Made by a program: the position numbers and the translations under genes
Assembly: GCA_030645735.1 (NCBI GenBank)
Contig: JAUSNP010000006.1
Coordinates: 68,095 to 132,094 of the forward strand
DNA: 64,000 bases
Direction of reading: 5' to 3'
Source of the DNA: Candidatus Moraniibacteriota bacterium
Lineage (GTDB): Bacteria > Patescibacteriota > Minisyncoccia > Moranbacterales > UBA2206
Shown: in pieces, positions 1 to 64,000 of the stretch
How positions within the stretch are numbered: position 1 is the first letter of the stretch
How the letters are laid out: every line of letters starts with the position of its first letter
The notes under the pieces: generated by a model
Database searches by the model: none
Seen by the model: the letters and a program-made list of their open reading frames with translations, nothing else
What the model was told of the DNA's origin: nothing

Positions 1-39
1 CGATGAAGAGTAAATAAAATCGCAGCGTAATTTGAAATT

Positions 40-933
40 ATGATTGGAGAATTTAATGGACTACAAGGAGGTGAGATAATAAAAAAGACTGAATCGGTGT
101 ATACGGCTGATCAGCTTTTGAAAATTAAAAAATATGAACAATGGATTGCAGATATGCAAAATCAGGAAGCTAGGGATGTAGAAAGTCAAAATGAAACGGA
201 CGAGGATGAAGAAGATAATCAAATAGATGTAGCGGAAGATTCTCAATGGCAAGATCATGAATTGGTCGATAAGTCATATCCGGAATACGACGCACGTAGA
301 TGGATAAAACTTGTTGAAAGTGAAAATAGGGATACCGTAGCGCAATACTATAATAATCTTGGATTGTCAGATGAGATGCTTTCGCAAAAAGAAAGAATTC
401 TTGACATTGGTTCAAATATGGCTGATTTCGCAGCACATTGCAAAGCGCAAGGAATTAATAATGAAGTTATTTCACTCGAGCCTGAACTAATGAATCATCC
501 TGGAATTGAAGCGGCTCAAAAAATGTATTTAGGTGATGAGTTGTGTGATTATATTAAAAGTAGAACAGTTTCTGGGGTTATGGAAAAATTGCCATTTAAA
601 GATGCCTCAATTGATTTGATCGTTAATCATGCGGCTATGCCAGGGTTCAATCATTCTATGTATAGAATTGAAGAGATGAAAGAAAGTGTTAATGATGCGT
701 TCGATGAAATTATCCGAGTCCTTAAAATTGGCGGAGAAGCTAGAATGTTTCCCTTACCTGATTCAATAGGTGAGCGATCTCAGTGGCGACCAGCCATTGA
801 TAGAAAATTATCTGAGATGGAAAAGGCTGGAATATGTAGTTTTAGAATCGAAGATGTTGCTAGTTCAGAAACCGGAGGATTATTGGGTAAAAGAGTTATT
901 GTGAAAAAAGTTAAGGAATTTCTGGAAATTTAG
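40..933 (+). CDS. hypothetical protein, possible class I SAM-dependent methyltransferase fold
   Basis: 297-aa ORF. The segment ILDIGSNMADFAAHC resembles methyltransferase motif I, and the N-terminal region is acidic. Confidence 0.4.
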   Translation: MIGEFNGLQGGEIIKKTESVYTADQLLKIKKYEQWIADMQNQEARDVESQNETDEDEEDNQIDVAEDSQWQDHELVDKSYPEYDARRWIKLVESENRDTVAQYYNNLGLSDEMLSQKERILDIGSNMADFAAHCKAQGINNEVISLEPELMNHPGIEAAQKMYLGDELCDYIKSRTVSGVMEKLPFKDASIDLIVNHAAMPGFNHSMYRIEEMKESVNDAFDEIIRVLKIGGEARMFPLPDSIGERSQWRPAIDRKLSEMEKAGICSFRIEDVASSETGGLLGKRVIVKKVKEFLEI

Positions 934-974
934 GATTTTAATTTGAGATTAAAAAAAATAAGAGACAAGCATTA

Positions 975-1003
975 TCTTTCCATACGACCATATAAGGAGG
1001 GAT
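975..1003 (+). promoter_or_regulatory. conserved hairpin motif copy 1 (tctttCC-ATACGACCATATA-aGGAGGGA), 37 nt upstream of the 1040 start
   Basis: Shares the core CCATACGACCATATAAGGAGG with three other copies in the window. The 3' arm is SD-like. Confidence 0.6.
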
Positions 1004-1039
1004 TGTGCGGAGTGAATATAAAAATAAAATTGAAACAAA

Positions 1040-1435
1040 ATGTCGAAAGTGCGTGTCTATTCAATTGATAAAAATGAAAGATATCAAGCGGTGGGTGATT
1101 TGTTTGAGATTATTGTGAATCTCAGAACCAAGAAAGAGGTTATCGATTTTCTGATTGGTTTATTTACTCCTAGTGAGATGTTGATGATTGCTCGACGCAT
1201 TCAGATTGCTGGGATGTTGTTGGAGGATGACAATTATGAAATAATAAGAAAGAAGCTGAAGGTTAGCAACCAAACAATAAGCAAGGTTGAGTATTGGTTG
1301 AAAAGTGATGAGCAAAAAAACAAAATTATTGTAACTAAGTTAAATCAAATCAAGAAATCTAGCAAGGGCAAATTGAACAGAAGTGTTCTGGATAAATTTG
1401 CGCATCACCGCGCGCTAAAAGAACTAATAAGTTAA
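1040..1435 (+). CDS. YerC/YecD-family TrpR-like DNA-binding protein
   Basis: 131 aa. LFTPSEMLMIARRIQIAGMLLE...NQTISKVEYWLK fits the Trp-repressor-like HTH of the YerC/YecD family. Confidence 0.6.
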   Translation: MSKVRVYSIDKNERYQAVGDLFEIIVNLRTKKEVIDFLIGLFTPSEMLMIARRIQIAGMLLEDDNYEIIRKKLKVSNQTISKVEYWLKSDEQKNKIIVTKLNQIKKSSKGKLNRSVLDKFAHHRALKELIS

Positions 1436-1436
1436 A

Positions 1437-1465
1437 TGCTTCCATACGACCATATAAGGAAGGAT
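1437..1465 (+). promoter_or_regulatory. conserved hairpin motif copy 2 (CTTCC-ATACGACCATATA-AGGAAGG), abutting ATG 1464
   Basis: Imperfect inverted repeat (CTTCC / GGAAG pair) flanking an invariant 13-nt loop. The 3' arm doubles as an RBS-like AAGGAAGG. Confidence 0.6.
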
Positions 1466-2564
1466 GATGTTGAGGTTACGAGATATGAAAAAAGGAAAGA
1501 TGAAGATACTTTTTATTACAAGAACAAGAACGGCAAGGGGCGGCCATATTGTTTTTACAAATCTCGTTCGGGAATTGCATAAAGAAGGATATGATGTGAC
1601 ACTGACGACTTTTGAGTCAAAAGAAAAGATGAAGAGAGTTGTTCCATATTGGGAAAATATTGATGTTAATTTTGTTGAAATACCCCATCTAGAGGATCGT
1701 GATTCTGAGCAGATGGCTCATATTGAAGCAGCTTCTGTCTACATTAGAGAAAATATAGATAAGTTTGACAAAATAATTTTAGATAGTTGGTTCATAGCTA
1801 TGGCTGCGTTGAGGGAAAATATTTTTTCTGATAAAATTTTCCATCTAGTTCAGAGCAATTCGGCTTTTGCGCCTGAGAATAAGGGAGAATTTTGGAAATC
1901 AGAATTGTTCAATTTATTGCCATTTACACCCATGAACAGAATTATCGTTTCTGAATCATTGGCATTACATTTTAAAGAGAAGTATCGTAAAGATTTTAAA
2001 ACTATGCATTTATTTCTGGATGAGGTATATTTGAAAAATGAGTTTAATGTTAAATCTAGAGAGATATTAAAAATAGTTTCTTCAAGTGCAACTTTTAATC
2101 TTGCAACGAAGGGCTTGAATTTCTTGTTAGAACAATTAGAAAAAGTTAAAGAACTAAAATTTGAACTAACTCTTGTTTCTGGAGATGTGATAAAAAAAGA
2201 TTTGAGCGTATATTCTTTTCCAATAAAGGTGGTGGGCGCAAAAAATCCGACTGAGATGGTCGAAGAACTTGGCAAGCATGATGTTTATGTAAATACTTCA
2301 ACGAAAGAATCTTTTTGCCTGGCGCTTGCGGAGGCTATGGCAATCGGTATGCCAGTCGTAGCCTTGGATTCTGTGGGTAATCGTGAATATATGGATGGCG
2401 AGAATGCAATTTTTGTAGAAAAAGAAGAAGATTTTATCCCTGGACTTTTGAAAATGAAAGACATAGAATTTAGAAATAAAATAAGTGTGAAAGCAAAAGA
2501 AAGTATGCGCAGATATACACTTAAAAATTCAGTTAAAAGTTTGAAGGAGATTGTAGGTATTTAG
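1464..2564 (+). CDS. glycosyltransferase family 4 (GT4, group 1)
   Basis: NTSTKESFCLALAEAMAIGMPVV...ENAIFVEKEE is a GT4 EX7E-type C-terminal motif. The true start is probably ATG 1500 (MKILFIT) after AAGGAAAG. Confidence 0.8.
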   Translation: MMLRLRDMKKGKMKILFITRTRTARGGHIVFTNLVRELHKEGYDVTLTTFESKEKMKRVVPYWENIDVNFVEIPHLEDRDSEQMAHIEAASVYIRENIDKFDKIILDSWFIAMAALRENIFSDKIFHLVQSNSAFAPENKGEFWKSELFNLLPFTPMNRIIVSESLALHFKEKYRKDFKTMHLFLDEVYLKNEFNVKSREILKIVSSSATFNLATKGLNFLLEQLEKVKELKFELTLVSGDVIKKDLSVYSFPIKVVGAKNPTEMVEELGKHDVYVNTSTKESFCLALAEAMAIGMPVVALDSVGNREYMDGENAIFVEKEEDFIPGLLKMKDIEFRNKISVKAKESMRRYTLKNSVKSLKEIVGI

Positions 2565-2572
2565 ACAAATAT

Positions 2573-2606
2573 TCATCCTTCCATACGACCATATAAGGAA
2601 GGATTA
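2573..2606 (+). promoter_or_regulatory. conserved hairpin motif copy 3 (TCATCCTTCC-ATACGACCATATA-AGGAAGGATTA)
   Basis: 9/10-bp stem with the same 13-nt loop, 44 nt upstream of ATG 2650. Confidence 0.6.
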
Positions 2607-2649
2607 AAAAAGATGGGATATATAATAAAGTTAAAGTCGAGGTAAATTT

Positions 2650-3015
2650 ATGGGCATCAAGGTTGAGTTTAATCCAGATCTGGCGTTGCGGGATATTGCG
2701 GAATTTAAGAATGGCAATCGCAAATTGGAAGAATGTGTTCCAGAAAATTTGGAGATTGGAAAAGTTTATGATTTTTTGAAATCAGGCCAGCGTTTGTATT
2801 ATTTGAGTGATAGTGAATTTTATGGCAATGGTCAATTGCCGCTTATGAAAACCAGTGGTAATGAAAATCTATCACGACCATTGGCGAGTATAAAAATTTT
2901 AGAGGCGACACATTTTTTAGATCAGGGTGAAGTGTGGACGAAAGGAAAATATAAAGTCATCGAGATTTTTAATGATGATAAAATTCATTTTGAAGCATGC
3001 AAAATAATTGGGTAA
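2650..3015 (+). CDS. hypothetical protein
   Basis: 121-aa ORF downstream of hairpin motif copy 3. No recognisable motifs. Confidence 0.4.
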   Translation: MGIKVEFNPDLALRDIAEFKNGNRKLEECVPENLEIGKVYDFLKSGQRLYYLSDSEFYGNGQLPLMKTSGNENLSRPLASIKILEATHFLDQGEVWTKGKYKVIEIFNDDKIHFEACKIIG

Positions 3016-3027
3016 AAGATAAAATTC

Positions 3028-3348
3028 ATGGAATTTAAGAAAATTGAAAGTGGTGTGCTCAAAACCGCAAGAGATTATTCAGAGAAATATGGAATTGAAG
3101 CTGATGCTGATTTTGCTATGCATAAACTTTATGAAGAAGTCGGGGAGTTGTCCGAAGCTTATTTAACATACAAAAAGAAGAGTCGTCCAGAAAAATTTAC
3201 AACCGAAGCTGAAGTTAAAAATAAATTAGCATATGAATTGGCGGATGTCGCGGGAATTGTCATGGTGATAGCGGAAAAATTAAACATTGATTTGGAAGAT
3301 GCAATTAATCGTAAATGGATCATAAAAGAATGGGAAAGAAAGAAATAA
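3028..3348 (+). CDS. MazG-like nucleotide pyrophosphohydrolase
   Basis: EEVGELSEA and ELADVAGIVMVIAEKLNIDLEDAI fit the MazG-family EEXXE/D helices. Confidence 0.7.
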   Translation: MEFKKIESGVLKTARDYSEKYGIEADADFAMHKLYEEVGELSEAYLTYKKKSRPEKFTTEAEVKNKLAYELADVAGIVMVIAEKLNIDLEDAINRKWIIKEWERKK

Positions 3349-3995
3349 TAAAAAAAATAGAAATTGAGGCCAAGAAGTTTTTTGTGGGCGCGAGCGGTTG
3401 TCATGATTGGACGCATGTAGAGAGAGTGCGCGTACTGGCTATGCGGATCGGTAAAAAAGAAAAAGCGGATTTGTTTGTTTTGGAAACAGCTGCGCTTCTA
3501 CATGACATTGGGCGTAAGGAAGAATTGAAGGCGCAGGGAAGTTTTTGTCATGCAGAAAGAGGTGCGGAAATAGCAAAAGTTATTTTGAAAAAGTACGAAT
3601 TTAATCAGGAGCAAATTGATAATATCTTTCATTGTATCCAATCTCATCGTTATCGAAACAGCTATGTCCCAACAACACTAGAGGCAAAAGTACTGTTTGA
3701 TGCAGATAAGTTGGACTCGACCGGTGCAGTTGGTATAGGTAGGCTATTTCTTTTTGCAGGCAGTTCACATGGCTCCGGCAGGTTGCATTCTGGCAATGAG
3801 AAAAAATTAGCAAAAACCAAGAAGGATTATTCATTCACAGTTGAAGATACTGCTGCGATGGAATATTATACCAAGATTAAAAATATTGAAAAAAGAGTCT
3901 TGACTAAATCTGGCAAAAAAGTAGCTCACGAAAGACAAAAATTTGCAGCCGATTTTTTTCGAAGACTTGAAAAGGAAGTAGAGGGAATAATTTAA
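3315..3995 (+). CDS. HD-domain phosphohydrolase
   Basis: HDWTHVERV, LLHDIG and DADKLD form the H...HD...D metal-binding motif series. It overlaps the 3' end of the upstream gene; M at 3330 is an alternative start. Confidence 0.75.
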   Translation: MDHKRMGKKEIIKKIEIEAKKFFVGASGCHDWTHVERVRVLAMRIGKKEKADLFVLETAALLHDIGRKEELKAQGSFCHAERGAEIAKVILKKYEFNQEQIDNIFHCIQSHRYRNSYVPTTLEAKVLFDADKLDSTGAVGIGRLFLFAGSSHGSGRLHSGNEKKLAKTKKDYSFTVEDTAAMEYYTKIKNIEKRVLTKSGKKVAHERQKFAADFFRRLEKEVEGII

Positions 3996-3999
3996 ATTT

Positions 4000-4395
4000 A
4001 TGCATAGAAGTGTTGCGGCAATTATAAAAAATGAAAAAGATGAAATTCTGATGTTGGATCGGAAGAATTTTCCGTTTGGCTGGGCATGTCCAGCGGGACA
4101 TGTTGAAGAAGGAGAGGAACCGGAAGAAGCGATGGTGCGCGAGGTGCAAGAGGAGACTGGTCTTGATGTGACAAAATTTAAATTAATTTTGCATGAATTC
4201 TTGGATTGGAATGAATGTAAGCGCGGAGTGAAAGGACATGATTTTTTTGTGTATGAAATCACTGGATGGACAGGTGAAATTGAGCAGAACAAATTGGAAT
4301 CCAAGGATCTTCAATGGAAAACAATTTCAGAAATAAAAAATATGCAACTCGAGCCAGCGTGGGAATATTTTTTAACTAAACTAAAAATGATTTAA
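4000..4395 (+). CDS. NUDIX hydrolase
   Basis: Nudix box GHVEEGEEPEEAMVREVQEETGL. Confidence 0.85.
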   Translation: MHRSVAAIIKNEKDEILMLDRKNFPFGWACPAGHVEEGEEPEEAMVREVQEETGLDVTKFKLILHEFLDWNECKRGVKGHDFFVYEITGWTGEIEQNKLESKDLQWKTISEIKNMQLEPAWEYFLTKLKMI

Positions 4396-4399
4396 TCGT

Positions 4400-4819
4400 A
4401 TGAAAATAACACTTTTAGGAAGTATTTCTGTTGCGGATAAGATGGTTGAGATTGCGGAAAAATTGAAAGCACTCGGACACGAGCCGTTGATGCATGAGAA
4501 AATGTATTTGATTGGCAGAGGCGAATTGAATGAGGTCCCAGATGGAGTTGAGCACGCGGATGTTAAAAGAAAAAATAATTATATCAAATTCTGGTATAAT
4601 TTGATTGTGAGTGGGGACGCTGTTTTGGTTTGTAACTTTAATAAAAAGGGCGTGCCGAATTATATTGGTGGAAATGTTCTGATGGAAATGGGGTTTGCGC
4701 ATGTGAATGATAAAAAAATATTTTTATATAATCCAATTCCCACTGGAGTTTCCTACGTTGATGAAATTGAAGCTATGGCGGACGTTGTAATTAACGGTGA
4801 TTTAAATCTAATCCAATGA
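4400..4819 (+). CDS. nucleoside 2-deoxyribosyltransferase-like protein
   Basis: MKITLLGS N-terminus and the VLMEMGFA segment resemble the NDT family catalytic Glu context. The match is weak. Confidence 0.45.
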   Translation: MKITLLGSISVADKMVEIAEKLKALGHEPLMHEKMYLIGRGELNEVPDGVEHADVKRKNNYIKFWYNLIVSGDAVLVCNFNKKGVPNYIGGNVLMEMGFAHVNDKKIFLYNPIPTGVSYVDEIEAMADVVINGDLNLIQ

Positions 4820-5355
4820 CAGAACTGAGGATTGTAAAATTTTTTAATCGGTTGGGGCGAGGGACGGCAATTGATTGGGTAACTGATTTTGTCAGTCGAA
4901 TTTTGTATTTGGCAGTTTTCTGGATGCTTTTTGCAATTGCGATTTTTTTCTTGGCAGAAAATGGAAAAATTATTGCGCTTGCTATGACTATTGCGGCTGG
5001 ATTGCATTTTCTGATTAGCGAAGGCGTGTTTAAGCGTTTGTTGTTGAAATATTTCGCAAAGATTCGACCATATGTTGAGCATCCAAAAGAGGTTTTTCCT
5101 ATTGGCCGAAGACATAGTGATTCATCCTTTCCATCTAGTCATATGTCAGCCAATCTAGCCGTGTTTACGGTTCTAGCATATTTTTATCCGAGTATGTGGC
5201 TGATTATCACATTGCTTGTGTTGCTGATAGCTTTCGCGCGCTTGCACAATGGTATGCATTATTTATCTGATGTGGTGGCGGGCATAGTTTTTGGGATTGT
5301 GTATGGAATTGTAGGAATTTATTTGTCTAATGCTGTTGTAAGCGCGTTGCTTTGA
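4816..5355 (+). CDS. PAP2-family phosphatase (membrane)
   Basis: KIRPYVEH, PSSH and ARLHNGMHYLSDV match the three PAP2 motifs KX6RP, PSGH and SRX5HX3D. Multiple TM helices. Confidence 0.8.
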   Translation: MTELRIVKFFNRLGRGTAIDWVTDFVSRILYLAVFWMLFAIAIFFLAENGKIIALAMTIAAGLHFLISEGVFKRLLLKYFAKIRPYVEHPKEVFPIGRRHSDSSFPSSHMSANLAVFTVLAYFYPSMWLIITLLVLLIAFARLHNGMHYLSDVVAGIVFGIVYGIVGIYLSNAVVSALL

Positions 5356-5411
5356 TTTTTTTAAAAAACTGGTATAGACTGGGTTATATAACAAATTTAT
5401 AAAGTATTTGT

Positions 5412-6734
5412 ATGTTGGATATCAAATTTATTCGAGAAAACGCAGAAGAAATCAAGAAAGTGATTGAGCTCAAAAGCATTGATTTGAATTTGGATGAACT
5501 TTTGGCCATGGATGAAAAAAGACGGTTGTCCATGCAATATATTGAAGAGTTGAGCGCGGAAAAAAATAAGCTCAATGATTTAATGCAAAAAGCCACCCCA
5601 GAAGAGCGTGCAACTTTGATCGAGCAAGGCAAGGCAGTCAAAGAAAAAATGGAAACAGTTGAGCCGGAATATCGAAACTTGAAACATGAATTTGAATCTT
5701 TGATGGTGCGTGTGCCCAATGTCATTTCAAAGGATACGCCGATTGGCAAAAGTGAAGATGAAAATGTGGAAATTTTTAAAACAGACAACATTCCACAATT
5801 CGATTTCACGCCGAAAGATCACATCCAACTCGGAAAAGATTTGGACATCTTGGATTTGGAACGTGGAGCGAAAGTGGGTGGCTATCGTGGCTATTATGTG
5901 AAAAATGAAGGTGTGTCCTTGATGATGGGTTTCATGATGTATGCGATCAACAAGATGATGACCAAGGGATATTCTCCGATGATTGTGCCGACTTTGGTGA
6001 AAGAATTTTCTTTGTTTGGCAGTGGTTATTTCAAAGGCTTGGAATACAATCAGGAGGTGGATGAAATTTACAAAGTGGCTTCTTCAGAAAAAGAAGTGAC
6101 CGGCGAAGTCAGCAAGGATAACAAATTTTTAGTCGGCACTGCTGAACCATCTTTGTTGGCCTATTATGCTGACGAGGTTTTGCAAGAAGATCAGTTGCCA
6201 CTGAAGATGTGTGGCTATTCACAATGTTATCGCAGTGAAATTGGTAGCTATGGCAAAGACACCAAGGGTATGTATCGTGTGCATGAGTTCATGAAAGTGG
6301 AGCAAGTCATCTTGTGTGAAGCTGACAACAAAGAAGCGGAAAGATTGCAAGATGAAATGGTGGCTATTTCTCGTGAGATGCATGAAGAACTTGGTTTGCC
6401 CTATCGACAATTGGCAATTTGCACCGGGGATTTGGGCGCTGGCAAATATCGTCAATATGACTTGGAAGCTTGGATGCCTGGACTCAATCGCTTTGGCGAA
6501 ACTGGTTCAGCCAGCATCTTCACTGATTGGCAATCACGCCGGCTCAATGTGAAATATGCCGACAAAAATGGTGATCGAAAATATGTTTACATGTTGAACA
6601 ACACTGCTTTGCCAAGTCCAAGAATTTTCATTGCCATCTTGGAAAATCATCAACAAGCTGACGGTTCAATCAAAATTCCAGAAGTCCTGAAAAAGTTTAT
6701 GCCAGTAGCGATGGATTATATCACTAAGAAATAA
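5412..6734 (+). CDS. serS: seryl-tRNA synthetase
   Basis: 440 aa with an N-terminal coiled-coil arm. Class II motif 2 is YRSEIGSYGKDTKGMYRVHEFMKVEQ. Confidence 0.95.
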   Translation: MLDIKFIRENAEEIKKVIELKSIDLNLDELLAMDEKRRLSMQYIEELSAEKNKLNDLMQKATPEERATLIEQGKAVKEKMETVEPEYRNLKHEFESLMVRVPNVISKDTPIGKSEDENVEIFKTDNIPQFDFTPKDHIQLGKDLDILDLERGAKVGGYRGYYVKNEGVSLMMGFMMYAINKMMTKGYSPMIVPTLVKEFSLFGSGYFKGLEYNQEVDEIYKVASSEKEVTGEVSKDNKFLVGTAEPSLLAYYADEVLQEDQLPLKMCGYSQCYRSEIGSYGKDTKGMYRVHEFMKVEQVILCEADNKEAERLQDEMVAISREMHEELGLPYRQLAICTGDLGAGKYRQYDLEAWMPGLNRFGETGSASIFTDWQSRRLNVKYADKNGDRKYVYMLNNTALPSPRIFIAILENHQQADGSIKIPEVLKKFMPVAMDYITKK

Positions 6735-6756
6735 ACATTCAAAAATAAGTCCTTAA

Positions 6757-6786
6757 AAAAGTCTCAACTTGAGACTTTTTTTGTGG
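6757..6786 (+). terminator. rho-independent terminator after serS
   Basis: AGTCTCAACTTGAGACT hairpin followed by a T-run. Confidence 0.7.
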
Positions 6787-6876
6787 CCAAAATTGTAGTA
6801 TAATACAGTAGGTTAATAATTTAATTTATCCGATTGAATTTCCTGAGTATTTAGGACTGGCTTCTGGCCAAATTCA

Positions 6877-7578
6877 ATGGAGAAAATAAAAAAAATGAAG
6901 AAAAAAATGTTGGTCATGCTAGCGCTTGTAGTGTTGGCGACGTCTGGTGGCCTTGCTACTTTTGCATCTGCCGAAGAAGTGGCTCAAGATGAGTCAACTG
7001 TGCTTGTGGCAAGTAATCAAAAAATGACTCAGCAACGAGAAGTGAATAAATTGGAATTGCAACAGAAGCGGGATGAAATGAAGGCGCAACGGGAAGAGAC
7101 AATGAAACAAAAAAGAGCAGAAAGGTGCGAGATGGTTCAAAAGCGGATTGCTGAGCGAGCAACTAGCGTTGACACCGCCAAGGAAAAGCATCTAGCAGTC
7201 TATAAAAATATGCAGGCTCGAATTCAGAAGTTCATTGATCGCTTGAGCGCAGCAGGCATGGATACGACAAAGGTGGCTGCTGATTTGACTGTGTTGCAGA
7301 CAAAAATCCAAAAATTCACTGATGATCAAAAAGCATATGAAGCAACTATGGATGCTGCCAAAAATTTTGCGTGCGGTGAAACTGATATCGCGGTTGTAGC
7401 CGACGCCAAAACAAAGATGCAGACAGCTCGAGCAGCTTTGAAAGTTGTGCATGCGGATGCAGCGGATATCAGAGTTTTTATGCGCCAGACAGTTATGGTG
7501 GATATCTTGGCTTTGAAAAAACAAGTTGCTGAGACTAAGCTTGAGGATGCAGAAAAAGCTGTGACTGAGAAAAACTAA
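6877..7578 (+). CDS. secreted coiled-coil protein (hypothetical)
   Basis: Signal peptide MLVMLALVVLATSGGLATFASA, then K/E/Q-rich helical repeats. Confidence 0.5.
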   Translation: MEKIKKMKKKMLVMLALVVLATSGGLATFASAEEVAQDESTVLVASNQKMTQQREVNKLELQQKRDEMKAQREETMKQKRAERCEMVQKRIAERATSVDTAKEKHLAVYKNMQARIQKFIDRLSAAGMDTTKVAADLTVLQTKIQKFTDDQKAYEATMDAAKNFACGETDIAVVADAKTKMQTARAALKVVHADAADIRVFMRQTVMVDILALKKQVAETKLEDAEKAVTEKN

Positions 7579-7672
7579 AGTTAAAGCAAGGACTTAGACA
7601 GCAATTGAAGCTGAATCAATAGAATAAATAATTAAACTTTAGTTTTTCTTTCAATTAATTAGAATAAAAAAT

Positions 7673-7936
7673 ATGAAAAAAATATTTACCATTTTGGGAT
7701 TGACCTTGTCGGTTGTTTTGCTAGCTGGTTGTAGCAGCAAGACTGAGCCTCAAAAAGAGAGTGGTGCGCCGGCGCAAGTCAAAGAAGCTCCAGCAGCAGT
7801 TGTTTTGCCAGAAGCTGTTGTAACCAAGCCAGGTGAGACTGCCGATGACGAGGTGAAAAACATTGAAAAAGACTTGCAATCCATTGATGATGTCAGTCTA
7901 AATCAAGGGCTTTCAGATGATGACTTGGGACTATAA
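7673..7936 (+). CDS. small lipoprotein (hypothetical)
   Basis: Signal peptide with an LLAGC lipobox. Confidence 0.55.
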   Translation: MKKIFTILGLTLSVVLLAGCSSKTEPQKESGAPAQVKEAPAAVVLPEAVVTKPGETADDEVKNIEKDLQSIDDVSLNQGLSDDDLGL

Positions 7937-7946
7937 AAAAACCTAT

Positions 7947-7975
7947 TTGACCTCCCGCTGGTTACCCTGTATACT
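7947..7975 (+). promoter_or_regulatory. sigma70-type promoter (TTGACC-17-TATACT) directly upstream of structured element A
   Basis: -35 TTGACC at 7947-7952, a 17-nt spacer, and -10 TATACT at 7970-7975. Confidence 0.6.
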
Positions 7976-7990
7976 CAATAAAGTGCCTTA

Positions 7991-8147
7991 GAACCTACTC
8001 ATAATCTCCATATTCTGCTGCGAAATTGAAATTCCGGCTGCAAACCGTTCAAAGCTCGTCGGGTTATATGATAGCCCTTCTCGCTTTTCACGATTTTCGC
8101 TCGAAATTTCAATCTCTCGCGACGAAAGAGAGATTATGAGTAGGTTC
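7991..8147 (+). repeat. structured inverted-repeat element copy A (candidate ncRNA / MITE-like), 157 nt
   Basis: 18-bp perfect terminal inverted repeat GAACCTACTCATAATCTC / GAGATTATGAGTAGGTTC. An internal ~80-nt core is about 85% identical to copy B at 23844-24028. Confidence 0.7.
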
Positions 8148-8182
8148 TCGGAGTTATCAACAGGGCAAGAAATAGCGGGGGG

Positions 8183-8211
8183 TTGACAAGTTTTTCGGGA
8201 CTTGCTAAACT
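8183..8211 (+). promoter_or_regulatory. candidate rRNA promoter P1 (TTGACA-17-TAAACT)
   Basis: -35 at 8183-8188 and -10 at 8206-8211, about 410 nt upstream of the 16S gene. Confidence 0.5.
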
Positions 8212-8551
8212 ATCTGAGTACTGGAATTTAAGGCTCTAGTTATAAAAATTTAACAACAAAACGGGGGAAGCTATCAACGTAAAAATTGATTAGGGTGAAT
8301 GTAGAAAATACAGCAATAAAAATATTGTAAAATGTTTTTACCGCTGTGTTTTTTGTTCCCACCGGCAGGTGAGTCGAAAAATAGCTTCCTTAAAAATTGA
8401 ATATACATGTATATGTTCAGAATCTGCATCTGATAGAATTAGTAGCTCTATCAGAATGTGGTAAAATAAATCGCAATTTTTTGTGATTAGTCCTTTCCTA
8501 TCACCTTCGGGTGGTTTGATAAGAGCTAAAAACTTTTGAAGTCGCAAGACT

Positions 8552-8580
8552 TTGAAAACAAATTCCTGGATTCATTAGAT
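8552..8580 (+). promoter_or_regulatory. candidate rRNA promoter P2 (TTGAAA-17-TTAGAT)
   Basis: About 40 nt upstream of the 16S 5' end. Confidence 0.4.
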
Positions 8581-8620
8581 ACCAGGTAGTTGTAAATTCT
8601 TTATTGAGTTTGCAATTTTA

Positions 8621-10186
8621 TTATGAGAGTTTGATCCTAGCTCAGGATGAACGCTGGCGGCGTGGATAAGGCATGCAAGTCGAGAGGGTTTAGACCCTCG
8701 GCAAACGGGTTAGTAATACATAGGAATCTGCCCTGAAGTCGTGAATAACTCGGAGAAATCCGTGACAATGCACGATAGTCTCTACGGAGTAAAGATTTAT
8801 CGCTTCAGGAGGAGCCTGTGTCCTATCAGCTTGTTGGTAGTGTAATGGACTACCAAGGCTATGACGGGTAGGGGGTGTGAGAGCACGACCCCCAACATTG
8901 GGACTGAGACACTGCCCAAACTCCTACGGGAGGCTGCAGTCGAGAATATTCGTCAATGCCCGAAAGGGTGAACGAGCGACGCCGCGTGCGGGATGAAGGC
9001 CCTTGGGTCGTAAACCGCTTTTCTTAGGGAAGAATGTAATGACGGTACCTAAGGAATAAGAGGCTACTAACTCTGTGCCAGCAGTAGCGGTAATACAGAG
9101 GCCTCAAGCGTTATCCGGATTTATTGGGCGTAAAGAGCATGTAGGCGGATATATTAGTCGGATGTCAAATCTTCGAGCTCAACTTGAAAACTGCATTCGA
9201 AACGGTATATCTAGAGACAGTCAGAGATCAATGGAACGTATGGTGTAGCAGTGAAATGCGTTGATATCATACGGAACACCAAAGGCGAAGGCATTTGGTT
9301 AGGGCTGTTCTGACGCTGAGATGCGAAAGCGTGGGTAGCGAATGGGATTAGATACCCCAGTAGTCCACGCCGTAAACGATGCATACTAGGTATTAAGAGA
9401 ATCGACCCTCTTAGTGTCGTAGCTAACGCGTTAAGTATGCCGCCTGGGAAGTACGGTCGCAAGACTAAAACTCAAAGGAATAGACGGGGATCCGCACAAG
9501 TGGTGGAGCATGTGGTTTAATTCGACGATAAGCGGGACACCTCACCATGGTTTGAAACTTAGCTGCATTATACAGAAATGTATAAGCCTTCGAGGGTGCT
9601 AAGCAGGCGCTGCACGGTTGTCGTCAGCTCGTGTCGTAAGATGTTCTGTTAAGTCAGGAAACGAGCGCAACCCCTATCGTGTGTTATATTGTCACACGAG
9701 ACTGCCCGGAACAAAGCGCACTTCGTGCGCAATGATCAATTATCAATAATCAATTTTCATTAAATGGAAATTGTAAATTGAAAATTGTAAATTGCGTGCT
9801 TTAGTAAAGCGCGTTTCGTTCCGGGAGGAAGGTGGGGATGACGTCAAATCAGCGTGGCCCTTTGACACCATGGGCAACACACGTGCTACAATGGCCAATA
9901 CAAAGGGTTGCCAAGTCGCGAGACGGAGCTAATCCCAAAAAATTGGTCTCAGTTCAGATTGGAGTCTGCAACTCGACTCCATGAAGCCGGAATCACTAGT
10001 AATCGTGAATCAGAACGTCACGGTGAATACGTTCTCGGATCTTGTACTCACCGCCCGTCACACCAAGAGAGCCGGTAACACCCAAAGATCCTGTTTTAAA
10101 GCAGGAGCCACGGTGGGATCGGTAATAAGGGTGAAGTCGTAACAAGGCATCCGTAGCGGAAGCTGTGGATGGATCACCTCCTTTCT
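8621..10186 (+). rRNA. rrs: 16S ribosomal RNA with a ~118-nt expansion insertion at 9707-9824
   Basis: 5' end GAGAGTTTGATCCTAGCTCAG and 3' end GGATCACCTCCTTTCT. The insertion lies between GACTGCCCGG and GGAGGAAGGTGGGGA. Confidence 0.95.
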
Positions 10187-10484
10187 AGGGAGTAGTGGTG
10201 AACAGTGGCTCTTCGGAGCCGCAATCATCTAATGGTCGTTTGCATTCTTCGGAATGCAAAAGCTAGGCTCGAACAGGACTAATCACAAAAGATAATGATT
10301 TACTGATATATACAAGAAAAAGATAAGGCGGGGGAAACCCTGTTTTTTGTGTTATAATTTCTACATAATATTATTAACGATAATCTGATATGCCAAAAGG
10401 AAATGTAGTACATATATCGAAACTTGATGCAGCAAAGAGACAGCTAGATTCGGCTATTAAGATGTTTTTTCACGACTCAGATAT

Positions 10485-10913
10485 GTGGTACGTCACACCG
10501 TTATTGCTGCTGCACATGGTATTTTAAGCGATATTGCTATAAAAAAGGGGATCAAGACAATAATTGCTAATAATGAAAGAATCAGAAAGGATAAAAAGAA
10601 AGATTATATAAAAATTGTGCATGAAGCTCAAAATTTTTTTAAGCATGCTGATTTTGAAGGTGACGAGAGCAAAATATTAGAATTTATCCCAGATTTAACA
10701 GAATTTCATCTGTACGATGCATGTTTAATATATCAAGAAATAACACAGGAAAGACCGATGTTGCATTTTTTGTTCATGGCTTGGTTTTCCGTAAAGCATC
10801 CAAAATTATTTGAAAGCGAAAGAATTTCTAAGGTTGCTGCTTGTCTTCCATTTGAGAATAAGATGGCCTACCTTGAACTTTTGCCAGAGCTTGAAAGACA
10901 AAATGAAAATTAA
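10485..10913 (+). CDS. hypothetical protein, apparently frameshifted relative to an upstream 47-codon ORF (10390-10533)
   Basis: GTG-start ORF. An upstream ATG ORF (MPKGNVVHISKLDAAKRQLDSAIKMFF...) in another frame overlaps it at a T6 run (10465-10470). Confidence 0.4.
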   Translation: MVRHTVIAAAHGILSDIAIKKGIKTIIANNERIRKDKKKDYIKIVHEAQNFFKHADFEGDESKILEFIPDLTEFHLYDACLIYQEITQERPMLHFLFMAWFSVKHPKLFESERISKVAACLPFENKMAYLELLPELERQNEN

Positions 10914-10946
10914 TTATTTGTAGTATATCTTTAATATGATAAGCCT

Positions 10947-11582
10947 ATGAAAATAATCCTTGCGTCAGATTCTAGTTTTCTTTTGAAATATGGATATGCT
11001 CTGGCAGGCATTCCTAAGAATCAAATGAAAATTGGTTATATTACTACGGCCTCAAAAGGAGCTCGTAATTTTGGTCAGAGAGTGCAAGAAATTATAATGC
11101 CTAGTATAAAAGAAAATGGATATTCGCTTGATGAAATAGATATTGTGGGCAAAAGTAAAGATGAATTACGAAATTTTTTCAAAGACAAAAATGTTATCCA
11201 GATGGAGGGTGGCAATACTTTTTATTTGTTGAAAGCAATTCGCGAAACTGGTTTTGCTGAAATTCTCAAAAAATTGCTTGAAGAAGGCAGAATTTATATC
11301 GGCTCAAGTGCGGGGGCGTATATAGCGTGTCCAAGCATTGTTGTGGCGGACTGGGCTGATGAGACAGCTGACAGGTTTGGAATTTCTGATTTTACGGCTC
11401 TCAATTATGTTCCATTCGTTCTGAAAGCTCATTATACTGATGAAAAAGAAATAGAAGTCAGGGAGGGCATGCAAACCTTGAAATATCCTATGCGTATTCT
11501 CAGAGATGGTGAAGGTATTTTTTGTGAAGATGGGGTATGTAAATTTGTTGGGGATGGAGAGGAAGTTAAATTTTCTAATTAA
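10947..11582 (+). CDS. peptidase S51 (dipeptidase E-like)
   Basis: QMEGGNTFYLL...IYIGSSAGAYIACP fits the S51 GGNT / Ser-nucleophile context. Confidence 0.7.
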   Translation: MKIILASDSSFLLKYGYALAGIPKNQMKIGYITTASKGARNFGQRVQEIIMPSIKENGYSLDEIDIVGKSKDELRNFFKDKNVIQMEGGNTFYLLKAIRETGFAEILKKLLEEGRIYIGSSAGAYIACPSIVVADWADETADRFGISDFTALNYVPFVLKAHYTDEKEIEVREGMQTLKYPMRILRDGEGIFCEDGVCKFVGDGEEVKFSN

Positions 11583-11599
11583 TTCTAAATAAAAGTTAT

Positions 11600-12265
11600 A
11601 TGAAAACGACCTATCTAAAAGAGTTTGTTAATTATTCAGCAAGAAAAATAGCTTTTATTCCAGTTGGTACTTTGGAATGGCACGGGAATCACTTGCCGAT
11701 TGAAACGGATTTTTTAGTAGCGCAAAAAATTTGTGAAATTTTGAATAAGAAAATTAAGGCTTATGTATTGCCACCCATATATTTGGGCACAGATAAGGAG
11801 CGGGTGGTTGCTGGAAAGAAATTCATCGGAATGAACTCAAGATTCAGCAAGGAATTGCAGGGTAGCGTATACTATTTAAAGCCAGAGCTATTATTATTAA
11901 TGATCCAGGGATTGATCGATAACTTGGTTAAGCAAGGATTCACGAAAATCTATATTGTTACAGGTCACGCGGGTAGCAAGCAGGTGGAAGTTTTGGAAGA
12001 GATTGAAAAAAATAACAAGACCGTAACATTTCTCAACCCGTATGGACAATTAAAATTCCATGTCGAACATGCTGATGAATATGAATCATCTCTTTTTTGG
12101 GCGTGCTATCCAGAACATGAAGCAATAAGTAGAAAAATTAAAATAAAAAATGATGATGACTATATAAAATTTGTTGGATATGACCCAAGAGAGAAAGCAT
12201 CATTAAAATTAGGAAATAAGATATTGAAAGGTATGATTTCAACTTTGAATAAAAAGATAAAATGA
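11600..12265 (+). CDS. creatininase-family amidohydrolase
   Basis: PVGTLEWHGNHLPIETD is the creatininase-family metal-binding signature. Confidence 0.7.
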   Translation: MKTTYLKEFVNYSARKIAFIPVGTLEWHGNHLPIETDFLVAQKICEILNKKIKAYVLPPIYLGTDKERVVAGKKFIGMNSRFSKELQGSVYYLKPELLLLMIQGLIDNLVKQGFTKIYIVTGHAGSKQVEVLEEIEKNNKTVTFLNPYGQLKFHVEHADEYESSLFWACYPEHEAISRKIKIKNDDDYIKFVGYDPREKASLKLGNKILKGMISTLNKKIK

Positions 12266-12918
12266 ACAGTAAAATTTCAACCATCATTTTCGACTTAGAT
12301 GGCGTGATTGTGGATAGCGAGCCAATGCATTTTGAGGCGGCCAAGGAGACAATGAATGAATTTGGAATCAAGCTGACTCTTGAGGAATATATGGAATTTG
12401 GCGTGGCGAAAGGAGCGAGAAATTTGTTTGAAAAACTTTCGGAAAAATATAAAATAGACATAGATATCAACAGGGCGTTTGAAATAAAGAAAAACAAATT
12501 TCAAGAGATTTTTGAAAAAAACGCTTTTCCAAGAAAAGGGATTTTGGAATTGCTTGAGTCGTTTGAGGGAAAATATACCTTGGCAATTGCATCCTCAGGC
12601 ACAAGGGAAAGTGTTATGTTTGTTTTGGACAAGTTGAATATTGCAAACAAGTTTTCCTTGATTGTTGTGGCGGAAGATGTTTCCAGAGTGAAGCCATTTC
12701 CGGATATTTATAACAAAACAGTCCAAATGCTTGGGGTGGACAAGGATTATTGCGTGGCCATTGAAGATTCCGCAACTGGCGTCACGGCTGCCAAAGAGGC
12801 TGGCATACGCTGCCTCGCCGTGCCTTGTGAGTTCACGAAAAATCAGAATTTTTCTGATGCCTATGTTGTTTTGGAGAATATTGAACAGATAGCTGATTTC
12901 GTAGAGAAATTGACATAA
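12262..12918 (+). CDS. HAD-IA hydrolase (beta-phosphoglucomutase-like)
   Basis: IIFDLDGVIVDSE motif I, plus later HAD motifs. Confidence 0.85.
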   Translation: MNSKISTIIFDLDGVIVDSEPMHFEAAKETMNEFGIKLTLEEYMEFGVAKGARNLFEKLSEKYKIDIDINRAFEIKKNKFQEIFEKNAFPRKGILELLESFEGKYTLAIASSGTRESVMFVLDKLNIANKFSLIVVAEDVSRVKPFPDIYNKTVQMLGVDKDYCVAIEDSATGVTAAKEAGIRCLAVPCEFTKNQNFSDAYVVLENIEQIADFVEKLT

Positions 12919-13028
12919 CCAACGAAAAGTGATACAATTATACTTCAGTTCTTTGGCATTTTCAATATAGATTGCTAGGCAATTTTATAGAGGCTAACAT
13001 CCAAAAATTCAACGGGAGATTGGCGATT

Positions 13029-13367
13029 ATGAAGAAACATCCTGAAAAGTCCGATATTTCGATGTTTGAGGCGAAATGGGTCATAACGGGAATGATCTGC
13101 ATGAGTAGGAAGTGGAATCTCCGCAAAGCATATTCGTTCGAGATTTCTTTCAGGGCTTTCCCTGCCAACGCAGAAAAGAAGGCTCTCGAATGCCTAAAAT
13201 CTTTTACGAATAAAGAAAGGGGACTCGCAAGCATCAATAAGTTCGCTATGAGTTCGGTGGAAGTCAGAAGTGGTTCGCAAGCCTTCCGTGTAAATGGGCC
13301 GTTTTGTAACAATAGTATTCACTATGCAAAGCGTACCAGACTTGTTTTCGAAAAAGTAGTTTCATGA
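13029..13367 (+). CDS. hypothetical protein (ORFan mini-island gene 1)
   Basis: ATG after a GGGAG SD. An antisense ORF of similar length overlaps it, so the coding call is weak. Confidence 0.3.
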   Translation: MKKHPEKSDISMFEAKWVITGMICMSRKWNLRKAYSFEISFRAFPANAEKKALECLKSFTNKERGLASINKFAMSSVEVRSGSQAFRVNGPFCNNSIHYAKRTRLVFEKVVS

Positions 13368-13380
13368 AATTAATCAGGGG

Positions 13381-13632
13381 GTGAATACGATGCATAATAA
13401 TGAAAATATTCCACCAGCTGGACATGTTCTCTTGGCGGAAATTCCCAATCTGGATGAAAAGCAAAGAGCTTTTCTGAGAAGACGAAACATTTCTCATGGA
13501 ATGTGGATGCTTGATGACCCACAAGAGAGACTTGAAGTCAGTCGCTTTGGCGGTATGGGCGAAAAGCCAGAATGGCAAATCTTTCGCGGAAAAATCAGTG
13601 ATTGGCAAGGTTGGGTTGGGGTTAAACCTTGA
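13381..13632 (+). CDS. hypothetical protein (ORFan mini-island gene 2)
   Basis: Good SD (AGGGGG) 7 nt upstream, followed by a strong terminator. Confidence 0.45.
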   Translation: MNTMHNNENIPPAGHVLLAEIPNLDEKQRAFLRRRNISHGMWMLDDPQERLEVSRFGGMGEKPEWQIFRGKISDWQGWVGVKP

Positions 13633-13652
13633 CTCGGGGAATTCCGCACAAA

Positions 13653-13705
13653 GGGACTCGGTCGCGATTGCAGAGGCAATTTTGCGACTGGGTCCCTGTT
13701 TTTTT
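13653..13705 (+). terminator. rho-independent terminator
   Basis: GGGACTCGGTCGC...GCGACTGGGTCCC hairpin followed by TGTTTTTTT. Confidence 0.75.
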
Positions 13706-13732
13706 GACCAAGATTGGCAATTTTGTTAGAAT
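13704..13732 (+). promoter_or_regulatory. sigma70-type promoter (TTGACC-17-TAGAAT)
   Basis: A perfect 17-nt spacer. It drives the 13798 gene. Confidence 0.65.
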
Positions 13733-13797
13733 TTTTATATAGTTCTGTTCTTAAAGCTGCTAAAAAGCAGAAAACTAAAAAGACTAGTGGGGGTATT

Positions 13798-14127
13798 ATG
13801 CCGATTATTGAGCGTAATGAAAAAAGGTTTGAAGTTGATGACGACGGATTTTTACGCGTTGCGCTTGAGAAACGAGATCCGGATTGGGAAAGGTGTGTCA
13901 TGGTCAGTACTGGTATTGATGAATTGACACCCGAATTGCAACGCGTGCTGGATGAAATCTGGGCGCATTACAAACGAACCGGTCTAATCCCAATAATCCA
14001 GGTTTTAGCAAAAAATACTGGTTTGTCACTCGTAAGGATTTCCAAATTGTCCTTGATGAGTCCCAAAAACTGGGCTTCCAAAATGCTTGGCTTGCGAGCA
14101 ATTGACTGCAAGACAAGTCATGGGTAG
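13798..14127 (+). CDS. hypothetical protein with C-terminal HTH-like segment (ORFan mini-island gene 3)
   Basis: ATG preceded by a GTGGGGG SD. IIQVLAKNTGLSLVRISKL is HTH-like. The track ORF start at 13714 lies inside the promoter. Confidence 0.5.
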   Translation: MPIIERNEKRFEVDDDGFLRVALEKRDPDWERCVMVSTGIDELTPELQRVLDEIWAHYKRTGLIPIIQVLAKNTGLSLVRISKLSLMSPKNWASKMLGLRAIDCKTSHG

Positions 14128-14152
14128 CGCGAAAACTCTCGCGTGTTGTGTG

Positions 14153-14186
14153 GGCTGAACTCCTTTTGGGGTTCAGCCTTTTTATT
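14153..14186 (+). terminator. rho-independent terminator
   Basis: GGCTGAAC...GTTCAGCC hairpin followed by TTTTTATT. Confidence 0.75.
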
Positions 14187-14228
14187 CGCCCAAAACAGCT
14201 TTTTTTGATATGATAAACGTATAATTGA

Positions 14229-15047
14229 GTGGTAAGAAATATCATGGAATTTAAAACGGAAACTGTTCAAGGACCACGAGACAATGAAATTTCTTTTTCA
14301 CCGGAACGCGGTGGTATCATTAGGTCAATGAAATTGAAGGGCAAAGAAGTTTTGTTTGTGGATGAGGTGACTTTTGCGGATGCGGAAAAAAATGTACGGG
14401 GCGGAATCCCGATTCTTTTTCCCAACGCTGGGCCACTGACTGGCGAAAACAATCCATATCCAGATCTCAAGCAACACGGTTTTGCTAGACTTTCCAATCA
14501 ATGGAAAGTGGAAGAATCGAACGCTGGAAAATTTAGTGAAAAATTGGCTTCCAACGAAGATACGAAAGCAGTTTTTCCCTTTGATTTGGAAACTCGCATG
14601 AGAGGTGAATTGAATGAGGATGGCTCAGTGACACTGACACAAGAAGTCACTAATTTAGAAGCAGAAAGAGAGATGCCAGTTTCCATGGGTTTGCATCCCT
14701 ATTTCAAAGTTTCAAATACTGAAAAAAGAAATATCAAATTCAATTTTGCTGGCGGAGAAATTGTTGAAGCCGATTTTGCTGTTTGGTCGCAAGGCGGAAC
14801 CACGCGTATCGACAATCCCAAAATTCATGATTCTGAGGCAGTTTTGCGGGTAGAAATTCCAGGGTTGGGAACCCTAGTCATAGACGCCTCGGCAGAATAC
14901 CAACGCATCTGGATCTGGTCGTTGCCAGAGCAAGATTTCATCTGCATTGAGCCGGTCATGCGAGATGACGGCGGACTTTTGGATGACCCGCAAATGGTGA
15001 AACCCAGCGAAACATTTTCAGGCAGAGTCAATTTTAGGTTGGAATAG
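14229..15047 (+). CDS. aldose 1-epimerase family protein (glucose-6-phosphate 1-epimerase-like)
   Basis: GGIPILFPNAGP and GLHPYFKV motifs. ATG 14244 is the probable start. Confidence 0.8.
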   Translation: MVRNIMEFKTETVQGPRDNEISFSPERGGIIRSMKLKGKEVLFVDEVTFADAEKNVRGGIPILFPNAGPLTGENNPYPDLKQHGFARLSNQWKVEESNAGKFSEKLASNEDTKAVFPFDLETRMRGELNEDGSVTLTQEVTNLEAEREMPVSMGLHPYFKVSNTEKRNIKFNFAGGEIVEADFAVWSQGGTTRIDNPKIHDSEAVLRVEIPGLGTLVIDASAEYQRIWIWSLPEQDFICIEPVMRDDGGLLDDPQMVKPSETFSGRVNFRLE

Positions 15048-15065
15048 GCTAAAAAACAGTTCCAT

Positions 15066-15093
15066 TTGACAATTTTCGCTTAAATGCTAGATT
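15066..15093 (+). promoter_or_regulatory. sigma70-type promoter (TTGACA-16-TGcTAGATT)
   Basis: Upstream of the sensor gene. Confidence 0.5.
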
Positions 15094-15141
15094 ATAGGGG
15101 CATACTCAGTAGCTTCCCTTAAATCACTTAAGTGCGAAGAT

Positions 15142-17196
15142 ATGGAGCAGTTGAAAAAAAACTACCGAGTCTGGATATTTCCGTTCGGCATGATCGCCAG
15201 TTCGTTCTTCTTGTTTATCACTAGCCTATATAGCCTATTACTTTTTCATGTTCTAGTTGAGCTGTTTATCATAGTAATCGCTTTTGGTATTTTCGTCATT
15301 GCTTGGTCATCGCGACGATATATAAATAATATCTTCTTGCTCTTACTTGGAATCAGCTATTTATTTGTCGGAGCAATAGATTTGTTTCATTTGCTTACCC
15401 ATGATGATATGAATATAATCATGGACTATGGCGCTAATCTTTCCATTCAATCATGGGTCATCGCTAGATATTTAGAGGCTGCATCATTTATTGCGGCCTT
15501 TTTGTTGTTCAAGAAGGGCGTTAATGGTGTTCATGTCATAGCCAGAATAAGATCGCGTCAGATATTCTTTATTTACGCTTTGATATTTATAGCAAGCATG
15601 GCTTCAATTCTGGCATTTAATATTTTTCAGTCGGCAGCTGTGACAGGAATTGGAATGGCACATTTCAAGGCATATAACGAATATATAATCTCAGCTATTT
15701 TTTTCGGTTCAATAATCCTACTTTTTAAAAAAAGAAAGATATTTGATCGGGAGGTGGCCAATCTGCTTTCTTTGTCTTTGATTATGAAAGTTATCGCCGA
15801 GGTGTTATTTGCGAAATATGGCGGCGTGAATTGTTTTGCAGATATACTGGGAAATATTTTATTTTTTATATCTTTTCTTCTATTATATAAAGCTGTAATT
15901 GAAGGCGGATTGATGCGGCCATATAGATTTTTGTTTTTGGATCTTAAAAAAAGCGAGAAGCGCTATCGGTCGTTGGTTGAGTTTTCTCCGGATGCAATTG
16001 TAGTCCATAGCGATGGCAAAATTCTATATGCGAATGGGCCGGCGAAAAAACTTTTTGGTATTGAAGAAGATGAAAAACTCATTGGCGCTGAGCTGACTGA
16101 TTTTTTCGGTCCAGAATATCGGGAACGGATACGCCTGCGGATAAAGAATATTTTTAGTGGCAAATGGAAGGAAGCACCAACCACGGAAATGGAAATTTTA
16201 CATGCGAATGGACGCACAATTTCAGTGGAAGTCAAGGGCATGAAAATAATTTATGAGGGAAAAGAGGCGATAGAATCAATTATCCGAGATGTTTCAGAGC
16301 GAAAATTGACTGAAGAAAAAATACGGAGCTTGGCGAGATTTCCTGAGGAGGATCCTAGCCCAGTAATCAGAGTGCTGGGAGATGGCCAGGTTCAATATGC
16401 CAATCGTCCAGCGCGCAGAATGCTTTTGCATTTGGGTTGGAGTGAAGGCAGAGTGTTGCCGGAAATCTTGTTTTTGCCTGTTCGGCAGGTTTTGGAAAAA
16501 GGAATCAAACAAGAAGTGGAAGTGACTTGTGTGTGCGGTCGAGTATTTGCCATTATGTTTGCTCCGAGCTTAACTGAAAACTGGGTAAATTTGTATGGAC
16601 GCGAGATCACTAAACGCAAGATAATGGAAAAAGAATTGATTGAGACGCAGGCAGAGCTGAGAAAGAAAATTGAAGAGCAATTGGTGGAGTCATACAAACA
16701 TCTTGGTTTGGTCAATCGCAAAATATCTTTATTGCTGGAGCTGGACAGCCATTCTCAAGACAAAAAAAATAAACATGAGATTGTTGAATATATCTTGAAT
16801 TCATTGATAAATCTTTCACATGCCAAAGCCGGATTGCTATATTTAGCCATCGGTAAAAATCATTTCAATTTAATTTCCAGCGCCGGCTTGAAAAAAGAAA
16901 AACTGTCTGGAGTGCAAGTTGTCACTGAAAGCAGCGCTGATTTTATGCGTCAATTGACGTCCGCAGGCAAGCGGGTCAATGGTTCGTGTGAGCTAGTAAA
17001 TCCAGGTTTATTTAACATTGAATCGACTTTTAGTTATTTTGTGGCGTTGCCAATCTTGGCAGGCAATATTTGCAAGGGCTTTTTGTTCCTAGGCTTCAAT
17101 GATCGCAAAAGCATGGATGTGCAAGAGTTGGAGTTTCTGGATGTGTTTGCCAAACATGTTTCTTCAGCGCTGACTAATTCTGGTTTTTTGAACTAA
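15142..17196 (+). CDS. membrane sensor protein with N-terminal multi-TM domain, two PAS-like domains and C-terminal GAF-like domain; no kinase/output domain detected
   Basis: About six TM helices, then the PAS-like SLVEFSPDAIVVHSDGKILYANGPAKKLFG and a second PAS-like segment. The C-terminus is GAF-like. No H-box or HATPase motifs. Confidence 0.7.
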   Translation: MEQLKKNYRVWIFPFGMIASSFFLFITSLYSLLLFHVLVELFIIVIAFGIFVIAWSSRRYINNIFLLLLGISYLFVGAIDLFHLLTHDDMNIIMDYGANLSIQSWVIARYLEAASFIAAFLLFKKGVNGVHVIARIRSRQIFFIYALIFIASMASILAFNIFQSAAVTGIGMAHFKAYNEYIISAIFFGSIILLFKKRKIFDREVANLLSLSLIMKVIAEVLFAKYGGVNCFADILGNILFFISFLLLYKAVIEGGLMRPYRFLFLDLKKSEKRYRSLVEFSPDAIVVHSDGKILYANGPAKKLFGIEEDEKLIGAELTDFFGPEYRERIRLRIKNIFSGKWKEAPTTEMEILHANGRTISVEVKGMKIIYEGKEAIESIIRDVSERKLTEEKIRSLARFPEEDPSPVIRVLGDGQVQYANRPARRMLLHLGWSEGRVLPEILFLPVRQVLEKGIKQEVEVTCVCGRVFAIMFAPSLTENWVNLYGREITKRKIMEKELIETQAELRKKIEEQLVESYKHLGLVNRKISLLLELDSHSQDKKNKHEIVEYILNSLINLSHAKAGLLYLAIGKNHFNLISSAGLKKEKLSGVQVVTESSADFMRQLTSAGKRVNGSCELVNPGLFNIESTFSYFVALPILAGNICKGFLFLGFNDRKSMDVQELEFLDVFAKHVSSALTNSGFLN

Positions 17197-17213
17197 ATCA
17201 ACAACCACTGAAA

Positions 17214-17239
17214 AAAACACTCGATGCGGGAGTGTTTTT
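17214..17239 (+). terminator. rho-independent terminator
   Basis: ACACTCGATGCGGGAGTGT followed by TTTTTG. Confidence 0.65.
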
Positions 17240-17240
17240 G

Positions 17241-17249
17241 TGGTATAAT
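17241..17249 (+). promoter_or_regulatory. extended -10 promoter element TGgTATAAT
   Basis: TGnTATAAT about 32 nt upstream of ATG 17281. Confidence 0.55.
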
Positions 17250-17280
17250 TAAGATACTAAATAAGCTAAACGGCTTTTGT

Positions 17281-19746
17281 ATGTCAAAGAAAAATTTCTT
17301 CAGTTGGTATTATTTGGATGGAACTGGTGAATTGATTGGATTTGTAAAAAATATACTTGCCTATTATTGGCGCTATTTCGGAATTCCGGATCATCTGCGT
17401 CATTTGTTTTCACCTTGGAAAAGGGATGTGGAAGTTTCGGCAGAGCGTGGATTTCATCCATTGATTCGGTTGAATTTTTTCATAATCAATAGTTTTTCTC
17501 GCATCTTGGGAATGATAGTTAAATTGGGTGTGATAAGCACAGGCATTGTGGTTGAATCTGCATTGTTTATCGCCGGCATAACTGTGATCGCTTTCTTTGT
17601 TATCTGTCCAGTGTTGTTGCTGTTGGCAGTCTGGCTGTTTTTGAATGCTAGCAATTTTTGGTTGGTTTGGGTGTGTCTGATTTTTTTGGGCATAGTTATG
17701 CGCGCTCATTTTGTTTATCAAAGAAGTCTCTATCGAGATTTGAGCCTGAAGGAAATTTCCGAGCAAAAATTCTTCGGTCGAATCGCCAACAGGATTGGCA
17801 TCAGTGCGGATGCTTTGGCGATAATTTTTAGATTGGGCCTAGACGACGAAGAGTCAAAGAAAATTTTTGCCTCAGTAGGCTTGGATGCGGATGATGTGCT
17901 GAGGGCAATCAAATGGGAAATTGACACGCAGGAACAAAAAGAAAATCGGCAAAAGTTTTGGAGTAGGGCACGGACTGGAATTGTGCGTCAATTGGGCATC
18001 GGTTGGAAATATGCCTACACAGTTAAGCTTGACCGTTTTGCAACTGACTTGACTGAATTTGACCCATCGGCATATTCGCGCGCGCATCTGGTGGGGCACA
18101 AAAAAGAATTGGGCTTGGTTGAGATCGCTTTGCAAAATCAAACCCGCAACAATGTGATGCTGGTCGGCAGTCCGGGAGCGGGCAAGAAATCTTTGATTCA
18201 TATGCTAGCCAGAAACATTCGTGAGGGCAAGGCAGACGCCTTCTTTGAGGACAAACGGATTGTGCTGTTGGATTTGGGTTCAGCGATTGGCCAAGTTTTG
18301 CAAAAAGGCGGGAATGTAGAAAATTTTCTGGGTCATATTTTTTCTGAAGCCGCCTATGCTGGCAATGTGATTTTGGTGATTGAAAACATTGAGGAATTTT
18401 TAGGCAAAGATTCATCCAATGGACGGCCGAACATCGCGCCAATTTTGCAGGATTTTTTGAATGTACCGACTTTTCAAATCATTGCCACTTCAACGACTAA
18501 AGAATATCACCACTTGATTGAACGGCATGACAATTTGATGAAATATTTCGATGTGGTGGAAATGAGTGATTTCACGGAAGAAGAGGCTTTGCGCGTGGTG
18601 TTGCATAAATTCAGACCTTTGGAAGCTGGAGATGTTTTGTTCACCTACGCTGGATTGAAAGAAATTGTGAAAAAAGCTGGTCGTTATGGCGGGCTCAAGC
18701 CGTTGCCGGAAAAATCAGTTGAACTAGCGGAAGAAGTTTTCAATTATTGGAAAGCAGGGGAGATAGTCAAAAGAATTGATGCGGAAATCGTGGAAGACTT
18801 TGTTTCCATCAAGACGGGTATTCCCGTGGGAAAGATAAGTGACTCAGAGCGGGGCAAGTTGTTGAATTTGGAAGATGACTTGCGCGAGCGAGTGATTGGA
18901 CAAGAGGAGGCTATTGCTGATGCGGCAAGCGCGGTGCGCAAGATTCGTTCTGGCATTGCGCGAGCAAACAAGCCGGCTGGCAGTTTTCTTTTCTTGGGTC
19001 CAACAGGCGTGGGCAAAACAGAAACGGCCAAGGCTTTGGCAGATGTTTATTTTGGCGATGAGAAAAAAATTGTGCGATTGGATATGAGTGAATTTCAAAA
19101 TCCATCAGCAGTTGAATCTTTGATTGGCTCGCAAGCCTTGAATGAACCTGGTCGATTGGGAAGTTTGATGCGCGACAATCCCTACACCGTCTTGCTTATC
19201 GATGAAATTGAAAAAGCCTATCCCAAGATTTTAGATTTATTTTTGCAGGTTTTGGACGAAGGTTATTTGACGGATGCCTTTGGCGACAAAATTGATTTCA
19301 GAAATTGTGTGGTCATTGCCACTTCCAATGCTGGATCATCGCTGATTAGAAAATTGGAAGCTTCGGGTGTGGCTAAAAAAGATGTTGAAAGAGAAGTCAT
19401 AAACGACATCATCGAAAGCGGTACATTCCGACCGGAATTTTTGAATCGCTTCGACAAGGTGGTGGTATATAATATTTTAAATCAAAATGAACTTTTACGC
19501 GTGACGAATATGCTGTTAGACAAGTTGGCGACGCGGGTCAAAAACGAAAAAGATATTGAAGTGAATTTTGCCTCAGGCGTGGCAGAGAAAATTGTAGAAT
19601 TGGGCTACAATGAAATTTTTGGCGCGCGTTCGATCGAGCACTTCATCGGCAACACTTTAGAAAACACGCTGGTGACCAAAATAATCGCCGGCGGACAGGA
19701 AATTGATGACAAAACCATCAATGTTTCCGCTGAAGAAATCGGTTGA
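17281..19746 (+). CDS. membrane-anchored ClpA/ClpB-type double AAA+ ATPase
   Basis: The N-terminus has about 3 TM helices. Two Walker A motifs (GSPGAGKKS; GPTGVGKTE) and a ClpA/B-type AAA2 block (FLNRFDKVVVY). No long M-domain. Confidence 0.8.
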   Translation: MSKKNFFSWYYLDGTGELIGFVKNILAYYWRYFGIPDHLRHLFSPWKRDVEVSAERGFHPLIRLNFFIINSFSRILGMIVKLGVISTGIVVESALFIAGITVIAFFVICPVLLLLAVWLFLNASNFWLVWVCLIFLGIVMRAHFVYQRSLYRDLSLKEISEQKFFGRIANRIGISADALAIIFRLGLDDEESKKIFASVGLDADDVLRAIKWEIDTQEQKENRQKFWSRARTGIVRQLGIGWKYAYTVKLDRFATDLTEFDPSAYSRAHLVGHKKELGLVEIALQNQTRNNVMLVGSPGAGKKSLIHMLARNIREGKADAFFEDKRIVLLDLGSAIGQVLQKGGNVENFLGHIFSEAAYAGNVILVIENIEEFLGKDSSNGRPNIAPILQDFLNVPTFQIIATSTTKEYHHLIERHDNLMKYFDVVEMSDFTEEEALRVVLHKFRPLEAGDVLFTYAGLKEIVKKAGRYGGLKPLPEKSVELAEEVFNYWKAGEIVKRIDAEIVEDFVSIKTGIPVGKISDSERGKLLNLEDDLRERVIGQEEAIADAASAVRKIRSGIARANKPAGSFLFLGPTGVGKTETAKALADVYFGDEKKIVRLDMSEFQNPSAVESLIGSQALNEPGRLGSLMRDNPYTVLLIDEIEKAYPKILDLFLQVLDEGYLTDAFGDKIDFRNCVVIATSNAGSSLIRKLEASGVAKKDVEREVINDIIESGTFRPEFLNRFDKVVVYNILNQNELLRVTNMLLDKLATRVKNEKDIEVNFASGVAEKIVELGYNEIFGARSIEHFIGNTLENTLVTKIIAGGQEIDDKTINVSAEEIG

Positions 19747-19771
19747 CTTTTCGCCTAAATTGGCATAAGAT
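19743..19771 (+). promoter_or_regulatory. sigma70-type promoter (TTGACT-17-TAAGAT)
   Basis: Upstream of the 19860 gene. Confidence 0.45.
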
Positions 19772-19859
19772 AGATTATTAATGAAATTTATTGATTTCGG
19801 TCTTTTACAATAGGAAAGTAACTTAATCTCAGTATTCACTAAATAAAGGGGAGTGGAAT

Positions 19860-20102
19860 ATGTCCGAAGAAGCCATAGTAGTTTTTAAAAAAGGCGATAA
19901 GGTTCACGTTGATTTCAGGGCTCTCGATAAATTGATCAAAAAAACGAGACCCATATCTGCGAGAAGACTTTTGGGCCTTTTCAATGTAGACAAGATGTAC
20001 ATTATTCACCAGGTCAGTGAGGGTGGCGAAACAGTTGAGTTGGTGGGCTTTGAAGGCGTCCCCTATGACGCGAAACTATTTATTTTGGTCACGCGCCAGT
20101 AG
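19860..20102 (+). CDS. hypothetical small protein
   Basis: 80 aa with a strong SD, AAAGGGGAG. Confidence 0.5.
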   Translation: MSEEAIVVFKKGDKVHVDFRALDKLIKKTRPISARRLLGLFNVDKMYIIHQVSEGGETVELVGFEGVPYDAKLFILVTRQ

Positions 20103-20183
20103 TGCTGAAGTGAAAACGCGCACCTGATTGCGCCAAAAAAACATATCTTTTTGTTGTCAGGGACAAAAGGAGAGGAGGATGAA

Positions 20184-20822
20184 ATGAAGAAGGACACAAA
20201 TCCCAAAAGGAAGATTGAAAGGGCCTTGATTAGCCTGACTGACAAGGCAGGTATTGAGGAATTTGCCCGACACCTGCAGGAGCTGGGAGTGGAGATTCTT
20301 TCCACTGGCGGCACTGCCAAAAAGATGCGGGAGAGCGGTATCAAGGTGATGGACGTTTCCGAATTCACCGGCTTTCCCGAGATGCTGGACGGCCGGGTTA
20401 AAACCCTGCATCCCAAGGTGCACGGCGGGATTCTGGCCCAGAAGACCAACCCCGAGCACCTGACCCAGATGGCCGCCCACGGCCTGTTGCCCATCGATCT
20501 GGTCGCCGTCAACCTCTATGCCTTTGAAAAGACCGTCGCCAAGGGAGACTGCAGTCTGGCCGAAGCCATTGAGAACATCGATATTGGCGGGCCGACCATG
20601 TTGCGGGCTGCGGCCAAGAACTATCGTGACGTCACCGTGCTGGTCGATCCCGCCGACTATCCCCAGGTCATCGCCGAGATGCGGGTGACCGGCAACACCA
20701 CCCTCAAAACCCGTTTCCGGCTGGCCTGCAAGGTATTCTTCCTAACCAGTACCTACGACACAGCCATCTCGGACTGGCTCGAGAAGATCAATGTTGAGAC
20801 CCACCAAGAGCTTCAAGATTGA
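20184..20822 (+). CDS. purH: PurH N-terminal IMP cyclohydrolase (MGS-like) domain only; AICAR transformylase domain absent
   Basis: [71 protein letters not shown]...[16 protein letters not shown] matches the PurH IMPCH domain. The ORF stops at the interdomain linker. The segment is strikingly GC-rich relative to its flanks. ATG 20184 follows the SD AGGAGAGGAGG. Confidence 0.75.
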
Positions 20823-20921
20823 GGCCCGAAGTGAAATGCTACAAGCTTTAAATGAGGCCGGTTCCACTCTTGGAATCGGCCTTAGATTTTTTATAGAGCA
20901 GAAAAATATTTCTAAAATAGA

Positions 20922-21872
20922 TTACAAATTTTTCAATTTCTTTTTTCGCACCACATACATCGGTCGCTTGATAACTTCGATGTGGATGTTGGCAATGTAG
21001 AGTGAAATGAGGCCGATGGAAATCAGGAGGATGCCGACCAAAAAAATGATAAGGATGGCGAGGCTTTCTGAATCGGAAAAAGTTGAGGCGAATTCCCAGT
21101 GCAGGATATATTTGCCTATCAAAACATACAATCCAGACAGTCCAGAAAGCAGGGTAGTCAGAAGGCCTAGATAGCCGGCGAGCTTGAGGGGCACAAAACT
21201 GAGTGACACGAAACTGTTGAGAGCCAGTTTGCTGAGCTTCCAGAAGCTATAGCTGGCGTCACCATGCAGGCGTTCGTTGGCCTCAAAGTGGATGTAGGCG
21301 CGTCGGAAGCCGAGCCAATCGATGAGTCCACGAGTCATGCGATTGGTTTCAGTGAAGCGATTGAATTCGTCAATCACAACTCTGTCTAGCAGACGGAAAT
21401 CAGTTGAATTTGGCATAACTGGTTCTTCAACTATGGTGTTTAAAATTTTATAAAATAATTTTGAGCCAAGCGCTTTGAGCAATGAAATATTTTTGCTCTT
21501 TTTCCGTACGCCCACCACCACTTCAAAGCCCTGTTCCCATTTTTCCAGAAATTTTGGAATGAGTTCAGCCGGATGTTGCAAGTCAGCGTCAATCATGATG
21601 CAGGCGTCACCAGAACAATTGTTGAGCCCAGCGGTAGTAGCAACCTCTTTGCCGAAGTTTCTGGAAAAATCAATGTATTGCACAGCAGAATCTTCAATGA
21701 CTAATTTTTCAATTTCACTGCCTGTTTCGTCGGTGCTGCCGTCATTGATGAAAATAATTTCATGGGCATATTTGTCACTCAGAGTCTGAAAAATTTTTTC
21801 TAATTTTTCATAAAGTGGATGGATGTTTTTGGCTTCATTGTGAGCAGGAATGATGATAGAAATTGTTTTCAT
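20922..21872 (-). CDS. glycosyltransferase family 2 (polyprenol-phosphate glycosyltransferase-like) with C-terminal TM helices
   Basis: MKTISIIIPAHNEAKNI...INDGSTDET...DADLQHP are GT2 motifs. Confidence 0.85.
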   Translation of the reverse strand: MKTISIIIPAHNEAKNIHPLYEKLEKIFQTLSDKYAHEIIFINDGSTDETGSEIEKLVIEDSAVQYIDFSRNFGKEVATTAGLNNCSGDACIMIDADLQHPAELIPKFLEKWEQGFEVVVGVRKKSKNISLLKALGSKLFYKILNTIVEEPVMPNSTDFRLLDRVVIDEFNRFTETNRMTRGLIDWLGFRRAYIHFEANERLHGDASYSFWKLSKLALNSFVSLSFVPLKLAGYLGLLTTLLSGLSGLYVLIGKYILHWEFASTFSDSESLAILIIFLVGILLISIGLISLYIANIHIEVIKRPMYVVRKKKLKNL

Positions 21873-21937
21873 AGTTTTAGAGCTTGGCAGTGGCCAGCCA
21901 AGGCATTATTACACTGGTATTATAGCACATATTTTTG

Positions 21938-21946
21938 TGGTATACT
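21938..21946 (+). promoter_or_regulatory. extended -10 element TGgTATACT
   Basis: Upstream of 21992. It sits in a divergent region shared with the GT2 gene. Confidence 0.45.
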
Positions 21947-21991
21947 GAATAGGTAGAAAATACTAATCTTTATTTTGAAAGGAGGTGTTTT

Positions 21992-22603
21992 ATGAATAAA
22001 AATATAATTGTTGGCGTAGTTGTAGCTATCATTGTGTTGGGTGCAGGCGCTTTCTTTTTCATGAAAGGGAAATCTGTCAATGCTCCAGTAAACGGTGTCG
22101 CCAATCAAGTTGTTGAACAAGGCGGAGTGACATCTGCTGTGAAACAAGGTTTGATGGGTATGTTGGAAAATGCCACTGGTGTGAAGTGTTCCGTGTCTGA
22201 TGCAACTGGCAGTTATACCGTCATTGCCAAAGGTGAGAAAGCTAGAATCGAAGGTATGAATTTTGCCAATCCATCTGATCCAACGCAAAAAGATGAGCGT
22301 GGCACGATGATCAACAATGGCGACTGGGCTTTCATTTGGAGCGGCAAGGAAGGCATGAAATTCAATATGAAAGAAATGCAAGCAGCCAATCCACAAACAG
22401 CGGCTGAAGAGCCAACTGATTGGAGAGGTTGGGCCGCTGAAATGCAAAACTCTGGTGCCAAATATGAGTGCAATCCGACCGTGGCAACTGATTTAGATTT
22501 CACTCCGCCAGCAGATGTGAAATTTCAAGATTTAGGTGAAATGATGAGAGGTTTCCAGAATATGCAAAATAACACCCAAATCCCGCCGATGCCAGTGCAA
22601 TAA
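21992..22603 (+). CDS. hypothetical membrane-anchored protein
   Basis: N-terminal TM helix IIVGVVVAIIVLGAGAFFF. SD AAAGGAGG. Confidence 0.5.
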   Translation: MNKNIIVGVVVAIIVLGAGAFFFMKGKSVNAPVNGVANQVVEQGGVTSAVKQGLMGMLENATGVKCSVSDATGSYTVIAKGEKARIEGMNFANPSDPTQKDERGTMINNGDWAFIWSGKEGMKFNMKEMQAANPQTAAEEPTDWRGWAAEMQNSGAKYECNPTVATDLDFTPPADVKFQDLGEMMRGFQNMQNNTQIPPMPVQ

Positions 22604-22619
22604 AATAGTAATATTTTGC

Positions 22620-22652
22620 AAAAAAGCTACCCCATGGTAGCTTTTTTTGTTT
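22620..22652 (+). terminator. rho-independent terminator
   Basis: AAAAAGCTACCCCATGGTAGCTTTTTTT. Confidence 0.8.
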
Positions 22653-22676
22653 TGGAGGTAATATGTTAATAATCCT

Positions 22677-22705
22677 TTGACTTTTTAGCGGTTTGGTGCT
22701 AGGAT
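22677..22705 (+). promoter_or_regulatory. sigma70-type promoter (TTGACT-17-TAGGAT)
   Basis: Upstream of the 22736 gene. Confidence 0.5.
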
Positions 22706-22735
22706 GTTCTATCTAAGCAAATAAGCTTTTCTCCT

Positions 22736-23752
22736 ATGAAAACAGGCTTTTTAATAGAATATGCTCGTCGCCACTGGATACTTTTTCGAAGAGTTTTTTT
22801 GCATAAAAAAAATCTTCAACGCGACCTGCTTGTCATTGTTTTGTCTATAATTATTGCCGCGCTTTTCATTTTGGTGGATAAGGATGTATCTTTTCGTTCG
22901 ATCGGCCAGTCATTATTTGCAAACTTTAACTGGCAAAAAACAATTGAAATTAGTGATAACAAACCAGTAGAGCTATCCGATGAAGCAATGGCTGTAGAAA
23001 TTCACACTGTCCAAGGAATGTTCAACTTGAATCAATGGAAAGATTATCGCAGTCAGTGGTATGGTATTGAAATAAAATATCCGGAAACTTGGAATGCTCC
23101 GGTGGCGCGAGCCGCTGCGAGTGGTTCAAAATGGGAATATAAATATCAGTTCAGCAAAAAAGATGTGAAGGATTCGGATTTGTATGCCGGTTTTGATTTG
23201 ATGGTTTATAATTTGGCTAAAACCAAGGAAGTCTCCAATACTGAAGAATTTCCGGTTTTGAAAAATATTGAACAATGTCAAAATGCGCAGGTTCACCTGA
23301 TTGAAACTGGTGATTATCCAGCCGAAGAGATTTATGTCCCGCAATCGGACGATTGCTATAATCCGACATTGTTCTTCAGTTTTACACGAGGAGAATATAT
23401 CTATAACCTCGTGCCATTCGTGAAGCCTGGTGTTGAAATGCTGGGTGATCCGCGCGTGGAAATTGTGGACAATTTTCCGGAATTTTTTGCGGCAGCTTCA
23501 TCACTCAATATTGTTGATATTGTGCGTCCAAAACCGGTTGTTGTAGTTTCAAAGCCCAGAGTATATGCGCCAATGCCGATTACTTTTAAAAAATCTAGCA
23601 AAGGCTTGGTTTGCGCCAAAGCTAATGATCATCCTAGCAAAAGCAATAAAGGCAAGGGTAAACATATGGATATGGAATGCTGTTTGGATCCGGATGAATA
23701 CCCAAATCCAAACTGTCATTATTCTGAATCTAAATACGGCAAATATCTATAG
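22736..23752 (+). CDS. hypothetical membrane-anchored protein
   Basis: 338 aa with one TM helix. Cys/His-rich C-terminus (HMDMECCLDPDEYPNPNCH). Confidence 0.45.
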   Translation: MKTGFLIEYARRHWILFRRVFLHKKNLQRDLLVIVLSIIIAALFILVDKDVSFRSIGQSLFANFNWQKTIEISDNKPVELSDEAMAVEIHTVQGMFNLNQWKDYRSQWYGIEIKYPETWNAPVARAAASGSKWEYKYQFSKKDVKDSDLYAGFDLMVYNLAKTKEVSNTEEFPVLKNIEQCQNAQVHLIETGDYPAEEIYVPQSDDCYNPTLFFSFTRGEYIYNLVPFVKPGVEMLGDPRVEIVDNFPEFFAAASSLNIVDIVRPKPVVVVSKPRVYAPMPITFKKSSKGLVCAKANDHPSKSNKGKGKHMDMECCLDPDEYPNPNCHYSESKYGKYL

Positions 23753-23770
23753 AACTTTTTGATATATACA

Positions 23771-23803
23771 ACGCCAACAAGTGAACTCTTGCTGGCGTTT
23801 TTA
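23771..23803 (+). terminator. rho-independent terminator
   Basis: CGCCAACAAG...CTTGCTGGCG hairpin followed by TTTTTATTT. Confidence 0.75.
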
Positions 23804-23843
23804 TTTATTTCAATTCTGTATTAGAATGAGGGTGTAAACATAA

Positions 23844-24028
23844 GAGCCTGTTCATAATCTCAACGCTAATAATAAAAACTAACATATTGCTTGCCTGCTA
23901 AAATATTCCTAATTTCGGCTGCAAACCCTTCAAAGCTCGTCAGGTTATCTCGATAGCCTTTCTCACTTTTCATGGTTTTCGCACGAAATTAGAAAATTTT
24001 ATCTAGGCATGAGATTATGAACAGGCTC
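23844..24028 (+). repeat. structured inverted-repeat element copy B (candidate ncRNA / MITE-like), 185 nt
   Basis: 19-bp perfect terminal inverted repeat GAGCCTGTTCATAATCTCA / TGAGATTATGAACAGGCTC. The core is about 85% identical to copy A. TAGAAT lies 17 nt upstream. Confidence 0.7.
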
Positions 24029-24038
24029 TAAAAAATAT

Positions 24039-24716
24039 ATGAGCAATGCATTTGAAATTTATCATGAGGACATCGTGGATAGAAATAGCAAGGATAAGAT
24101 AATTGAGGCTATTCTCAAGCATATCGGCGATATTGAAATTTTTTTCAAGAGTGATTATGTCCACAAAACTAGGAAACAAGAATTTGGATTTCATATACCT
24201 GAACAGTTTGAGGTTTTACGAAATATTCAAATATTGAAAGAGCGGGTGAATGAGATATCTAAAGAAGATCCTGAGATGATTTGGCAAAATCACATGGCGC
24301 ATGTTTTGGGAAACTCAATCACAACTTTTGCTGGAGCTTCAGCAATGAAGTTTGAGCACGGTGATTTTTATAGCAAGGATGATGAAGAAAAACATTTTCC
24401 GATTGAACGCTTCAAGCTCATCAAAGATCATATGGAGCTGATGTTATTTTATATTAAAGAACTGCAAAACAACCCAGATTTAATCAAAGAAGAAATTGAT
24501 TCAAGCGCGGGCTATTTGAAGCATTTTGTTGAATTTTTGTCTTGCGATTTGCCAACGCAAACCCCAGAACAGCTCAAATTGTTCAAGTTTTTTCATGAAT
24601 TGAAAGAAGGTAAAATAACCCCAGAAAATTTCTTTGAAGCCAGTGCAGAGGTGCAAAAATATTTAGATGTTGAAAAAGTTAAAAATGAGTTATTAGCTGA
24701 GGATGAAAACAAATAG
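24039..24716 (+). CDS. hypothetical protein
   Basis: 225-aa ORF directly downstream of element B. Confidence 0.5.
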   Translation: MSNAFEIYHEDIVDRNSKDKIIEAILKHIGDIEIFFKSDYVHKTRKQEFGFHIPEQFEVLRNIQILKERVNEISKEDPEMIWQNHMAHVLGNSITTFAGASAMKFEHGDFYSKDDEEKHFPIERFKLIKDHMELMLFYIKELQNNPDLIKEEIDSSAGYLKHFVEFLSCDLPTQTPEQLKLFKFFHELKEGKITPENFFEASAEVQKYLDVEKVKNELLAEDENK

Positions 24717-24752
24717 TCTCAATTGCGTAGTATATTTGCACAGAATTAAATT

Positions 24753-25328
24753 ATGATTGAAGAAAAGGCGCTAACAGACGCACAATTGGTTGAATCGGCC
24801 AAACTCAATCCGGAATCTTTCGGGTTTTTGATGGAGCGTTATCAGGGTTCGCTTTTTCATTATATCCGCCGTTTGACCCAGCTTCAGAATGATGATGTGC
24901 AGGATTTGTTGCAGGAAGTGTTCATCAAGATTTATCAGAATTTGAATGCCTATGATAGCGATTTGAAATTTTCCAGTTGGGCCTATCGCATCGCGCACAA
25001 TCAGGTGATCGACCATTTCCGCCGAGTCAGTAGCCGGCCGAAAACCAACGCGCTAGAAGATTATGAATGGGACAAGCTCATTCAAGCCAGCGTGCATTTG
25101 GAAAAGGAATTGGCTAACAAAGATTGCGTGGAAAAAATAAAAAGTTGCATCCAGGATTTGCCAATGAAATATAAAGAAATTTTGATTTTGCGTTTTGTGG
25201 AAGAAAAAGAATATGAAGAGATTATGGATATCTTGCGCAAACCCAAAGGCACAGTCGCCACACTCATTGCGCGAGGCAAGCAAGAGTTGAAGAAAAAAAT
25301 GAAAGAACAAAGCATAGATTGCTTTTAA
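24753..25328 (+). CDS. ECF-type RNA polymerase sigma factor (sigma-70 family)
   Basis: Region 2 (DLLQEVFIKIYQNL...FSSWAYRIAHNQVIDHFRR) and a region 4 HTH (EIMDILRKPKGTVATLIARGKQELK). Confidence 0.85.
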   Translation: MIEEKALTDAQLVESAKLNPESFGFLMERYQGSLFHYIRRLTQLQNDDVQDLLQEVFIKIYQNLNAYDSDLKFSSWAYRIAHNQVIDHFRRVSSRPKTNALEDYEWDKLIQASVHLEKELANKDCVEKIKSCIQDLPMKYKEILILRFVEEKEYEEIMDILRKPKGTVATLIARGKQELKKKMKEQSIDCF

Positions 25329-25335
25329 TGAAAAT

Positions 25336-25414
25336 TGTCATCCTGAACCTCTTGCCTGCTGGCAGGGATTCAGGGTCTACCCAGAGTGGATTCCGGGTCA
25401 AGCCCGGAATGACA
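25336..25414. repeat. TGTCAT...ATGACA palindromic hairpin element, copy 1 (degenerate left arm)
   Basis: It ends with the ATTCCGGGTCAAGCCCGGAAT hairpin followed by ATGACA. The right arm is near-identical to the 54107-54207 element. Confidence 0.6.
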
Positions 25415-25430
25415 GATTAATATAAACAAT

Positions 25431-26180
25431 ATGAAAAACCTGATTCAAGACACGCTGAATAAAATCAAACAAGAACATATCGCGCCAGAGCCGAGATGGA
25501 AGTTTTTGTCACGCAAAATTGGAATTTGGATCGGAATCATCGCGGTGGTTGCCTTGGGAGCGCTAGTGATTTCTGTGGTCTATTTTTTGCTTGCGCAATT
25601 GGACTGGGATGTCTATCCGTTGATGCATCAAAACATATTTACATATGGGCTATCGGTCATGCCATATTTTTGGCTGGCATTTTTGGCTGTTTTGGCATTG
25701 CTGGCATTTTTGGCGGTGCGCAAAACTGAGAATGGCTATCGTTTCAATTGGTTGTTGATTGTTTTTTCAATTGCGATTGGAATTTTGGCAATTGGATTTT
25801 TCATATCGCGTGTCGGTTGGGGTGGACGATTCAACGGGATGATGATGCATCAAATGCCATATTACGCGCAAAATGTTGCGACCAAGGAAAAGCAATGGAT
25901 GCAACCCGAGGCAGGTTTTCTGGCTGGCACGATTCATACTGTTTCAGGCAGTACGCTTGAAATTGATGACCTAAATAATAGTACTTGGAATGTTCAACTG
26001 ACCAAGCAAACACTAATACGTCCATCGGTTACGCTTGCGCAAGGACAGATGATAAAAATCATCGGCACGCGAAAAGACGCACAGAATTTTGTGGCGTCAG
26101 AAATCCGTCCGTGGGTGGGTCAAGGGATGATGGGCTCAGGACAGGGCCGAGGAATGATGAACAATTTCATCAGAAACTAG
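25431..26180 (+). CDS. multi-TM membrane protein downstream of ECF sigma (putative anti-sigma/partner), C-terminal Gly-Met-rich tail
   Basis: About 3-4 TM helices. The C-terminus is GQGMMGSGQGRGMMNNF. Confidence 0.5.
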   Translation: MKNLIQDTLNKIKQEHIAPEPRWKFLSRKIGIWIGIIAVVALGALVISVVYFLLAQLDWDVYPLMHQNIFTYGLSVMPYFWLAFLAVLALLAFLAVRKTENGYRFNWLLIVFSIAIGILAIGFFISRVGWGGRFNGMMMHQMPYYAQNVATKEKQWMQPEAGFLAGTIHTVSGSTLEIDDLNNSTWNVQLTKQTLIRPSVTLAQGQMIKIIGTRKDAQNFVASEIRPWVGQGMMGSGQGRGMMNNFIRN

Positions 26181-26251
26181 TGAAAACTTTTTTAATTGCG
26201 GGCGTAATACATTATGCTAGCAGCAATTAATTAAAATAATCACTAAAAACA

Positions 26252-26674
26252 ATGAATAAAAAAATGATTATGTTGGGTGGTCTTGGCTTGGTGGCGTTGG
26301 GCGCCGTAGCGCTTGCAACTGGCACTTATGCCTATCAAGGTAATCCAGCCAAATTTGGACCAAACTACACACCTGAACGGCATGCGCAAATGCAAAAAGC
26401 TTTTGAAAGCAATGATTATGCAGCCTGGAAAGCGCAAATGGGCGATCGTGGCGCAACTCGCATAGTGAATGAGCAAAATTTTGCGCGCTTTTCACAAATG
26501 CACAAATTGATGCTGGAAGGCAAAACAACCGAAGCCAATGCTATTCGCTCCGAACTTGGCTTGGGACAAGGCGGTGGCCAAGGTCGCGGAATGATGAATG
26601 GTCAGCGTGGACAAAATCAAGGAGGAAATTTTGTTGACGTCAACAAAGATGGCATTTGCGACCATATGCAATAA
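26252..26674 (+). CDS. secreted Gly/Met-rich protein, possible Spy/CpxP/ZraP-like periplasmic stress protein
   Basis: Signal peptide. YTPERHAQMQ is an LTxxQ-like motif. It shares the exact motif GQGRGMMN with the upstream membrane protein. Confidence 0.4.
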   Translation: MNKKMIMLGGLGLVALGAVALATGTYAYQGNPAKFGPNYTPERHAQMQKAFESNDYAAWKAQMGDRGATRIVNEQNFARFSQMHKLMLEGKTTEANAIRSELGLGQGGGQGRGMMNGQRGQNQGGNFVDVNKDGICDHMQ

Positions 26675-26688
26675 AAGTGAAGATAGGC

Positions 26689-26722
26689 AAAGAGGATATC
26701 AAAAAATATCCTCTTTGTTTTG
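26689..26722 (+). terminator. rho-independent terminator
   Basis: AAGAGGATAT...ATATCCTCTT hairpin followed by TGTTTT. Confidence 0.7.
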
Positions 26723-26749
26723 AAAAGACTAATAATTTTTTTATACACG

Positions 26750-27880
26750 ATGAAATATAAAATAAAGTTGCGCACATTTTCACAAATCACAGCGGTTGGA
26801 ATCGTTTTGTTTTTGACTTTGAGTCATTTGAAATTTGGCATTGAACAGGCAGCACCGATTGATGCCTATTGTCCCTTCGGAGCGATTGAAGGATTTTTGA
26901 CCTATCTTTTCACCGGAGAATATTTGAAACGCATCTATGCTAGCTCATTTATTTTGATGGGTATCTTGTTGGTTTCAACTTTGATTTTCGGTCGAGTTTT
27001 TTGTTCGCATTTCTGTCCATTGGGTGCCATTCAGGAATGGATGCGATCTGTGGGAAGAAAAATTGGCATCAAGAATGATGTCGAATTGCCAGTCAAAATG
27101 GACGCGGTTTTGCGTTATGCTAAATATGTCATTTTGGCAGTGATAATTTATTTTTCCTATCAAGTCGGCGATTTGGTTTTCCGCGCCTATGACCCATTCA
27201 ACGCGCTGATGCATTTCGGGGAAGAATTTGATGAGAAAGTTTTTGGTTATTCAATTCTTGGCCTTCTGGTTTTGGCGTCACTTTTTTCCAAAAATTGGTG
27301 GTGTCGCTATTTTTGTCCGCTTGGTGCAACTTTTGCGATTTTCAAAAAAGTGAGTCCGTTCAAAATTTCCCGCAACGCTTCAACTTGTGTCAGTTGCGGA
27401 ACTTGCACACAGAGCTGTCCAGCTGGTTTGCCAGTGGAAAAACAAGATGAAACAAAATCAGGTGATTGCATCAGTTGCCTGGATTGTGTGAGTGAATGTC
27501 CCGAAAGCAGTTTGAAGGCGCAGGTTTTTGGTTGGGAAATTTCCAAGGCCAAATTTAGCTTGATTGTCATTGGCGCATTCTTTTTGCCACTTCTGATTTT
27601 TATGGCCACACCATTGTGGCAAGTCAAAGCGCCATCCAATATCGTGAATACCGCCGGGGAAGTCGATCTGACCAATTTACGCGGGAGCAACACTCTGCAA
27701 TATTTGATCGATACAACTGGAATCCCACTTTCAGTTTTCCAAGAAAAATTGCATTTGCCAGTGGATGTCGATACAAAACTGAAATTGAAAGACATCGGTC
27801 CGAAATATAACCTCAAAAACTCAGAAGGCGTTTTCATTGAGGCCGAAGAATTTCGTGAGGTGGTTGAGCAATTAAAATAG
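26750..27880 (+). CDS. membrane-bound 4Fe-4S ferredoxin-type protein (NapH/MauN-like polyferredoxin)
   Basis: Multiple TM helices plus Cys clusters CSHFCPLGAIQEW, CRYFCPLGATF, CVSCGTCTQSCP and CISCLDCVSECP. The start is taken at ATG 26750 because the track start 26720 overlaps the terminator. Confidence 0.7.
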   Translation: MKYKIKLRTFSQITAVGIVLFLTLSHLKFGIEQAAPIDAYCPFGAIEGFLTYLFTGEYLKRIYASSFILMGILLVSTLIFGRVFCSHFCPLGAIQEWMRSVGRKIGIKNDVELPVKMDAVLRYAKYVILAVIIYFSYQVGDLVFRAYDPFNALMHFGEEFDEKVFGYSILGLLVLASLFSKNWWCRYFCPLGATFAIFKKVSPFKISRNASTCVSCGTCTQSCPAGLPVEKQDETKSGDCISCLDCVSECPESSLKAQVFGWEISKAKFSLIVIGAFFLPLLIFMATPLWQVKAPSNIVNTAGEVDLTNLRGSNTLQYLIDTTGIPLSVFQEKLHLPVDVDTKLKLKDIGPKYNLKNSEGVFIEAEEFREVVEQLK

Positions 27881-27899
27881 GCATAGACAGGGCAAGCTA

Positions 27900-27928
27900 T
27901 TGACAGTCTGATGTAAATCCCATAAACT
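27900..27928 (+). promoter_or_regulatory. sigma70-type promoter (TTGACA-17-TAAACT)
   Basis: It has the same hexamers as rRNA P1, and no ORF follows within about 160 nt. Confidence 0.5.
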
Positions 27929-27934
27929 TAATTC

Positions 27935-28099
27935 GTTCAACGCAACTCTGGGCTGGTTCATTTGAGCAGAAAATGAATCGGGCACCTTCGACAATCTGCA
28001 TAGGAGGGTAGCAGCAAAGAAAAAATAAAAAATTAGGAATTTTCAAAGGCACCCTGGACCTCAACTAGCTTCGGCTGGAAGAGGTCTGGGGATTTTTTT
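27935..28099 (+). ncRNA. candidate small RNA between consensus promoter and terminator-like hairpin
   Basis: The promoter is at 27900-27928. The hairpin GACCTCAACTAGCTTCGGCTGGAAGAGGTC is followed by TGGGGATTTTTTT at 28057-28099. No ORF of 60 aa or more is present. Confidence 0.3.
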
Positions 28100-28147
28100 A
28101 TTTTCCGTCCCTTTTTTAGAACCACTTTTTTCCAATTTTTCAACCCC

Positions 28148-28176
28148 TTGACAAGTCTCAATTTTGGGAGTATACT
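28148..28176 (+). promoter_or_regulatory. sigma70-type promoter (TTGACA-17-TATACT)
   Basis: Near-consensus promoter with a long leader before ORF 28313. Confidence 0.55.
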
Positions 28177-28312
28177 TCAGAGCTAACAAAATTAACAATC
28201 GCAAAAACTCAAAAGTCATAAAAATAGAATGAGACCTGAAAATCCATAACTATTTAGGGCGCTGTGACAAAAAGACTGCACAAAGTTTGGTGCAGGGCTC
28301 TAAGTCAACTAT

Positions 28313-28633
28313 ATGACCAGCTCGATCAAGGCATTAAGATCAACTTTCAATCTTATGCTGTCTATTGTCGAGTTGATAATTGGATTGAGTTTTGCAATTA
28401 GAATCTTTAGTTCGGATATAACTTCCAATGGAAGTCTTGCCGATTTCGTTTCAGAAACTTCTGGAAAAATAAATTCCAACACATCTTCGTCTTTTGGAAA
28501 TTTGCAATTGACTGGCCCACTGACATTTTTAGTTTTCATATTAGGCTTCATGCTTTTTTCCGCCGCACTTTTTTCGCAAGTTCCGAGAATTCTGCAGCAA
28601 AGAAAAAAAGACTTGGAAGTGGAGATGGATTGA
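28313..28633 (+). CDS. hypothetical small membrane protein
   Basis: 106 aa with two hydrophobic segments and no SD. A same-size antisense ORF overlaps it. Confidence 0.3.
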   Translation: MTSSIKALRSTFNLMLSIVELIIGLSFAIRIFSSDITSNGSLADFVSETSGKINSNTSSSFGNLQLTGPLTFLVFILGFMLFSAALFSQVPRILQQRKKDLEVEMD

Positions 28634-28787
28634 AAAAATGCGCATGGATGCTGGCTTTCAAGTTGGCAGGGGCAGAGTATTGACAGATTTCCTAGAGATA
28701 CTAGCGCTATTTTTCAACTAGGTGTATAATATCTATTGTAATCGCACTAACGTGATTGCAACTAATAAATAATTTAAACAAAACACT

Positions 28788-29069
28788 ATGGCAAAGATGA
28801 CAAAGTCACAATTGCTCGTTACGCTTTCTGAGCAATCAGGGCTAGCAAAGAAGGACGTGAAAAACTTTTTCGATGTGCTAACTGCGTTGGCATACAAAGA
28901 AGTGAAGAAGAATGGAGAGTTCGTTCTACCTGGATTTGGTAAAATGGTGAAAGCAAAAAGAAAAGCACGCGCTGGAGTTAATCCTGCAACTGGAGAAAAA
29001 ATTCAAATCGCTGCAAAAACTGTTGTTAAATTCAGACTAGCTAAAGCAGCTAAAGAAGCTGTTCTATAG
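28788..29069 (+). CDS. hup: DNA-binding protein HU
   Basis: RKARAGVNPATGEKIQIAAKTVVKFRLAKAAKEAV is the HU/IHF arm signature. Confidence 0.9.
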   Translation: MAKMTKSQLLVTLSEQSGLAKKDVKNFFDVLTALAYKEVKKNGEFVLPGFGKMVKAKRKARAGVNPATGEKIQIAAKTVVKFRLAKAAKEAVL

Positions 29070-29087
29070 GTCTATCTGAAATCATGC

Positions 29088-29124
29088 AAAAACACCCCGA
29101 GTAATCAGGGTGTTTTTGTTTTTT
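29088..29124. terminator. bidirectional rho-independent terminator between convergent hup and PBP genes
   Basis: AACACCCCGAGTAATCAGGGTGTT hairpin with T-runs on both strands. Confidence 0.75.
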
Positions 29125-29131
29125 ATGCTGG

Positions 29132-31180
29132 CTATTTCTTGGCCGGCGAATATTCAATGCGAATTTCCACTTCGTCGCTATCCAATTTTTTAGCTTTCTT
29201 TTCAGAGATTTTTTTGCCACTAGCTTTTTTGATGTAAGTTACTTTTTCAACAATATTATCTGGCGCTTTGTTAGTGTCAGGCGCTTTGTCATAGGCGATA
29301 AAAGGGTCGACAGGATAATCATTCAAAACTTGCGACATAAATTTGTTCCAGATGGGTGCGGCTACATACGATCCATCAGCGCCGGCGCGCATTGGATGAT
29401 TATTATTATTGCCGACCCAGACACCTGTGGTAATGCTAGGTGTGAAGCCGACTGTCCAAGCATCTTTGAATTCAGAAGTGGTGCCCGTTTTGGCTGCGAC
29501 AATTTTGCCAGGAATGAACAATTTATTGTTCGGTCCAAAAATTGGCACGCGCGCCGCGTTGTCAGACAGGATGGAATTTATCTTGCGGGCAATTTGTGGA
29601 TCAAGTACAGACTCATTTTGCGCAGTCGGGGCATAGAGAGTCTTGCCGACGCTGTCTGTGACTTTCAAAATGGCTGTGGGTGAATTCTTTTTTCCATCGT
29701 TGGCAAAAACTGCATAACCAGCTGTTTCATCCAACAATTTCACTTCTCCGCCACCCAACACCAAAGAGAGTCCATAGCGATTGGTTTCATTGAGAGTGGT
29801 GATGCCAAGGCGGTGAGCTAAATCAATGGTAGCTTGCACGCCAGCCAGAGAAAGTGTTTTGACAGCTGGCACATTGAGAGACATTGCCAACGCTTGGCGC
29901 ATAGTGACCACACCATGAAATTTGCCGTCATAATTGCGCGGGATATAATGTTTGCCAGAACCATCAGCTCCAAAGTCAGTTTTGGCATCAAGAATTCTTG
30001 TTTCTGGTTGATAGCCTTTTTCAAAAGCAGTGGCATAGGCGAAAGGCTTGAAAGATGATCCGGGTTGGCGCGGTCGAGTGGTCACATTGACTTGTCCATC
30101 AATCGAATCGTCATAATAATTTTTACTGCCAACCATCGCTAAAATTTGTCCGCTCTTTGGATCTAGCGAAACCAAAGCGGCGTTGGAAGCGCCATATTTT
30201 TTCAGATTAGCGTCACTTTCAGTCAATATTTGCTCGGCCAACTTCTGTTTATTATAATCCAAAGTTGTATACACCCGCAGGCCGCCTTGTTCAAGGACTT
30301 GCGTGCCAAATTGTTTTTCCAATTCATCACGGACATAAAAAACAAAATGCGGGGAATCAATCATAGCTGCAAAGGGAATGATTTTTTCGGTGATAGGAAC
30401 GGCTTTGGCCGCCACAACCTTGGTGCGAGTTGCTAATTGTAAAGTACCAATTCGATCGAGAATTTTTTGTTGACGAGACAGCAATTCATTCAAGTGATTG
30501 CCAAAGGGCGAATAATAGCTGGTGGCTTTGGGCATAGCCGCTAACAAGGCTGCTTCATCCAAAGTCAGGTCTTTAGCATTTTTTCCAAAAAAAGTTTTAG
30601 CCGCCGCCTCAACGCCATAGGCATTGGAACCATAGGGGATTTCATTGAGATACATATCCAAGATTTGATCCTTGGTATATTTCTTTTCGATTTTTATGGC
30701 GATGACAAGTTCGATGATTTTTCTACGAAGAGTTTTTTCGCGGCCAAGAAAAGCATTGCGAGCCAGTTGCTGAGTAATCGTTGAGGCTCCTTGTGACATG
30801 CTATTTTTTTGGATATTGTTCTTCAATGCTCGCGCGATGGAAAAAAGGTCAATGCCAAAATGGCGATAGAAGCTGTCATCTTCGGCTGCAATGGTGGCAA
30901 CGCGAATTGAATCGGGAATTTCATCGTGAGTCAGAATTATGCGATTTTCTTCGCCATGAATTTCATACAGAATGTGCTGACCAGTTCGATCATAAATCAG
31001 CGTAGTTCGCGGAGATAGGCGCTTGGTTAGATTTACAGCAATAGGCGCCTGGAAATAGATATATAATAGGACGCCGAAACCAAAGGCACCCAGCATTAGA
31101 AAAACATTGAAAGAAATAAGGATGATTTCTTTAATCACCATTTGCGGGCTTATTTTACCATTTTTTTTGATAAATCCCAT
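29132..31180 (-). CDS. class A penicillin-binding protein (transglycosylase/transpeptidase, PBP1A-like)
   Basis: The GT51 motifs EDDSFYRHFGID and TITQQLARN. The transpeptidase motifs SSFKPF, SLN and KTGTT. N-terminal TM helix. Confidence 0.9.
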   Translation of the reverse strand: MGFIKKNGKISPQMVIKEIILISFNVFLMLGAFGFGVLLYIYFQAPIAVNLTKRLSPRTTLIYDRTGQHILYEIHGEENRIILTHDEIPDSIRVATIAAEDDSFYRHFGIDLFSIARALKNNIQKNSMSQGASTITQQLARNAFLGREKTLRRKIIELVIAIKIEKKYTKDQILDMYLNEIPYGSNAYGVEAAAKTFFGKNAKDLTLDEAALLAAMPKATSYYSPFGNHLNELLSRQQKILDRIGTLQLATRTKVVAAKAVPITEKIIPFAAMIDSPHFVFYVRDELEKQFGTQVLEQGGLRVYTTLDYNKQKLAEQILTESDANLKKYGASNAALVSLDPKSGQILAMVGSKNYYDDSIDGQVNVTTRPRQPGSSFKPFAYATAFEKGYQPETRILDAKTDFGADGSGKHYIPRNYDGKFHGVVTMRQALAMSLNVPAVKTLSLAGVQATIDLAHRLGITTLNETNRYGLSLVLGGGEVKLLDETAGYAVFANDGKKNSPTAILKVTDSVGKTLYAPTAQNESVLDPQIARKINSILSDNAARVPIFGPNNKLFIPGKIVAAKTGTTSEFKDAWTVGFTPSITTGVWVGNNNNHPMRAGADGSYVAAPIWNKFMSQVLNDYPVDPFIAYDKAPDTNKAPDNIVEKVTYIKKASGKKISEKKAKKLDSDEVEIRIEYSPAKK

Positions 31181-31370
31181 ATATTTGGCACATCCCTATT
31201 TATATACTAGCATGATTAGCTATTCTACGGTAAATTGCGGAATTGTCAATTTGACAGAATATATCATATGACTCATAATATGAACATAGAGGTGAATGGG
31301 GGAATGACCGGTCGATCTTCCGATAAACCCAGCATTTCAAAAAAGCTAATAAATCAAAGAAATTACTAAA

Positions 31371-31715
31371 ATGACAGAAATTATTCAAGACAGAGACTTC
31401 GTTGAATATGTTGTGAAACAAATTGTTAACAACCCAGACGCAGTTAAAGTTGACAGAAAGATTGATGAAATGGGTGTTCTTATCACTTTGGACGTAGCTC
31501 CAGAAGATATGGGCATGGTGATCGGTCGAGAAGGAGCCACAGCTAAAGCTCTTCGAACTTTGCTTCGCGTTATCGGAGCCAAGAACAACGCTAGAGTTAA
31601 TCTAAAGATTAACGAGCCAGAAGGGTCAACTCGCGAACCACGCGAACCCCGCGAACCTCGTGAGGCTGCAGCAAAGAAAACGATTGATGAAGTTGTTGGA
31701 GACATCCAATTCTAA
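31371..31715 (+). CDS. khpA: KH-domain RNA-binding protein (KhpA/YlqC-like) with C-terminal REPREPREPRE repeat
   Basis: MVIGREGATAKALRTLL is a KH GXXG-type core. The position upstream of trmD matches the conserved ylqC-trmD synteny. Confidence 0.65.
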   Translation: MTEIIQDRDFVEYVVKQIVNNPDAVKVDRKIDEMGVLITLDVAPEDMGMVIGREGATAKALRTLLRVIGAKNNARVNLKINEPEGSTREPREPREPREAAAKKTIDEVVGDIQF

Positions 31716-31772
31716 TATTAGCCACTTTTATTTCTGATTTGTTTCCTCACAGAGACAAATTGGATATTCAGC

Positions 31773-31803
31773 AAAAAAGGCCGTAACTGGTCTTTTTTGT
31801 TTT
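31773..31803 (+). terminator. rho-independent terminator
   Basis: AAAAAAGGCCGTAACTGGTCTTTTTT. Confidence 0.6.
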
Positions 31804-31835
31804 GTTTTAGGCTCACATTATGTTATTATTAATAC

Positions 31836-32504
31836 ATGTTAAAGTTCGACATAATCACAATTTTCCCTGAGATTTTCGATTCATATTTTTCTGAGTCGAT
31901 TCTTGGGCGTGCGCAAGCGGAAGAATACATTTCCATCGAAATTGAGAATTTGCGTGACTATACTGATGACGCTCGCAAAACAGTGGACGACACGCCCTAT
32001 GGTGGTGGCGCGGGTATGGTTATGAAAGTCGAACCAATTTTCAAAGCTTTGGAGGATGTGAAAAGCAAAAATGGAATCGACAAAGAAAAGACGCGTGTCA
32101 TTTTATTTTCCGCCAAGGGCAAGCGTTATACACAAAGAGATGCCGAAAGATTGTCACAATATGAGAATTTGATTTTGTTGTGTGGTCGCTATGAGGGTGT
32201 GGATGAACGCGTGGTGGAAAATTTGTGTGACGAAGAAATTTCTATTGGCGACATGGTTTTGACTGGTGGAGAGATTCCGGCCATGGCAGTGGTGGACAGC
32301 ATCACACGACTTCTTCCAGGCGTGTTAGGCAATGCCGAGTCGATTGAAATTGAATCTCATAGTGAAGATGGCTATTTGGAATTTCCCCAATATACCAAAC
32401 CAGAAGAATTCAATGGCTGGAAAGTTCCAGAGGTTTTGCTGAGTGGGGATCATAAAAAAATAAAGCAATGGCGTGAAGATCATTCCCAGAGAAAAATCAG
32501 CTAA
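31836..32504 (+). CDS. trmD: tRNA (guanine37-N1)-methyltransferase
   Basis: MLKFDIITIFPEIF...TPYGGGAGMVMKVEP is the canonical TrmD sequence. Confidence 0.95.
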   Translation: MLKFDIITIFPEIFDSYFSESILGRAQAEEYISIEIENLRDYTDDARKTVDDTPYGGGAGMVMKVEPIFKALEDVKSKNGIDKEKTRVILFSAKGKRYTQRDAERLSQYENLILLCGRYEGVDERVVENLCDEEISIGDMVLTGGEIPAMAVVDSITRLLPGVLGNAESIEIESHSEDGYLEFPQYTKPEEFNGWKVPEVLLSGDHKKIKQWREDHSQRKIS

Positions 32505-33609
32505 AAATGAGAATGGCAAAATGGATGCAGTTTTGATGTATGCCGTTTTTGGCTTGTTAGTTTTTGGTTTGATTATGATCGCTAGCGCTGGCGTGGGCTA
32601 TGCGCGGACGCGTTTTGGTGATGAATATTATTTTTTTAAGCGGCAACTTTTGTTTGGAATTTTACCAGGACTTTTGATTTTGACAATTATAAAAAATATT
32701 GATTATCGCATTTGGAAAAAGTTTTCTTTCATAGCTTTTGTGGTTAGTATTATTGCGCTCATTTTGGTTTTTGTGCCAGGCTTTGGAACAAAGATTTATG
32801 GCGCCAATCGCTGGTTGCAATTGGGACCTTTGTCATTTCAACCAGCAGAGATGTTGAAAATTTCTTTGATTCTATATTTAGCAGCGTGGCTAGAAAGCCG
32901 TCGCGAAAAAATTACCGATTTTTATGAAGGTTTGATGCCATTTGTGATGATTGTTGCCTTGGTCAGTTTTTTGCTCATCAAACAACCCGACATTGGAACG
33001 CTGGGTGTGACGATTCTCATCGCTATGTCAATTTTCTTTGTGTCAGGTGCTAAAATTTCTCACATGTTTGCAATGGGTGTGGCTGGTTTTCTTGCACTTC
33101 TAGCGCTGATTAAATTCGAATCATATCGTATGGATCGTCTGTTGGTTTTTTTGCATCCGGAATTGGATCCGCGCGGGATTGGCTATCAGATTAATCAAGC
33201 GTTGCTAGCTATTGGCTCTGGCGGAATTTTTGGGGTTGGGTTGGGTCACAGTTTGCAAAAATTCAACTATCTGCCAGAACCGGTAGGTGATTCAATTTTT
33301 GCCATCATCGGAGAGGAATTGGGATTTTTTGGCGAATTTGTTTTGATAATGCTGTTTGTGGTTTTCTTTTTGCGTGGACTGCGCATTGCCAAAAATGCGC
33401 CAGATATGTTTGGAAAATTGGTGGCCACTGGTATCGTGTCTTGGATAACCTTTCAAGCATTCATAAACATCTCGGCAATTTCCGGACTCATTCCGTTGAC
33501 AGGCATCCCATTGCCGTTCATTAGTTATGGAGGCACCTCAATCATTTTTTTATTAACAAGCGTTGGAATTTTATTAAATATTTCAAAACAAACAAACTTA
33601 AACAGTTAA
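32473..33609 (+). CDS. ftsW: SEDS-family peptidoglycan glycosyltransferase FtsW/RodA
   Basis: 10-TM profile. NQALLAIGSGGIFGVGLGHS...PEPVGDSIFAIIGEELGFFG is the SEDS signature. The alternative start ATG 32521 avoids overlap with trmD. Confidence 0.85.
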   Translation: MKIIPREKSAKNENGKMDAVLMYAVFGLLVFGLIMIASAGVGYARTRFGDEYYFFKRQLLFGILPGLLILTIIKNIDYRIWKKFSFIAFVVSIIALILVFVPGFGTKIYGANRWLQLGPLSFQPAEMLKISLILYLAAWLESRREKITDFYEGLMPFVMIVALVSFLLIKQPDIGTLGVTILIAMSIFFVSGAKISHMFAMGVAGFLALLALIKFESYRMDRLLVFLHPELDPRGIGYQINQALLAIGSGGIFGVGLGHSLQKFNYLPEPVGDSIFAIIGEELGFFGEFVLIMLFVVFFLRGLRIAKNAPDMFGKLVATGIVSWITFQAFINISAISGLIPLTGIPLPFISYGGTSIIFLLTSVGILLNISKQTNLNS

Positions 33610-33698
33610 TAAAGTCAAAAGTCTATAAAGTCTATAAAGTATTGTAATGAAATAACTTTACGAACTTTCATCTTTATAAACTTTATGAACTCAATTTT
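33610..33698. repeat. AT-rich upstream array of short tandem repeats (AGTCTATAA x2; AACTTTA x4)
   Basis: AAAGTCAAAAGTCTATAAAGTCTATAAAGTA...AACTTTACGAACTTTCATCTTTATAAACTTTATGAACTC. Confidence 0.6.
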
Positions 33699-34799
33699 AT
33701 GAAGATTATATTAGCGGGCGGAGGAACAGGTGGGCATTTGATGCCATTGGTGGCAGTGGCCAGAAAAATCAAAGAGAAGGCGCCAGACACAACTTTTGTT
33801 TTTGTCGGTCCAAAAGGCCAAATGGAAGATGACATCATTGGCAAAGAAGGGATTCCGATGCGAGCGATTGCCACTGGCAAATTGCGTCGCTATTTTTCTT
33901 TGAGCAATTTCACTGACATCTTTCGGATTCTGTTTGGAATTTTGCAATGCATGAAAATTTTGTTGGCAGAAATGCCAGACGCAGTTTTTTCCAAAGGTGG
34001 TTATGCTTCAATTCCAGTGGTTTTTGTAGCTTGGATGTATCGCATTCCAATTATGATTCACGAGTCTGACGCAGTGCCAGGAATGGCGAATGGAATTTTG
34101 AGCAAATTTGCAGATCGTGTGGCAGTGACATATCCAGAAGCGGAAAAGGAATTTCCATCTGCGCAAGTTGTAGTGACAGGCAATCCGATTCGTGAGGATG
34201 TCAATCTTGGTGATGTGGCCAAGGCGCGTCAAATGTTTGAACTGACTGAATCGAGAAAAACAATTTTTGTTTATGGTGGATCACAAGGTGCCAAGATTAT
34301 TAATGATAAAATAGTGGAATTGTTGCCGGAACTTTTGAAAAGATATCAAGTCATTCATCAAACTGGACAAAATAATTTTGAGGATGTGAAACATATGGCT
34401 GGCGAATTGGGTATCAAGGCTGGACGAGAAGGCTATCATCCGCTTTCTTTTATCGGTGAAGAATTGAAGGATATTTTTGCAGTTTCAGATTTGGTAATTT
34501 CTCGCGCTGGAGCCACATCAATTGCGGAAATTGCCGCTAATGGCAAACCAGCAATTTTGATTCCCATTGACAAGTCAGCCAACAATCATCAGCGAATGAA
34601 TGCCTATGCGATTGCCAAATTTGGCGGATGTGTAGTTTTGGAGGAAAATAATTTAGGCGAAAATTTATTTTTGAGCAGAATTAATGAAATTTTGGAAAAT
34701 GATGAGTTTCGACAAAAACTAGCCACAGATATTAAAATATTTTACCATCCAGATGCAGCTGACAAAATTGCGGATGGAGTGTTGGGTATGATTAATTAA
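33699..34799 (+). CDS. murG: undecaprenyldiphospho-muramoylpentapeptide beta-N-acetylglucosaminyltransferase
   Basis: MKIILAGGGTGGHLMPLVAV is the N-terminus, with a GT28 C-terminal domain. Confidence 0.9.
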   Translation: MKIILAGGGTGGHLMPLVAVARKIKEKAPDTTFVFVGPKGQMEDDIIGKEGIPMRAIATGKLRRYFSLSNFTDIFRILFGILQCMKILLAEMPDAVFSKGGYASIPVVFVAWMYRIPIMIHESDAVPGMANGILSKFADRVAVTYPEAEKEFPSAQVVVTGNPIREDVNLGDVAKARQMFELTESRKTIFVYGGSQGAKIINDKIVELLPELLKRYQVIHQTGQNNFEDVKHMAGELGIKAGREGYHPLSFIGEELKDIFAVSDLVISRAGATSIAEIAANGKPAILIPIDKSANNHQRMNAYAIAKFGGCVVLEENNLGENLFLSRINEILENDEFRQKLATDIKIFYHPDAADKIADGVLGMIN

Positions 34800-34809
34800 G
34801 ACTCACTAA

Positions 34810-36207
34810 TTGAAGCTAATTAAAAAACGAATGGAAACGAATATGCTAGATTTGTCAAAAATTAAAAAAGTATATGTTATTGGCATCAAGGGTTCTGGTG
34901 TGATTGCTTTGGTGCAAATTTTGCAATCGATCGGGATTGAAATAACGGGCTCAGACACGCATGAAAAGTTTTTCACTGATGAAGTTTTACAAAAGTTGGG
35001 TATCCAATATTTTGAAAATTTTGCGGCGAAAAATATTCCGGCTGACGCTGATCTGATTTTGTATTCGACAGCCTACAATGAGCATAACAATATTGAGTTT
35101 GCCCAAGCAAAAAGCCACAATTTTACAATGATGAGCTATCCGGAATTGTTGGCGCAACTTTTCAATCAAAAATATGGCATCGCGGTTTGCGGGACACATG
35201 GCAAAACTACAACCTCCGCCATGTTGGCCTATGTGATGCAACAAGTTGGAACTTCGCCAACAGCTGTGATTGGCAGTCGCGTGCGCCAATGGGGTTCCAA
35301 TGCGTTGATCGGCAATGGTGAGACATTTGTGATTGAGGCCGATGAGTTTCAAAACAAATTGGCGCTCTATGAGCCTAAGGCGGCGATTTTGACCAGTGTG
35401 GACTATGATCATCCGGATTTTTATCCAACTTTTGCCGAATATAAAAAAGCTTTTGAAGATTTTGTGATGAAGATTCCCAAAATTGGATTTTTGGCTGTGT
35501 GGGGAGATTCAGTGGCCACCAATGAGGTGGTGTGTGGCGCGCAGTGTGAAATAATAAAATATGGCTTCCAAGAAGACAATGATGTGGTGATTGTAAAAAA
35601 AGATGCACAGAATTTTGCTGTGATTTATTCTGGCAAAGACCTAGGTGATTTCGCAATGCAATTAGTTGGCGATCATAATATTTTGAATGCTGTTTCAGTG
35701 ATTATTGTGTGTCATAAATTGAATTTAGATATGGAAAAAGTGCGTGAAGCTTTGCGGAATTTTGAAGGTACTTCTAGAAGATTTGAAATTGTAGGACAAA
35801 GAAATGGCGCGATTTTGATTGATGACTATGGTCATCACCCAGAAGAAATCAAAGTGACTTTGAAAGGCGCGCGCGAGAAATATTCCGACAAAAATTTGAT
35901 TGTAGTTTTTCATCCGCATTCCTATTCACGCACTGAAGCTCTGTTGCAAGATTTTGCGCAAAGCTTTGATGATGCGGACAAGGTGATTGTGTTGGATATT
36001 TATGGTTCGGCCAGAGAAAATACTGGCAAGGTTTCTTCATTAGATTTGGTGAATCTGATCAACAAATACAATCGCGACAAAGCCGAGCACATTCCAACTA
36101 TCGATGAATGCGTCGAATCTTTGCAAGACAAAATTGGTGACCAAGACATCGTCCTCACCATCGGCGCCGGCAATGTTTTTGAGGTGGTGAATAAATTGAA
36201 ACAATAA
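34810..36207 (+). CDS. murC: UDP-N-acetylmuramate--L-alanine ligase
   Basis: YVIGIKGSGVIALVQIL...GSD...CGTHGKTTTSAML are Mur ligase motifs. Confidence 0.9.
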   Translation: MKLIKKRMETNMLDLSKIKKVYVIGIKGSGVIALVQILQSIGIEITGSDTHEKFFTDEVLQKLGIQYFENFAAKNIPADADLILYSTAYNEHNNIEFAQAKSHNFTMMSYPELLAQLFNQKYGIAVCGTHGKTTTSAMLAYVMQQVGTSPTAVIGSRVRQWGSNALIGNGETFVIEADEFQNKLALYEPKAAILTSVDYDHPDFYPTFAEYKKAFEDFVMKIPKIGFLAVWGDSVATNEVVCGAQCEIIKYGFQEDNDVVIVKKDAQNFAVIYSGKDLGDFAMQLVGDHNILNAVSVIIVCHKLNLDMEKVREALRNFEGTSRRFEIVGQRNGAILIDDYGHHPEEIKVTLKGAREKYSDKNLIVVFHPHSYSRTEALLQDFAQSFDDADKVIVLDIYGSARENTGKVSSLDLVNLINKYNRDKAEHIPTIDECVESLQDKIGDQDIVLTIGAGNVFEVVNKLKQ

Positions 36208-36227
36208 TTTTTTTAATTTATAAAAAC

Positions 36228-36527
36228 ATGACAACAAATGAATTTCAAGAAATGTGTGCCAAGACGGTAGGCGATATTGATGCAAAATATAATATTATTC
36301 GTGATCCCCACTTTAGTTTTACGCAATTTATTGAAGAAGTTGGTGAACTAGCAAAAGAAATAAATAAACCAAGATTGCGCAATAAAGAAATAGATCGAGA
36401 AAATCTAAATGGCGAATTTGCTGATGTTGCATTACAGTTTTATGCACTTGCTAAAATATTAAATGTTGATGTGGATGAAGCGGTGGCGTCAAAAACTAAG
36501 ATATTAAAAGAAAGGCATAATTTATAA
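36228..36527 (+). CDS. MazG-like nucleotide pyrophosphohydrolase (second copy)
   Basis: IEEVGELAKE...EFADVALQFYALAKILNVDVDEAV. Confidence 0.65.
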   Translation: MTTNEFQEMCAKTVGDIDAKYNIIRDPHFSFTQFIEEVGELAKEINKPRLRNKEIDRENLNGEFADVALQFYALAKILNVDVDEAVASKTKILKERHNL

Positions 36528-36552
36528 TCTTTGATAAAAGTAAATTAGGATA

Positions 36553-39270
36553 ATGGTAAAAAATAAAAACATCTACAACATGTCAGTCGCGGAAATCTTG
36601 AAAAAGTTTTCGACGACGGAGAAGGGGCTTTCTGAGGAGGAGGCGAAAAATCGTCTCAAGGAGTTTGGGCAAAACAAATTGCAGAAAAAAGCTAGTTGGA
36701 GATGGTTGAAATTGATTTGGAATCAATTCAATGATGCTTTGGTGTGGATTTTGTTGGTGGCAGCGAGTTTGGCATCATTTTTTCATGAGTGGAGAGATGT
36801 GACAATCATCTTGATTATTGTGGCCATCAATGCAACTATCGGATTTTTTCAAGAATGGAAAGCTGAGCGAATTTTGGATCAAATCAAAAATCTGACCACA
36901 GAAAAAGCGGTGGTTTTTCGCGATGGCGAGAAAAAGCAAATTGATACCAAATTTTTAGTGCCTGGAGACGCGGTATTTGTGGTGAGTGGTGACAAGGTTC
37001 CAGCCGATGGATATCTAATTGAAAATTATGATTTCAAAGTGAACAGTTTTATCTTTACTGGCGAATCAAAAGCGGAAAGCAAATCTGCCAAAGTCATCGC
37101 TGAAGAAAATGTGGCCTTGGCAGACATCGATAATATGGTTTTTATGGGTGAAACAATTGCAGTGGGTGAAGCAGTATTTGTCGTGACGGGCACAGGTATG
37201 AATACGGAGTTGGGCAAAATTGCCAATCTGACGCAAGAGGTGAAAGAAGATTTGACGCCAATGCAAAAACAAATGCGCACTCTCGGTCGTGATGTGACGA
37301 TTTTGTCAGTTTTGATTGGCGTGTTGGTTCTGATTGCTGGGCAATATTTCAACATGTCACTTTATCAGAATTTTCTTTTTGCTTTAGCCTTAGCAGTATC
37401 GGTCGTACCAGAGGGCTTGCCAGCGGCTATTTCAGTGGCCTTGTCACTTGGCATGAAAAGACTTTTGAAAGATAATGTATTGGCGAAAAAATTGAACGCC
37501 GTGGAAACTTTGGGCTCAGTGGATATTATTTGCACAGACAAGACCGGCACCATCACTTGCAATGAATTGACAGTCACCAAGGTGGTGGTCAATAATCAAA
37601 TTTTTGAAGTGAGTGGTAGTGGCTATGAACCGACTGGAAATTTCTCCATGGCTGGCAAAAATATAAAACCAACAGAAGTGCAGAATTTGGAATTGTTGTG
37701 CAAAATTGGCGCGCTTTGCAATGATGCTAGTTTAATAAAAGATAATGAGCAATATAAAATCATAGGTGATCCGACTGAGGGCGCGATTGTGGTTTTGGGC
37801 AAAAAATTCAATGCCAAAAAAGACTTCTTTGAAAAAGGTGAAAAGAAGCTCAGTGAAAATCCTTTTTCTTCCGACCGGATGCGGATGAGCGTGATTTTCA
37901 AAAATTCCAATACAAATTCTTTCGTGAAGGGTTCACCGGATGTGCTTTTGGACTTGTGTACGCAAAAAAAGATTGGCACGGAAATTACGCAATTTTCAGA
38001 TGTTGAAAAAGAAGCGGTCAAAAAAATGTACAACACTATGTCGGCTGAGGCTTTGCGGGTTTTGGCTTTTGCTTATCGCAACTTGGATGATGTTGCCAAA
38101 AAAGATTATGCGCAGGAAGCAGAGAAGAATTTGATTTGGGTTGGTATGATGGCGATGATTGATCCACCAAGGCAGAATGTGGGCGAGGCCATCAAAGAAT
38201 GCAAAAGAATGGGCATCAAGGTGATTATGATCACAGGCGATTATGAAATCACTGCGCGCGCCATTGCCAAGAATGTGAATTTGATTGATGGTGATGAAAA
38301 CACTTTTGAAATTATCAATGGAAAAACCCTGAATGGTTTGAAAGACGCGGAAGTATATAAAAAGATAAAAGCCAAGGACGTGGTTTTTGCGCGCATCGCG
38401 CCGGAACAAAAATTGCGCATTGCGACAATTTTGAAAAACAATCGCCAAGTGATTGCTATGACGGGCGACGGCGTGAATGACGCGCCAGCTTTGAAAAAGG
38501 CGGACATCGGTGTGGCTATGGGTGTGATTGGCACAGATGTTTCCAAAGAAGCGGGGGATATGATTCTGCTAGATGACAATTTTGCATCAATTGTGAAAGG
38601 CGTGAAAGAAGGACGGACTATTTTTGTGAATCTGAAAAAATTTATACATTATGTTTTCACTTCCAATGCCAGTGAACTCATCACTGTTATTTTTGGAGTC
38701 ATTTTGCAAATTCCTTCCCCAATTTCAGCGGTGCAGATTTTGGCGGTGGACTTGGGCACGGATATTTTTCCATCTTTCGCCTTGGGATTGGAACCGCATG
38801 AACCAGGCGCTGGCAGTGAAAAGGCAGTCAGCAAAGGTGGAGTGATGACGACGAAAGGTTTTCGTCGCATAATGTATCTGGGTGTGATTATGGCCACCGG
38901 CGCGGTCATCGCATTTTTGTGGTCAATGTTGCGTGGCGGTTGGCATTTCGGAGACAAAATTGATCTAGATGCGCTGTTGTATATCAAATCAACGACTGCG
39001 GCCTATGCCGTACTTTCTATGACGCAGATGGCCAATCTTTTGCAATCGCGCAGTGAAAAACTCTCGCCCTTCCAATTGGGATTTTTCAAAAATCCGCACG
39101 CCTTGTTTGCAATCCTGATTTCCTTTATAATGCTCTTGCTGTTTATGTATTTGCCAATCTTGCAAAAATATCTGCACATGGCACCAATTGATTGGAAAGA
39201 TTGGATAGTCGTAGCCGTATCATTTGTAGTGGTATTTGTGTGGGAAGAAGCCAGAAAAAGTGAGAAATAA
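36553..39270 (+). CDS. P-type cation-transporting ATPase (type II, Ca2+/Mg2+-like)
   Basis: DKTGTIT phosphorylation site, the TGDGVNDAPALKKADIGVAMG hinge, and 8-10 TM helices. Confidence 0.9.
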   Translation: MVKNKNIYNMSVAEILKKFSTTEKGLSEEEAKNRLKEFGQNKLQKKASWRWLKLIWNQFNDALVWILLVAASLASFFHEWRDVTIILIIVAINATIGFFQEWKAERILDQIKNLTTEKAVVFRDGEKKQIDTKFLVPGDAVFVVSGDKVPADGYLIENYDFKVNSFIFTGESKAESKSAKVIAEENVALADIDNMVFMGETIAVGEAVFVVTGTGMNTELGKIANLTQEVKEDLTPMQKQMRTLGRDVTILSVLIGVLVLIAGQYFNMSLYQNFLFALALAVSVVPEGLPAAISVALSLGMKRLLKDNVLAKKLNAVETLGSVDIICTDKTGTITCNELTVTKVVVNNQIFEVSGSGYEPTGNFSMAGKNIKPTEVQNLELLCKIGALCNDASLIKDNEQYKIIGDPTEGAIVVLGKKFNAKKDFFEKGEKKLSENPFSSDRMRMSVIFKNSNTNSFVKGSPDVLLDLCTQKKIGTEITQFSDVEKEAVKKMYNTMSAEALRVLAFAYRNLDDVAKKDYAQEAEKNLIWVGMMAMIDPPRQNVGEAIKECKRMGIKVIMITGDYEITARAIAKNVNLIDGDENTFEIINGKTLNGLKDAEVYKKIKAKDVVFARIAPEQKLRIATILKNNRQVIAMTGDGVNDAPALKKADIGVAMGVIGTDVSKEAGDMILLDDNFASIVKGVKEGRTIFVNLKKFIHYVFTSNASELITVIFGVILQIPSPISAVQILAVDLGTDIFPSFALGLEPHEPGAGSEKAVSKGGVMTTKGFRRIMYLGVIMATGAVIAFLWSMLRGGWHFGDKIDLDALLYIKSTTAAYAVLSMTQMANLLQSRSEKLSPFQLGFFKNPHALFAILISFIMLLLFMYLPILQKYLHMAPIDWKDWIVVAVSFVVVFVWEEARKSEK

Positions 39271-39317
39271 AAAAAATAAAAAACACTTCAGCAAGGTTAT
39301 CATATTGAAGTAAGAAA

Positions 39318-39527
39318 ATGAAAGACTTGATGCAAAAATACAAGAAAATAACCGGCGTGGTTTTTATAATCTTGGGAATCTTGGCTTTGATTACGCCATT
39401 GACTCCAGGGTCTTGGTTGATTTTTGTGGGCTTGGAATTGATTGGAATGCGACTGGCTTTTTATAAAAATTTGCAAAATGCTATAATGAATTTAGTAACT
39501 AGATATTCAAAAGAAAACAATGATTGA
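39318..39527 (+). CDS. hypothetical small membrane protein
   Basis: 69 aa with two TM helices. Confidence 0.4.
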   Translation: MKDLMQKYKKITGVVFIILGILALITPLTPGSWLIFVGLELIGMRLAFYKNLQNAIMNLVTRYSKENND

Positions 39528-40464
39528 TATTCAAAAAAATGTAGTTTTAGCGCCTCACACAACCTTCAAAATTGGCGGACCAGCCAAGGAATTTGTGGTG
39601 GTCAAAAATGAAGAAGAATTGCTTGAAGCCTTGCATTATGCTAAAGATAATAATCTAAAATATTATATCTTAGCTGGCGGTAGCAATGTTTTGTTTGCTG
39701 ACGAAGGTTTCGATGGTTTAGTGATTCGCATTTCAGGAAGAGGTGAAATCAAGTTGCTGGAAGATCAGAAAATTGAATCTTGGACGGGTGAAACTCTTGG
39801 GCAGATTGTGAATTTTTCCAAGGAAAATTCTTTGGCCGGCATGGAAAATTTGATTGGTATTCCTGGGTCAATTGGCGGGGCAGTGCGTGGCAATGCGGGA
39901 GCGTTTGGGACTGACACCAAGGATTTAGTTGAAAAAGTTAGAGCGGTTGATATTTCAAATAGCGAGAGTATAATTAGAGAGTACTCAAATGCAGAATGTG
40001 ATTTCGCCTACAGACACAGCATATTCAAAGAAAATCCGAAATTGATTATTCTGTCAGTTACATTGAAATTGAAGTCTGGCAACAAAGATGAGATATTTCA
40101 GAGGATGAAGGAAATAATAAAGACAAGAAATGACAAATTGCCGATGGGTTGGGTGGGGTGCGCCGGAAGCATCTTTGAAAATCCGCATGTAGAGAATGCA
40201 GAACTTCACGAAAGATTTAAGGCAGCAAGCGGATTCATCTATCCAAGTGGAGAGATTCCCGCCGGCTGGCTCATCAGTGAAATGGGGTTGCGTGGAAAGA
40301 AGATGGGTGGAATTGAAGTGAGTAAAAAGCATGCCAATTTCATCATCAACGCGGGTGGTGGCACAGCGAATGACGTGGTGATGCTGACCAGTTTCATCAA
40401 GCAACAAGTGCGAGACAATCTGGGTGTGCAACTCAAAGAAGAAGTGAATTATATTGGATACTAA
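39520..40464 (+). CDS. murB: UDP-N-acetylenolpyruvoylglucosamine reductase
   Basis: HTTFKIGGPAKEFVVV...ILAGGSNVLF is the FAD-binding MurB N-terminus. Confidence 0.9.
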   Translation: MIDIQKNVVLAPHTTFKIGGPAKEFVVVKNEEELLEALHYAKDNNLKYYILAGGSNVLFADEGFDGLVIRISGRGEIKLLEDQKIESWTGETLGQIVNFSKENSLAGMENLIGIPGSIGGAVRGNAGAFGTDTKDLVEKVRAVDISNSESIIREYSNAECDFAYRHSIFKENPKLIILSVTLKLKSGNKDEIFQRMKEIIKTRNDKLPMGWVGCAGSIFENPHVENAELHERFKAASGFIYPSGEIPAGWLISEMGLRGKKMGGIEVSKKHANFIINAGGGTANDVVMLTSFIKQQVRDNLGVQLKEEVNYIGY

Positions 40465-40482
40465 TTATTTAAGATTAAATAT

Positions 40483-40851
40483 ATGACAATCGCAAGCAAA
40501 GACAATGTGAGATTTATGTACAAGGGGCTCAGAGCAGATGATGAATCAAAGGCATATATTTTGAAGAGACTAGAGCGCTTGGATAAGGTGACGGAAAAAG
40601 TTTTGCACAAAGAAGTGGAAGTTGATTTGGACAAAAAAGGCAAATTCCGCGTTGAAGTGATGATCAAAACTGCCTATGATTTGTTCCGCGCTGAGGAAAC
40701 CACCGAAAGCATCGAAGGATCAATTGATTTGGTGGTAGACGAATTGAAAGTTCAAATCACTAAAGACAAAGATAAAAGAAAAACCCTGATGAAACGCGGC
40801 GCGCAATCAATCAAGAAAAAAGTCGTAGTCGACAAAAGCGCGCGATTCTAA
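40483..40851 (+). CDS. hpf: ribosome hibernation promoting factor / RaiA family
   Basis: It matches the YfiA/HPF fold signature (EVDLDKKGKFRVEVMIKTAYDLFRAEETTESIEGSIDLVVDEL). Confidence 0.8.
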   Translation: MTIASKDNVRFMYKGLRADDESKAYILKRLERLDKVTEKVLHKEVEVDLDKKGKFRVEVMIKTAYDLFRAEETTESIEGSIDLVVDELKVQITKDKDKRKTLMKRGAQSIKKKVVVDKSARF

Positions 40852-40875
40852 ATAAAAATTAAATCCATATACTCA

Positions 40876-40915
40876 AAAGCCCCTTGTTTTGACGCAAGGG
40901 GCTTTTTCTTGTTTT
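40876..40915 (+). terminator. rho-independent terminator (hairpin AAAAGCCCCTTGTTTTGACGCAAGGGGCTTTTT)
   Basis: Near-identical to the hairpin at 41813-41847. Confidence 0.8.
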
Positions 40916-40959
40916 GTGATATAATATAAAAAATAAAGTTTTAAAAATTTATAAATCTC

Positions 40960-40992
40960 AATCCTTCCATACGACCATATAAGGAAGGATTC
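40960..40992 (+). promoter_or_regulatory. conserved hairpin motif copy 4 (AATCCTTCC-ATACGACCATATA-AGGAAGGATT)
   Basis: Perfect 9-bp stem, 12 nt upstream of ATG 41005. Confidence 0.6.
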
Positions 40993-41004
40993 AAAAACAA
41001 AAAA

Positions 41005-41760
41005 ATGAATCAAAAAATTCGAATTGAGATTGCAGTGGGATTTATTGCGGCACTAGCAATTTTGCTGGGTATATATTTTTGGAATAATGCCTCACAAATT
41101 TCGACAGGCGCACCAACAACCTCGAATATTGTTACTAAACCAGTTCAAAAAATGTGTACGCAAGAAGCTAAGTCTTGTGATGATGGCTCTTATGTTTCTA
41201 GAACTGGGCCGAATTGTGAATTCGCGGCATGTCCAAGCACAGATGCTTCGGCGGATATTGAGAAAAGTCGTATTGCCAATCCTGCTTCGATCAATTGCAC
41301 TCAGGAAGGTGGTCAGCTGGAAATTCGCACTGGAAATGACGGTGGGCAAGTTGGTTTTTGCAAATTTTCTGACGGATCAGAGTGCGAGGAATGGCAATTT
41401 TTCCAGGGTGAATGTAAATCAGGAAATAAAATTGCAGTTGAGTTTCCACTAGTAAATGCGGAAATTTCCAGTCCAATTTATGTTTCTGGTCGAGCGCGTG
41501 GCACATGGTTTTTTGAAGGTAGCTTTCCAGTAGAAGTTTATGATAGCAATAACAAATTGCTCGGCAGTTCGACCATCAGTTTTGCTCCCAAATCAGCGGA
41601 TGATACTTGGATGACCGAAAATTTTGTAAATTTTTCCGGTAGTGTAAAATTTAGCCAGCCTACTACAGCTAGTGGATATCTGCTTCTCAAGAAGGACAAT
41701 CCATCTGGCAATTCTGCGACGGATGAAGCATTGAGGCTAAATGTAAAATTCAAAAAGTAG
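41005..41760 (+). CDS. secreted Cys-rich protein with DUF333-like (putative hemolysin) domain
   Basis: N-terminal TM/signal. CTQEGGQLEIRTGNDGGQVGFCKFSDGSECEEWQFFQGEC fits the DUF333 pattern. Confidence 0.5.
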   Translation: MNQKIRIEIAVGFIAALAILLGIYFWNNASQISTGAPTTSNIVTKPVQKMCTQEAKSCDDGSYVSRTGPNCEFAACPSTDASADIEKSRIANPASINCTQEGGQLEIRTGNDGGQVGFCKFSDGSECEEWQFFQGECKSGNKIAVEFPLVNAEISSPIYVSGRARGTWFFEGSFPVEVYDSNNKLLGSSTISFAPKSADDTWMTENFVNFSGSVKFSQPTTASGYLLLKKDNPSGNSATDEALRLNVKFKK

Positions 41761-41812
41761 CGTATGTCTATAAATTAGAGGGCTTTAACTTTGAAAAATA
41801 TTTATAACTATC

Positions 41813-41847
41813 AAAAGCCTCTTGTTTTGACGCAAGGGGCTTTTTTT
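41813..41847 (+). terminator. rho-independent terminator (duplicate of the 40876 hairpin)
   Basis: AAAAGCCTCTTGTTTTGACGCAAGGGGCTTTTTTT. Confidence 0.8.
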
Positions 41848-42002
41848 GATAGAATTATAGGGTTAAATAAGGCTTTAAAATAAGGTAAGGATCTGTCTTT
41901 GCGATTCGCCAGCTGGCGAAGAAGCAATCTCGTTTGGGTGAATTAAACCTTGAGATTGCCACGTCGTCCGAGGCGGACTCCTCGCAATGACAATATAAAA
42001 TT

Positions 42003-44630
42003 ATGGGAATTTTCAGTAAACTGTTTGGTTCAAATCAGCGGGAAATTGCAAAACTTCGACCGATTGTGGAAAAAATCAATTCATATGAAGCGGCCATGCG
42101 TCGGCTTTCAGATGAGGAGTTGCGTGGCAAGACGCAAGAATTTAGAGACAGAATTGCCAAGGGTGAAACGCTGGATGAACTTTTGCCAGAGGCTTTCGCG
42201 GTTGTGCGCGAAGCAGCGGATCGCGTGAATGGCACACGACCTTTTGAAGTGCAGTTGGTTGGTGGCATCGTGTTGCACCAAGGCAAGATTGCTGAGATGA
42301 AAACTGGCGAAGGAAAAACTTTAACTTCAACTTTGCCAATCTACTTGAATGCACTTTCTGGCAAGGGCGTGCATGTCATTACCGTGAATGACTATTTGGC
42401 ACGACGCGACTGCAATTGGATGGGTTCAATTTTCTATTTCTTGGGTGTTTCCACAGCTTGCATCATCCATGATGCGTCATATATTTATGAAACAAAAGTA
42501 AGAGATGCATCAGAAGTGACAGTTGAAATGGAAAACTTGCGTGAAGTGATGCGTCGTGATGCCTACAACGCTGACATCACCTATGGAACCAATAATGAGT
42601 TCGGTTTTGATTATTTGCGTGACAACATGGTGCAATCTACCGCTCAGATGGTGCAACGCGAATTGAATTTTGCCATTGTAGATGAAGTCGATTCAATCTT
42701 GATCGATGAAGCGCGAACACCTTTGATTATTTCCGCGCCTGACACTGAATCGACAAAGCTTTATCAACAATTTGCGCAGATTGTACCGAAGTTGAAAAAG
42801 GATGAGGATTATGAAGTGGATGAAAAAATGAAAGCGGTGGTCATCACTGATTCTGGAATTTCAAAAGTGGAGCAAATGTTAGGCATTAGCAATTTGTATG
42901 AAACTGGTAAAATAGGTTTCGTGCATCATTTGGAACAAGCCTTGAAAGCCCAAGTGATTTTTCAACTCGACAGTGACTATGTCGTGAAGGATGGCGAAGT
43001 GATTATTGTGGATGACTTCACTGGTCGCTTGATGCCAGGGCGAAGATATTCCGAAGGTTTGCATCAAGCCATTGAAGCCAAGGAAAATGTAAAAGTGCAA
43101 AAAGAATCGCGCACACTGGCCACCATCACTTTCCAGAACTATTTTAGAATTTATAACAAGTTGGCTGGTATGACTGGAACAGCTCTGACTTCTGCCGAAG
43201 AATTTTTCAAAGTATATAATGTGGATGTGTTGGAAATTCCAACTAATCGCGTGATGCAAAGAAAAGATTTGGCAGATGTGATCTACAAAACCGAAAAAGG
43301 CAAATTCAATGCCATTATGGAAGAAATCAAAGAAGTGAGCAAAAAAGGTCAACCAGTTTTGGTGGGCACCATTGCCATTGAAAAGTCAGAATATTTGAGT
43401 GCGCTTTTGCAGAGAAATGGTGTGGCGCATGAAGTTTTGAATGCCAAGAATCATGAACGTGAAGCTTCAATCGTGGCCAAGGCTGGTCACAAAGGTTCTG
43501 TGACTATTGCCACTAACATGGCTGGTCGTGGAACTGACATCAAATTGGGTGAAGGCGTGAAGGAATTGGGTGGACTTTTAATCATTGGAACCGAACGACA
43601 TGAGGCACGCCGCATCGACAATCAGTTGCGCGGACGCGCCGGACGACAAGGTGATCCGGGAGTTTCACAATTTTATGTTTCCTTGGAAGATGAATTGATG
43701 CGTCGTTTCGGTGGAGACAAATTGAAGAATATGATGGATCGCTTAGGCTTGCCAGAAGATCAGCCGATTCAAAATGCTATCATTTCCAAGTCTATCGAGA
43801 GCGCCCAATCAAAAATTGAAGGTTTCAACTTCGATATTCGCAAACACGTTTTGGATTATGATGATGTCATGAACAAGCAACGTGAAGTTATCTACAAAAA
43901 AAGACGCGAGATTTTGGATATGCAAGACACGAAAAGTGAAATGCTAAATTATATCGGCGAAGAAATTGAGCATGCAGTTTCTTTCAATTGCGCCGGTGAT
44001 GAGGTGGATTGGGATGTCCAAGAAATCAACAACAATTTCCACGGAATAGTTTTTGCGCAAGGTGATTTGACTGGCAAATTGGCTGAAATCAAAAATGACG
44101 CACGCCACAATTCAGCGGAAAAAATCAGTATGATTATTGAGTTTTTGCTGGGCGTAGCTAAAGAGGTCTATGGCAAAAAAGAAATGGAAGTGGGCGCGGA
44201 ACAAATGCGTTCGATTGAAAAGGCGGTGATTTTGCAGACCATGGACATGTCTTGGATGAATCATTTGGATGAGATTGATTATTTGCGCGAGGGAATAGGG
44301 CTCCGTGGTTATGGACAACGCGATCCATTGATTGAATACAAGCGCGAAGCTTTCAGTATGTTCTCGCATTTGATGGAAAACGTGCGTGCCAACATCGTCA
44401 GCACAATTTTCCGCGTCAACACAGTTTCCACCCAACAAGCGCCGCAAGAAAAATTGAGTTTCAGTGGAGCCAATGATGAAGTGGAACAATTTGGCGCCGC
44501 CAAGACCGTGGAATCTGGTGAAAAATCTGAAGTTAAAAGATCACCCATTATCAATGATGACAAAACTGGACGCAACGATGCTTGTCCGTGTGGAAGTGGT
44601 AAAAAATATAAAAAATGTTGCGGAAAATAA
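42003..44630 (+). CDS. secA: preprotein translocase ATPase SecA
   Basis: 875 aa. MGIFSKLFGSNQREI is the N-terminus. DEAD-like motors. C-terminal zinc finger CPCGSGKKYKKCCG. Confidence 0.97.
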   Translation: MGIFSKLFGSNQREIAKLRPIVEKINSYEAAMRRLSDEELRGKTQEFRDRIAKGETLDELLPEAFAVVREAADRVNGTRPFEVQLVGGIVLHQGKIAEMKTGEGKTLTSTLPIYLNALSGKGVHVITVNDYLARRDCNWMGSIFYFLGVSTACIIHDASYIYETKVRDASEVTVEMENLREVMRRDAYNADITYGTNNEFGFDYLRDNMVQSTAQMVQRELNFAIVDEVDSILIDEARTPLIISAPDTESTKLYQQFAQIVPKLKKDEDYEVDEKMKAVVITDSGISKVEQMLGISNLYETGKIGFVHHLEQALKAQVIFQLDSDYVVKDGEVIIVDDFTGRLMPGRRYSEGLHQAIEAKENVKVQKESRTLATITFQNYFRIYNKLAGMTGTALTSAEEFFKVYNVDVLEIPTNRVMQRKDLADVIYKTEKGKFNAIMEEIKEVSKKGQPVLVGTIAIEKSEYLSALLQRNGVAHEVLNAKNHEREASIVAKAGHKGSVTIATNMAGRGTDIKLGEGVKELGGLLIIGTERHEARRIDNQLRGRAGRQGDPGVSQFYVSLEDELMRRFGGDKLKNMMDRLGLPEDQPIQNAIISKSIESAQSKIEGFNFDIRKHVLDYDDVMNKQREVIYKKRREILDMQDTKSEMLNYIGEEIEHAVSFNCAGDEVDWDVQEINNNFHGIVFAQGDLTGKLAEIKNDARHNSAEKISMIIEFLLGVAKEVYGKKEMEVGAEQMRSIEKAVILQTMDMSWMNHLDEIDYLREGIGLRGYGQRDPLIEYKREAFSMFSHLMENVRANIVSTIFRVNTVSTQQAPQEKLSFSGANDEVEQFGAAKTVESGEKSEVKRSPIINDDKTGRNDACPCGSGKKYKKCCGK

Positions 44631-44711
44631 CATGGGTGTGGATAACTTATTCTTTGCATGCGACTATTTTTAGTTTATAATAATAGTAGTAAATAATAAA
44701 TTTTTTTAAAA

Positions 44712-46283
44712 ATGAAAACCAATAAAAAAATCGTGGGGGCGATGACAGTTTTTGTCATGTCTTTTGCAGTTACGAGTGCAACTTGCTCAGCAGAGGATGT
44801 TGTGACTACGGATGTGGCAGTAAATAATATTGCGAGTAATGCCGGCATCTCATATAGTAGACTCAATCTAACGGATAAAATCGTTTCATCTGATATTAAA
44901 AACAGCACAATCACAGGAGCTGATATTAAACGGGGTGCTGTGAGTAGTGGGGATATAAAAAATCGAACTATTGCTTCAATTGATATCGAAAAAGGAGCCA
45001 TTAAAAGTGGTAGCATTGCAGATGATTCTATAGGTAATGATAAATTGAAAGAAGATGCTGTAACTTCGGATAAGATTCAAGACGGCGCAATCGTAACTGG
45101 AGACATTGCAACTGACACTATTTTGGCAGGCAACATTGCGACTGGCGCAATTGGCACAGCTGAAATTCTGGATGGCACGATTCTGGATGCTGACATTAGT
45201 CCTGCTGCAGCCATTGCTTATAGCAAATTACTGTTTGCTAATAATATAGTTGCTGGAGATATCGCAACTGGGGCTGTTGCCACAGATGAAATTCTAGATG
45301 GAACAATTTTGACTGGAGACATTGCTGCCGACACTATTTTAGCAGGCAACATTGCGACTGGGGCAATCGGCACAGCTGAAATTTTAGATGGTACGATTTT
45401 AGGAAGCGACATTGCCAATACTACTATTGCCGCAGCTAATATAGTGGCTGACACTATTGACGGAGCTCAGCTAGCTGACACGATCACATTAGATGCTAAT
45501 CTAGTTTTGAATGGCGCCAATGTGACCGGTAATGGCACTCTTGGTGAAGTTGGCTCGCGTTGGTCAACAATTTATGCTGACACTTTGAATTATTCAAGCG
45601 CTATTGCAGATGATAATTCAGCCAACACAACTGTTGCTTTCGGAGATAATAGCACAAGTGATGCAGTGAATATTACAGCTAATACAACCATTACTGATGC
45701 GGAATGGTCAATTTCGAATGCAGGTGTTGCCACATTTGCTTCGATAGACGGTGTTGTTGGGTCAATAACTCCTGCCGCTGGTTCATTTACGACACTCTCG
45801 GCGACAGGCGCGTTGACAACTGGTGACATCACTGCTTATGGTGCAACTGCAAATAATAACCTAACTGTTAATGGCAAAGGAACTGGCAGTGTGAATTTGG
45901 GTGATGCGGATAGTGACGTTTCAGTTATAAATGCTTTGACGATTGGAAATAGCGCCACCATTACTGCTGGCGGATTGATAATTACAGCTGGTGGGTTGGA
46001 TATGACTGGCGATTCCATAACCAATGTTACGCAAGTCGGTGATTCCAATGATAATTTGGCAATTACAGGTGATGACTGGGATGTTACAAATGGTGGAGTT
46101 GCTACATTTAAAGGTTTGACTTCGACTAGCGCTGTTGATTTAGATGGGGCATCTTCAGTTAGTGTGCCAGCTGCGACATTGGGCGGGGCATGCTCAGTTT
46201 CTGGTGCAATTGGTGTCAATCCAGCTGGAAATGCAGGTGAGAGAATAATGGTTTGTAATGGAGCTAATTGGTTGGCAAATTAA
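44712..46283 (+). CDS. secreted repeat protein (probable beta-helical surface protein/adhesin) with C-terminal Cys loop
   Basis: Signal peptide. Dozens of ~10-aa x-I-x-x-G-D-I-x-x-x repeats. Internal ~105-bp tandem DNA repeats at 45098-45414. C-terminal CSVSGAIGVNPAGNAGERIMVCNGANW. Confidence 0.55.
   Translation: MKTNKKIVGAMTVFVMSFAVTSATCSAEDVVTTDVAVNNIASNAGISYSRLNLTDKIVSSDIKNSTITGADIKRGAVSSGDIKNRTIASIDIEKGAIKSGSIADDSIGNDKLKEDAVTSDKIQDGAIVTGDIATDTILAGNIATGAIGTAEILDGTILDADISPAAAIAYSKLLFANNIVAGDIATGAVATDEILDGTILTGDIAADTILAGNIATGAIGTAEILDGTILGSDIANTTIAAANIVADTIDGAQLADTITLDANLVLNGANVTGNGTLGEVGSRWSTIYADTLNYSSAIADDNSANTTVAFGDNSTSDAVNITANTTITDAEWSISNAGVATFASIDGVVGSITPAAGSFTTLSATGALTTGDITAYGATANNNLTVNGKGTGSVNLGDADSDVSVINALTIGNSATITAGGLIITAGGLDMTGDSITNVTQVGDSNDNLAITGDDWDVTNGGVATFKGLTSTSAVDLDGASSVSVPAATLGGACSVSGAIGVNPAGNAGERIMVCNGANWLAN
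45098..45414 (+). repeat. intragenic tandem repeats (~105-bp units, about 3 copies) inside the surface repeat protein gene
   Basis: 45098-45200 and 45311-45414 are about 88% identical, and the middle unit has diverged. Confidence 0.7.
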
Positions 46284-46305
46284 TATAAATCTACTTCACA
46301 TTGGA

Positions 46306-46340
46306 AAAAACAATCCGCCATATAAGCGGATTGTTTTTTT
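46306..46340 (+). terminator. rho-independent terminator
   Basis: AACAATCCGCCATATAAGCGGATTGTTTTTTT. Confidence 0.8.
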
Positions 46341-46365
46341 GTTATTTTTGAGGTAAAATTGATGT

Positions 46366-46971
46366 ATGAGTAAAAGAGTCATAAGTGTGACTGTAATCCT
46401 AGTGATCATTATTGTCAGCGCTATTGCGTATAGTATTTTTTTGTTTTCAAAAAAAGATTTTTTGGGCTGGAGATTGAACTTAGGTGTTACCAAGATTGAA
46501 ACGAGTGAGTATAAGGGGCTTGCTCCGAATATCAATTTCAAATATTCAAAAATCTTTGAAATTGACTCTGATGTTGACAAGAAATATGGCGTAGGTTATG
46601 TAGTTGGATTGAAATTGAAAACTGACAATCGGACAGGTTGCGACATTCGAATCGGTGGACCAGAATTAGATTTCTCAAAAGATTCTCAATCACTGGCTGA
46701 TAGCATTGTTGGTCCAATTAAAGAAAAAGCCAAGAATTTTGATTTAATTGAAAAAACTAAAACTAAGATTGGTGGCCAGGATGCTCTTGAGATTTCATTT
46801 TCATTTCTAGATCCAATCGGAGCCAGAATTAGGCTTGATCAGATTTTTGTTAAAGATGGTGATAATAATTTTATTATTATTTGTGGCACAGGTGAATATC
46901 CATATGAATTTTTCAAAAAAGACTTCCGCTCATTCTATAATTCAATAGATTTCAATTCAAAAATTAATTAA
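46366..46971 (+). CDS. hypothetical membrane-anchored protein
   Basis: N-terminal TM helix followed by a ~170-aa extracytoplasmic domain. Confidence 0.45.
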   Translation: MSKRVISVTVILVIIIVSAIAYSIFLFSKKDFLGWRLNLGVTKIETSEYKGLAPNINFKYSKIFEIDSDVDKKYGVGYVVGLKLKTDNRTGCDIRIGGPELDFSKDSQSLADSIVGPIKEKAKNFDLIEKTKTKIGGQDALEISFSFLDPIGARIRLDQIFVKDGDNNFIIICGTGEYPYEFFKKDFRSFYNSIDFNSKIN

Positions 46972-46985
46972 TCAAAAGTAAAAAA

Positions 46986-47513
46986 ATGCAAGAAACAACT
47001 ATCAATTTAAGAAATTCCACCAGGCCTAGCCAAACAGGTGTTGGTGGTGAAAACACGCCAGTAACTGAAAAGAAACGAGGTAAGGGTCGAGTAATGCTTA
47101 TTTTGTTTATAATTATAATTATTGCGGGTGGCGCATTTGGTTTTTTGAAGTATAAAAAAGAAAACAATAGAGGAGGTAGCAAGGGCAGTTTCATCGATTC
47201 TTCCAAATATCAAGCCGTTTTTTTGCCTAATGGACAGGTCTATTTTGGAAAAGTTTCACAGGAGCGAGAAAGTTTTGTTCATCTATCAGAGGTCTATTAT
47301 TTGGTAAATAATGCGGGATTGCAAAAACAAACTGCTGAAACTGGAAATGCCAATGATGCAACTAAGCCAAATTCGGATTACTCCCTCATTAAGCTAGGTA
47401 ATGAGCTCCATGGCCCAGAAAGTATGGAAATTAATCGTGACCAAATTTTGTTTATTGAAAATTTGAGTAATGATTCCAAGTTGGTGAATGCTATTAAAAA
47501 TATGCAAAAATAG
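46986..47513 (+). CDS. hypothetical membrane-anchored protein
   Basis: Basic N-terminus, one TM helix, extracytoplasmic domain. Confidence 0.45.
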   Translation: MQETTINLRNSTRPSQTGVGGENTPVTEKKRGKGRVMLILFIIIIIAGGAFGFLKYKKENNRGGSKGSFIDSSKYQAVFLPNGQVYFGKVSQERESFVHLSEVYYLVNNAGLQKQTAETGNANDATKPNSDYSLIKLGNELHGPESMEINRDQILFIENLSNDSKLVNAIKNMQK

Positions 47514-47514
47514 T

Positions 47515-47937
47515 ATGAAAATATTTATTAAAGTCGTCGCGACATTAGTTATATTTTCTGGCGGAGTGCTAATTGGTCACTATTTGTTTCCCAAGAAAGC
47601 TATTGAAATTAAGGACAGTGCCAGCGAGATATGCAATATCCCTAAGAAAGATGATGGCGCAATTGTTTTTGACACGGAAAATCAAAGAATTAGAACTGGA
47701 ATGAAACTAAACCTTTTGCAAGATTATATTAATTTTGTTTTTTTGCCAAAAGAAGAAGTGAGTGATCCCAAACAGTATACGGATATGATGTTGAGCAAGG
47801 TGTCAGCCATAAAAGACGAAGAGTTGTCGAATAAATTTTATGCTACGGGCACAGAAAATGAAGGTGAGCGAGAAAAGAACATCTTGGATTTTATAAACGC
47901 AGTCACTGAGAGCGTCAAAAAGGAGTTGAATAAATAA
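47515..47937 (+). CDS. hypothetical membrane-anchored protein
   Basis: MKIFIKVVATLVIFSGGVLIG TM helix. ATG 47515 immediately follows the upstream stop. Confidence 0.4.
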   Translation: MKIFIKVVATLVIFSGGVLIGHYLFPKKAIEIKDSASEICNIPKKDDGAIVFDTENQRIRTGMKLNLLQDYINFVFLPKEEVSDPKQYTDMMLSKVSAIKDEELSNKFYATGTENEGEREKNILDFINAVTESVKKELNK

Positions 47938-47944
47938 TTGTCTA

Positions 47945-48424
47945 TTGGGAATGAAAATATTTAACCTATCTTTTGAAAAATCAGTTGGCGCAGTGGTATT
48001 TCGCGAGTCTGAAAACGGCGAGAAAGAATTTTTGCTATTGCATTACCCCGGTGGTTATTGGGATTTTCCCAAAGGTCATATGGAGAAAGGTGAGACTGAA
48101 GAACAGACCTTGGAGCGGGAAGTTGCTGAGGAATCAGGCATCAATGATTTGATTATCATCCCTGGATTTAGGGATTCAATGCGTTATCATTATGTTGCTA
48201 AAGGCGCTGAAAAAGAGGAACGTATATTGGAAGGAAGAGGTTTGAGTATTTTTAAAAAGGTTATTTATTATTTGGCTGAAACAAAAAGAACAGATATCGT
48301 TATTTCAGAAGAACATATCGGATCTGGTTGGTTTAGCTATGAGGACGCTTTAGCTAAAATAGTTTACGAAAATGGTAAAATAATTATGAGAAAAGCAGGT
48401 GAATTTTTAGAAAAATTATCCTAA
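47945..48424 (+). CDS. NUDIX hydrolase (second copy)
   Basis: Nudix box GHMEKGETEEQTLEREVAEESGI. Confidence 0.75.
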   Translation: MGMKIFNLSFEKSVGAVVFRESENGEKEFLLLHYPGGYWDFPKGHMEKGETEEQTLEREVAEESGINDLIIIPGFRDSMRYHYVAKGAEKEERILEGRGLSIFKKVIYYLAETKRTDIVISEEHIGSGWFSYEDALAKIVYENGKIIMRKAGEFLEKLS

Positions 48425-48432
48425 AACAACAT

Positions 48433-48468
48433 AGAGACGCCCCGCCGGGGCGTCTCTACGGGGAGACG
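48433..48468 (+). promoter_or_regulatory. GC-rich overlapping alternative hairpins upstream of secD
   Basis: AGAGACGCCCCGCCGGGGCGTCTCT forms an 11-bp stem. Its 3' arm CGTCTC can alternatively pair with the downstream GAGACG. Confidence 0.35.
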
Positions 48469-48506
48469 TTGCCATGTTTACCGGTATAATGTAAAATAAA
48501 CATACT

Positions 48507-50207
48507 ATGACATTCAAACAAAAACTTTCAATTAAATTTGCATCAGTGATTTTGATGGCTCTTATGGCGGGGCTTATTTCCTATCCCAAGGCGGTTTCCA
48601 AAATTCCGCCAGTTTATAATGCCTTGAATAAGCTAAAAATAAATCTTGGGTTGGATTTGCAAGGCGGGATCCATTTGGAATATAAGGCTGACACAAGCAA
48701 AATTGAAAGTGGCAAGGTGGATGAGGCTATGCAGGCTGTGCAAGATGTGATTGAAAGACGCGTCAATGCATTTGGTGTGGCTGAGCCAGTGATTTATACA
48801 ACCAAATCTGGCACGGAAAGGCGATTGATCGTTGAATTGGCGGGTGTGAAAGATATCTCTCAGGCCAAAAATTTGATCAAAGAAACTCCATTTTTGGAAT
48901 TCAAAGAAGAAGGAGCGCCGGACACATCTAAGGATATTCCACAAGAGTTTTTGGATAAGATGAATGTGCAAGCTAAGCAAAAAGCGGAAGATCTTTTGAA
49001 AAAGGCTTTGGCAGGAGAAGACTTCGCTCAATTGGCTAAAGACAATAGTGAGGATCCAGGGAGTAAGGATAACGGCGGTGATTTAGACTTTGTGAAAAAA
49101 GGTGCTTTTGTGCCAGAATTTGATAAAGTTTTGTTCGAAGGCAATTTGAAAGACGGAGAAATCAATAGTCAGTTAGTGGAAACACAATTTGGTTGGCATA
49201 TTATTAAAAAAATTGAACAGCGCGGTGAAGGCGATGGTTTGGAAGTCCATGGTGCGCACATCTTGATTGCCAAAAAAAGCAACCCCGCTCCGCAGCAAAG
49301 CTATGTGGCCACTGGTCTTTCTGGCAAAAATTTGAAAAGCGCCACAGTTGAATTTCAAAGTCAGGGACTTTCAGAGCCACAAGTGTCTTTGAAATTTGAT
49401 GATGAGGGGACTCAGATGTTTGCTGATTTGACCAAGAAAAATATTGGTAAAAGTGTCGCAATATATCTGGATGGAAAAATTATTAGCGCGCCAACTGTGC
49501 AGGCTGAAATTACTACTGGTGAAGCGGTGATTACAGGAAACTTCTCAATTGATGAAGCGAAAAATTTAGTTAAAAAATTGAATGAAGGTGCACTTCCTGT
49601 GCCAATCAATTTGATTAGTCAGGAAAGTGTGGATGCCTCATTGGGAGGTGCCTCATTGGAAACTAGTTTGAAGGCTGGCTATATTGGTTTGGGATTAGTT
49701 GTGATTTTTATGCTACTTTATTATCGCTTCCTTGGACTCATCGCTTCAGTGGCCTTGCTTATTTATGCGGGGCTGATGATTTCTATTTTCAAACTTTCTA
49801 GTTTTACTCCTTGGCAAATCACCCTGACTCTGCCTGGTATTGCGGGATTTATTTTGTCGATTGGTATGGCAGTGGATGCTAATATTTTGATTTTCGAAAG
49901 AACCAAGGAGGAAATTCGCAAAGGACGCAGTATTTTAGGAGCCTTGGATGAAGGTTTCAAACGCGCTTGGACATCAATTCGCGATGGAAATCTCTCTTCA
50001 ATTATCACATCTGTGATTTTGATTGAACTTGGAACTGGATTTGTAAAAGGTTTCGCGGTGACTTTGATTGTTGGAGTTTTGCTTTCCATGTTTACAGCCG
50101 TAGTAGTTTCCCGCACGATGTTGAAGTTCATTCTCGGCGAATGGATTTTGGACAAATTGTGGCTGGTTGGCGTGAACAAAAAAGATGTCGCTGAAATTAA
50201 AAAATAA
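48507..50207 (+). CDS. secD: protein translocase subunit SecD with an embedded parvulin-type PPIase domain
   Basis: TM1, then the parvulin-like segment EDFAQLAKDNSEDPGSKDNGGDLDFVKKGAFVPEFDKVLF...SQLVETQFGWHIIK, then the canonical SecD P1 head (IYLDGKIISAPTVQAEITTGEAVITGNF) and six C-terminal TM helices. Confidence 0.9.
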   Translation: MTFKQKLSIKFASVILMALMAGLISYPKAVSKIPPVYNALNKLKINLGLDLQGGIHLEYKADTSKIESGKVDEAMQAVQDVIERRVNAFGVAEPVIYTTKSGTERRLIVELAGVKDISQAKNLIKETPFLEFKEEGAPDTSKDIPQEFLDKMNVQAKQKAEDLLKKALAGEDFAQLAKDNSEDPGSKDNGGDLDFVKKGAFVPEFDKVLFEGNLKDGEINSQLVETQFGWHIIKKIEQRGEGDGLEVHGAHILIAKKSNPAPQQSYVATGLSGKNLKSATVEFQSQGLSEPQVSLKFDDEGTQMFADLTKKNIGKSVAIYLDGKIISAPTVQAEITTGEAVITGNFSIDEAKNLVKKLNEGALPVPINLISQESVDASLGGASLETSLKAGYIGLGLVVIFMLLYYRFLGLIASVALLIYAGLMISIFKLSSFTPWQITLTLPGIAGFILSIGMAVDANILIFERTKEEIRKGRSILGALDEGFKRAWTSIRDGNLSSIITSVILIELGTGFVKGFAVTLIVGVLLSMFTAVVVSRTMLKFILGEWILDKLWLVGVNKKDVAEIKK

Positions 50208-50214
50208 TAAAATA

Positions 50215-50296
50215 AACAGCACTTAAAGATAATTTATAACTTTATACTTCAGACTTCTTTTAGACTTTAGTATTTAGACTTTAGACTTGCAAATAT
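50215..50296. repeat. AT-rich upstream array of TAGACTTTA-like decamer repeats
   Basis: AACTTTATACTTCAGACTTCTTTTAGACTTTAGTATTTAGACTTTAGACTTG. Confidence 0.6.
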
Positions 50297-51196
50297 ATGT
50301 TTAATATTATTTCCAAAACTAAATACGCATACATCTTCTCAATAACTTTGACGGTTTTGAGCGTGGCTAGTCTGGCTGTGTGGGGATTGAAGTTCGGCAT
50401 TGATTTCACAGGTGGAACAGTGATGGAAATCAAATTTGCCAATACGATGCCGGCCAATCAAGAAATTGTTGATACATTGAAGGATTTGAATTTGAACAGC
50501 TTGACCGTGCAAGGCAAGGGAACCGAATCATTGCTTCTAAGCTATGCCTCAGTGGATGACAGTATCAATCAAAATGTTTGGAAAACTATCAGTGATAAAT
50601 ATCCAGAATCAACTCAGCTCAAGGCTGACTATCGTGACTCATCTGTTTCATCTGAATTGAAAACTAAATCACTTTGGGCACTGTTTTGGGCAGCCGCTGG
50701 TATCATGGCTTTCATTGCGTGGGCTTTTCGCAAGGTTTCCCGACCAGTTGCGTCTTGGAAATATGGCGCAGGTGCAGTAATTGCGCTTTTGCATGATGTT
50801 CTGATTACAATTGGCGCTTTCTCAATTCTAGGTCATTTCCAGGGAGTTGAAGTGGGAATTCCATTTATTGCTGCTTTGTTAACAATCCTTGGATTTTCGG
50901 TGCATGACACGATTGTAGTGTATGATCGCACGCGTGAAAATCTTTTGAAAGGTTCAGCCAAAGAAGCTTTTCCGGATGTGGTCAATCGCAGTTTGAATGA
51001 AACATTGGTGCGTTCCATCAACACTTCAATGACTGTAATCATCACCCTGTTGTCACTCTACATTTTTGGAGGTGAATCAATCAAGGACTTTGCTTTGGCT
51101 CTTTTGATTGGTGTATCATTCGGGACATATTCATCCGTCTTCATCGCTTCGGCGTTGTTGGTGACGAGTTATGAAATGCAATTGAAAAATAAATAA
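50297..51196 (+). CDS. secF: protein translocase subunit SecF
   Basis: GIDFTGGTVMEIKF, with a 6-TM SecF profile. Confidence 0.9.
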   Translation: MFNIISKTKYAYIFSITLTVLSVASLAVWGLKFGIDFTGGTVMEIKFANTMPANQEIVDTLKDLNLNSLTVQGKGTESLLLSYASVDDSINQNVWKTISDKYPESTQLKADYRDSSVSSELKTKSLWALFWAAAGIMAFIAWAFRKVSRPVASWKYGAGAVIALLHDVLITIGAFSILGHFQGVEVGIPFIAALLTILGFSVHDTIVVYDRTRENLLKGSAKEAFPDVVNRSLNETLVRSINTSMTVIITLLSLYIFGGESIKDFALALLIGVSFGTYSSVFIASALLVTSYEMQLKNK

Positions 51197-51232
51197 TAAA
51201 TTTCTACCAACTACAAACTAAAAACTAATAAT

Positions 51233-51487
51233 ATGTGGAATCCATTCAAAAAAAATTCAGCTAACGATGATGATGCTGACGCCAAAAGTCCCAAGATGGG
51301 TATGATGCAAGCGATGGCAATGAAAAAAATGGCCAAGATGAGTCCGCAAGAGCGTCAGAAAATGATGCAAGAAGCTATGAAGCCAGAAAATCGCGACAAA
51401 ATCATGGGTGTGATGAGTGCCATGAAAGCCTCCGGCCAAGTGACCGACGAACAAATCGCACAAGCCAAGAAAATGTTAGGAATGTAA
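51233..51487 (+). CDS. Met-rich small protein (hypothetical)
   Basis: 84 aa, about 20% Met (MGMMQAMAMKKMAKM...KMMQEAMK). Confidence 0.4.
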   Translation: MWNPFKKNSANDDDADAKSPKMGMMQAMAMKKMAKMSPQERQKMMQEAMKPENRDKIMGVMSAMKASGQVTDEQIAQAKKMLGM

Positions 51488-51495
51488 AAATATTT

Positions 51496-51924
51496 ATGGG
51501 AAATCCTTTTGAAAGAGCTGTCGAAGAGCCGAAAAAACGAGATGAAATGCTCGAGGATTTTTTAGTTGATGTTGAAGGGATTTTTGATGGTTTGATAAAT
51601 GGTGTTGACAAGAGTGTTTTGCGAAGAAAGTTTGGTAGATTCTTTGAAGAAAGTAAAAAAGAAAAGGTTGATTTTAATTTTGCACAAAACCTAATGGAAG
51701 CAAATGCTCGTCTTTGTGAATGGCTGGAACAAGGAGGTCTAGAAGTAGAAATGAAAGTTAAACATGGCGGTCTGGAAAATGCTTACTACGAAGAAGATCT
51801 TAATCAAAGTAAAATATCTGCAATTCATGCTTCAGTAGAAACATTTATTGCAGATTATGTTGGAAAAATAGAGAGAATTAAAAAACTAAAAGAGTTGGCG
51901 GAAAAGATAAAATCAGAAGAATAG
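51496..51924 (+). CDS. hypothetical protein
   Basis: 142-aa acidic ORF. Confidence 0.45.
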   Translation: MGNPFERAVEEPKKRDEMLEDFLVDVEGIFDGLINGVDKSVLRRKFGRFFEESKKEKVDFNFAQNLMEANARLCEWLEQGGLEVEMKVKHGGLENAYYEEDLNQSKISAIHASVETFIADYVGKIERIKKLKELAEKIKSEE

Positions 51925-51962
51925 ATAGAATCATAATAAAATCAAATCGAACTTTCATGAAA

Positions 51963-51988
51963 TCCCAGCTTATTTAGCTGGTTTTTTG
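51963..51988 (+). terminator. rho-independent terminator
   Basis: CCAGCTTATTTAGCTGG followed by TTTTTTG. Confidence 0.65.
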
Positions 51989-52013
51989 ATGGGTTAACGA
52001 CATTTTGGTTTTG

Positions 52014-52022
52014 TGCTATAAT
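52014..52022 (+). promoter_or_regulatory. extended -10 promoter TGcTATAAT ending 6 nt before ATG 52029 (likely leaderless por mRNA)
   Basis: TGCTATAAT at 52014-52022 and ATG at 52029. Confidence 0.5.
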
Positions 52023-52028
52023 ACATTT

Positions 52029-52610
52029 ATGAAATATCATAAAGACATATTTGAAATAATTTTCCATGCGCGAGGTGGGCAGGGTGCCAAGACGGCAGCC
52101 GAGATCATCGCACAGGCGGCGGTGAACGAAGGCAAATTCGTGCAGGCTTTTCCGCAATTCGGACCAGAGCGCAGTGGTGCCCCAACCAAGACCTTTGTGC
52201 GCATTTCTGACCATGAAATCAGGACTCACGAGCCAGTGATTGATCCGGATGTAGTGGTGGTTTTGGATGAAACTATTTTGGATTCTGAAATTGTCACAAC
52301 CAATCTCGATCGTCATGAATCCTTGATTGTGGCCACCAAAAAGACTGATATGCAAATCCGCCACAAGATTGCTGAGCGAGCCAAATTTGAAGGCAAGATT
52401 CATCCAATTGATGCCAATGGCATTTCCATGGAAATTGTGGGTCAACCAAGACCCAACACGGTGATTCTTGGCAAATTCGTGCAAGTGACGGAAATCGTGG
52501 AATTGAAAAGTGTGATTGAGGAATTCAAAAGAATTTTTGGTGACAAAATTGGCAAAGAAGCGACTGATAAAAATATATTAGCTATTGAAAAAGCATATGA
52601 CTCAATCTAG
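52029..52610 (+). CDS. porC: pyruvate/2-oxoacid:ferredoxin oxidoreductase gamma subunit
   Basis: IFHARGGQGAKTAAEIIAQAA...FPQFGPERSGAP is the POR gamma signature. Confidence 0.85.
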   Translation: MKYHKDIFEIIFHARGGQGAKTAAEIIAQAAVNEGKFVQAFPQFGPERSGAPTKTFVRISDHEIRTHEPVIDPDVVVVLDETILDSEIVTTNLDRHESLIVATKKTDMQIRHKIAERAKFEGKIHPIDANGISMEIVGQPRPNTVILGKFVQVTEIVELKSVIEEFKRIFGDKIGKEATDKNILAIEKAYDSI

Positions 52611-52905
52611 TGAAAAAAAATTTGATTTTGAAGAAGCGGCGGTCATCAAACATGACATCAAAAAGGCACCCAAAACCGGTGACTGGCGTTATATGACTCC
52701 GCAAGTGGACAAAGAAAAATGCATCGGTTGCACGACTTGTGTGCCGTTTTGTCCGGATGCTGCGATTGAAATGGAAAGTCGTGGAACGCAAAACGTGGAA
52801 CGCAAAACGCGTTATGCGAAAATTGATTATGATTTCTGCAAGGGTTGTGGTGTTTGCGCGCAAGTGTGTCCGGTCAAAGCAATTGCAATGGAGAAAAATA
52901 AATAA
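52597..52905 (+). CDS. porD: POR delta subunit (2x[4Fe-4S] ferredoxin)
   Basis: CIGCTTCVPFCP and CKGCGVCAQVCP. Confidence 0.8.
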   Translation: MTQSSEKKFDFEEAAVIKHDIKKAPKTGDWRYMTPQVDKEKCIGCTTCVPFCPDAAIEMESRGTQNVERKTRYAKIDYDFCKGCGVCAQVCPVKAIAMEKNK

Positions 52906-52924
52906 TTCGACCAAGAAGATTCGT

Positions 52925-54094
52925 ATGATCTACAAGACAAATAAAAATAGAATAGCTTTAACTGGTGGCGCAGCAGCGGCGGAGGCTTTGAAGCAGATTG
53001 AACCAGACGTGATGGCAGTCTATCCAATCACTCCGCAAACCACTATCATCGAAACTTTTGCCAAGTTCAAGGCAGATGGGGAAGTGGCTACAGAAGTGAT
53101 TGAAGTTGAATCAGAGCATTCAGCTATTTCAGCTTGTGTTGGTTCGAGTGCAGCTGGTGCAAGAACTGTGACGGCGACCAGCTCACAAGGTCTGGCTTTG
53201 ATGAATGAAATTTTATACATTGCTAGTGGCATGCGCTTGCCAATTTTGATGGTGGTGTCAGCCCGCGCTTTGAGCGCGCCACTCAACATTCACGGTGATC
53301 ATTCAGACGTGATGGGCGCGCGCGACACGGGTTGGATTCAAATCTTTTCTGAAAATGCGCAAGAGATTTATGACAACACAATTATTGGTATGAAATTGGC
53401 GGAGAAAGTTAAATTGCCAGTGATGGCGATTATGGATGGTTTCAACACTTCTCACTGTGTGGAAAATTTGGAAATGCTGTCGATTGAACAGGTCAGAGAA
53501 TTTGTGGGTGAATTTACGCCAGAAAAATATCTGCTCGACATTGCCAACCCAGTTTCTTTCGGGCCAGTAGCTTTGCAAAATTCATATTTTGAATTCAAAG
53601 TTCAGCAGGAAAATGCTATGGACAAAGTGGCGCGAGAATATTTGAAAATTGCCAAAGAATTTGAAAAATTGACCGGACGTAAAAAAGATTTCTTTGAGAG
53701 CTATCAAACTGAAGATGCCGAAGAAGTCATCATTTTGGCTGGTTCAACGGCTGGCACAACTAAAGATGTGATTGATCGAATGCGCAAGCATGGCAAAAAA
53801 GTCGGGCTCATCAAAATGAGCTTGTTCCGACCATTTCCAAGAAAAGAATTGTTGGTGGCTTTGAAAAATGCCAAAAGCGTGGCAGTGATGGAGCGGGCAA
53901 TTTCTTCAGGAACCTACCCGCCAATCTATCAAGACATTATGACTGGGCTTTTCCAAGCTGGTGAAACCAAAAACATGCAATCAATCATTTACAGTTTGGG
54001 TGGACGGGACATTTTCGCCAAGGATATTGAGAAGATTTTTGACGATTTGCATGCTGGAAAAATTTCCAAAGAGACTAAGTATATAGGAGTATAA
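52925..54094 (+). CDS. porA: POR alpha subunit
   Basis: ALTGGAAAAEALKQIEPDVMAVYPITPQT. ATG 52925 is used because the track ORF extension back to 52739 overlaps porD. Confidence 0.85.
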   Translation: MIYKTNKNRIALTGGAAAAEALKQIEPDVMAVYPITPQTTIIETFAKFKADGEVATEVIEVESEHSAISACVGSSAAGARTVTATSSQGLALMNEILYIASGMRLPILMVVSARALSAPLNIHGDHSDVMGARDTGWIQIFSENAQEIYDNTIIGMKLAEKVKLPVMAIMDGFNTSHCVENLEMLSIEQVREFVGEFTPEKYLLDIANPVSFGPVALQNSYFEFKVQQENAMDKVAREYLKIAKEFEKLTGRKKDFFESYQTEDAEEVIILAGSTAGTTKDVIDRMRKHGKKVGLIKMSLFRPFPRKELLVALKNAKSVAVMERAISSGTYPPIYQDIMTGLFQAGETKNMQSIIYSLGGRDIFAKDIEKIFDDLHAGKISKETKYIGV

Positions 54095-54106
54095 AAAAAT
54101 AATAGC

Positions 54107-54207
54107 TGTCATTCCGGCCTTGACCCGGAATCTGCTCGCTGTAATTGTGAATCTTAATTTATTTCAGTGAAACGCAAAGTAGATCCCGGGTCAAGCCCGG
54201 GATGACA
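54107..54207. repeat. TGTCAT...ATGACA palindromic hairpin element, copy 2 (intact), inserted between porA and porB
   Basis: The left arm ATTCCGG-CCTTGAC-CCGGAAT and right arm ATCCCGG-GTCAAGC-CCGGGAT are each hairpins and are mutually inverted. Confidence 0.65.
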
Positions 54208-54217
54208 AGATGATAAT

Positions 54218-55126
54218 ATGAATAAAGAACTGACGAAAAATTTTGCTTCTGGTCACAGCGCGTGTGCGGGCTGTGCTTTTCCAACAATTGTGCGAACGAT
54301 TTTGGGTGAGTCACCAGACCCAGTGGTCATTTCCAATGCCACAGGTTGTCTAGAGGTGACTTCAACCTTGTATCCATACACTGCTTGGAAAACACCATAT
54401 ATTCACAGTGCTTTTGAAAATGCTTCCGCCACAATTTCAGGTGTAGAACGAGCACACAAAATTTTGAGCAAAAAGGGCAAGGTGCCGAAGAAAGTGAAGT
54501 TTGTGGTTTTTGGTGGAGATGGTGGAACCTATGACATCGGCTTGCAAAGTTTGTCTGGCGCTTTGGAGCGTGGACATGATTTTGTTTATGTAGTTTATGA
54601 TAATGGCGGTTATATGAACACTGGCAATCAAAGATCTTCTGCCACACCCTATGGCGCAGCCACGGAAACTACGCCAACTGGCAAGGAATCTTTTGGCAAA
54701 GTTGAAATGCGCAAAAATTTGATGGAAATCGTAGCCGCGCATCACATCAAATATGCCGCGCAAGCTAATGTGGCCTATTTGAGTGATTTGAAAAAGAAAG
54801 CCAAAAAAGCTTTTGAAACTGAAGGTCCAGCATTTCTCAGTGTCTTTTCACCGTGCACCAACAATTGGAAATTTCCCACTTCACAATATGTAGCTATTTC
54901 AAAATTGGCAACGGAAACAAATTTCTGGCCATTGTTTGAAATTGAAGATGGAAAATATAAAGTGAATTGGGCGACAGAAACTCCGAAAGATTTGGAAGAA
55001 TTTTTGAAAACCCAAGGTCGTTTCAAGCATTTGTTCTCAGAAAAAAATGCGCCAGTTTTGGCAGAGATGAAAAAAATCGTCAAAGACGAGTGGCAACGCT
55101 TGGTCAACAAAACCGAAGAAGTCTAG
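54218..55126 (+). CDS. porB: POR beta subunit (TPP-binding)
   Basis: GHSACAGCAFP...FGGDGGTYDIGLQSLSGALERGHDFVYVVYDNGGYMNTGNQ is the TPP motif. Confidence 0.85.
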   Translation: MNKELTKNFASGHSACAGCAFPTIVRTILGESPDPVVISNATGCLEVTSTLYPYTAWKTPYIHSAFENASATISGVERAHKILSKKGKVPKKVKFVVFGGDGGTYDIGLQSLSGALERGHDFVYVVYDNGGYMNTGNQRSSATPYGAATETTPTGKESFGKVEMRKNLMEIVAAHHIKYAAQANVAYLSDLKKKAKKAFETEGPAFLSVFSPCTNNWKFPTSQYVAISKLATETNFWPLFEIEDGKYKVNWATETPKDLEEFLKTQGRFKHLFSEKNAPVLAEMKKIVKDEWQRLVNKTEEV

Positions 55127-55132
55127 AAGAGT

Positions 55133-55207
55133 GCCGATGTGGCTCAGTTGGTAGAGCAGCACACTCGTAACGTGCAGGTCGCCGGTTCGACCCCGGCCAT
55201 CGGCTCA
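55133..55207 (+). tRNA. tRNA-Arg (anticodon ACG)
   Basis: Cloverleaf with acceptor GCCGATG/CATCGGC, anticodon loop CTCGTAA, and T-arm GCCGGTTCGACCCCGGC. No CCA encoded. Confidence 0.85.
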
Positions 55208-55239
55208 GATTTTGTAGTTAATTTGTAATTTCGTAGTCC

Positions 55240-55758
55240 ATGAAAACATATATTTGCCAAATTTGTGGTGATGCTTATATTGGAGAAGATCGACCAAGTG
55301 AGTGTCCTTTTTGCGGAGCACAGCATCATTTCATCAAGGATGGTTCTGAAGCGCGACCGATTGTGAATGACAAGATTGAATTGTCAGAAATTTCCAAGAA
55401 AAATCTGGAAGAAACTTTGGGATTGGAAATGAAAGCCAATGCGATTTATTTATGCATGGCAGGCAAGGCGGATAATTATGAGAGAAAAGCGATGTATAAA
55501 CGTTTGGCCAAAGTTGAATTGGAACATGCTAACATTGCTTGCAAATTGATGGGCATCGCATTGCCACAGGCTGGCACTGAGCCTTGTAGTGAGGATGATG
55601 TAGAAAATTTTCAAAAAACTATTGAGCTGGAGGAACATGCCACAAACTTGTATGCGCAATTTGCCAAAGCGGCGACGGAGCAAAATATCAAAATATTTTT
55701 CACGGCTTTGATGCAGGTGGAGGCGGATCATATAAAACTTATTAAGAACTATCTTTAA
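55240..55758 (+). CDS. rubrerythrin-family protein with N-terminal rubredoxin-like Cys4 (reverse rubrerythrin)
   Basis: CQICGDAYIGEDRPSECPFCGA, then ferritin-like E/H helices. Confidence 0.8.
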   Translation: MKTYICQICGDAYIGEDRPSECPFCGAQHHFIKDGSEARPIVNDKIELSEISKKNLEETLGLEMKANAIYLCMAGKADNYERKAMYKRLAKVELEHANIACKLMGIALPQAGTEPCSEDDVENFQKTIELEEHATNLYAQFAKAATEQNIKIFFTALMQVEADHIKLIKNYL

Positions 55759-55897
55759 AAAGTCTAAAGGCTAATTTCTAAAGTACAAAGGAAGTCTAAA
55801 ATTAAAAAAGTATAAAGTTTTAAAAAATTTGGAACTTTAGACTTAATACTTGATTTAGACTTTAAGCTTTAGAATTTAGACCTAGATTAAAATTTAT
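55757..55897. repeat. AT-rich upstream array of TAGACTTTA-like repeats
   Basis: AAGTCTAAAGG, AAGTCTAAAATT and TTAGACTTAATACTTGATTTAGACTTTAAGCTTTAGAATTTAGACCTAG. Confidence 0.6.
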
Positions 55898-56647
55898 ATG
55901 CTAACAATCTGGTTTTACACGCTATCGTCCGTAATTATTGTAAGCCTTATATCGCTGGTTGGTGTTTTTACTTTTTCTATTGATCACAAAAAATTGGAGA
56001 AAGCTTTGATTTATCTGGTGAGTCTTTCGACTGGAACGCTTTTGGGCGACGCTTTCATTCATTTGATTCCGGAGGCATATGAGGGTGGCGGCAATAAATT
56101 ATTCGTCGGCTTATATATTTTGTCGGGCATGTTATTTTTCTTTATCGTAGAAAAGTTTTTTCACTGGCGTCACTGTCATCATGTTCCGTCTGAAAAGCAT
56201 CCTCATCCATTTTCCTATGTCATTTTAGCAGGAGACACCGTGCACAATTTCATTGATGGCTTGGTCATCGCCGCCAGTTATCTCGTGAGTGTCCCAGTTG
56301 GAGTCGCCACAACCATTGCGGTAATTTTTCATGAGATACCGCAAGAGATTGGTGATTTCGGTTCACTGATGTATGGCGGTTTTTCAAGAGCCAAAGCACT
56401 GCTATTCAATTTTTTAAGTGGCATGACAGCTGTCGCGGGGGCTATTGTGGTATTGATAATAAACACTAATATACTAGAAATGAATAATTTTCTAATTCCA
56501 TTTGCAGCCGGTGGATTTATCTATATCGCTAGCGCCGATTTGATCCCAGAACTGCACAAAAATACAGAAGCCAAAAAAAGTCTATTACAAATTGCAACTT
56601 TTATAGCGGGTATAGTTTTGATGCTGCTACTTCTTAAATTGGGTTAG
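55898..56647 (+). CDS. zupT: ZIP-family metal transporter
   Basis: HNFIDGLVIAAS and HEIPQEIGDFGSLM are ZIP TM4/TM5 metal-site motifs. Confidence 0.8.
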   Translation: MLTIWFYTLSSVIIVSLISLVGVFTFSIDHKKLEKALIYLVSLSTGTLLGDAFIHLIPEAYEGGGNKLFVGLYILSGMLFFFIVEKFFHWRHCHHVPSEKHPHPFSYVILAGDTVHNFIDGLVIAASYLVSVPVGVATTIAVIFHEIPQEIGDFGSLMYGGFSRAKALLFNFLSGMTAVAGAIVVLIINTNILEMNNFLIPFAAGGFIYIASADLIPELHKNTEAKKSLLQIATFIAGIVLMLLLLKLG

Positions 56648-56654
56648 GAAAATT

Positions 56655-57744
56655 ATGAAAGAAATTCAAGAAAAACTAAATGAACTGCAAAATAAAATCG
56701 CTCTCTTGAGCGACTATCTTTGACTTGCCCACAAAAACGCAGACTATTGCGGACTTGGAACGGACTAGTGCGGAAATGGGGTTTTGGGATGATTCACAAA
56801 AAGCTTCCAAAATCATGCAGGAGTTGGAGGAATTGCGCAAAGAAATTGCAGACTTGAGTCGCATTGAAACTGAAATTGATGAGCTGTTGGAAATGACAAG
56901 TGTGATTGCTGCGGATAGCTCTGAAGCGCAAGAAATTGAGGTGAAAATAGTTGAATTGGAAAAAGACATTGATAAATTGGAATTCAAAATTCTTCTAGGT
57001 GGTGAATATGACCGCAGTGATGTGATTTTAGCTATTCACAGTGGTGCTGGTGGCGTGGACGCTCAGGATTGGGCTGAGATGCTTTTGCGGATGTATTTGC
57101 GCTGGGCGGAAAAGAATGGCTTCAAGGCTAGGATTGTGGATGAATCGCGCGGACAAGAAGCGGGCATCAAAAGTGCCACAGTGGAAATTTCTGGTCCCTA
57201 TGCTTTTGGCTATCTGAAAAGCGAAGCGGGTGTGCATCGTCTAGTGCGCTTGTCACCTTTCAATTCGGACAATTTGCGTCAAACTTCTTTTGCCCTAGTG
57301 GAAATTTTGCCAGTCATTGAAGAAATCAAGGATGTGGTGATTGATCCAAAAGATTTGCGCATTGATGTCTATCGATCGTCTGGGGCAGGTGGACAAAGCG
57401 TCAACACGACCGACAGCGCAGTGCGCATTACGCATATTCCGACGGGAGTGGTGGCGACTTGTCAAAATGAACGCAGTCAAATTCAGAATCGCGAGCAAGC
57501 TATGAAAATCTTGCGGGCTAAATTGCATCAAAAATATTTGTCTGAGAAAGAAGCGGAGAAACAAAAGTTGCGCGGCGAATTTACCTCCGTGGAATGGGGG
57601 AGTCAGATTCGTTCCTATGTCGTGCATCCCTACAAAATGGTCAAAGATCATCGCACCAAACATGAAACGGCTGATGCAGAGGGCGTATTAGATGGAAATC
57701 TGATAGGTTTTATGGAAGCCTATTTGAAAAATATCAAAAAATAG
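56655..57744 (+). CDS. prfB: peptide chain release factor 2 with programmed +1 ribosomal frameshift at 56718-56724 (CTT TGA C)
   Basis: The frame-0 ORF MKEIQEKLNELQNKIALLSDYL ends at in-frame TGA within the canonical TAT CTT TGA C shift site. The +1 frame continues as DLPTKTQ... through SPF and GGQ motifs (SGAGGQSVNTTDSAVR). Confidence 0.9.
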
Positions 57745-57784
57745 TTTATAATATTAGTGTGATTGAAATTTAAAATTATTAAGT

Positions 57785-58528
57785 ATGGTTGTAACCAAGA
57801 AAAATATAGAAACAAAAGAAAGACCGCAAAAAGCAAGCAAACCAACGATAAAATTCGAAGGTGTTTGTAAGATTTATAAGGGCAATTTTCCAGCTTTGGA
57901 AGATATCAATCTAACCATCTGTGAGGGTGAATTTGTTTCCGTAGTTGGTCACAGTGGATCTGGCAAATCAACGCTTTTGAAATTGATTTATGCCGAAGAA
58001 TTGCCGACTAGCGGTGAGGTCTATTTCAATGAAAATCTTTTGAATCAAATCAGCAAAAGAAATTTGCCATTTCATCGACGAAACATTGGGACAATATTCC
58101 AAGATTTCAAATTGTTGCCCAAGAAAAATGTTTTTGAAAATGTAGCCTACGCTTTGGAAGTGGCTGGCATTTTGGACGAAGAAATCAACGAGAATGTGCC
58201 ACAAATTTTGGACATTGTTGGTCTTGGCGATAAAATGCACAAATATCCGCATCAATTGAGCGGTGGTGAACAACAACGCGTGGTGATTGCCAGAGCCTTA
58301 GTGCATGCCCCAACATTGATTATTGCCGATGAACCGACGGGTAATCTGGATCCTAGATCATCTTTGGAAATTGTGGATTTGTTGATGAAAATCAATGATT
58401 TGGGCACCACAGTTATTTTGGCCAGTCATGACAAAGATATTGTCGACAAGGTGAACCGACGCGTGTTGGTTTTGGATAATGGAAGGGTTGTAGCTGATCA
58501 AATCAAGGGCAAATATAAATCTGTATAA
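57785..58528 (+). CDS. ftsE: cell division ATP-binding protein FtsE
   Basis: Walker A GHSGSGKST, ABC signature LSGGEQQR, Walker B. Confidence 0.85.
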   Translation: MVVTKKNIETKERPQKASKPTIKFEGVCKIYKGNFPALEDINLTICEGEFVSVVGHSGSGKSTLLKLIYAEELPTSGEVYFNENLLNQISKRNLPFHRRNIGTIFQDFKLLPKKNVFENVAYALEVAGILDEEINENVPQILDIVGLGDKMHKYPHQLSGGEQQRVVIARALVHAPTLIIADEPTGNLDPRSSLEIVDLLMKINDLGTTVILASHDKDIVDKVNRRVLVLDNGRVVADQIKGKYKSV

Positions 58529-58553
58529 AATAAAAATATTTTTTTCAAAAATT

Positions 58554-59462
58554 ATGTTTCTAACGATTAGTCGAACTTTCAAAGAGGCGCTTAAAAACTT
58601 TACCCGCAACGGCTGGCTATCTATTGCGACCGTTAGTATCCTCACTATGTCACTTTTTGTGATTAGTGTTTTTTTTGTGGTTACTTTGGCAGTAGACGAT
58701 GTTTTGCAAAATGTGCAAGAAAGAGTCAATATTAGCATATACTTTAAATCAGATGTGTCAGTTGAAAATATAAATGCTGCTAAGGCTGATCTAGAAAAAT
58801 TTAAAGAAATTAAATCAGTTGAATATGTTTCTAAGGAGCAAGCTCTAGAAAGCTTTAAAAATAGCTCAATAGCTAAGCCTATAATAATGCAAGCATTGGA
58901 TGAGATAGGAGGAAATCCATTGTGGCCATCGCTTGCAGTAAAAACCACTGATTCTAGACAGTATGAATTAATTTCTGAATATGTTAAAAAATCTAATTTT
59001 AGTACTGATGTTAGCAGTGTTAATTATGCACAAAATAAGGAAAATATTGATAAATTAAACAAAATCATTATTACTATTCGAAAAATAGGTATTGTACTCG
59101 GCTTGCTTTTCACAATCATTTCTCTACTAGTGACTTTCAACGCTATTCGCATCACCATCTACACTCACAAAAACGAGGTGGAAATTATGCGCCTAGTTGG
59201 TGCTTCCAATTCGTTTATCCGTCTGCCATTTATTTTTGAAGGCGTGATTTATGGTATTTTGAGCTCGGTGGTCTCGATGATATTGTTAGTTATTTCAATC
59301 AAGCTTATTAATATTTATTTACCCTCAGTTACTTTAGTTAGTAATCTGATGAGTATATACTCAGGCAATTTCTGGTCGCTTTTGGGTGGACAAATCCTTT
59401 TGGGATCGCTTTTGGGTATCATTGGTAGTCTTATCGCGATGCGCAAATATTTGAAAGTTTAG
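58554..59462 (+). CDS. ftsX: cell division permease-like protein FtsX
   Basis: 4-TM topology with a large extracytoplasmic loop, adjacent to ftsE. Confidence 0.8.
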   Translation: MFLTISRTFKEALKNFTRNGWLSIATVSILTMSLFVISVFFVVTLAVDDVLQNVQERVNISIYFKSDVSVENINAAKADLEKFKEIKSVEYVSKEQALESFKNSSIAKPIIMQALDEIGGNPLWPSLAVKTTDSRQYELISEYVKKSNFSTDVSSVNYAQNKENIDKLNKIIITIRKIGIVLGLLFTIISLLVTFNAIRITIYTHKNEVEIMRLVGASNSFIRLPFIFEGVIYGILSSVVSMILLVISIKLINIYLPSVTLVSNLMSIYSGNFWSLLGGQILLGSLLGIIGSLIAMRKYLKV

Positions 59463-59513
59463 TATAAATAGGCCTTACTCTTGCCTAAATTTGGATTAGA
59501 TAGTAAAATTAAC

Positions 59514-59540
59514 AACAAGGTTCAAAAGCCTTGTTTTTAA
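59514..59540 (+). terminator. rho-independent terminator
   Basis: ACAAGGTTCAAAAGCCTTGT followed by TTTTAAT. Confidence 0.65.
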
Positions 59541-59566
59541 TTTATTCTTTATTTTTTTTAATCAAT

Positions 59567-61330
59567 ATGCAGAAAAAACTTGAAGTGCTGTTACCATTTC
59601 TAAAATGGAAAAATCTTGTAACTAAAGCAAATTTACAAAATGACATCATTGCCGGTTTCATTGGAGCCGTCATTGTTTTGCCTCAGGGTGTGGCCTTTGC
59701 CACCATTGCAGGACTACCCCCGGAATATGGAATTTATTCAGCTATCGTACCAGCTATTATTGCGGCTTTGTGGGGATCATCAAAACATCTTGTTTCTGGA
59801 CCAACTACAGCAATTTCACTGGTTGTTTTTGCTTCAATTAGTCCTCTGGCAACTGTCGGTACAGCGGAATATGTGAAGCTAGCCCTAACCCTGACCTTTC
59901 TTGTGGGACTAATCCAGCTTATTATGGGCTGGATAAAAATTGGCAAATTGCTTGATTTCATTTCGCATACTGTAGTTGTCGGATTTACAGCTGGCGCAAG
60001 TATCTTGATTATGTCCAGTCAAATTAAGAATTTTTTTGGTATCAGTGTGCCACAAGGCAGTTCTTTCTATGAAACAATCTATATTTTTATTGAAAAATTT
60101 GATAGCATAAACCATTTTATATTAATTGTTGGAGTAACAACTTTGCTATCGGGAATTGTTGTTAAAAAACTTTGGCCGAAATTTCCATACATGATTCCAG
60201 CGATGTTGATTGGAAGCCTGGTTGGTTTTTTTATGAACAAAGAATTTGGTTTTGCTATGACTGGAATAAAAACTGTCGGAGCATTGCCAGCCACATTACC
60301 ACCGCTTTCCATTCCAAGTTTAAATTTCGTCACATTGAAAGAGCTTGCTTCTCCAGCGCTGGCTATCACGATGCTTGCCTTGACTGAAGCAATTGCTATT
60401 TCACGCGCCGTGGCTTTGCGTTCGGGACAAAGGATTGATGGCAATCGAGAAGTTATTGGGCAAGGATTATCTAATTTGGTCGGAAGTTTCTTTTCTGCCT
60501 ATCCAGCCAGTGGGTCTTTTAATCGTAGCGGGCTCAATTATGAATCAGGCGCCAAAACACCCTTGGCTTCAGTTTTTGCCGCCGTTTTTTTGGGAATAAT
60601 TATTCTTTTTGTAGCTTCGCTTGCAAAATTCTTGCCAGTAGCGGTGATGGCTGGAATTTTATTTTTAGTTGCTTGGGGACTTATTGATTTCCGTCATATA
60701 AGATATATCGCTAAGTCTAGCAAGAGCGAAATTGGGCTTTTGATCGTCACTTTTTTCTCGACATTATTTCTGGAATTGGAATTCGCTATCTTCGTAGGCA
60801 TCTTTCTTTCAGTTGCATTGTATTTGCGCAGGACATCCAAACCATTAGTTACATGTTTGACGCCAGACCCAACTCATCCAAATCACAAGTTTGTAGCTTC
60901 TTGCGAATTGCCGAAATGTTTGCAACTGACTGTCATCAAAATTGATGGCGCTATTTTCTTTGGATCAGTAAGTAACATTGAACAAGAGTTAAATAAGATT
61001 CAAAAGAAATATCCAGACCAAAATAATTTATTGGTAGTTTTCAGCGGGGTAAGTTCAATTGATTTAGCTGGAATTGATATGTTGAAAGATCAAACGAAAA
61101 AATATAGAAATAGAAAAGGCGATTTATATATTAGTAATGTGAATCATATTGTATATGACAAGCTGAAAAAATACAGTTTAGTCAAAACAGTCGGGGAGGG
61201 AAACATCTTTAATTCCAAGCCAGAGGCGATTAAGTACATCTTCAATAAATTAGACAAGAGCAAATGTGCAAATTGTGATTGCAAAGTTTTCTATGAATGT
61301 ATTGGTAAAGAAGTAACTAAAGCACATTAA
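59567..61330 (+). CDS. SulP-family anion permease with C-terminal STAS domain and Cys-rich tail
   Basis: SulP TM core, STAS (VVFSGVSSIDLAGIDML), and the tail CANCDCKVFYEC. ATG 59567 is taken because track start 59531 lies in the terminator. Confidence 0.85.
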   Translation: MQKKLEVLLPFLKWKNLVTKANLQNDIIAGFIGAVIVLPQGVAFATIAGLPPEYGIYSAIVPAIIAALWGSSKHLVSGPTTAISLVVFASISPLATVGTAEYVKLALTLTFLVGLIQLIMGWIKIGKLLDFISHTVVVGFTAGASILIMSSQIKNFFGISVPQGSSFYETIYIFIEKFDSINHFILIVGVTTLLSGIVVKKLWPKFPYMIPAMLIGSLVGFFMNKEFGFAMTGIKTVGALPATLPPLSIPSLNFVTLKELASPALAITMLALTEAIAISRAVALRSGQRIDGNREVIGQGLSNLVGSFFSAYPASGSFNRSGLNYESGAKTPLASVFAAVFLGIIILFVASLAKFLPVAVMAGILFLVAWGLIDFRHIRYIAKSSKSEIGLLIVTFFSTLFLELEFAIFVGIFLSVALYLRRTSKPLVTCLTPDPTHPNHKFVASCELPKCLQLTVIKIDGAIFFGSVSNIEQELNKIQKKYPDQNNLLVVFSGVSSIDLAGIDMLKDQTKKYRNRKGDLYISNVNHIVYDKLKKYSLVKTVGEGNIFNSKPEAIKYIFNKLDKSKCANCDCKVFYECIGKEVTKAH

Positions 61331-61334
61331 AAGC

Positions 61335-61365
61335 AAAAAAGTCATCCATTAGGATGACTTTTTTT
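61335..61365 (+). terminator. rho-independent terminator
   Basis: AAGTCATCCATTAGGATGACTTTTTTT. Confidence 0.8.
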
Positions 61366-61378
61366 AAAATAATGCCTG

Positions 61379-61449
61379 TTGGAGGGGAGGGATTCGAACC
61401 CCCGGTGCAAGGACCAGAACCTTGTGCCTTACCGCTTGGCTACTCTCCA
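61379..61449 (-). tRNA. tRNA-Gln (anticodon CUG)
   Basis: The reverse complement folds as acceptor TGGAGAG/CCCTCCA (U1-A72), anticodon arm CAAGG-TTCTGGT-CCTTG, and T-arm GGGGGTTCGAATCCCTC. Confidence 0.75.
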
Positions 61450-61523
61450 ATGCTTATAAACTACCATATAATCCTATATTAAATTGGCTAAAAAATCAAT
61501 ATCTGGCAAGAAACCCAAAACCC

Positions 61524-61552
61524 TTGCATAATTAAAAATAGTATGTTATAGT
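61524..61552 (+). promoter_or_regulatory. sigma70-type promoter (TTGCAT-17-TATAGT)
   Basis: Upstream of the rluB-like gene. Confidence 0.5.
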
Positions 61553-61583
61553 TAACATCCAAAAAACTTTTAAGCCTTTTGTT

Positions 61584-62300
61584 ATGGAAACTTCAGAATA
61601 TCCAATGAGAATCAATCGCTACCTCGCCAAGAGGAATTTTTGCAGTCGTCGTGAGGCGGATGGCTTGATTGAGAAAGGATTGGTCACGGTCAACGGCAAG
61701 TTGGCTGTTTTGGGCGCTCGAGTGAACGAAGATGATAAGGTGGAAATCAATACGAAAAACAATGCAGCGGTCAAAAATCGTCAATATTTTGCTTATTATA
61801 AACCAATTGGCATTGTGACACATTCGCCGGAAGAAGGGCAACGCGGGATTGAAGACACCGCCAATTTTTCAGCGGAATTTTTTCCGATTGGCCGACTCGA
61901 CAAAGATTCCCATGGTTTGATTATTATGACCAACGATGGTCGCATCACCGACAAACTGCTCAATCCGAAATATGAACACAGTAAAGAATATTTAGTGCAT
62001 GTTAACAAAAAAATCAACAACTTTTTTGTTCGCCATATGAGCGAAGGAATTGATTTGGAAGATTTCCGCACCAAGCCGGCTATTGTAGAACGATTAGATG
62101 ATTTTGTTTTCCGGATTGTTTTGACTGAAGGCAAGAAGCATCAAATTCGTCGAATGTGTACCGCTTTGGGTTACGAAGTGACTGATTTGAAAAGAATGCG
62201 CGTGATGAATATCAAATTAGGCAGTTTGAAACCCAACCAAAAAAGAGAAATCAAAGATGTTGAACTCAATATATTTTTAACCAGTCTAGAAATTATATAA
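61584..62300 (+). CDS. pseudouridine synthase, RsuA/RluB family (S4 domain + catalytic domain)
   Basis: MRINRYLAKRNFCSRREADGLIEKGLVTVNG is the S4 domain. GRLDKDSHGLIIMTNDG is the catalytic Asp motif. Confidence 0.8.
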   Translation: METSEYPMRINRYLAKRNFCSRREADGLIEKGLVTVNGKLAVLGARVNEDDKVEINTKNNAAVKNRQYFAYYKPIGIVTHSPEEGQRGIEDTANFSAEFFPIGRLDKDSHGLIIMTNDGRITDKLLNPKYEHSKEYLVHVNKKINNFFVRHMSEGIDLEDFRTKPAIVERLDDFVFRIVLTEGKKHQIRRMCTALGYEVTDLKRMRVMNIKLGSLKPNQKREIKDVELNIFLTSLEII

Positions 62301-62301
62301 T

Positions 62302-63264
62302 ATGTTAACAGATGAAGTAAAAATTAAAGTCTTTGCTGGTCGGGGAGGCGACGGCGTGGTCGCTTTCAACAAAACCAAGATGAGTCTTGGTCCAACCGGT
62401 GGCACAGGTGGCAAAGGTGGAAATGTATATTTCCAAGGCGTTTCGAATTTATCAGCGTTGAATAAATATAAAAATAAACCCAAGCATTATGCAGGCAATG
62501 GCAAGAATGGCCAGACCGACAATTCCGATGGCCGTACTGGCGAAGACATCATTTTGACTGTACCGATTGGTTCGGTCCTGCATAATTTGACCACAGGTGA
62601 AGATATTGATGTAAAAACGGTTGGCGAGCCAATTTTGGTGGCTACTGGCGGTTTTGGTGGCCGGGGAAATTTTTGTTTCCGCTCACCAGTCAACACTTCG
62701 CCGGAAGAGCGTGAAGAGGGCAAACCAGGTCAAGAATTTGAATTTATGCTTGAGCTTCGCTTGATTGCAGATATTGGTCTAGTGGGCTTGCCAAATATTG
62801 GAAAATCGAGCTTGCTGAACGAATTGACTAAGGCAGATGTCAAAGTAGCTAACTATGAATTTACAACGTTAGAGCCGAATTTGGGGGCTCTGGAGGGCAT
62901 TATAATCGCAGATATTCCAGGGTTGATTGAAGGCGCTTCTTTGGGTAAAGGATTGGGTATAAAATTTTTGAAACATATCAAAAGAACCACAGCTTTGGTA
63001 CATTGTATCTCGCTGGAGTCAGAAAATCCGAGACGAGATTATGACATTATCCGCAAAGAATTGGGGGATTTTGATCCTGAACTTTTGCAGAAAAAGGAAA
63101 TCATTTTGCTAACCAAATCAGACTTATTAGAAAAAAAGGAAATTGATGCTAAAATTAAAGAGATTAAAAAAATCAACCCAGTAGTGGAAGTCATTTCAAT
63201 TCATGATTGGGATAGTTTGCAAAACATCCGCAAAGTGTTTTTGGAACTAGCTAAGCCTCTGTAA
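62302..63264 (+). CDS. obg: GTPase Obg
   Basis: The N-terminal Gly-rich Obg fold (GGDGVVAFNKTKMSLGPTGGTGGKGGNVY) and G domain (GLVGLPNIGKSSLL). Confidence 0.9.
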   Translation: MLTDEVKIKVFAGRGGDGVVAFNKTKMSLGPTGGTGGKGGNVYFQGVSNLSALNKYKNKPKHYAGNGKNGQTDNSDGRTGEDIILTVPIGSVLHNLTTGEDIDVKTVGEPILVATGGFGGRGNFCFRSPVNTSPEEREEGKPGQEFEFMLELRLIADIGLVGLPNIGKSSLLNELTKADVKVANYEFTTLEPNLGALEGIIIADIPGLIEGASLGKGLGIKFLKHIKRTTALVHCISLESENPRRDYDIIRKELGDFDPELLQKKEIILLTKSDLLEKKEIDAKIKEIKKINPVVEVISIHDWDSLQNIRKVFLELAKPL

Positions 63265-63291
63265 CAAAATAATTAAACTAAAACAAAAAAA

Positions 63292-63513
63292 ATGGAAGAT
63301 AAAATTTTCTACATTCTTATCGCCATCGCAGCCTGGTCAATTCCGTGGAAGGGCTTTGCTCTTTGGAAATCAGCGCGTCGTGGAGATTCAACCTGGTTTA
63401 TCGCGTTATTACTCATCAATACTGTGGGCATCCTAGAAATCGCATATTTATTTTTATTTTCAAATACGCGCAAAGTTATAATGGATCAATCTGAACGGGG
63501 AATTCAGAATTAA
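63292..63513 (+). CDS. hypothetical small membrane protein
   Basis: 73 aa with two TM helices. Confidence 0.35.
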   Translation: MEDKIFYILIAIAAWSIPWKGFALWKSARRGDSTWFIALLLINTVGILEIAYLFLFSNTRKVIMDQSERGIQN

Positions 63514-63523
63514 GACTAAACAT

Positions 63524-64000
63524 ATGTATTGGTTATATCTCATCATCTTCACAGTCGCGGTTATGGTTCCTGATATTTTCAAGCAGGACAATTTTGTGTT
63601 GCCACACGAACAAATGGAAGAATTGACTATATTTGTTTTGGGAATGATGGGATTTTTGTTTTTTATAATGAAAGAACGTCAATTGGCAGTTCAACGCAAA
63701 GAAAAAGAGCGCGAACAAAGAAGGCTGCAACAAACAGCCAAGGATTTGGTGGAATCATATAGTTATATCGGCGAGGTGAATCGCAAAATGGATTTGTTGA
63801 TGCAAATCGGATTGGGCTTGTCAGAACGCTCAACCATGAACAAGACGCAAGAAAAAGAAATATATCAGTCAATCATTGATTCAACTAATTTTTTGCTGAA
63901 AGCAGAATGTTCCACTTTGCGCTTTGTGAACGTGAAAACTGGCCGAATCGTGAAGGATATTGTTTTTGATGAAAAATGTCGCCCATTGGAAGAGGGAATT
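63524..64000 (+). CDS. hypothetical membrane protein (3' partial, runs off window)
   Basis: ATG 63524 opens a frame with no stop to the window end. Two N-terminal TM helices, then a coiled-coil-like region. Confidence 0.4.
   Translation, partial: MYWLYLIIFTVAVMVPDIFKQDNFVLPHEQMEELTIFVLGMMGFLFFIMKERQLAVQRKEKEREQRRLQQTAKDLVESYSYIGEVNRKMDLLMQIGLGLSERSTMNKTQEKEIYQSIIDSTNFLLKAECSTLRFVNVKTGRIVKDIVFDEKCRPLEEGI

Follow-up and report, generated by a model that had tools for sequence, protein, structure and literature searches.

The question raised by this locus is whether a SecD protein can carry a peptidyl-prolyl isomerase (PPIase) of the parvulin type inside its own P1 domain, and what such a domain would do there. 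SecD is a PMF-driven accessory subunit of the Sec system. The gene analyzed here belongs to a metagenome-assembled Candidatus Moranbacteria genome and lies within a stretch of 64,000 nucleotides, which we refer to as the window. We found that residues 146-255 of the encoded SecD are a parvulin/PpiC domain, situated between a strand of the P1 base and the P1-head subdomain. The explanation that we regard as probable is that a working-type SecD, paired with SecF, acquired within P1 a circularly permuted parvulin PPIase domain, which would aid the folding of exported proteins.

Profile searches identified the host protein as SecD: its TIGR01129 score of 384.5 bits is above the curated family cut-off of 244.4, as are the scores for PF22599 (108.4 versus 27), PF21760 (59.9 versus 27) and PF02355 (40.1 versus 20.5). 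The Pfam matches follow one another in the order Sec_GG (residues 44-64), SecD_1st, which represents the P1 base (75-134), the Rotamase match, SecDF_P1_head (269-365) and SecD_SecF_C (367-542). The secondary structure of the AF2 model showed TM1, a large extracytoplasmic P1 region made up of base and head, and a five-helix bundle with a transmembrane Asp; the strand FLEFKEE (130-136 in the model) closes the N-terminal part of the base. Based on the position of TM1 and on topology by homology to SecDF structures, the protein is predicted to lie outside the cytoplasmic membrane up to approximately residue 375. The conserved transmembrane Asp of SecDF has a role in proton conduction, and Asp457 of the ‘AVDANI’ motif in the TM2-TM6 bundle was invariant among 80 homologues. 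The partner gene secF stands beside secD here and in 12 related loci (L001-L015), and a SecD annotated by NCBI as that of a ‘Candidatus Moranbacteria bacterium’ (P0001) is identical to the SecD of the window. The features of the locus are collected in Table 1.

Table 1. Features of the secD locus, with positions in the window and the basis for each assignment.
Feature	Position	Strand	Basis
Promoter-like site TTGCCA, 17-nt spacer, TAAAAT	48469..48497	+	Consensus scan only, 10/12 matches; 10 nt upstream of secD start
secD, 566 aa, with embedded parvulin domain	48507..50207	+	TIGR01129 and Pfam profiles
TM1, ~residues 7-27, LSIKFASVILMALMAGLISYP	48525..48587	+	AF2 helix 3-25; topology from SecDF homology
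P1 base, N-terminal part, SecD_1st residues 75-134	48729..48914	+	Pfam; alignment to Thermus SecDF 30-125
Entry linker GAPDTSKDI, residues 137-145	48915..48941	+	Coil in both AF2 models; variable among homologues
Parvulin core, helix 1 to strand 4, residues 146-239	48942..49223	+	PF13616 positions 33-115 of 116 only; PDB matches
Hairpin loop GEGDGL, residues 240-245	49224..49241	+	Between strands 229-239 and 246-255 by DSSP, both models
Trailing strand EVHGAHILIA with H251, residues 246-255	49242..49271	+	Alignment to SurA P2 strand 1; AF2
Exit linker KKSNPAPQQ, residues 256-264	49272..49298	+	Coil in models
P1 head subdomain, residues 265-366	49299..49604	+	PF22599 E 2.4e-31 (269-365); aligns with Thermus SecDF from 160
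TM2-TM6 bundle, residues 367-545	49605..50141	+	PF02355; invariant columns
secF, 299 aa, partner subunit	50297..51196	+	TIGR00966 269.7 bits, cut-off 160
Met-rich 84-aa ORF (16 Met), directly after secF	51233..51487	+	Conserved; no Pfam/NCBIfam match
Terminator-like hairpin and T-run, after ORF 51496-51924	51965..51991	+	Consensus scan only

The earlier note had described a Met-rich protein of 84 aa after secF and had remarked that no yajC stands beside secDF, and both observations held. The Met-rich ORF had 70 homologues, the named ones being hypothetical proteins of Moranbacteria or Patescibacteria, and matched nothing in Pfam or NCBIfam. It occupies the same place after secF in locus L001, and for many of its homologues the listed length of the longest contig equals that given for SecD homologues, suggesting shared contigs. 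YajC, the third subunit of E. coli SecDF-YajC, is a small single-TM protein (PF02699). Pfam gave zero matches for the four small neighboring ORFs, and E. coli YajC, used as a phmmer query against all 502 ORFs of the 64-kb window that are 35 aa or longer, gave a best E value of 0.5, which for so tiny a protein is a weak test. A secD-secF-ORF84-ORF142 transcription unit likely ends at the predicted terminator-like hairpin.

A parvulin domain had been placed at nucleotides 48960-49260, corresponding to SecD residues 152-252, and the sequence quoted for it is indeed present in the secD ORF. Profile searches strongly supported the proposed PpiC domain: Rotamase_3 (PF13616) matched residues 153-238 (E 6.1e-25; 88.5 bits versus a cut-off of 22.5), Rotamase (PF00639) matched residues 150-236 (E 2.3e-21; 77.0 bits versus 21.7), and the originally flagged stretch of 100 aa, when scored alone against Pfam, gave an E value of 5.5e-26, which is far above the chance level. 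In agreement with these results, the NCBIfam models of PrsA, PpiC and SurA matched the parvulin residues only, with scores far below their own cut-offs, and sequence matches of the insert in the PDB were to SurA P2, PrsA and PpiC (E 1e-15 to 1e-10). The likeness to PrsA, SurA and PpiD that had been proposed applies to the parvulin module; it does not extend to an N/C chaperone domain or to the canonical strand order. Pfam detected no SurA_N-like or trigger-factor-like chaperone domain in SecD, where P1 segments flank the parvulin directly, and thus the parvulin module alone is held in common with these proteins.

The insert is foreign to the P1 domain of ordinary SecD. The parvulin segment matched none of the solved SecD/SecDF chains in the PDB, and an ordinary SecD feature was rejected on this basis; in related SecDs that lack the insert, the site holds a variable linker only. 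Thermus SecDF (3aqp) aligned in two blocks, query residues 42-140 with chain residues 30-125 and query residues 271-554 with chain residues 160-438, so that ~130 query residues stand against ~35 in Thermus and the net insert amounts to ~100 aa. This net length agrees with the insert of about 100 residues claimed at the outset; the domain itself is longer than its motifs had implied and includes the trailing strand. The alignment to Deinococcus SecDF (5xan) was likewise interrupted at the insert, and E. coli SecD (5mg3_D) gave one aligned stretch only, starting at query residue 266.

A survey of related SecDs for the insert, as had been suggested, uncovered a large family across the candidate phyla radiation (CPR)/Patescibacteria rather than a peculiarity of one genome. 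All of the 120 closest homologues (72-100% identity) keep the insert, and approximately 95 of the best 150 representatives of 50%-identity clusters have a parvulin core, or two of them, in this position. The carriers with a group name belong to the Moranbacteria, Uhrbacteria, Magasanikbacteria, Parcubacteria and Gracilibacteria, a range that rests in part on the matches listed in a contig scan and is not exhaustive; Pfam confirmed the architecture in named loci of the latter four groups. In that scan, which used one rather general parvulin pattern, SecD fusions made up 13 of the 80 loci listed. The SecD-parvulin fusion is common in CPR bacteria.

The active site of parvulins comprises two His residues, a proline pocket of Met/Phe and, after a GG motif, an Asp or Cys. 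The embedded domain contains D192 (in GGD), the F201-V-P-E-F205 pocket motif and H231 (in FGWH) in its core, and H251 in its trailing strand. From alignments, we take the H231/H251/D192 set to be equivalent to H59/C113/H157 of Pin1 and H8/D41/H84 of Par10. In the homologue alignment, G190, G191, F210 and I252 were invariant, while H231, H251, F201, V202, P203, E204, A250 and L253 were at least 90% conserved, as was the F-V-P-E-F pocket as a whole. Among the 120 closest homologues, which represent the Moranbacteria clade of the window, both His residues were kept in 114, and position 192 was Asp in 92 and Glu in 24 (116 together). Because D192, H231 and H251 are conserved, the SecD parvulin is likely, as judged from sequence, to be an active foldase tethered to the translocon.

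The same conservation argues against an alternative that we consider unlikely, in which the embedded parvulin is non-catalytic and would bind peptides or serve as a holdase surface, or else act as a structural wedge modulating how the P1 head swings. Its position at the base-head connection, where head movement could be influenced, would suit such a role, and SurA and PpiD offer an established precedent for inactive parvulin domains. Losses of the catalytic residues also occur within the family. Both His residues are gone in a few single-domain relatives (P0140, P0164). Furthermore, many relatives contain a second parvulin core directly after a middle strand that resembles EVHGAHILIA, and in these tandem forms the strand-4 His is gone from the first core in 27/28 cases and the trailing-strand His in 23/26. 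The family therefore tolerates dead parvulins, and catalysis is not needed in every copy. However, in the tandem forms one core always matched the whole canonical profile and kept its two His residues, an argument for selection on at least one active site in each SecD.

All fold elements of a parvulin were found in the insert, in an apparently permuted order. In its native order the sequence covers positions 12-96 of 97 in PF00639 and 33-115 of 116 in PF13616, such that positions 1-11 and 1-32, respectively, find no match ahead of helix 1, where the canonical order would have them. When the trailing strand was moved ahead of the core, PF00639 positions 1-96 were covered with a score of 83.0 bits, compared with 79.9-80.5 bits for eight shuffled and one reversed control; for PF13616 the corresponding scores were 95.9 versus 92.2-93.0 bits. 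This gain of ~3 bits is small, but it exceeded 9/9 of the shuffled or reversed controls. The upstream SecD strand ‘TPFLEFKEE’ was ruled out as parvulin strand 1, as it did not extend the profile match. The trailing EVHGAHILIA, on the other side of the core, aligned with strand 1 of SurA P2 (‘EVHARHILLK’), in an alignment that reaches this strand from strand 4 of SurA P1. It appears that the embedded parvulin is circularly permuted, its canonical strand 1 now standing last in the domain. Neither a SecD-parvulin fusion nor a permuted parvulin was found described in a literature search with little coverage of subscription journals.

Modeled alone, the insert, trailing strand included, folded into a single compact domain (AF2 pLDDT 92.9, pTM 0.86), with pLDDT values of 91-99 in the core and ~96 in the trailing strand. 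On the basis of DSSP, pLDDT and sequence, strand 246-255 is predicted to pair with strands 229-239 and 192-197. The full-length SecD model had a pLDDT of 79.5 overall and 83-90 across the insert, and its pTM of 0.45 permits no statement on the packing of the parvulin against the P1 head or base. A Foldseek search of the PDB with this model returned SecDF and RND pumps only (top match SecDF, E 1e-21) and was uninformative for the insert. With the insert model, the best match was the periplasmic PPIase 8hm3/8hm4 (115-116 aligned columns, TM 0.65-0.67, 33-35% identity), and canonical single-domain parvulins were absent among the top matches.

A different account of the trailing strand, which we judge quite unlikely, is that EVHGAHILIA is the vestigial strand 1 of a deleted second parvulin and does not fold back, the insert being an incomplete three-stranded domain with no permutation. 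The second core that follows such a strand in many relatives would fit this account, as would the SurA alignment of the insert, which spans P1 strand 4 and continues into P2 strand 1. The trailing strand of the window is also closer to the middle strand of the tandem forms than to their trailing strand (mean local score 27.0 versus 17.4), and its core is closer to tandem core 2 than to core 1 (pairwise score 141.6 versus 97.2). Since tandem core 2 and the middle strand are functionally constrained elements, these similarity scores are not a reliable guide to ancestry, and the derivation of the single-domain form from core 1 or core 2 by pairwise scores was discarded. A vestige would be expected to drift, yet residues 250-253 of the strand are among the most conserved positions given above. 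AF2 predicts a confident 10-residue strand within the compact domain, the hairpin loop that leads to it is just 6 residues long, and without the trailing strand the sheet would lack its central strand, given that nothing resembling strand 1 stands ahead of helix 1. In addition, the His pairs (strand-4/trailing) of proteins with one detected unit were HH in 142, Hx in 19, xH in 0 and xx in 7, i.e., no single-domain form retains the trailing His after losing that of strand 4; most Hx cases are apparently tandem proteins whose first core went undetected. Likewise, H231A and H251L are found together in two close homologues.

Although the source is a metagenome-assembled genome, an artefact, whether a chimeric assembly or an ORF mis-called such that it joins a parvulin gene to secD, is next to impossible and was rejected: a single ORF without interruption contains the insert in frame, flanked on either side by SecD sequence, and the same architecture recurs in hundreds of independent assemblies (NCBI, JGI, ENA, Logan).

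We infer that the permuted SecD parvulin has PPIase activity and serves in the folding of exported proteins, as a foldase at the translocon exit. Two ~9-residue linkers tether the domain exactly where the P1 base strand (FLEFKEE) connects to the mobile head. H251 on the relocated strand and the strand-4 residue H231 would restore the dual-His site of parvulins, alongside D192 and the proline pocket of F201 and F205. SecYEG would pass unfolded chains to the P1 head, where the fused parvulin would meet them, bind Xaa-Pro segments and speed prolyl isomerisation and folding; it may perhaps also hinder back-sliding of the exported chain. The domain would do in cis the job that PrsA in Gram-positives, PpiD/SurA in E. 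coli and Mpn444 in Mycoplasma do in trans. A bolder version of this mechanism, improbable in our view, is an energy-coupled foldase, in which the parvulin at the hinge is mechanically tied to the PMF-driven swing from the F-form to the I-form. With each proton-driven stroke the chain coming out would be brought to the isomerase and then withdrawn, so that SecDF-parvulin would be powered in a compartment that has no ATP. The tandem relatives would then be nested pairs of dead and live domains, the dead outer permuted parvulin acting as a scaffold and the live canonical parvulin being nested in its hairpin.

A natural, covalent SecD-parvulin fusion is ‘Rosetta-stone’ evidence for parvulin foldases working at the P1 head of SecDF, an interaction supported so far by cross-linking, EM at low resolution and docking with AlphaFold, in E. 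coli and Mycoplasma. With their single membrane and reduced genomes, CPR bacteria may cover extracytoplasmic folding via a foldase built into a translocon accessory subunit. A single SecD-parvulin polypeptide would also be a compact system in which to ask whether prolyl isomerisation is coupled to translocation. Should the circular permutation and the nesting of tandem domains prove true, these would, judging from our literature search, be the first permuted parvulins, and relevant to the evolution and engineering of the parvulin fold.

Compared with known systems, the protein shares with SecDF of Thermus thermophilus, Deinococcus radiodurans and E. coli (3aqp, 5yhf, 5xan, 5mg3) the Sec_GG segment, the P1 base and head, the six-helix RND-like bundle, the conserved transmembrane Asp and an adjacent SecF partner, and secD and secF are separate genes, as in E. 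coli. The difference lies between the base strand and the head, where the gap is ~35 residues in Thermus, or an unrelated stretch, versus a 110-residue parvulin and two linkers here. The Bacteroides fragilis periplasmic PPIase (8hm3/8hm4), whose structure came nearest to the insert model, shares with the insert a sequence order in which strand 4 and a short linker (‘RGD’) are followed by ‘RINTRHILLK’, but it is a soluble, multi-domain chaperone-type protein of 427 aa and lies outside SecD. PrsA of Bacillus and Staphylococcus (4wo7, 6vj6, 2jzv) matched the insert as a parvulin with E values of 1e-13 to 1e-12 and offers a possible analogy, as an extracytoplasmic, membrane-tethered parvulin that acts on Sec substrates in a single-membrane cell. 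However, PrsA is a separate lipoprotein with a canonical-order parvulin set in a dimerising N/C chaperone domain, whereas the SecD insert has no chaperone domain and appears permuted. In E. coli, neither SurA P1 nor the PpiD parvulin is catalytically active, and both proteins work as chaperones mainly through their non-parvulin domains. SurA P2 was the best PDB sequence match of the SecD insert (E 7.7e-15). The contact of SurA and PpiD with the translocon is non-covalent, in contrast to that of the SecD parvulin: SurA binds the holotranslocon, with AlphaFold placing its parvulin domains on the SecDF P1 head (PMC9987972), and SecYEG associates with PpiD-YfgM (PMC9643414). Finally, Mpn444, a parvulin-containing lipoprotein of Mycoplasma pneumoniae, cross-links to SecD (bioRxiv 10.1101/2024.09.05.611430). 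Mpn444/Mpn436 thus resemble the present case in having a parvulin at SecD in a wall-less or single-membrane, genome-reduced bacterium but, unlike the SecD fusion, are separate, very large trimeric surface lipoproteins.

The window protein is a member of the SecD family, and every SecD feature that could be tested was found in it. An NCBI entry, 'protein translocase subunit SecD [Candidatus Moranbacteria bacterium]' (P0001), has the identical sequence, and the window protein scored 384.5 bits against NCBIfam TIGR01129 (secD; cut-off 244.4). The transport parts of SecD and SecF appear intact, with D457 invariant and the motif VYDRTRE in SecF. An earlier note had described a parvulin domain inside SecD, and because residues 152-252 (48960-49260) alone matched Pfam with an E-value of 5.5e-26, this observation is real and far beyond chance. 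Matches to the NCBIfam PrsA, PpiC and SurA models were confined to residues ~149-245.

Features of the secD unit and domains of the encoded protein
Feature	Position	Strand	Remarks
promoter-like site	48469-48497		predicted, ahead of secD
secD	48507-50207	+	ORF, 566 aa
Sec_GG	SecD residues 44-64		Pfam
SecD_1st (P1 base)	SecD residues 75-134		Pfam
Rotamase_3 / Rotamase	SecD residues 153-238 / 150-236		Pfam, E 6.1e-25 / 2.3e-21
SecDF_P1_head	SecD residues 269-365		Pfam
SecD_SecF_C	SecD residues 367-542		Pfam
secF	50297-51196	+	TIGR00966, 269.7 bits
ORF84	51233-51487	+	84 aa, directly 3' of secF
142-aa ORF			after ORF84, same unit
terminator-like hairpin	51965-51981		predicted end of secD unit

Whether ordinary SecD proteins share the insert, a question raised in the earlier note, was addressed by a phmmer search of the window SecD against all PDB chains. 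The match to Thermus SecDF (3aqp) was broken in two (query 42-140 to chain 30-125; query 271-554 to chain 160-438), and the window SecD therefore has ~130 residues in place of ~35. No solved SecD or SecDF chain in the PDB matched the parvulin segment, which hit only SurA, PrsA, PpiC and similar proteins. Where the window SecD has its parvulin, parvulin-less relatives bear a linker between '...LEFKE' and 'W..TgLtGk' that is 5 to >100 residues long and frequently of low complexity. This base-to-head site is tolerant of insertions. Pfam boundaries and AF2 strands (E130-136 and E265-272) place it where the P1 base joins the mobile P1 head, and it may correspond to the 'hinge' described for Thermus SecDF. 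Some parvulin-less homologues (P0160, P0168, P0192, P0204 and others) carry acidic or Ser/Thr-rich low-complexity linkers of up to ~100 aa exactly at this junction, and highly degenerate parvulin-like repeats, not detected by the segment HMM, are found there in P0183, P0194 and P0231.

Score and active-site residues assign the insert to the parvulin family, and it appears to be circularly permuted. In the native order, Pfam matches began at profile position 12 of 97 (PF00639) and 33 of 116 (PF13616), and the alignment showed that parvulin strand 1, which bears the first catalytic His, is missing ahead of helix 1. The last strand, FGWHIIKKIEQ, leads through a 6-residue loop directly into EVHGAHILIA. 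HMMER aligned the insert to SurA from P1 strand 4 via the linker to P2 strand 1 (EVHARHILLK), and this arrangement recurs in the B. fragilis PPIase 8hm4 ('GFHIIQLIEKRGD--RINTRHILLK'). When residues 240-260 were placed ahead of residues 144-240, the re-ordered insert matched PF00639 at positions 1-96 with 83.0 bits and PF13616 at positions 16-115 with 95.9 bits, compared with 79.9-80.5 and 92.2-93.0 bits in controls with the moved segment shuffled (eight times) or reversed (once); none of these controls gained coverage of either profile. The native upstream strand TPFLEFKEE was rejected as strand 1, since it leaves the strand-1 position unfilled. In both full-length and insert-only AF2 models, residues 246-255 form a 10-residue strand immediately after strand 229-239, and the insert-only model (124 aa) is a single confident domain (pLDDT 92.9, pTM 0.86; trailing strand ~96).

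Across 80 homologues, the trailing strand has an invariant I252, and A250, H251 and L253 each reach at least 90% conservation. Of 120 close homologues, 114 have His at both 231 and 251, and two have lost the pair together (H231A with H251L). Among proteins with one detected unit, both His residues were present in 142, only the strand-4 His in 19 and neither in seven, with no case of the strand-4 His lost and the trailing His retained.

Tandem SecDs are ordered as core 1 (no preceding strand), a middle strand 'EVKASHIL(I/V)CY.GA..C', core 2, the trailing strand and the head, and their core 2 matches the complete canonical Pfam profile (positions 1-96). Of 28 first units, 25 combine a non-His core with a His strand, and of 26 last units, 22 combine a His core with a non-His strand. 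The simplest reading would be a live canonical parvulin, made of the middle strand and core 2, that is nested within the hairpin of a degenerate permuted one, which consists of core 1 and the trailing strand. Similarity scores gave no decision on whether the single or the tandem form is ancestral. Tandem carriers (loci L003-L012 and L015; homologues P0127, P0130, P0135, P0151, P0162 and others) belong to Uhrbacteria, Magasanikbacteria, Parcubacteria and Gracilibacteria, and their middle strand has two conserved Cys in addition to the His ('HILICYxGAxxC').

The SecD-parvulin fusion is no artefact and forms a large family. All 120 best matches (72-100% identity) in a 5.8-billion-protein collection (NCBI, JGI, ENA, Logan) have PF00639 and PF13616 plus SecD domains. 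With the P1 region as query, HMMER found 225 proteins at E <= 1e-30 among 1.84 billion 50%-identity representatives, and our own segment HMMs showed that ~95 of the best 150 have a parvulin at the base-to-head site. Four layouts were seen: one core, as in the window SecD (~560-620 aa), two cores (~650-720 aa), longer spacers (780-940 aa) and a SecD-SecF single chain (~1000-1100 aa). Single-chain proteins with the insert (~880-1100 aa; P0140, P0158, P0163, P0170, P0171, P0187, P0201, P0240 and L009:5482-8469) show that it is present in split and fused SecDF genes alike.

The fusion is widespread in CPR, with a distribution that is a lower bound. Carriers among the matches listed (species-representative genomes, full-length proteins) are MAGs named Moranbacteria, Uhrbacteria, Magasanikbacteria, Parcubacteria, Gracilibacteria and Patescibacteria, and Pfam confirmed the architecture in ten species-representative carriers. 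A few are labelled 'Candidatus Binatia', 'Candidatus Eisenbacteria' or 'uncultured Gammaproteobacteria' (L002, L004, L007, L011, L012; P0343, P0344). Taxonomic mislabelling or contaminated bins probably account for these labels, because the SecDs group among those of Patescibacteria, with closest relatives in Patescibacteria, Uhrbacteria and Parcubacteria. L004 has 65% GC.

The earlier remark on a Met-rich 84-aa protein after secF was borne out, and, as also noted there, no yajC was detected beside secDF. ORF84 contains 16 Met and 13 Lys, lacks a TM segment and matched neither Pfam nor NCBIfam. The named members among its 70 homologues are Moranbacteria or Patescibacteria 'hypothetical proteins', and for many of the 70 the longest contig is as long as that given for a SecD homologue, which suggests that the two genes share contigs. 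In the related locus L001, an ORF84 homologue (59% identity) is likewise directly 3' of secF, and this conserved position suggests a link to secDF. Pfam and sequence searches found no yajC in the secD operon or the 64-kb window, which is a weak negative. A 14-bp perfect GC-rich hairpin (CATAGAGACGCCCCGCCGGGGCGTCTCTACG, 48430-48460), scored terminator-like for the minus strand only in a site scan, separates a NUDIX gene from secD. Directly after the secDF unit (52005-54094, +) are genes of ordinary anaerobic metabolism, i.e., pyruvate:ferredoxin oxidoreductase gamma (POR) and delta (4Fe-4S), and a larger downstream ORF. A 523-aa protein (44712-46283, +) with a signal-like N-terminal segment and many short 'GDI/ADI...T' repeats had no match in a Pfam search and is possibly a surface protein.

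SecD topology places the insert outside the cytoplasm, and it has all residues expected of an active parvulin, namely D192 (after GG), the F201-V-P-E-F205 pocket, H231 and H251, which are conserved among homologues. CPR cells have a single membrane, as seen by cryo-EM. The insert is probably a translocon-tethered prolyl isomerase that would help chains exiting SecYEG to fold, acting in cis in a role that separate proteins fill elsewhere. Its main rival, a non-catalytic binding or regulatory module, draws on the dead parvulin copies in relatives but is not favored by the conservation within the clade of the window SecD. As precedents for a tethered isomerase, previous studies showed that SurA binds the SecYEG-SecDF-YidC holotranslocon, with both of its parvulin domains placed on the SecDF P1 head by AlphaFold (PMC9987972), that PpiD-YfgM associates with SecYEG (PMC9643414), and that Mycoplasma SecD cross-links to the parvulin lipoprotein Mpn444 (bioRxiv 10.1101/2024.09.05.611430).

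Pfam matches of these SecDs are precomputed in public databases, where the proteins are annotated plainly as SecD. Neither a covalent SecD-PPIase fusion nor a permuted parvulin turned up in the literature covered, which mostly excluded subscription journals. What is new is the domain fusion together with a probable permutation; for secretion specialists it is noteworthy and experimentally useful, and it builds on existing concepts without overturning any. The likeness to PrsA, SurA and PpiD proposed in the earlier note holds for the parvulin segment itself, but the strand order differs from that of canonical parvulins. Furthermore, the window SecD lies outside these three families, because it has none of their N/C chaperone domain by Pfam or NCBIfam.
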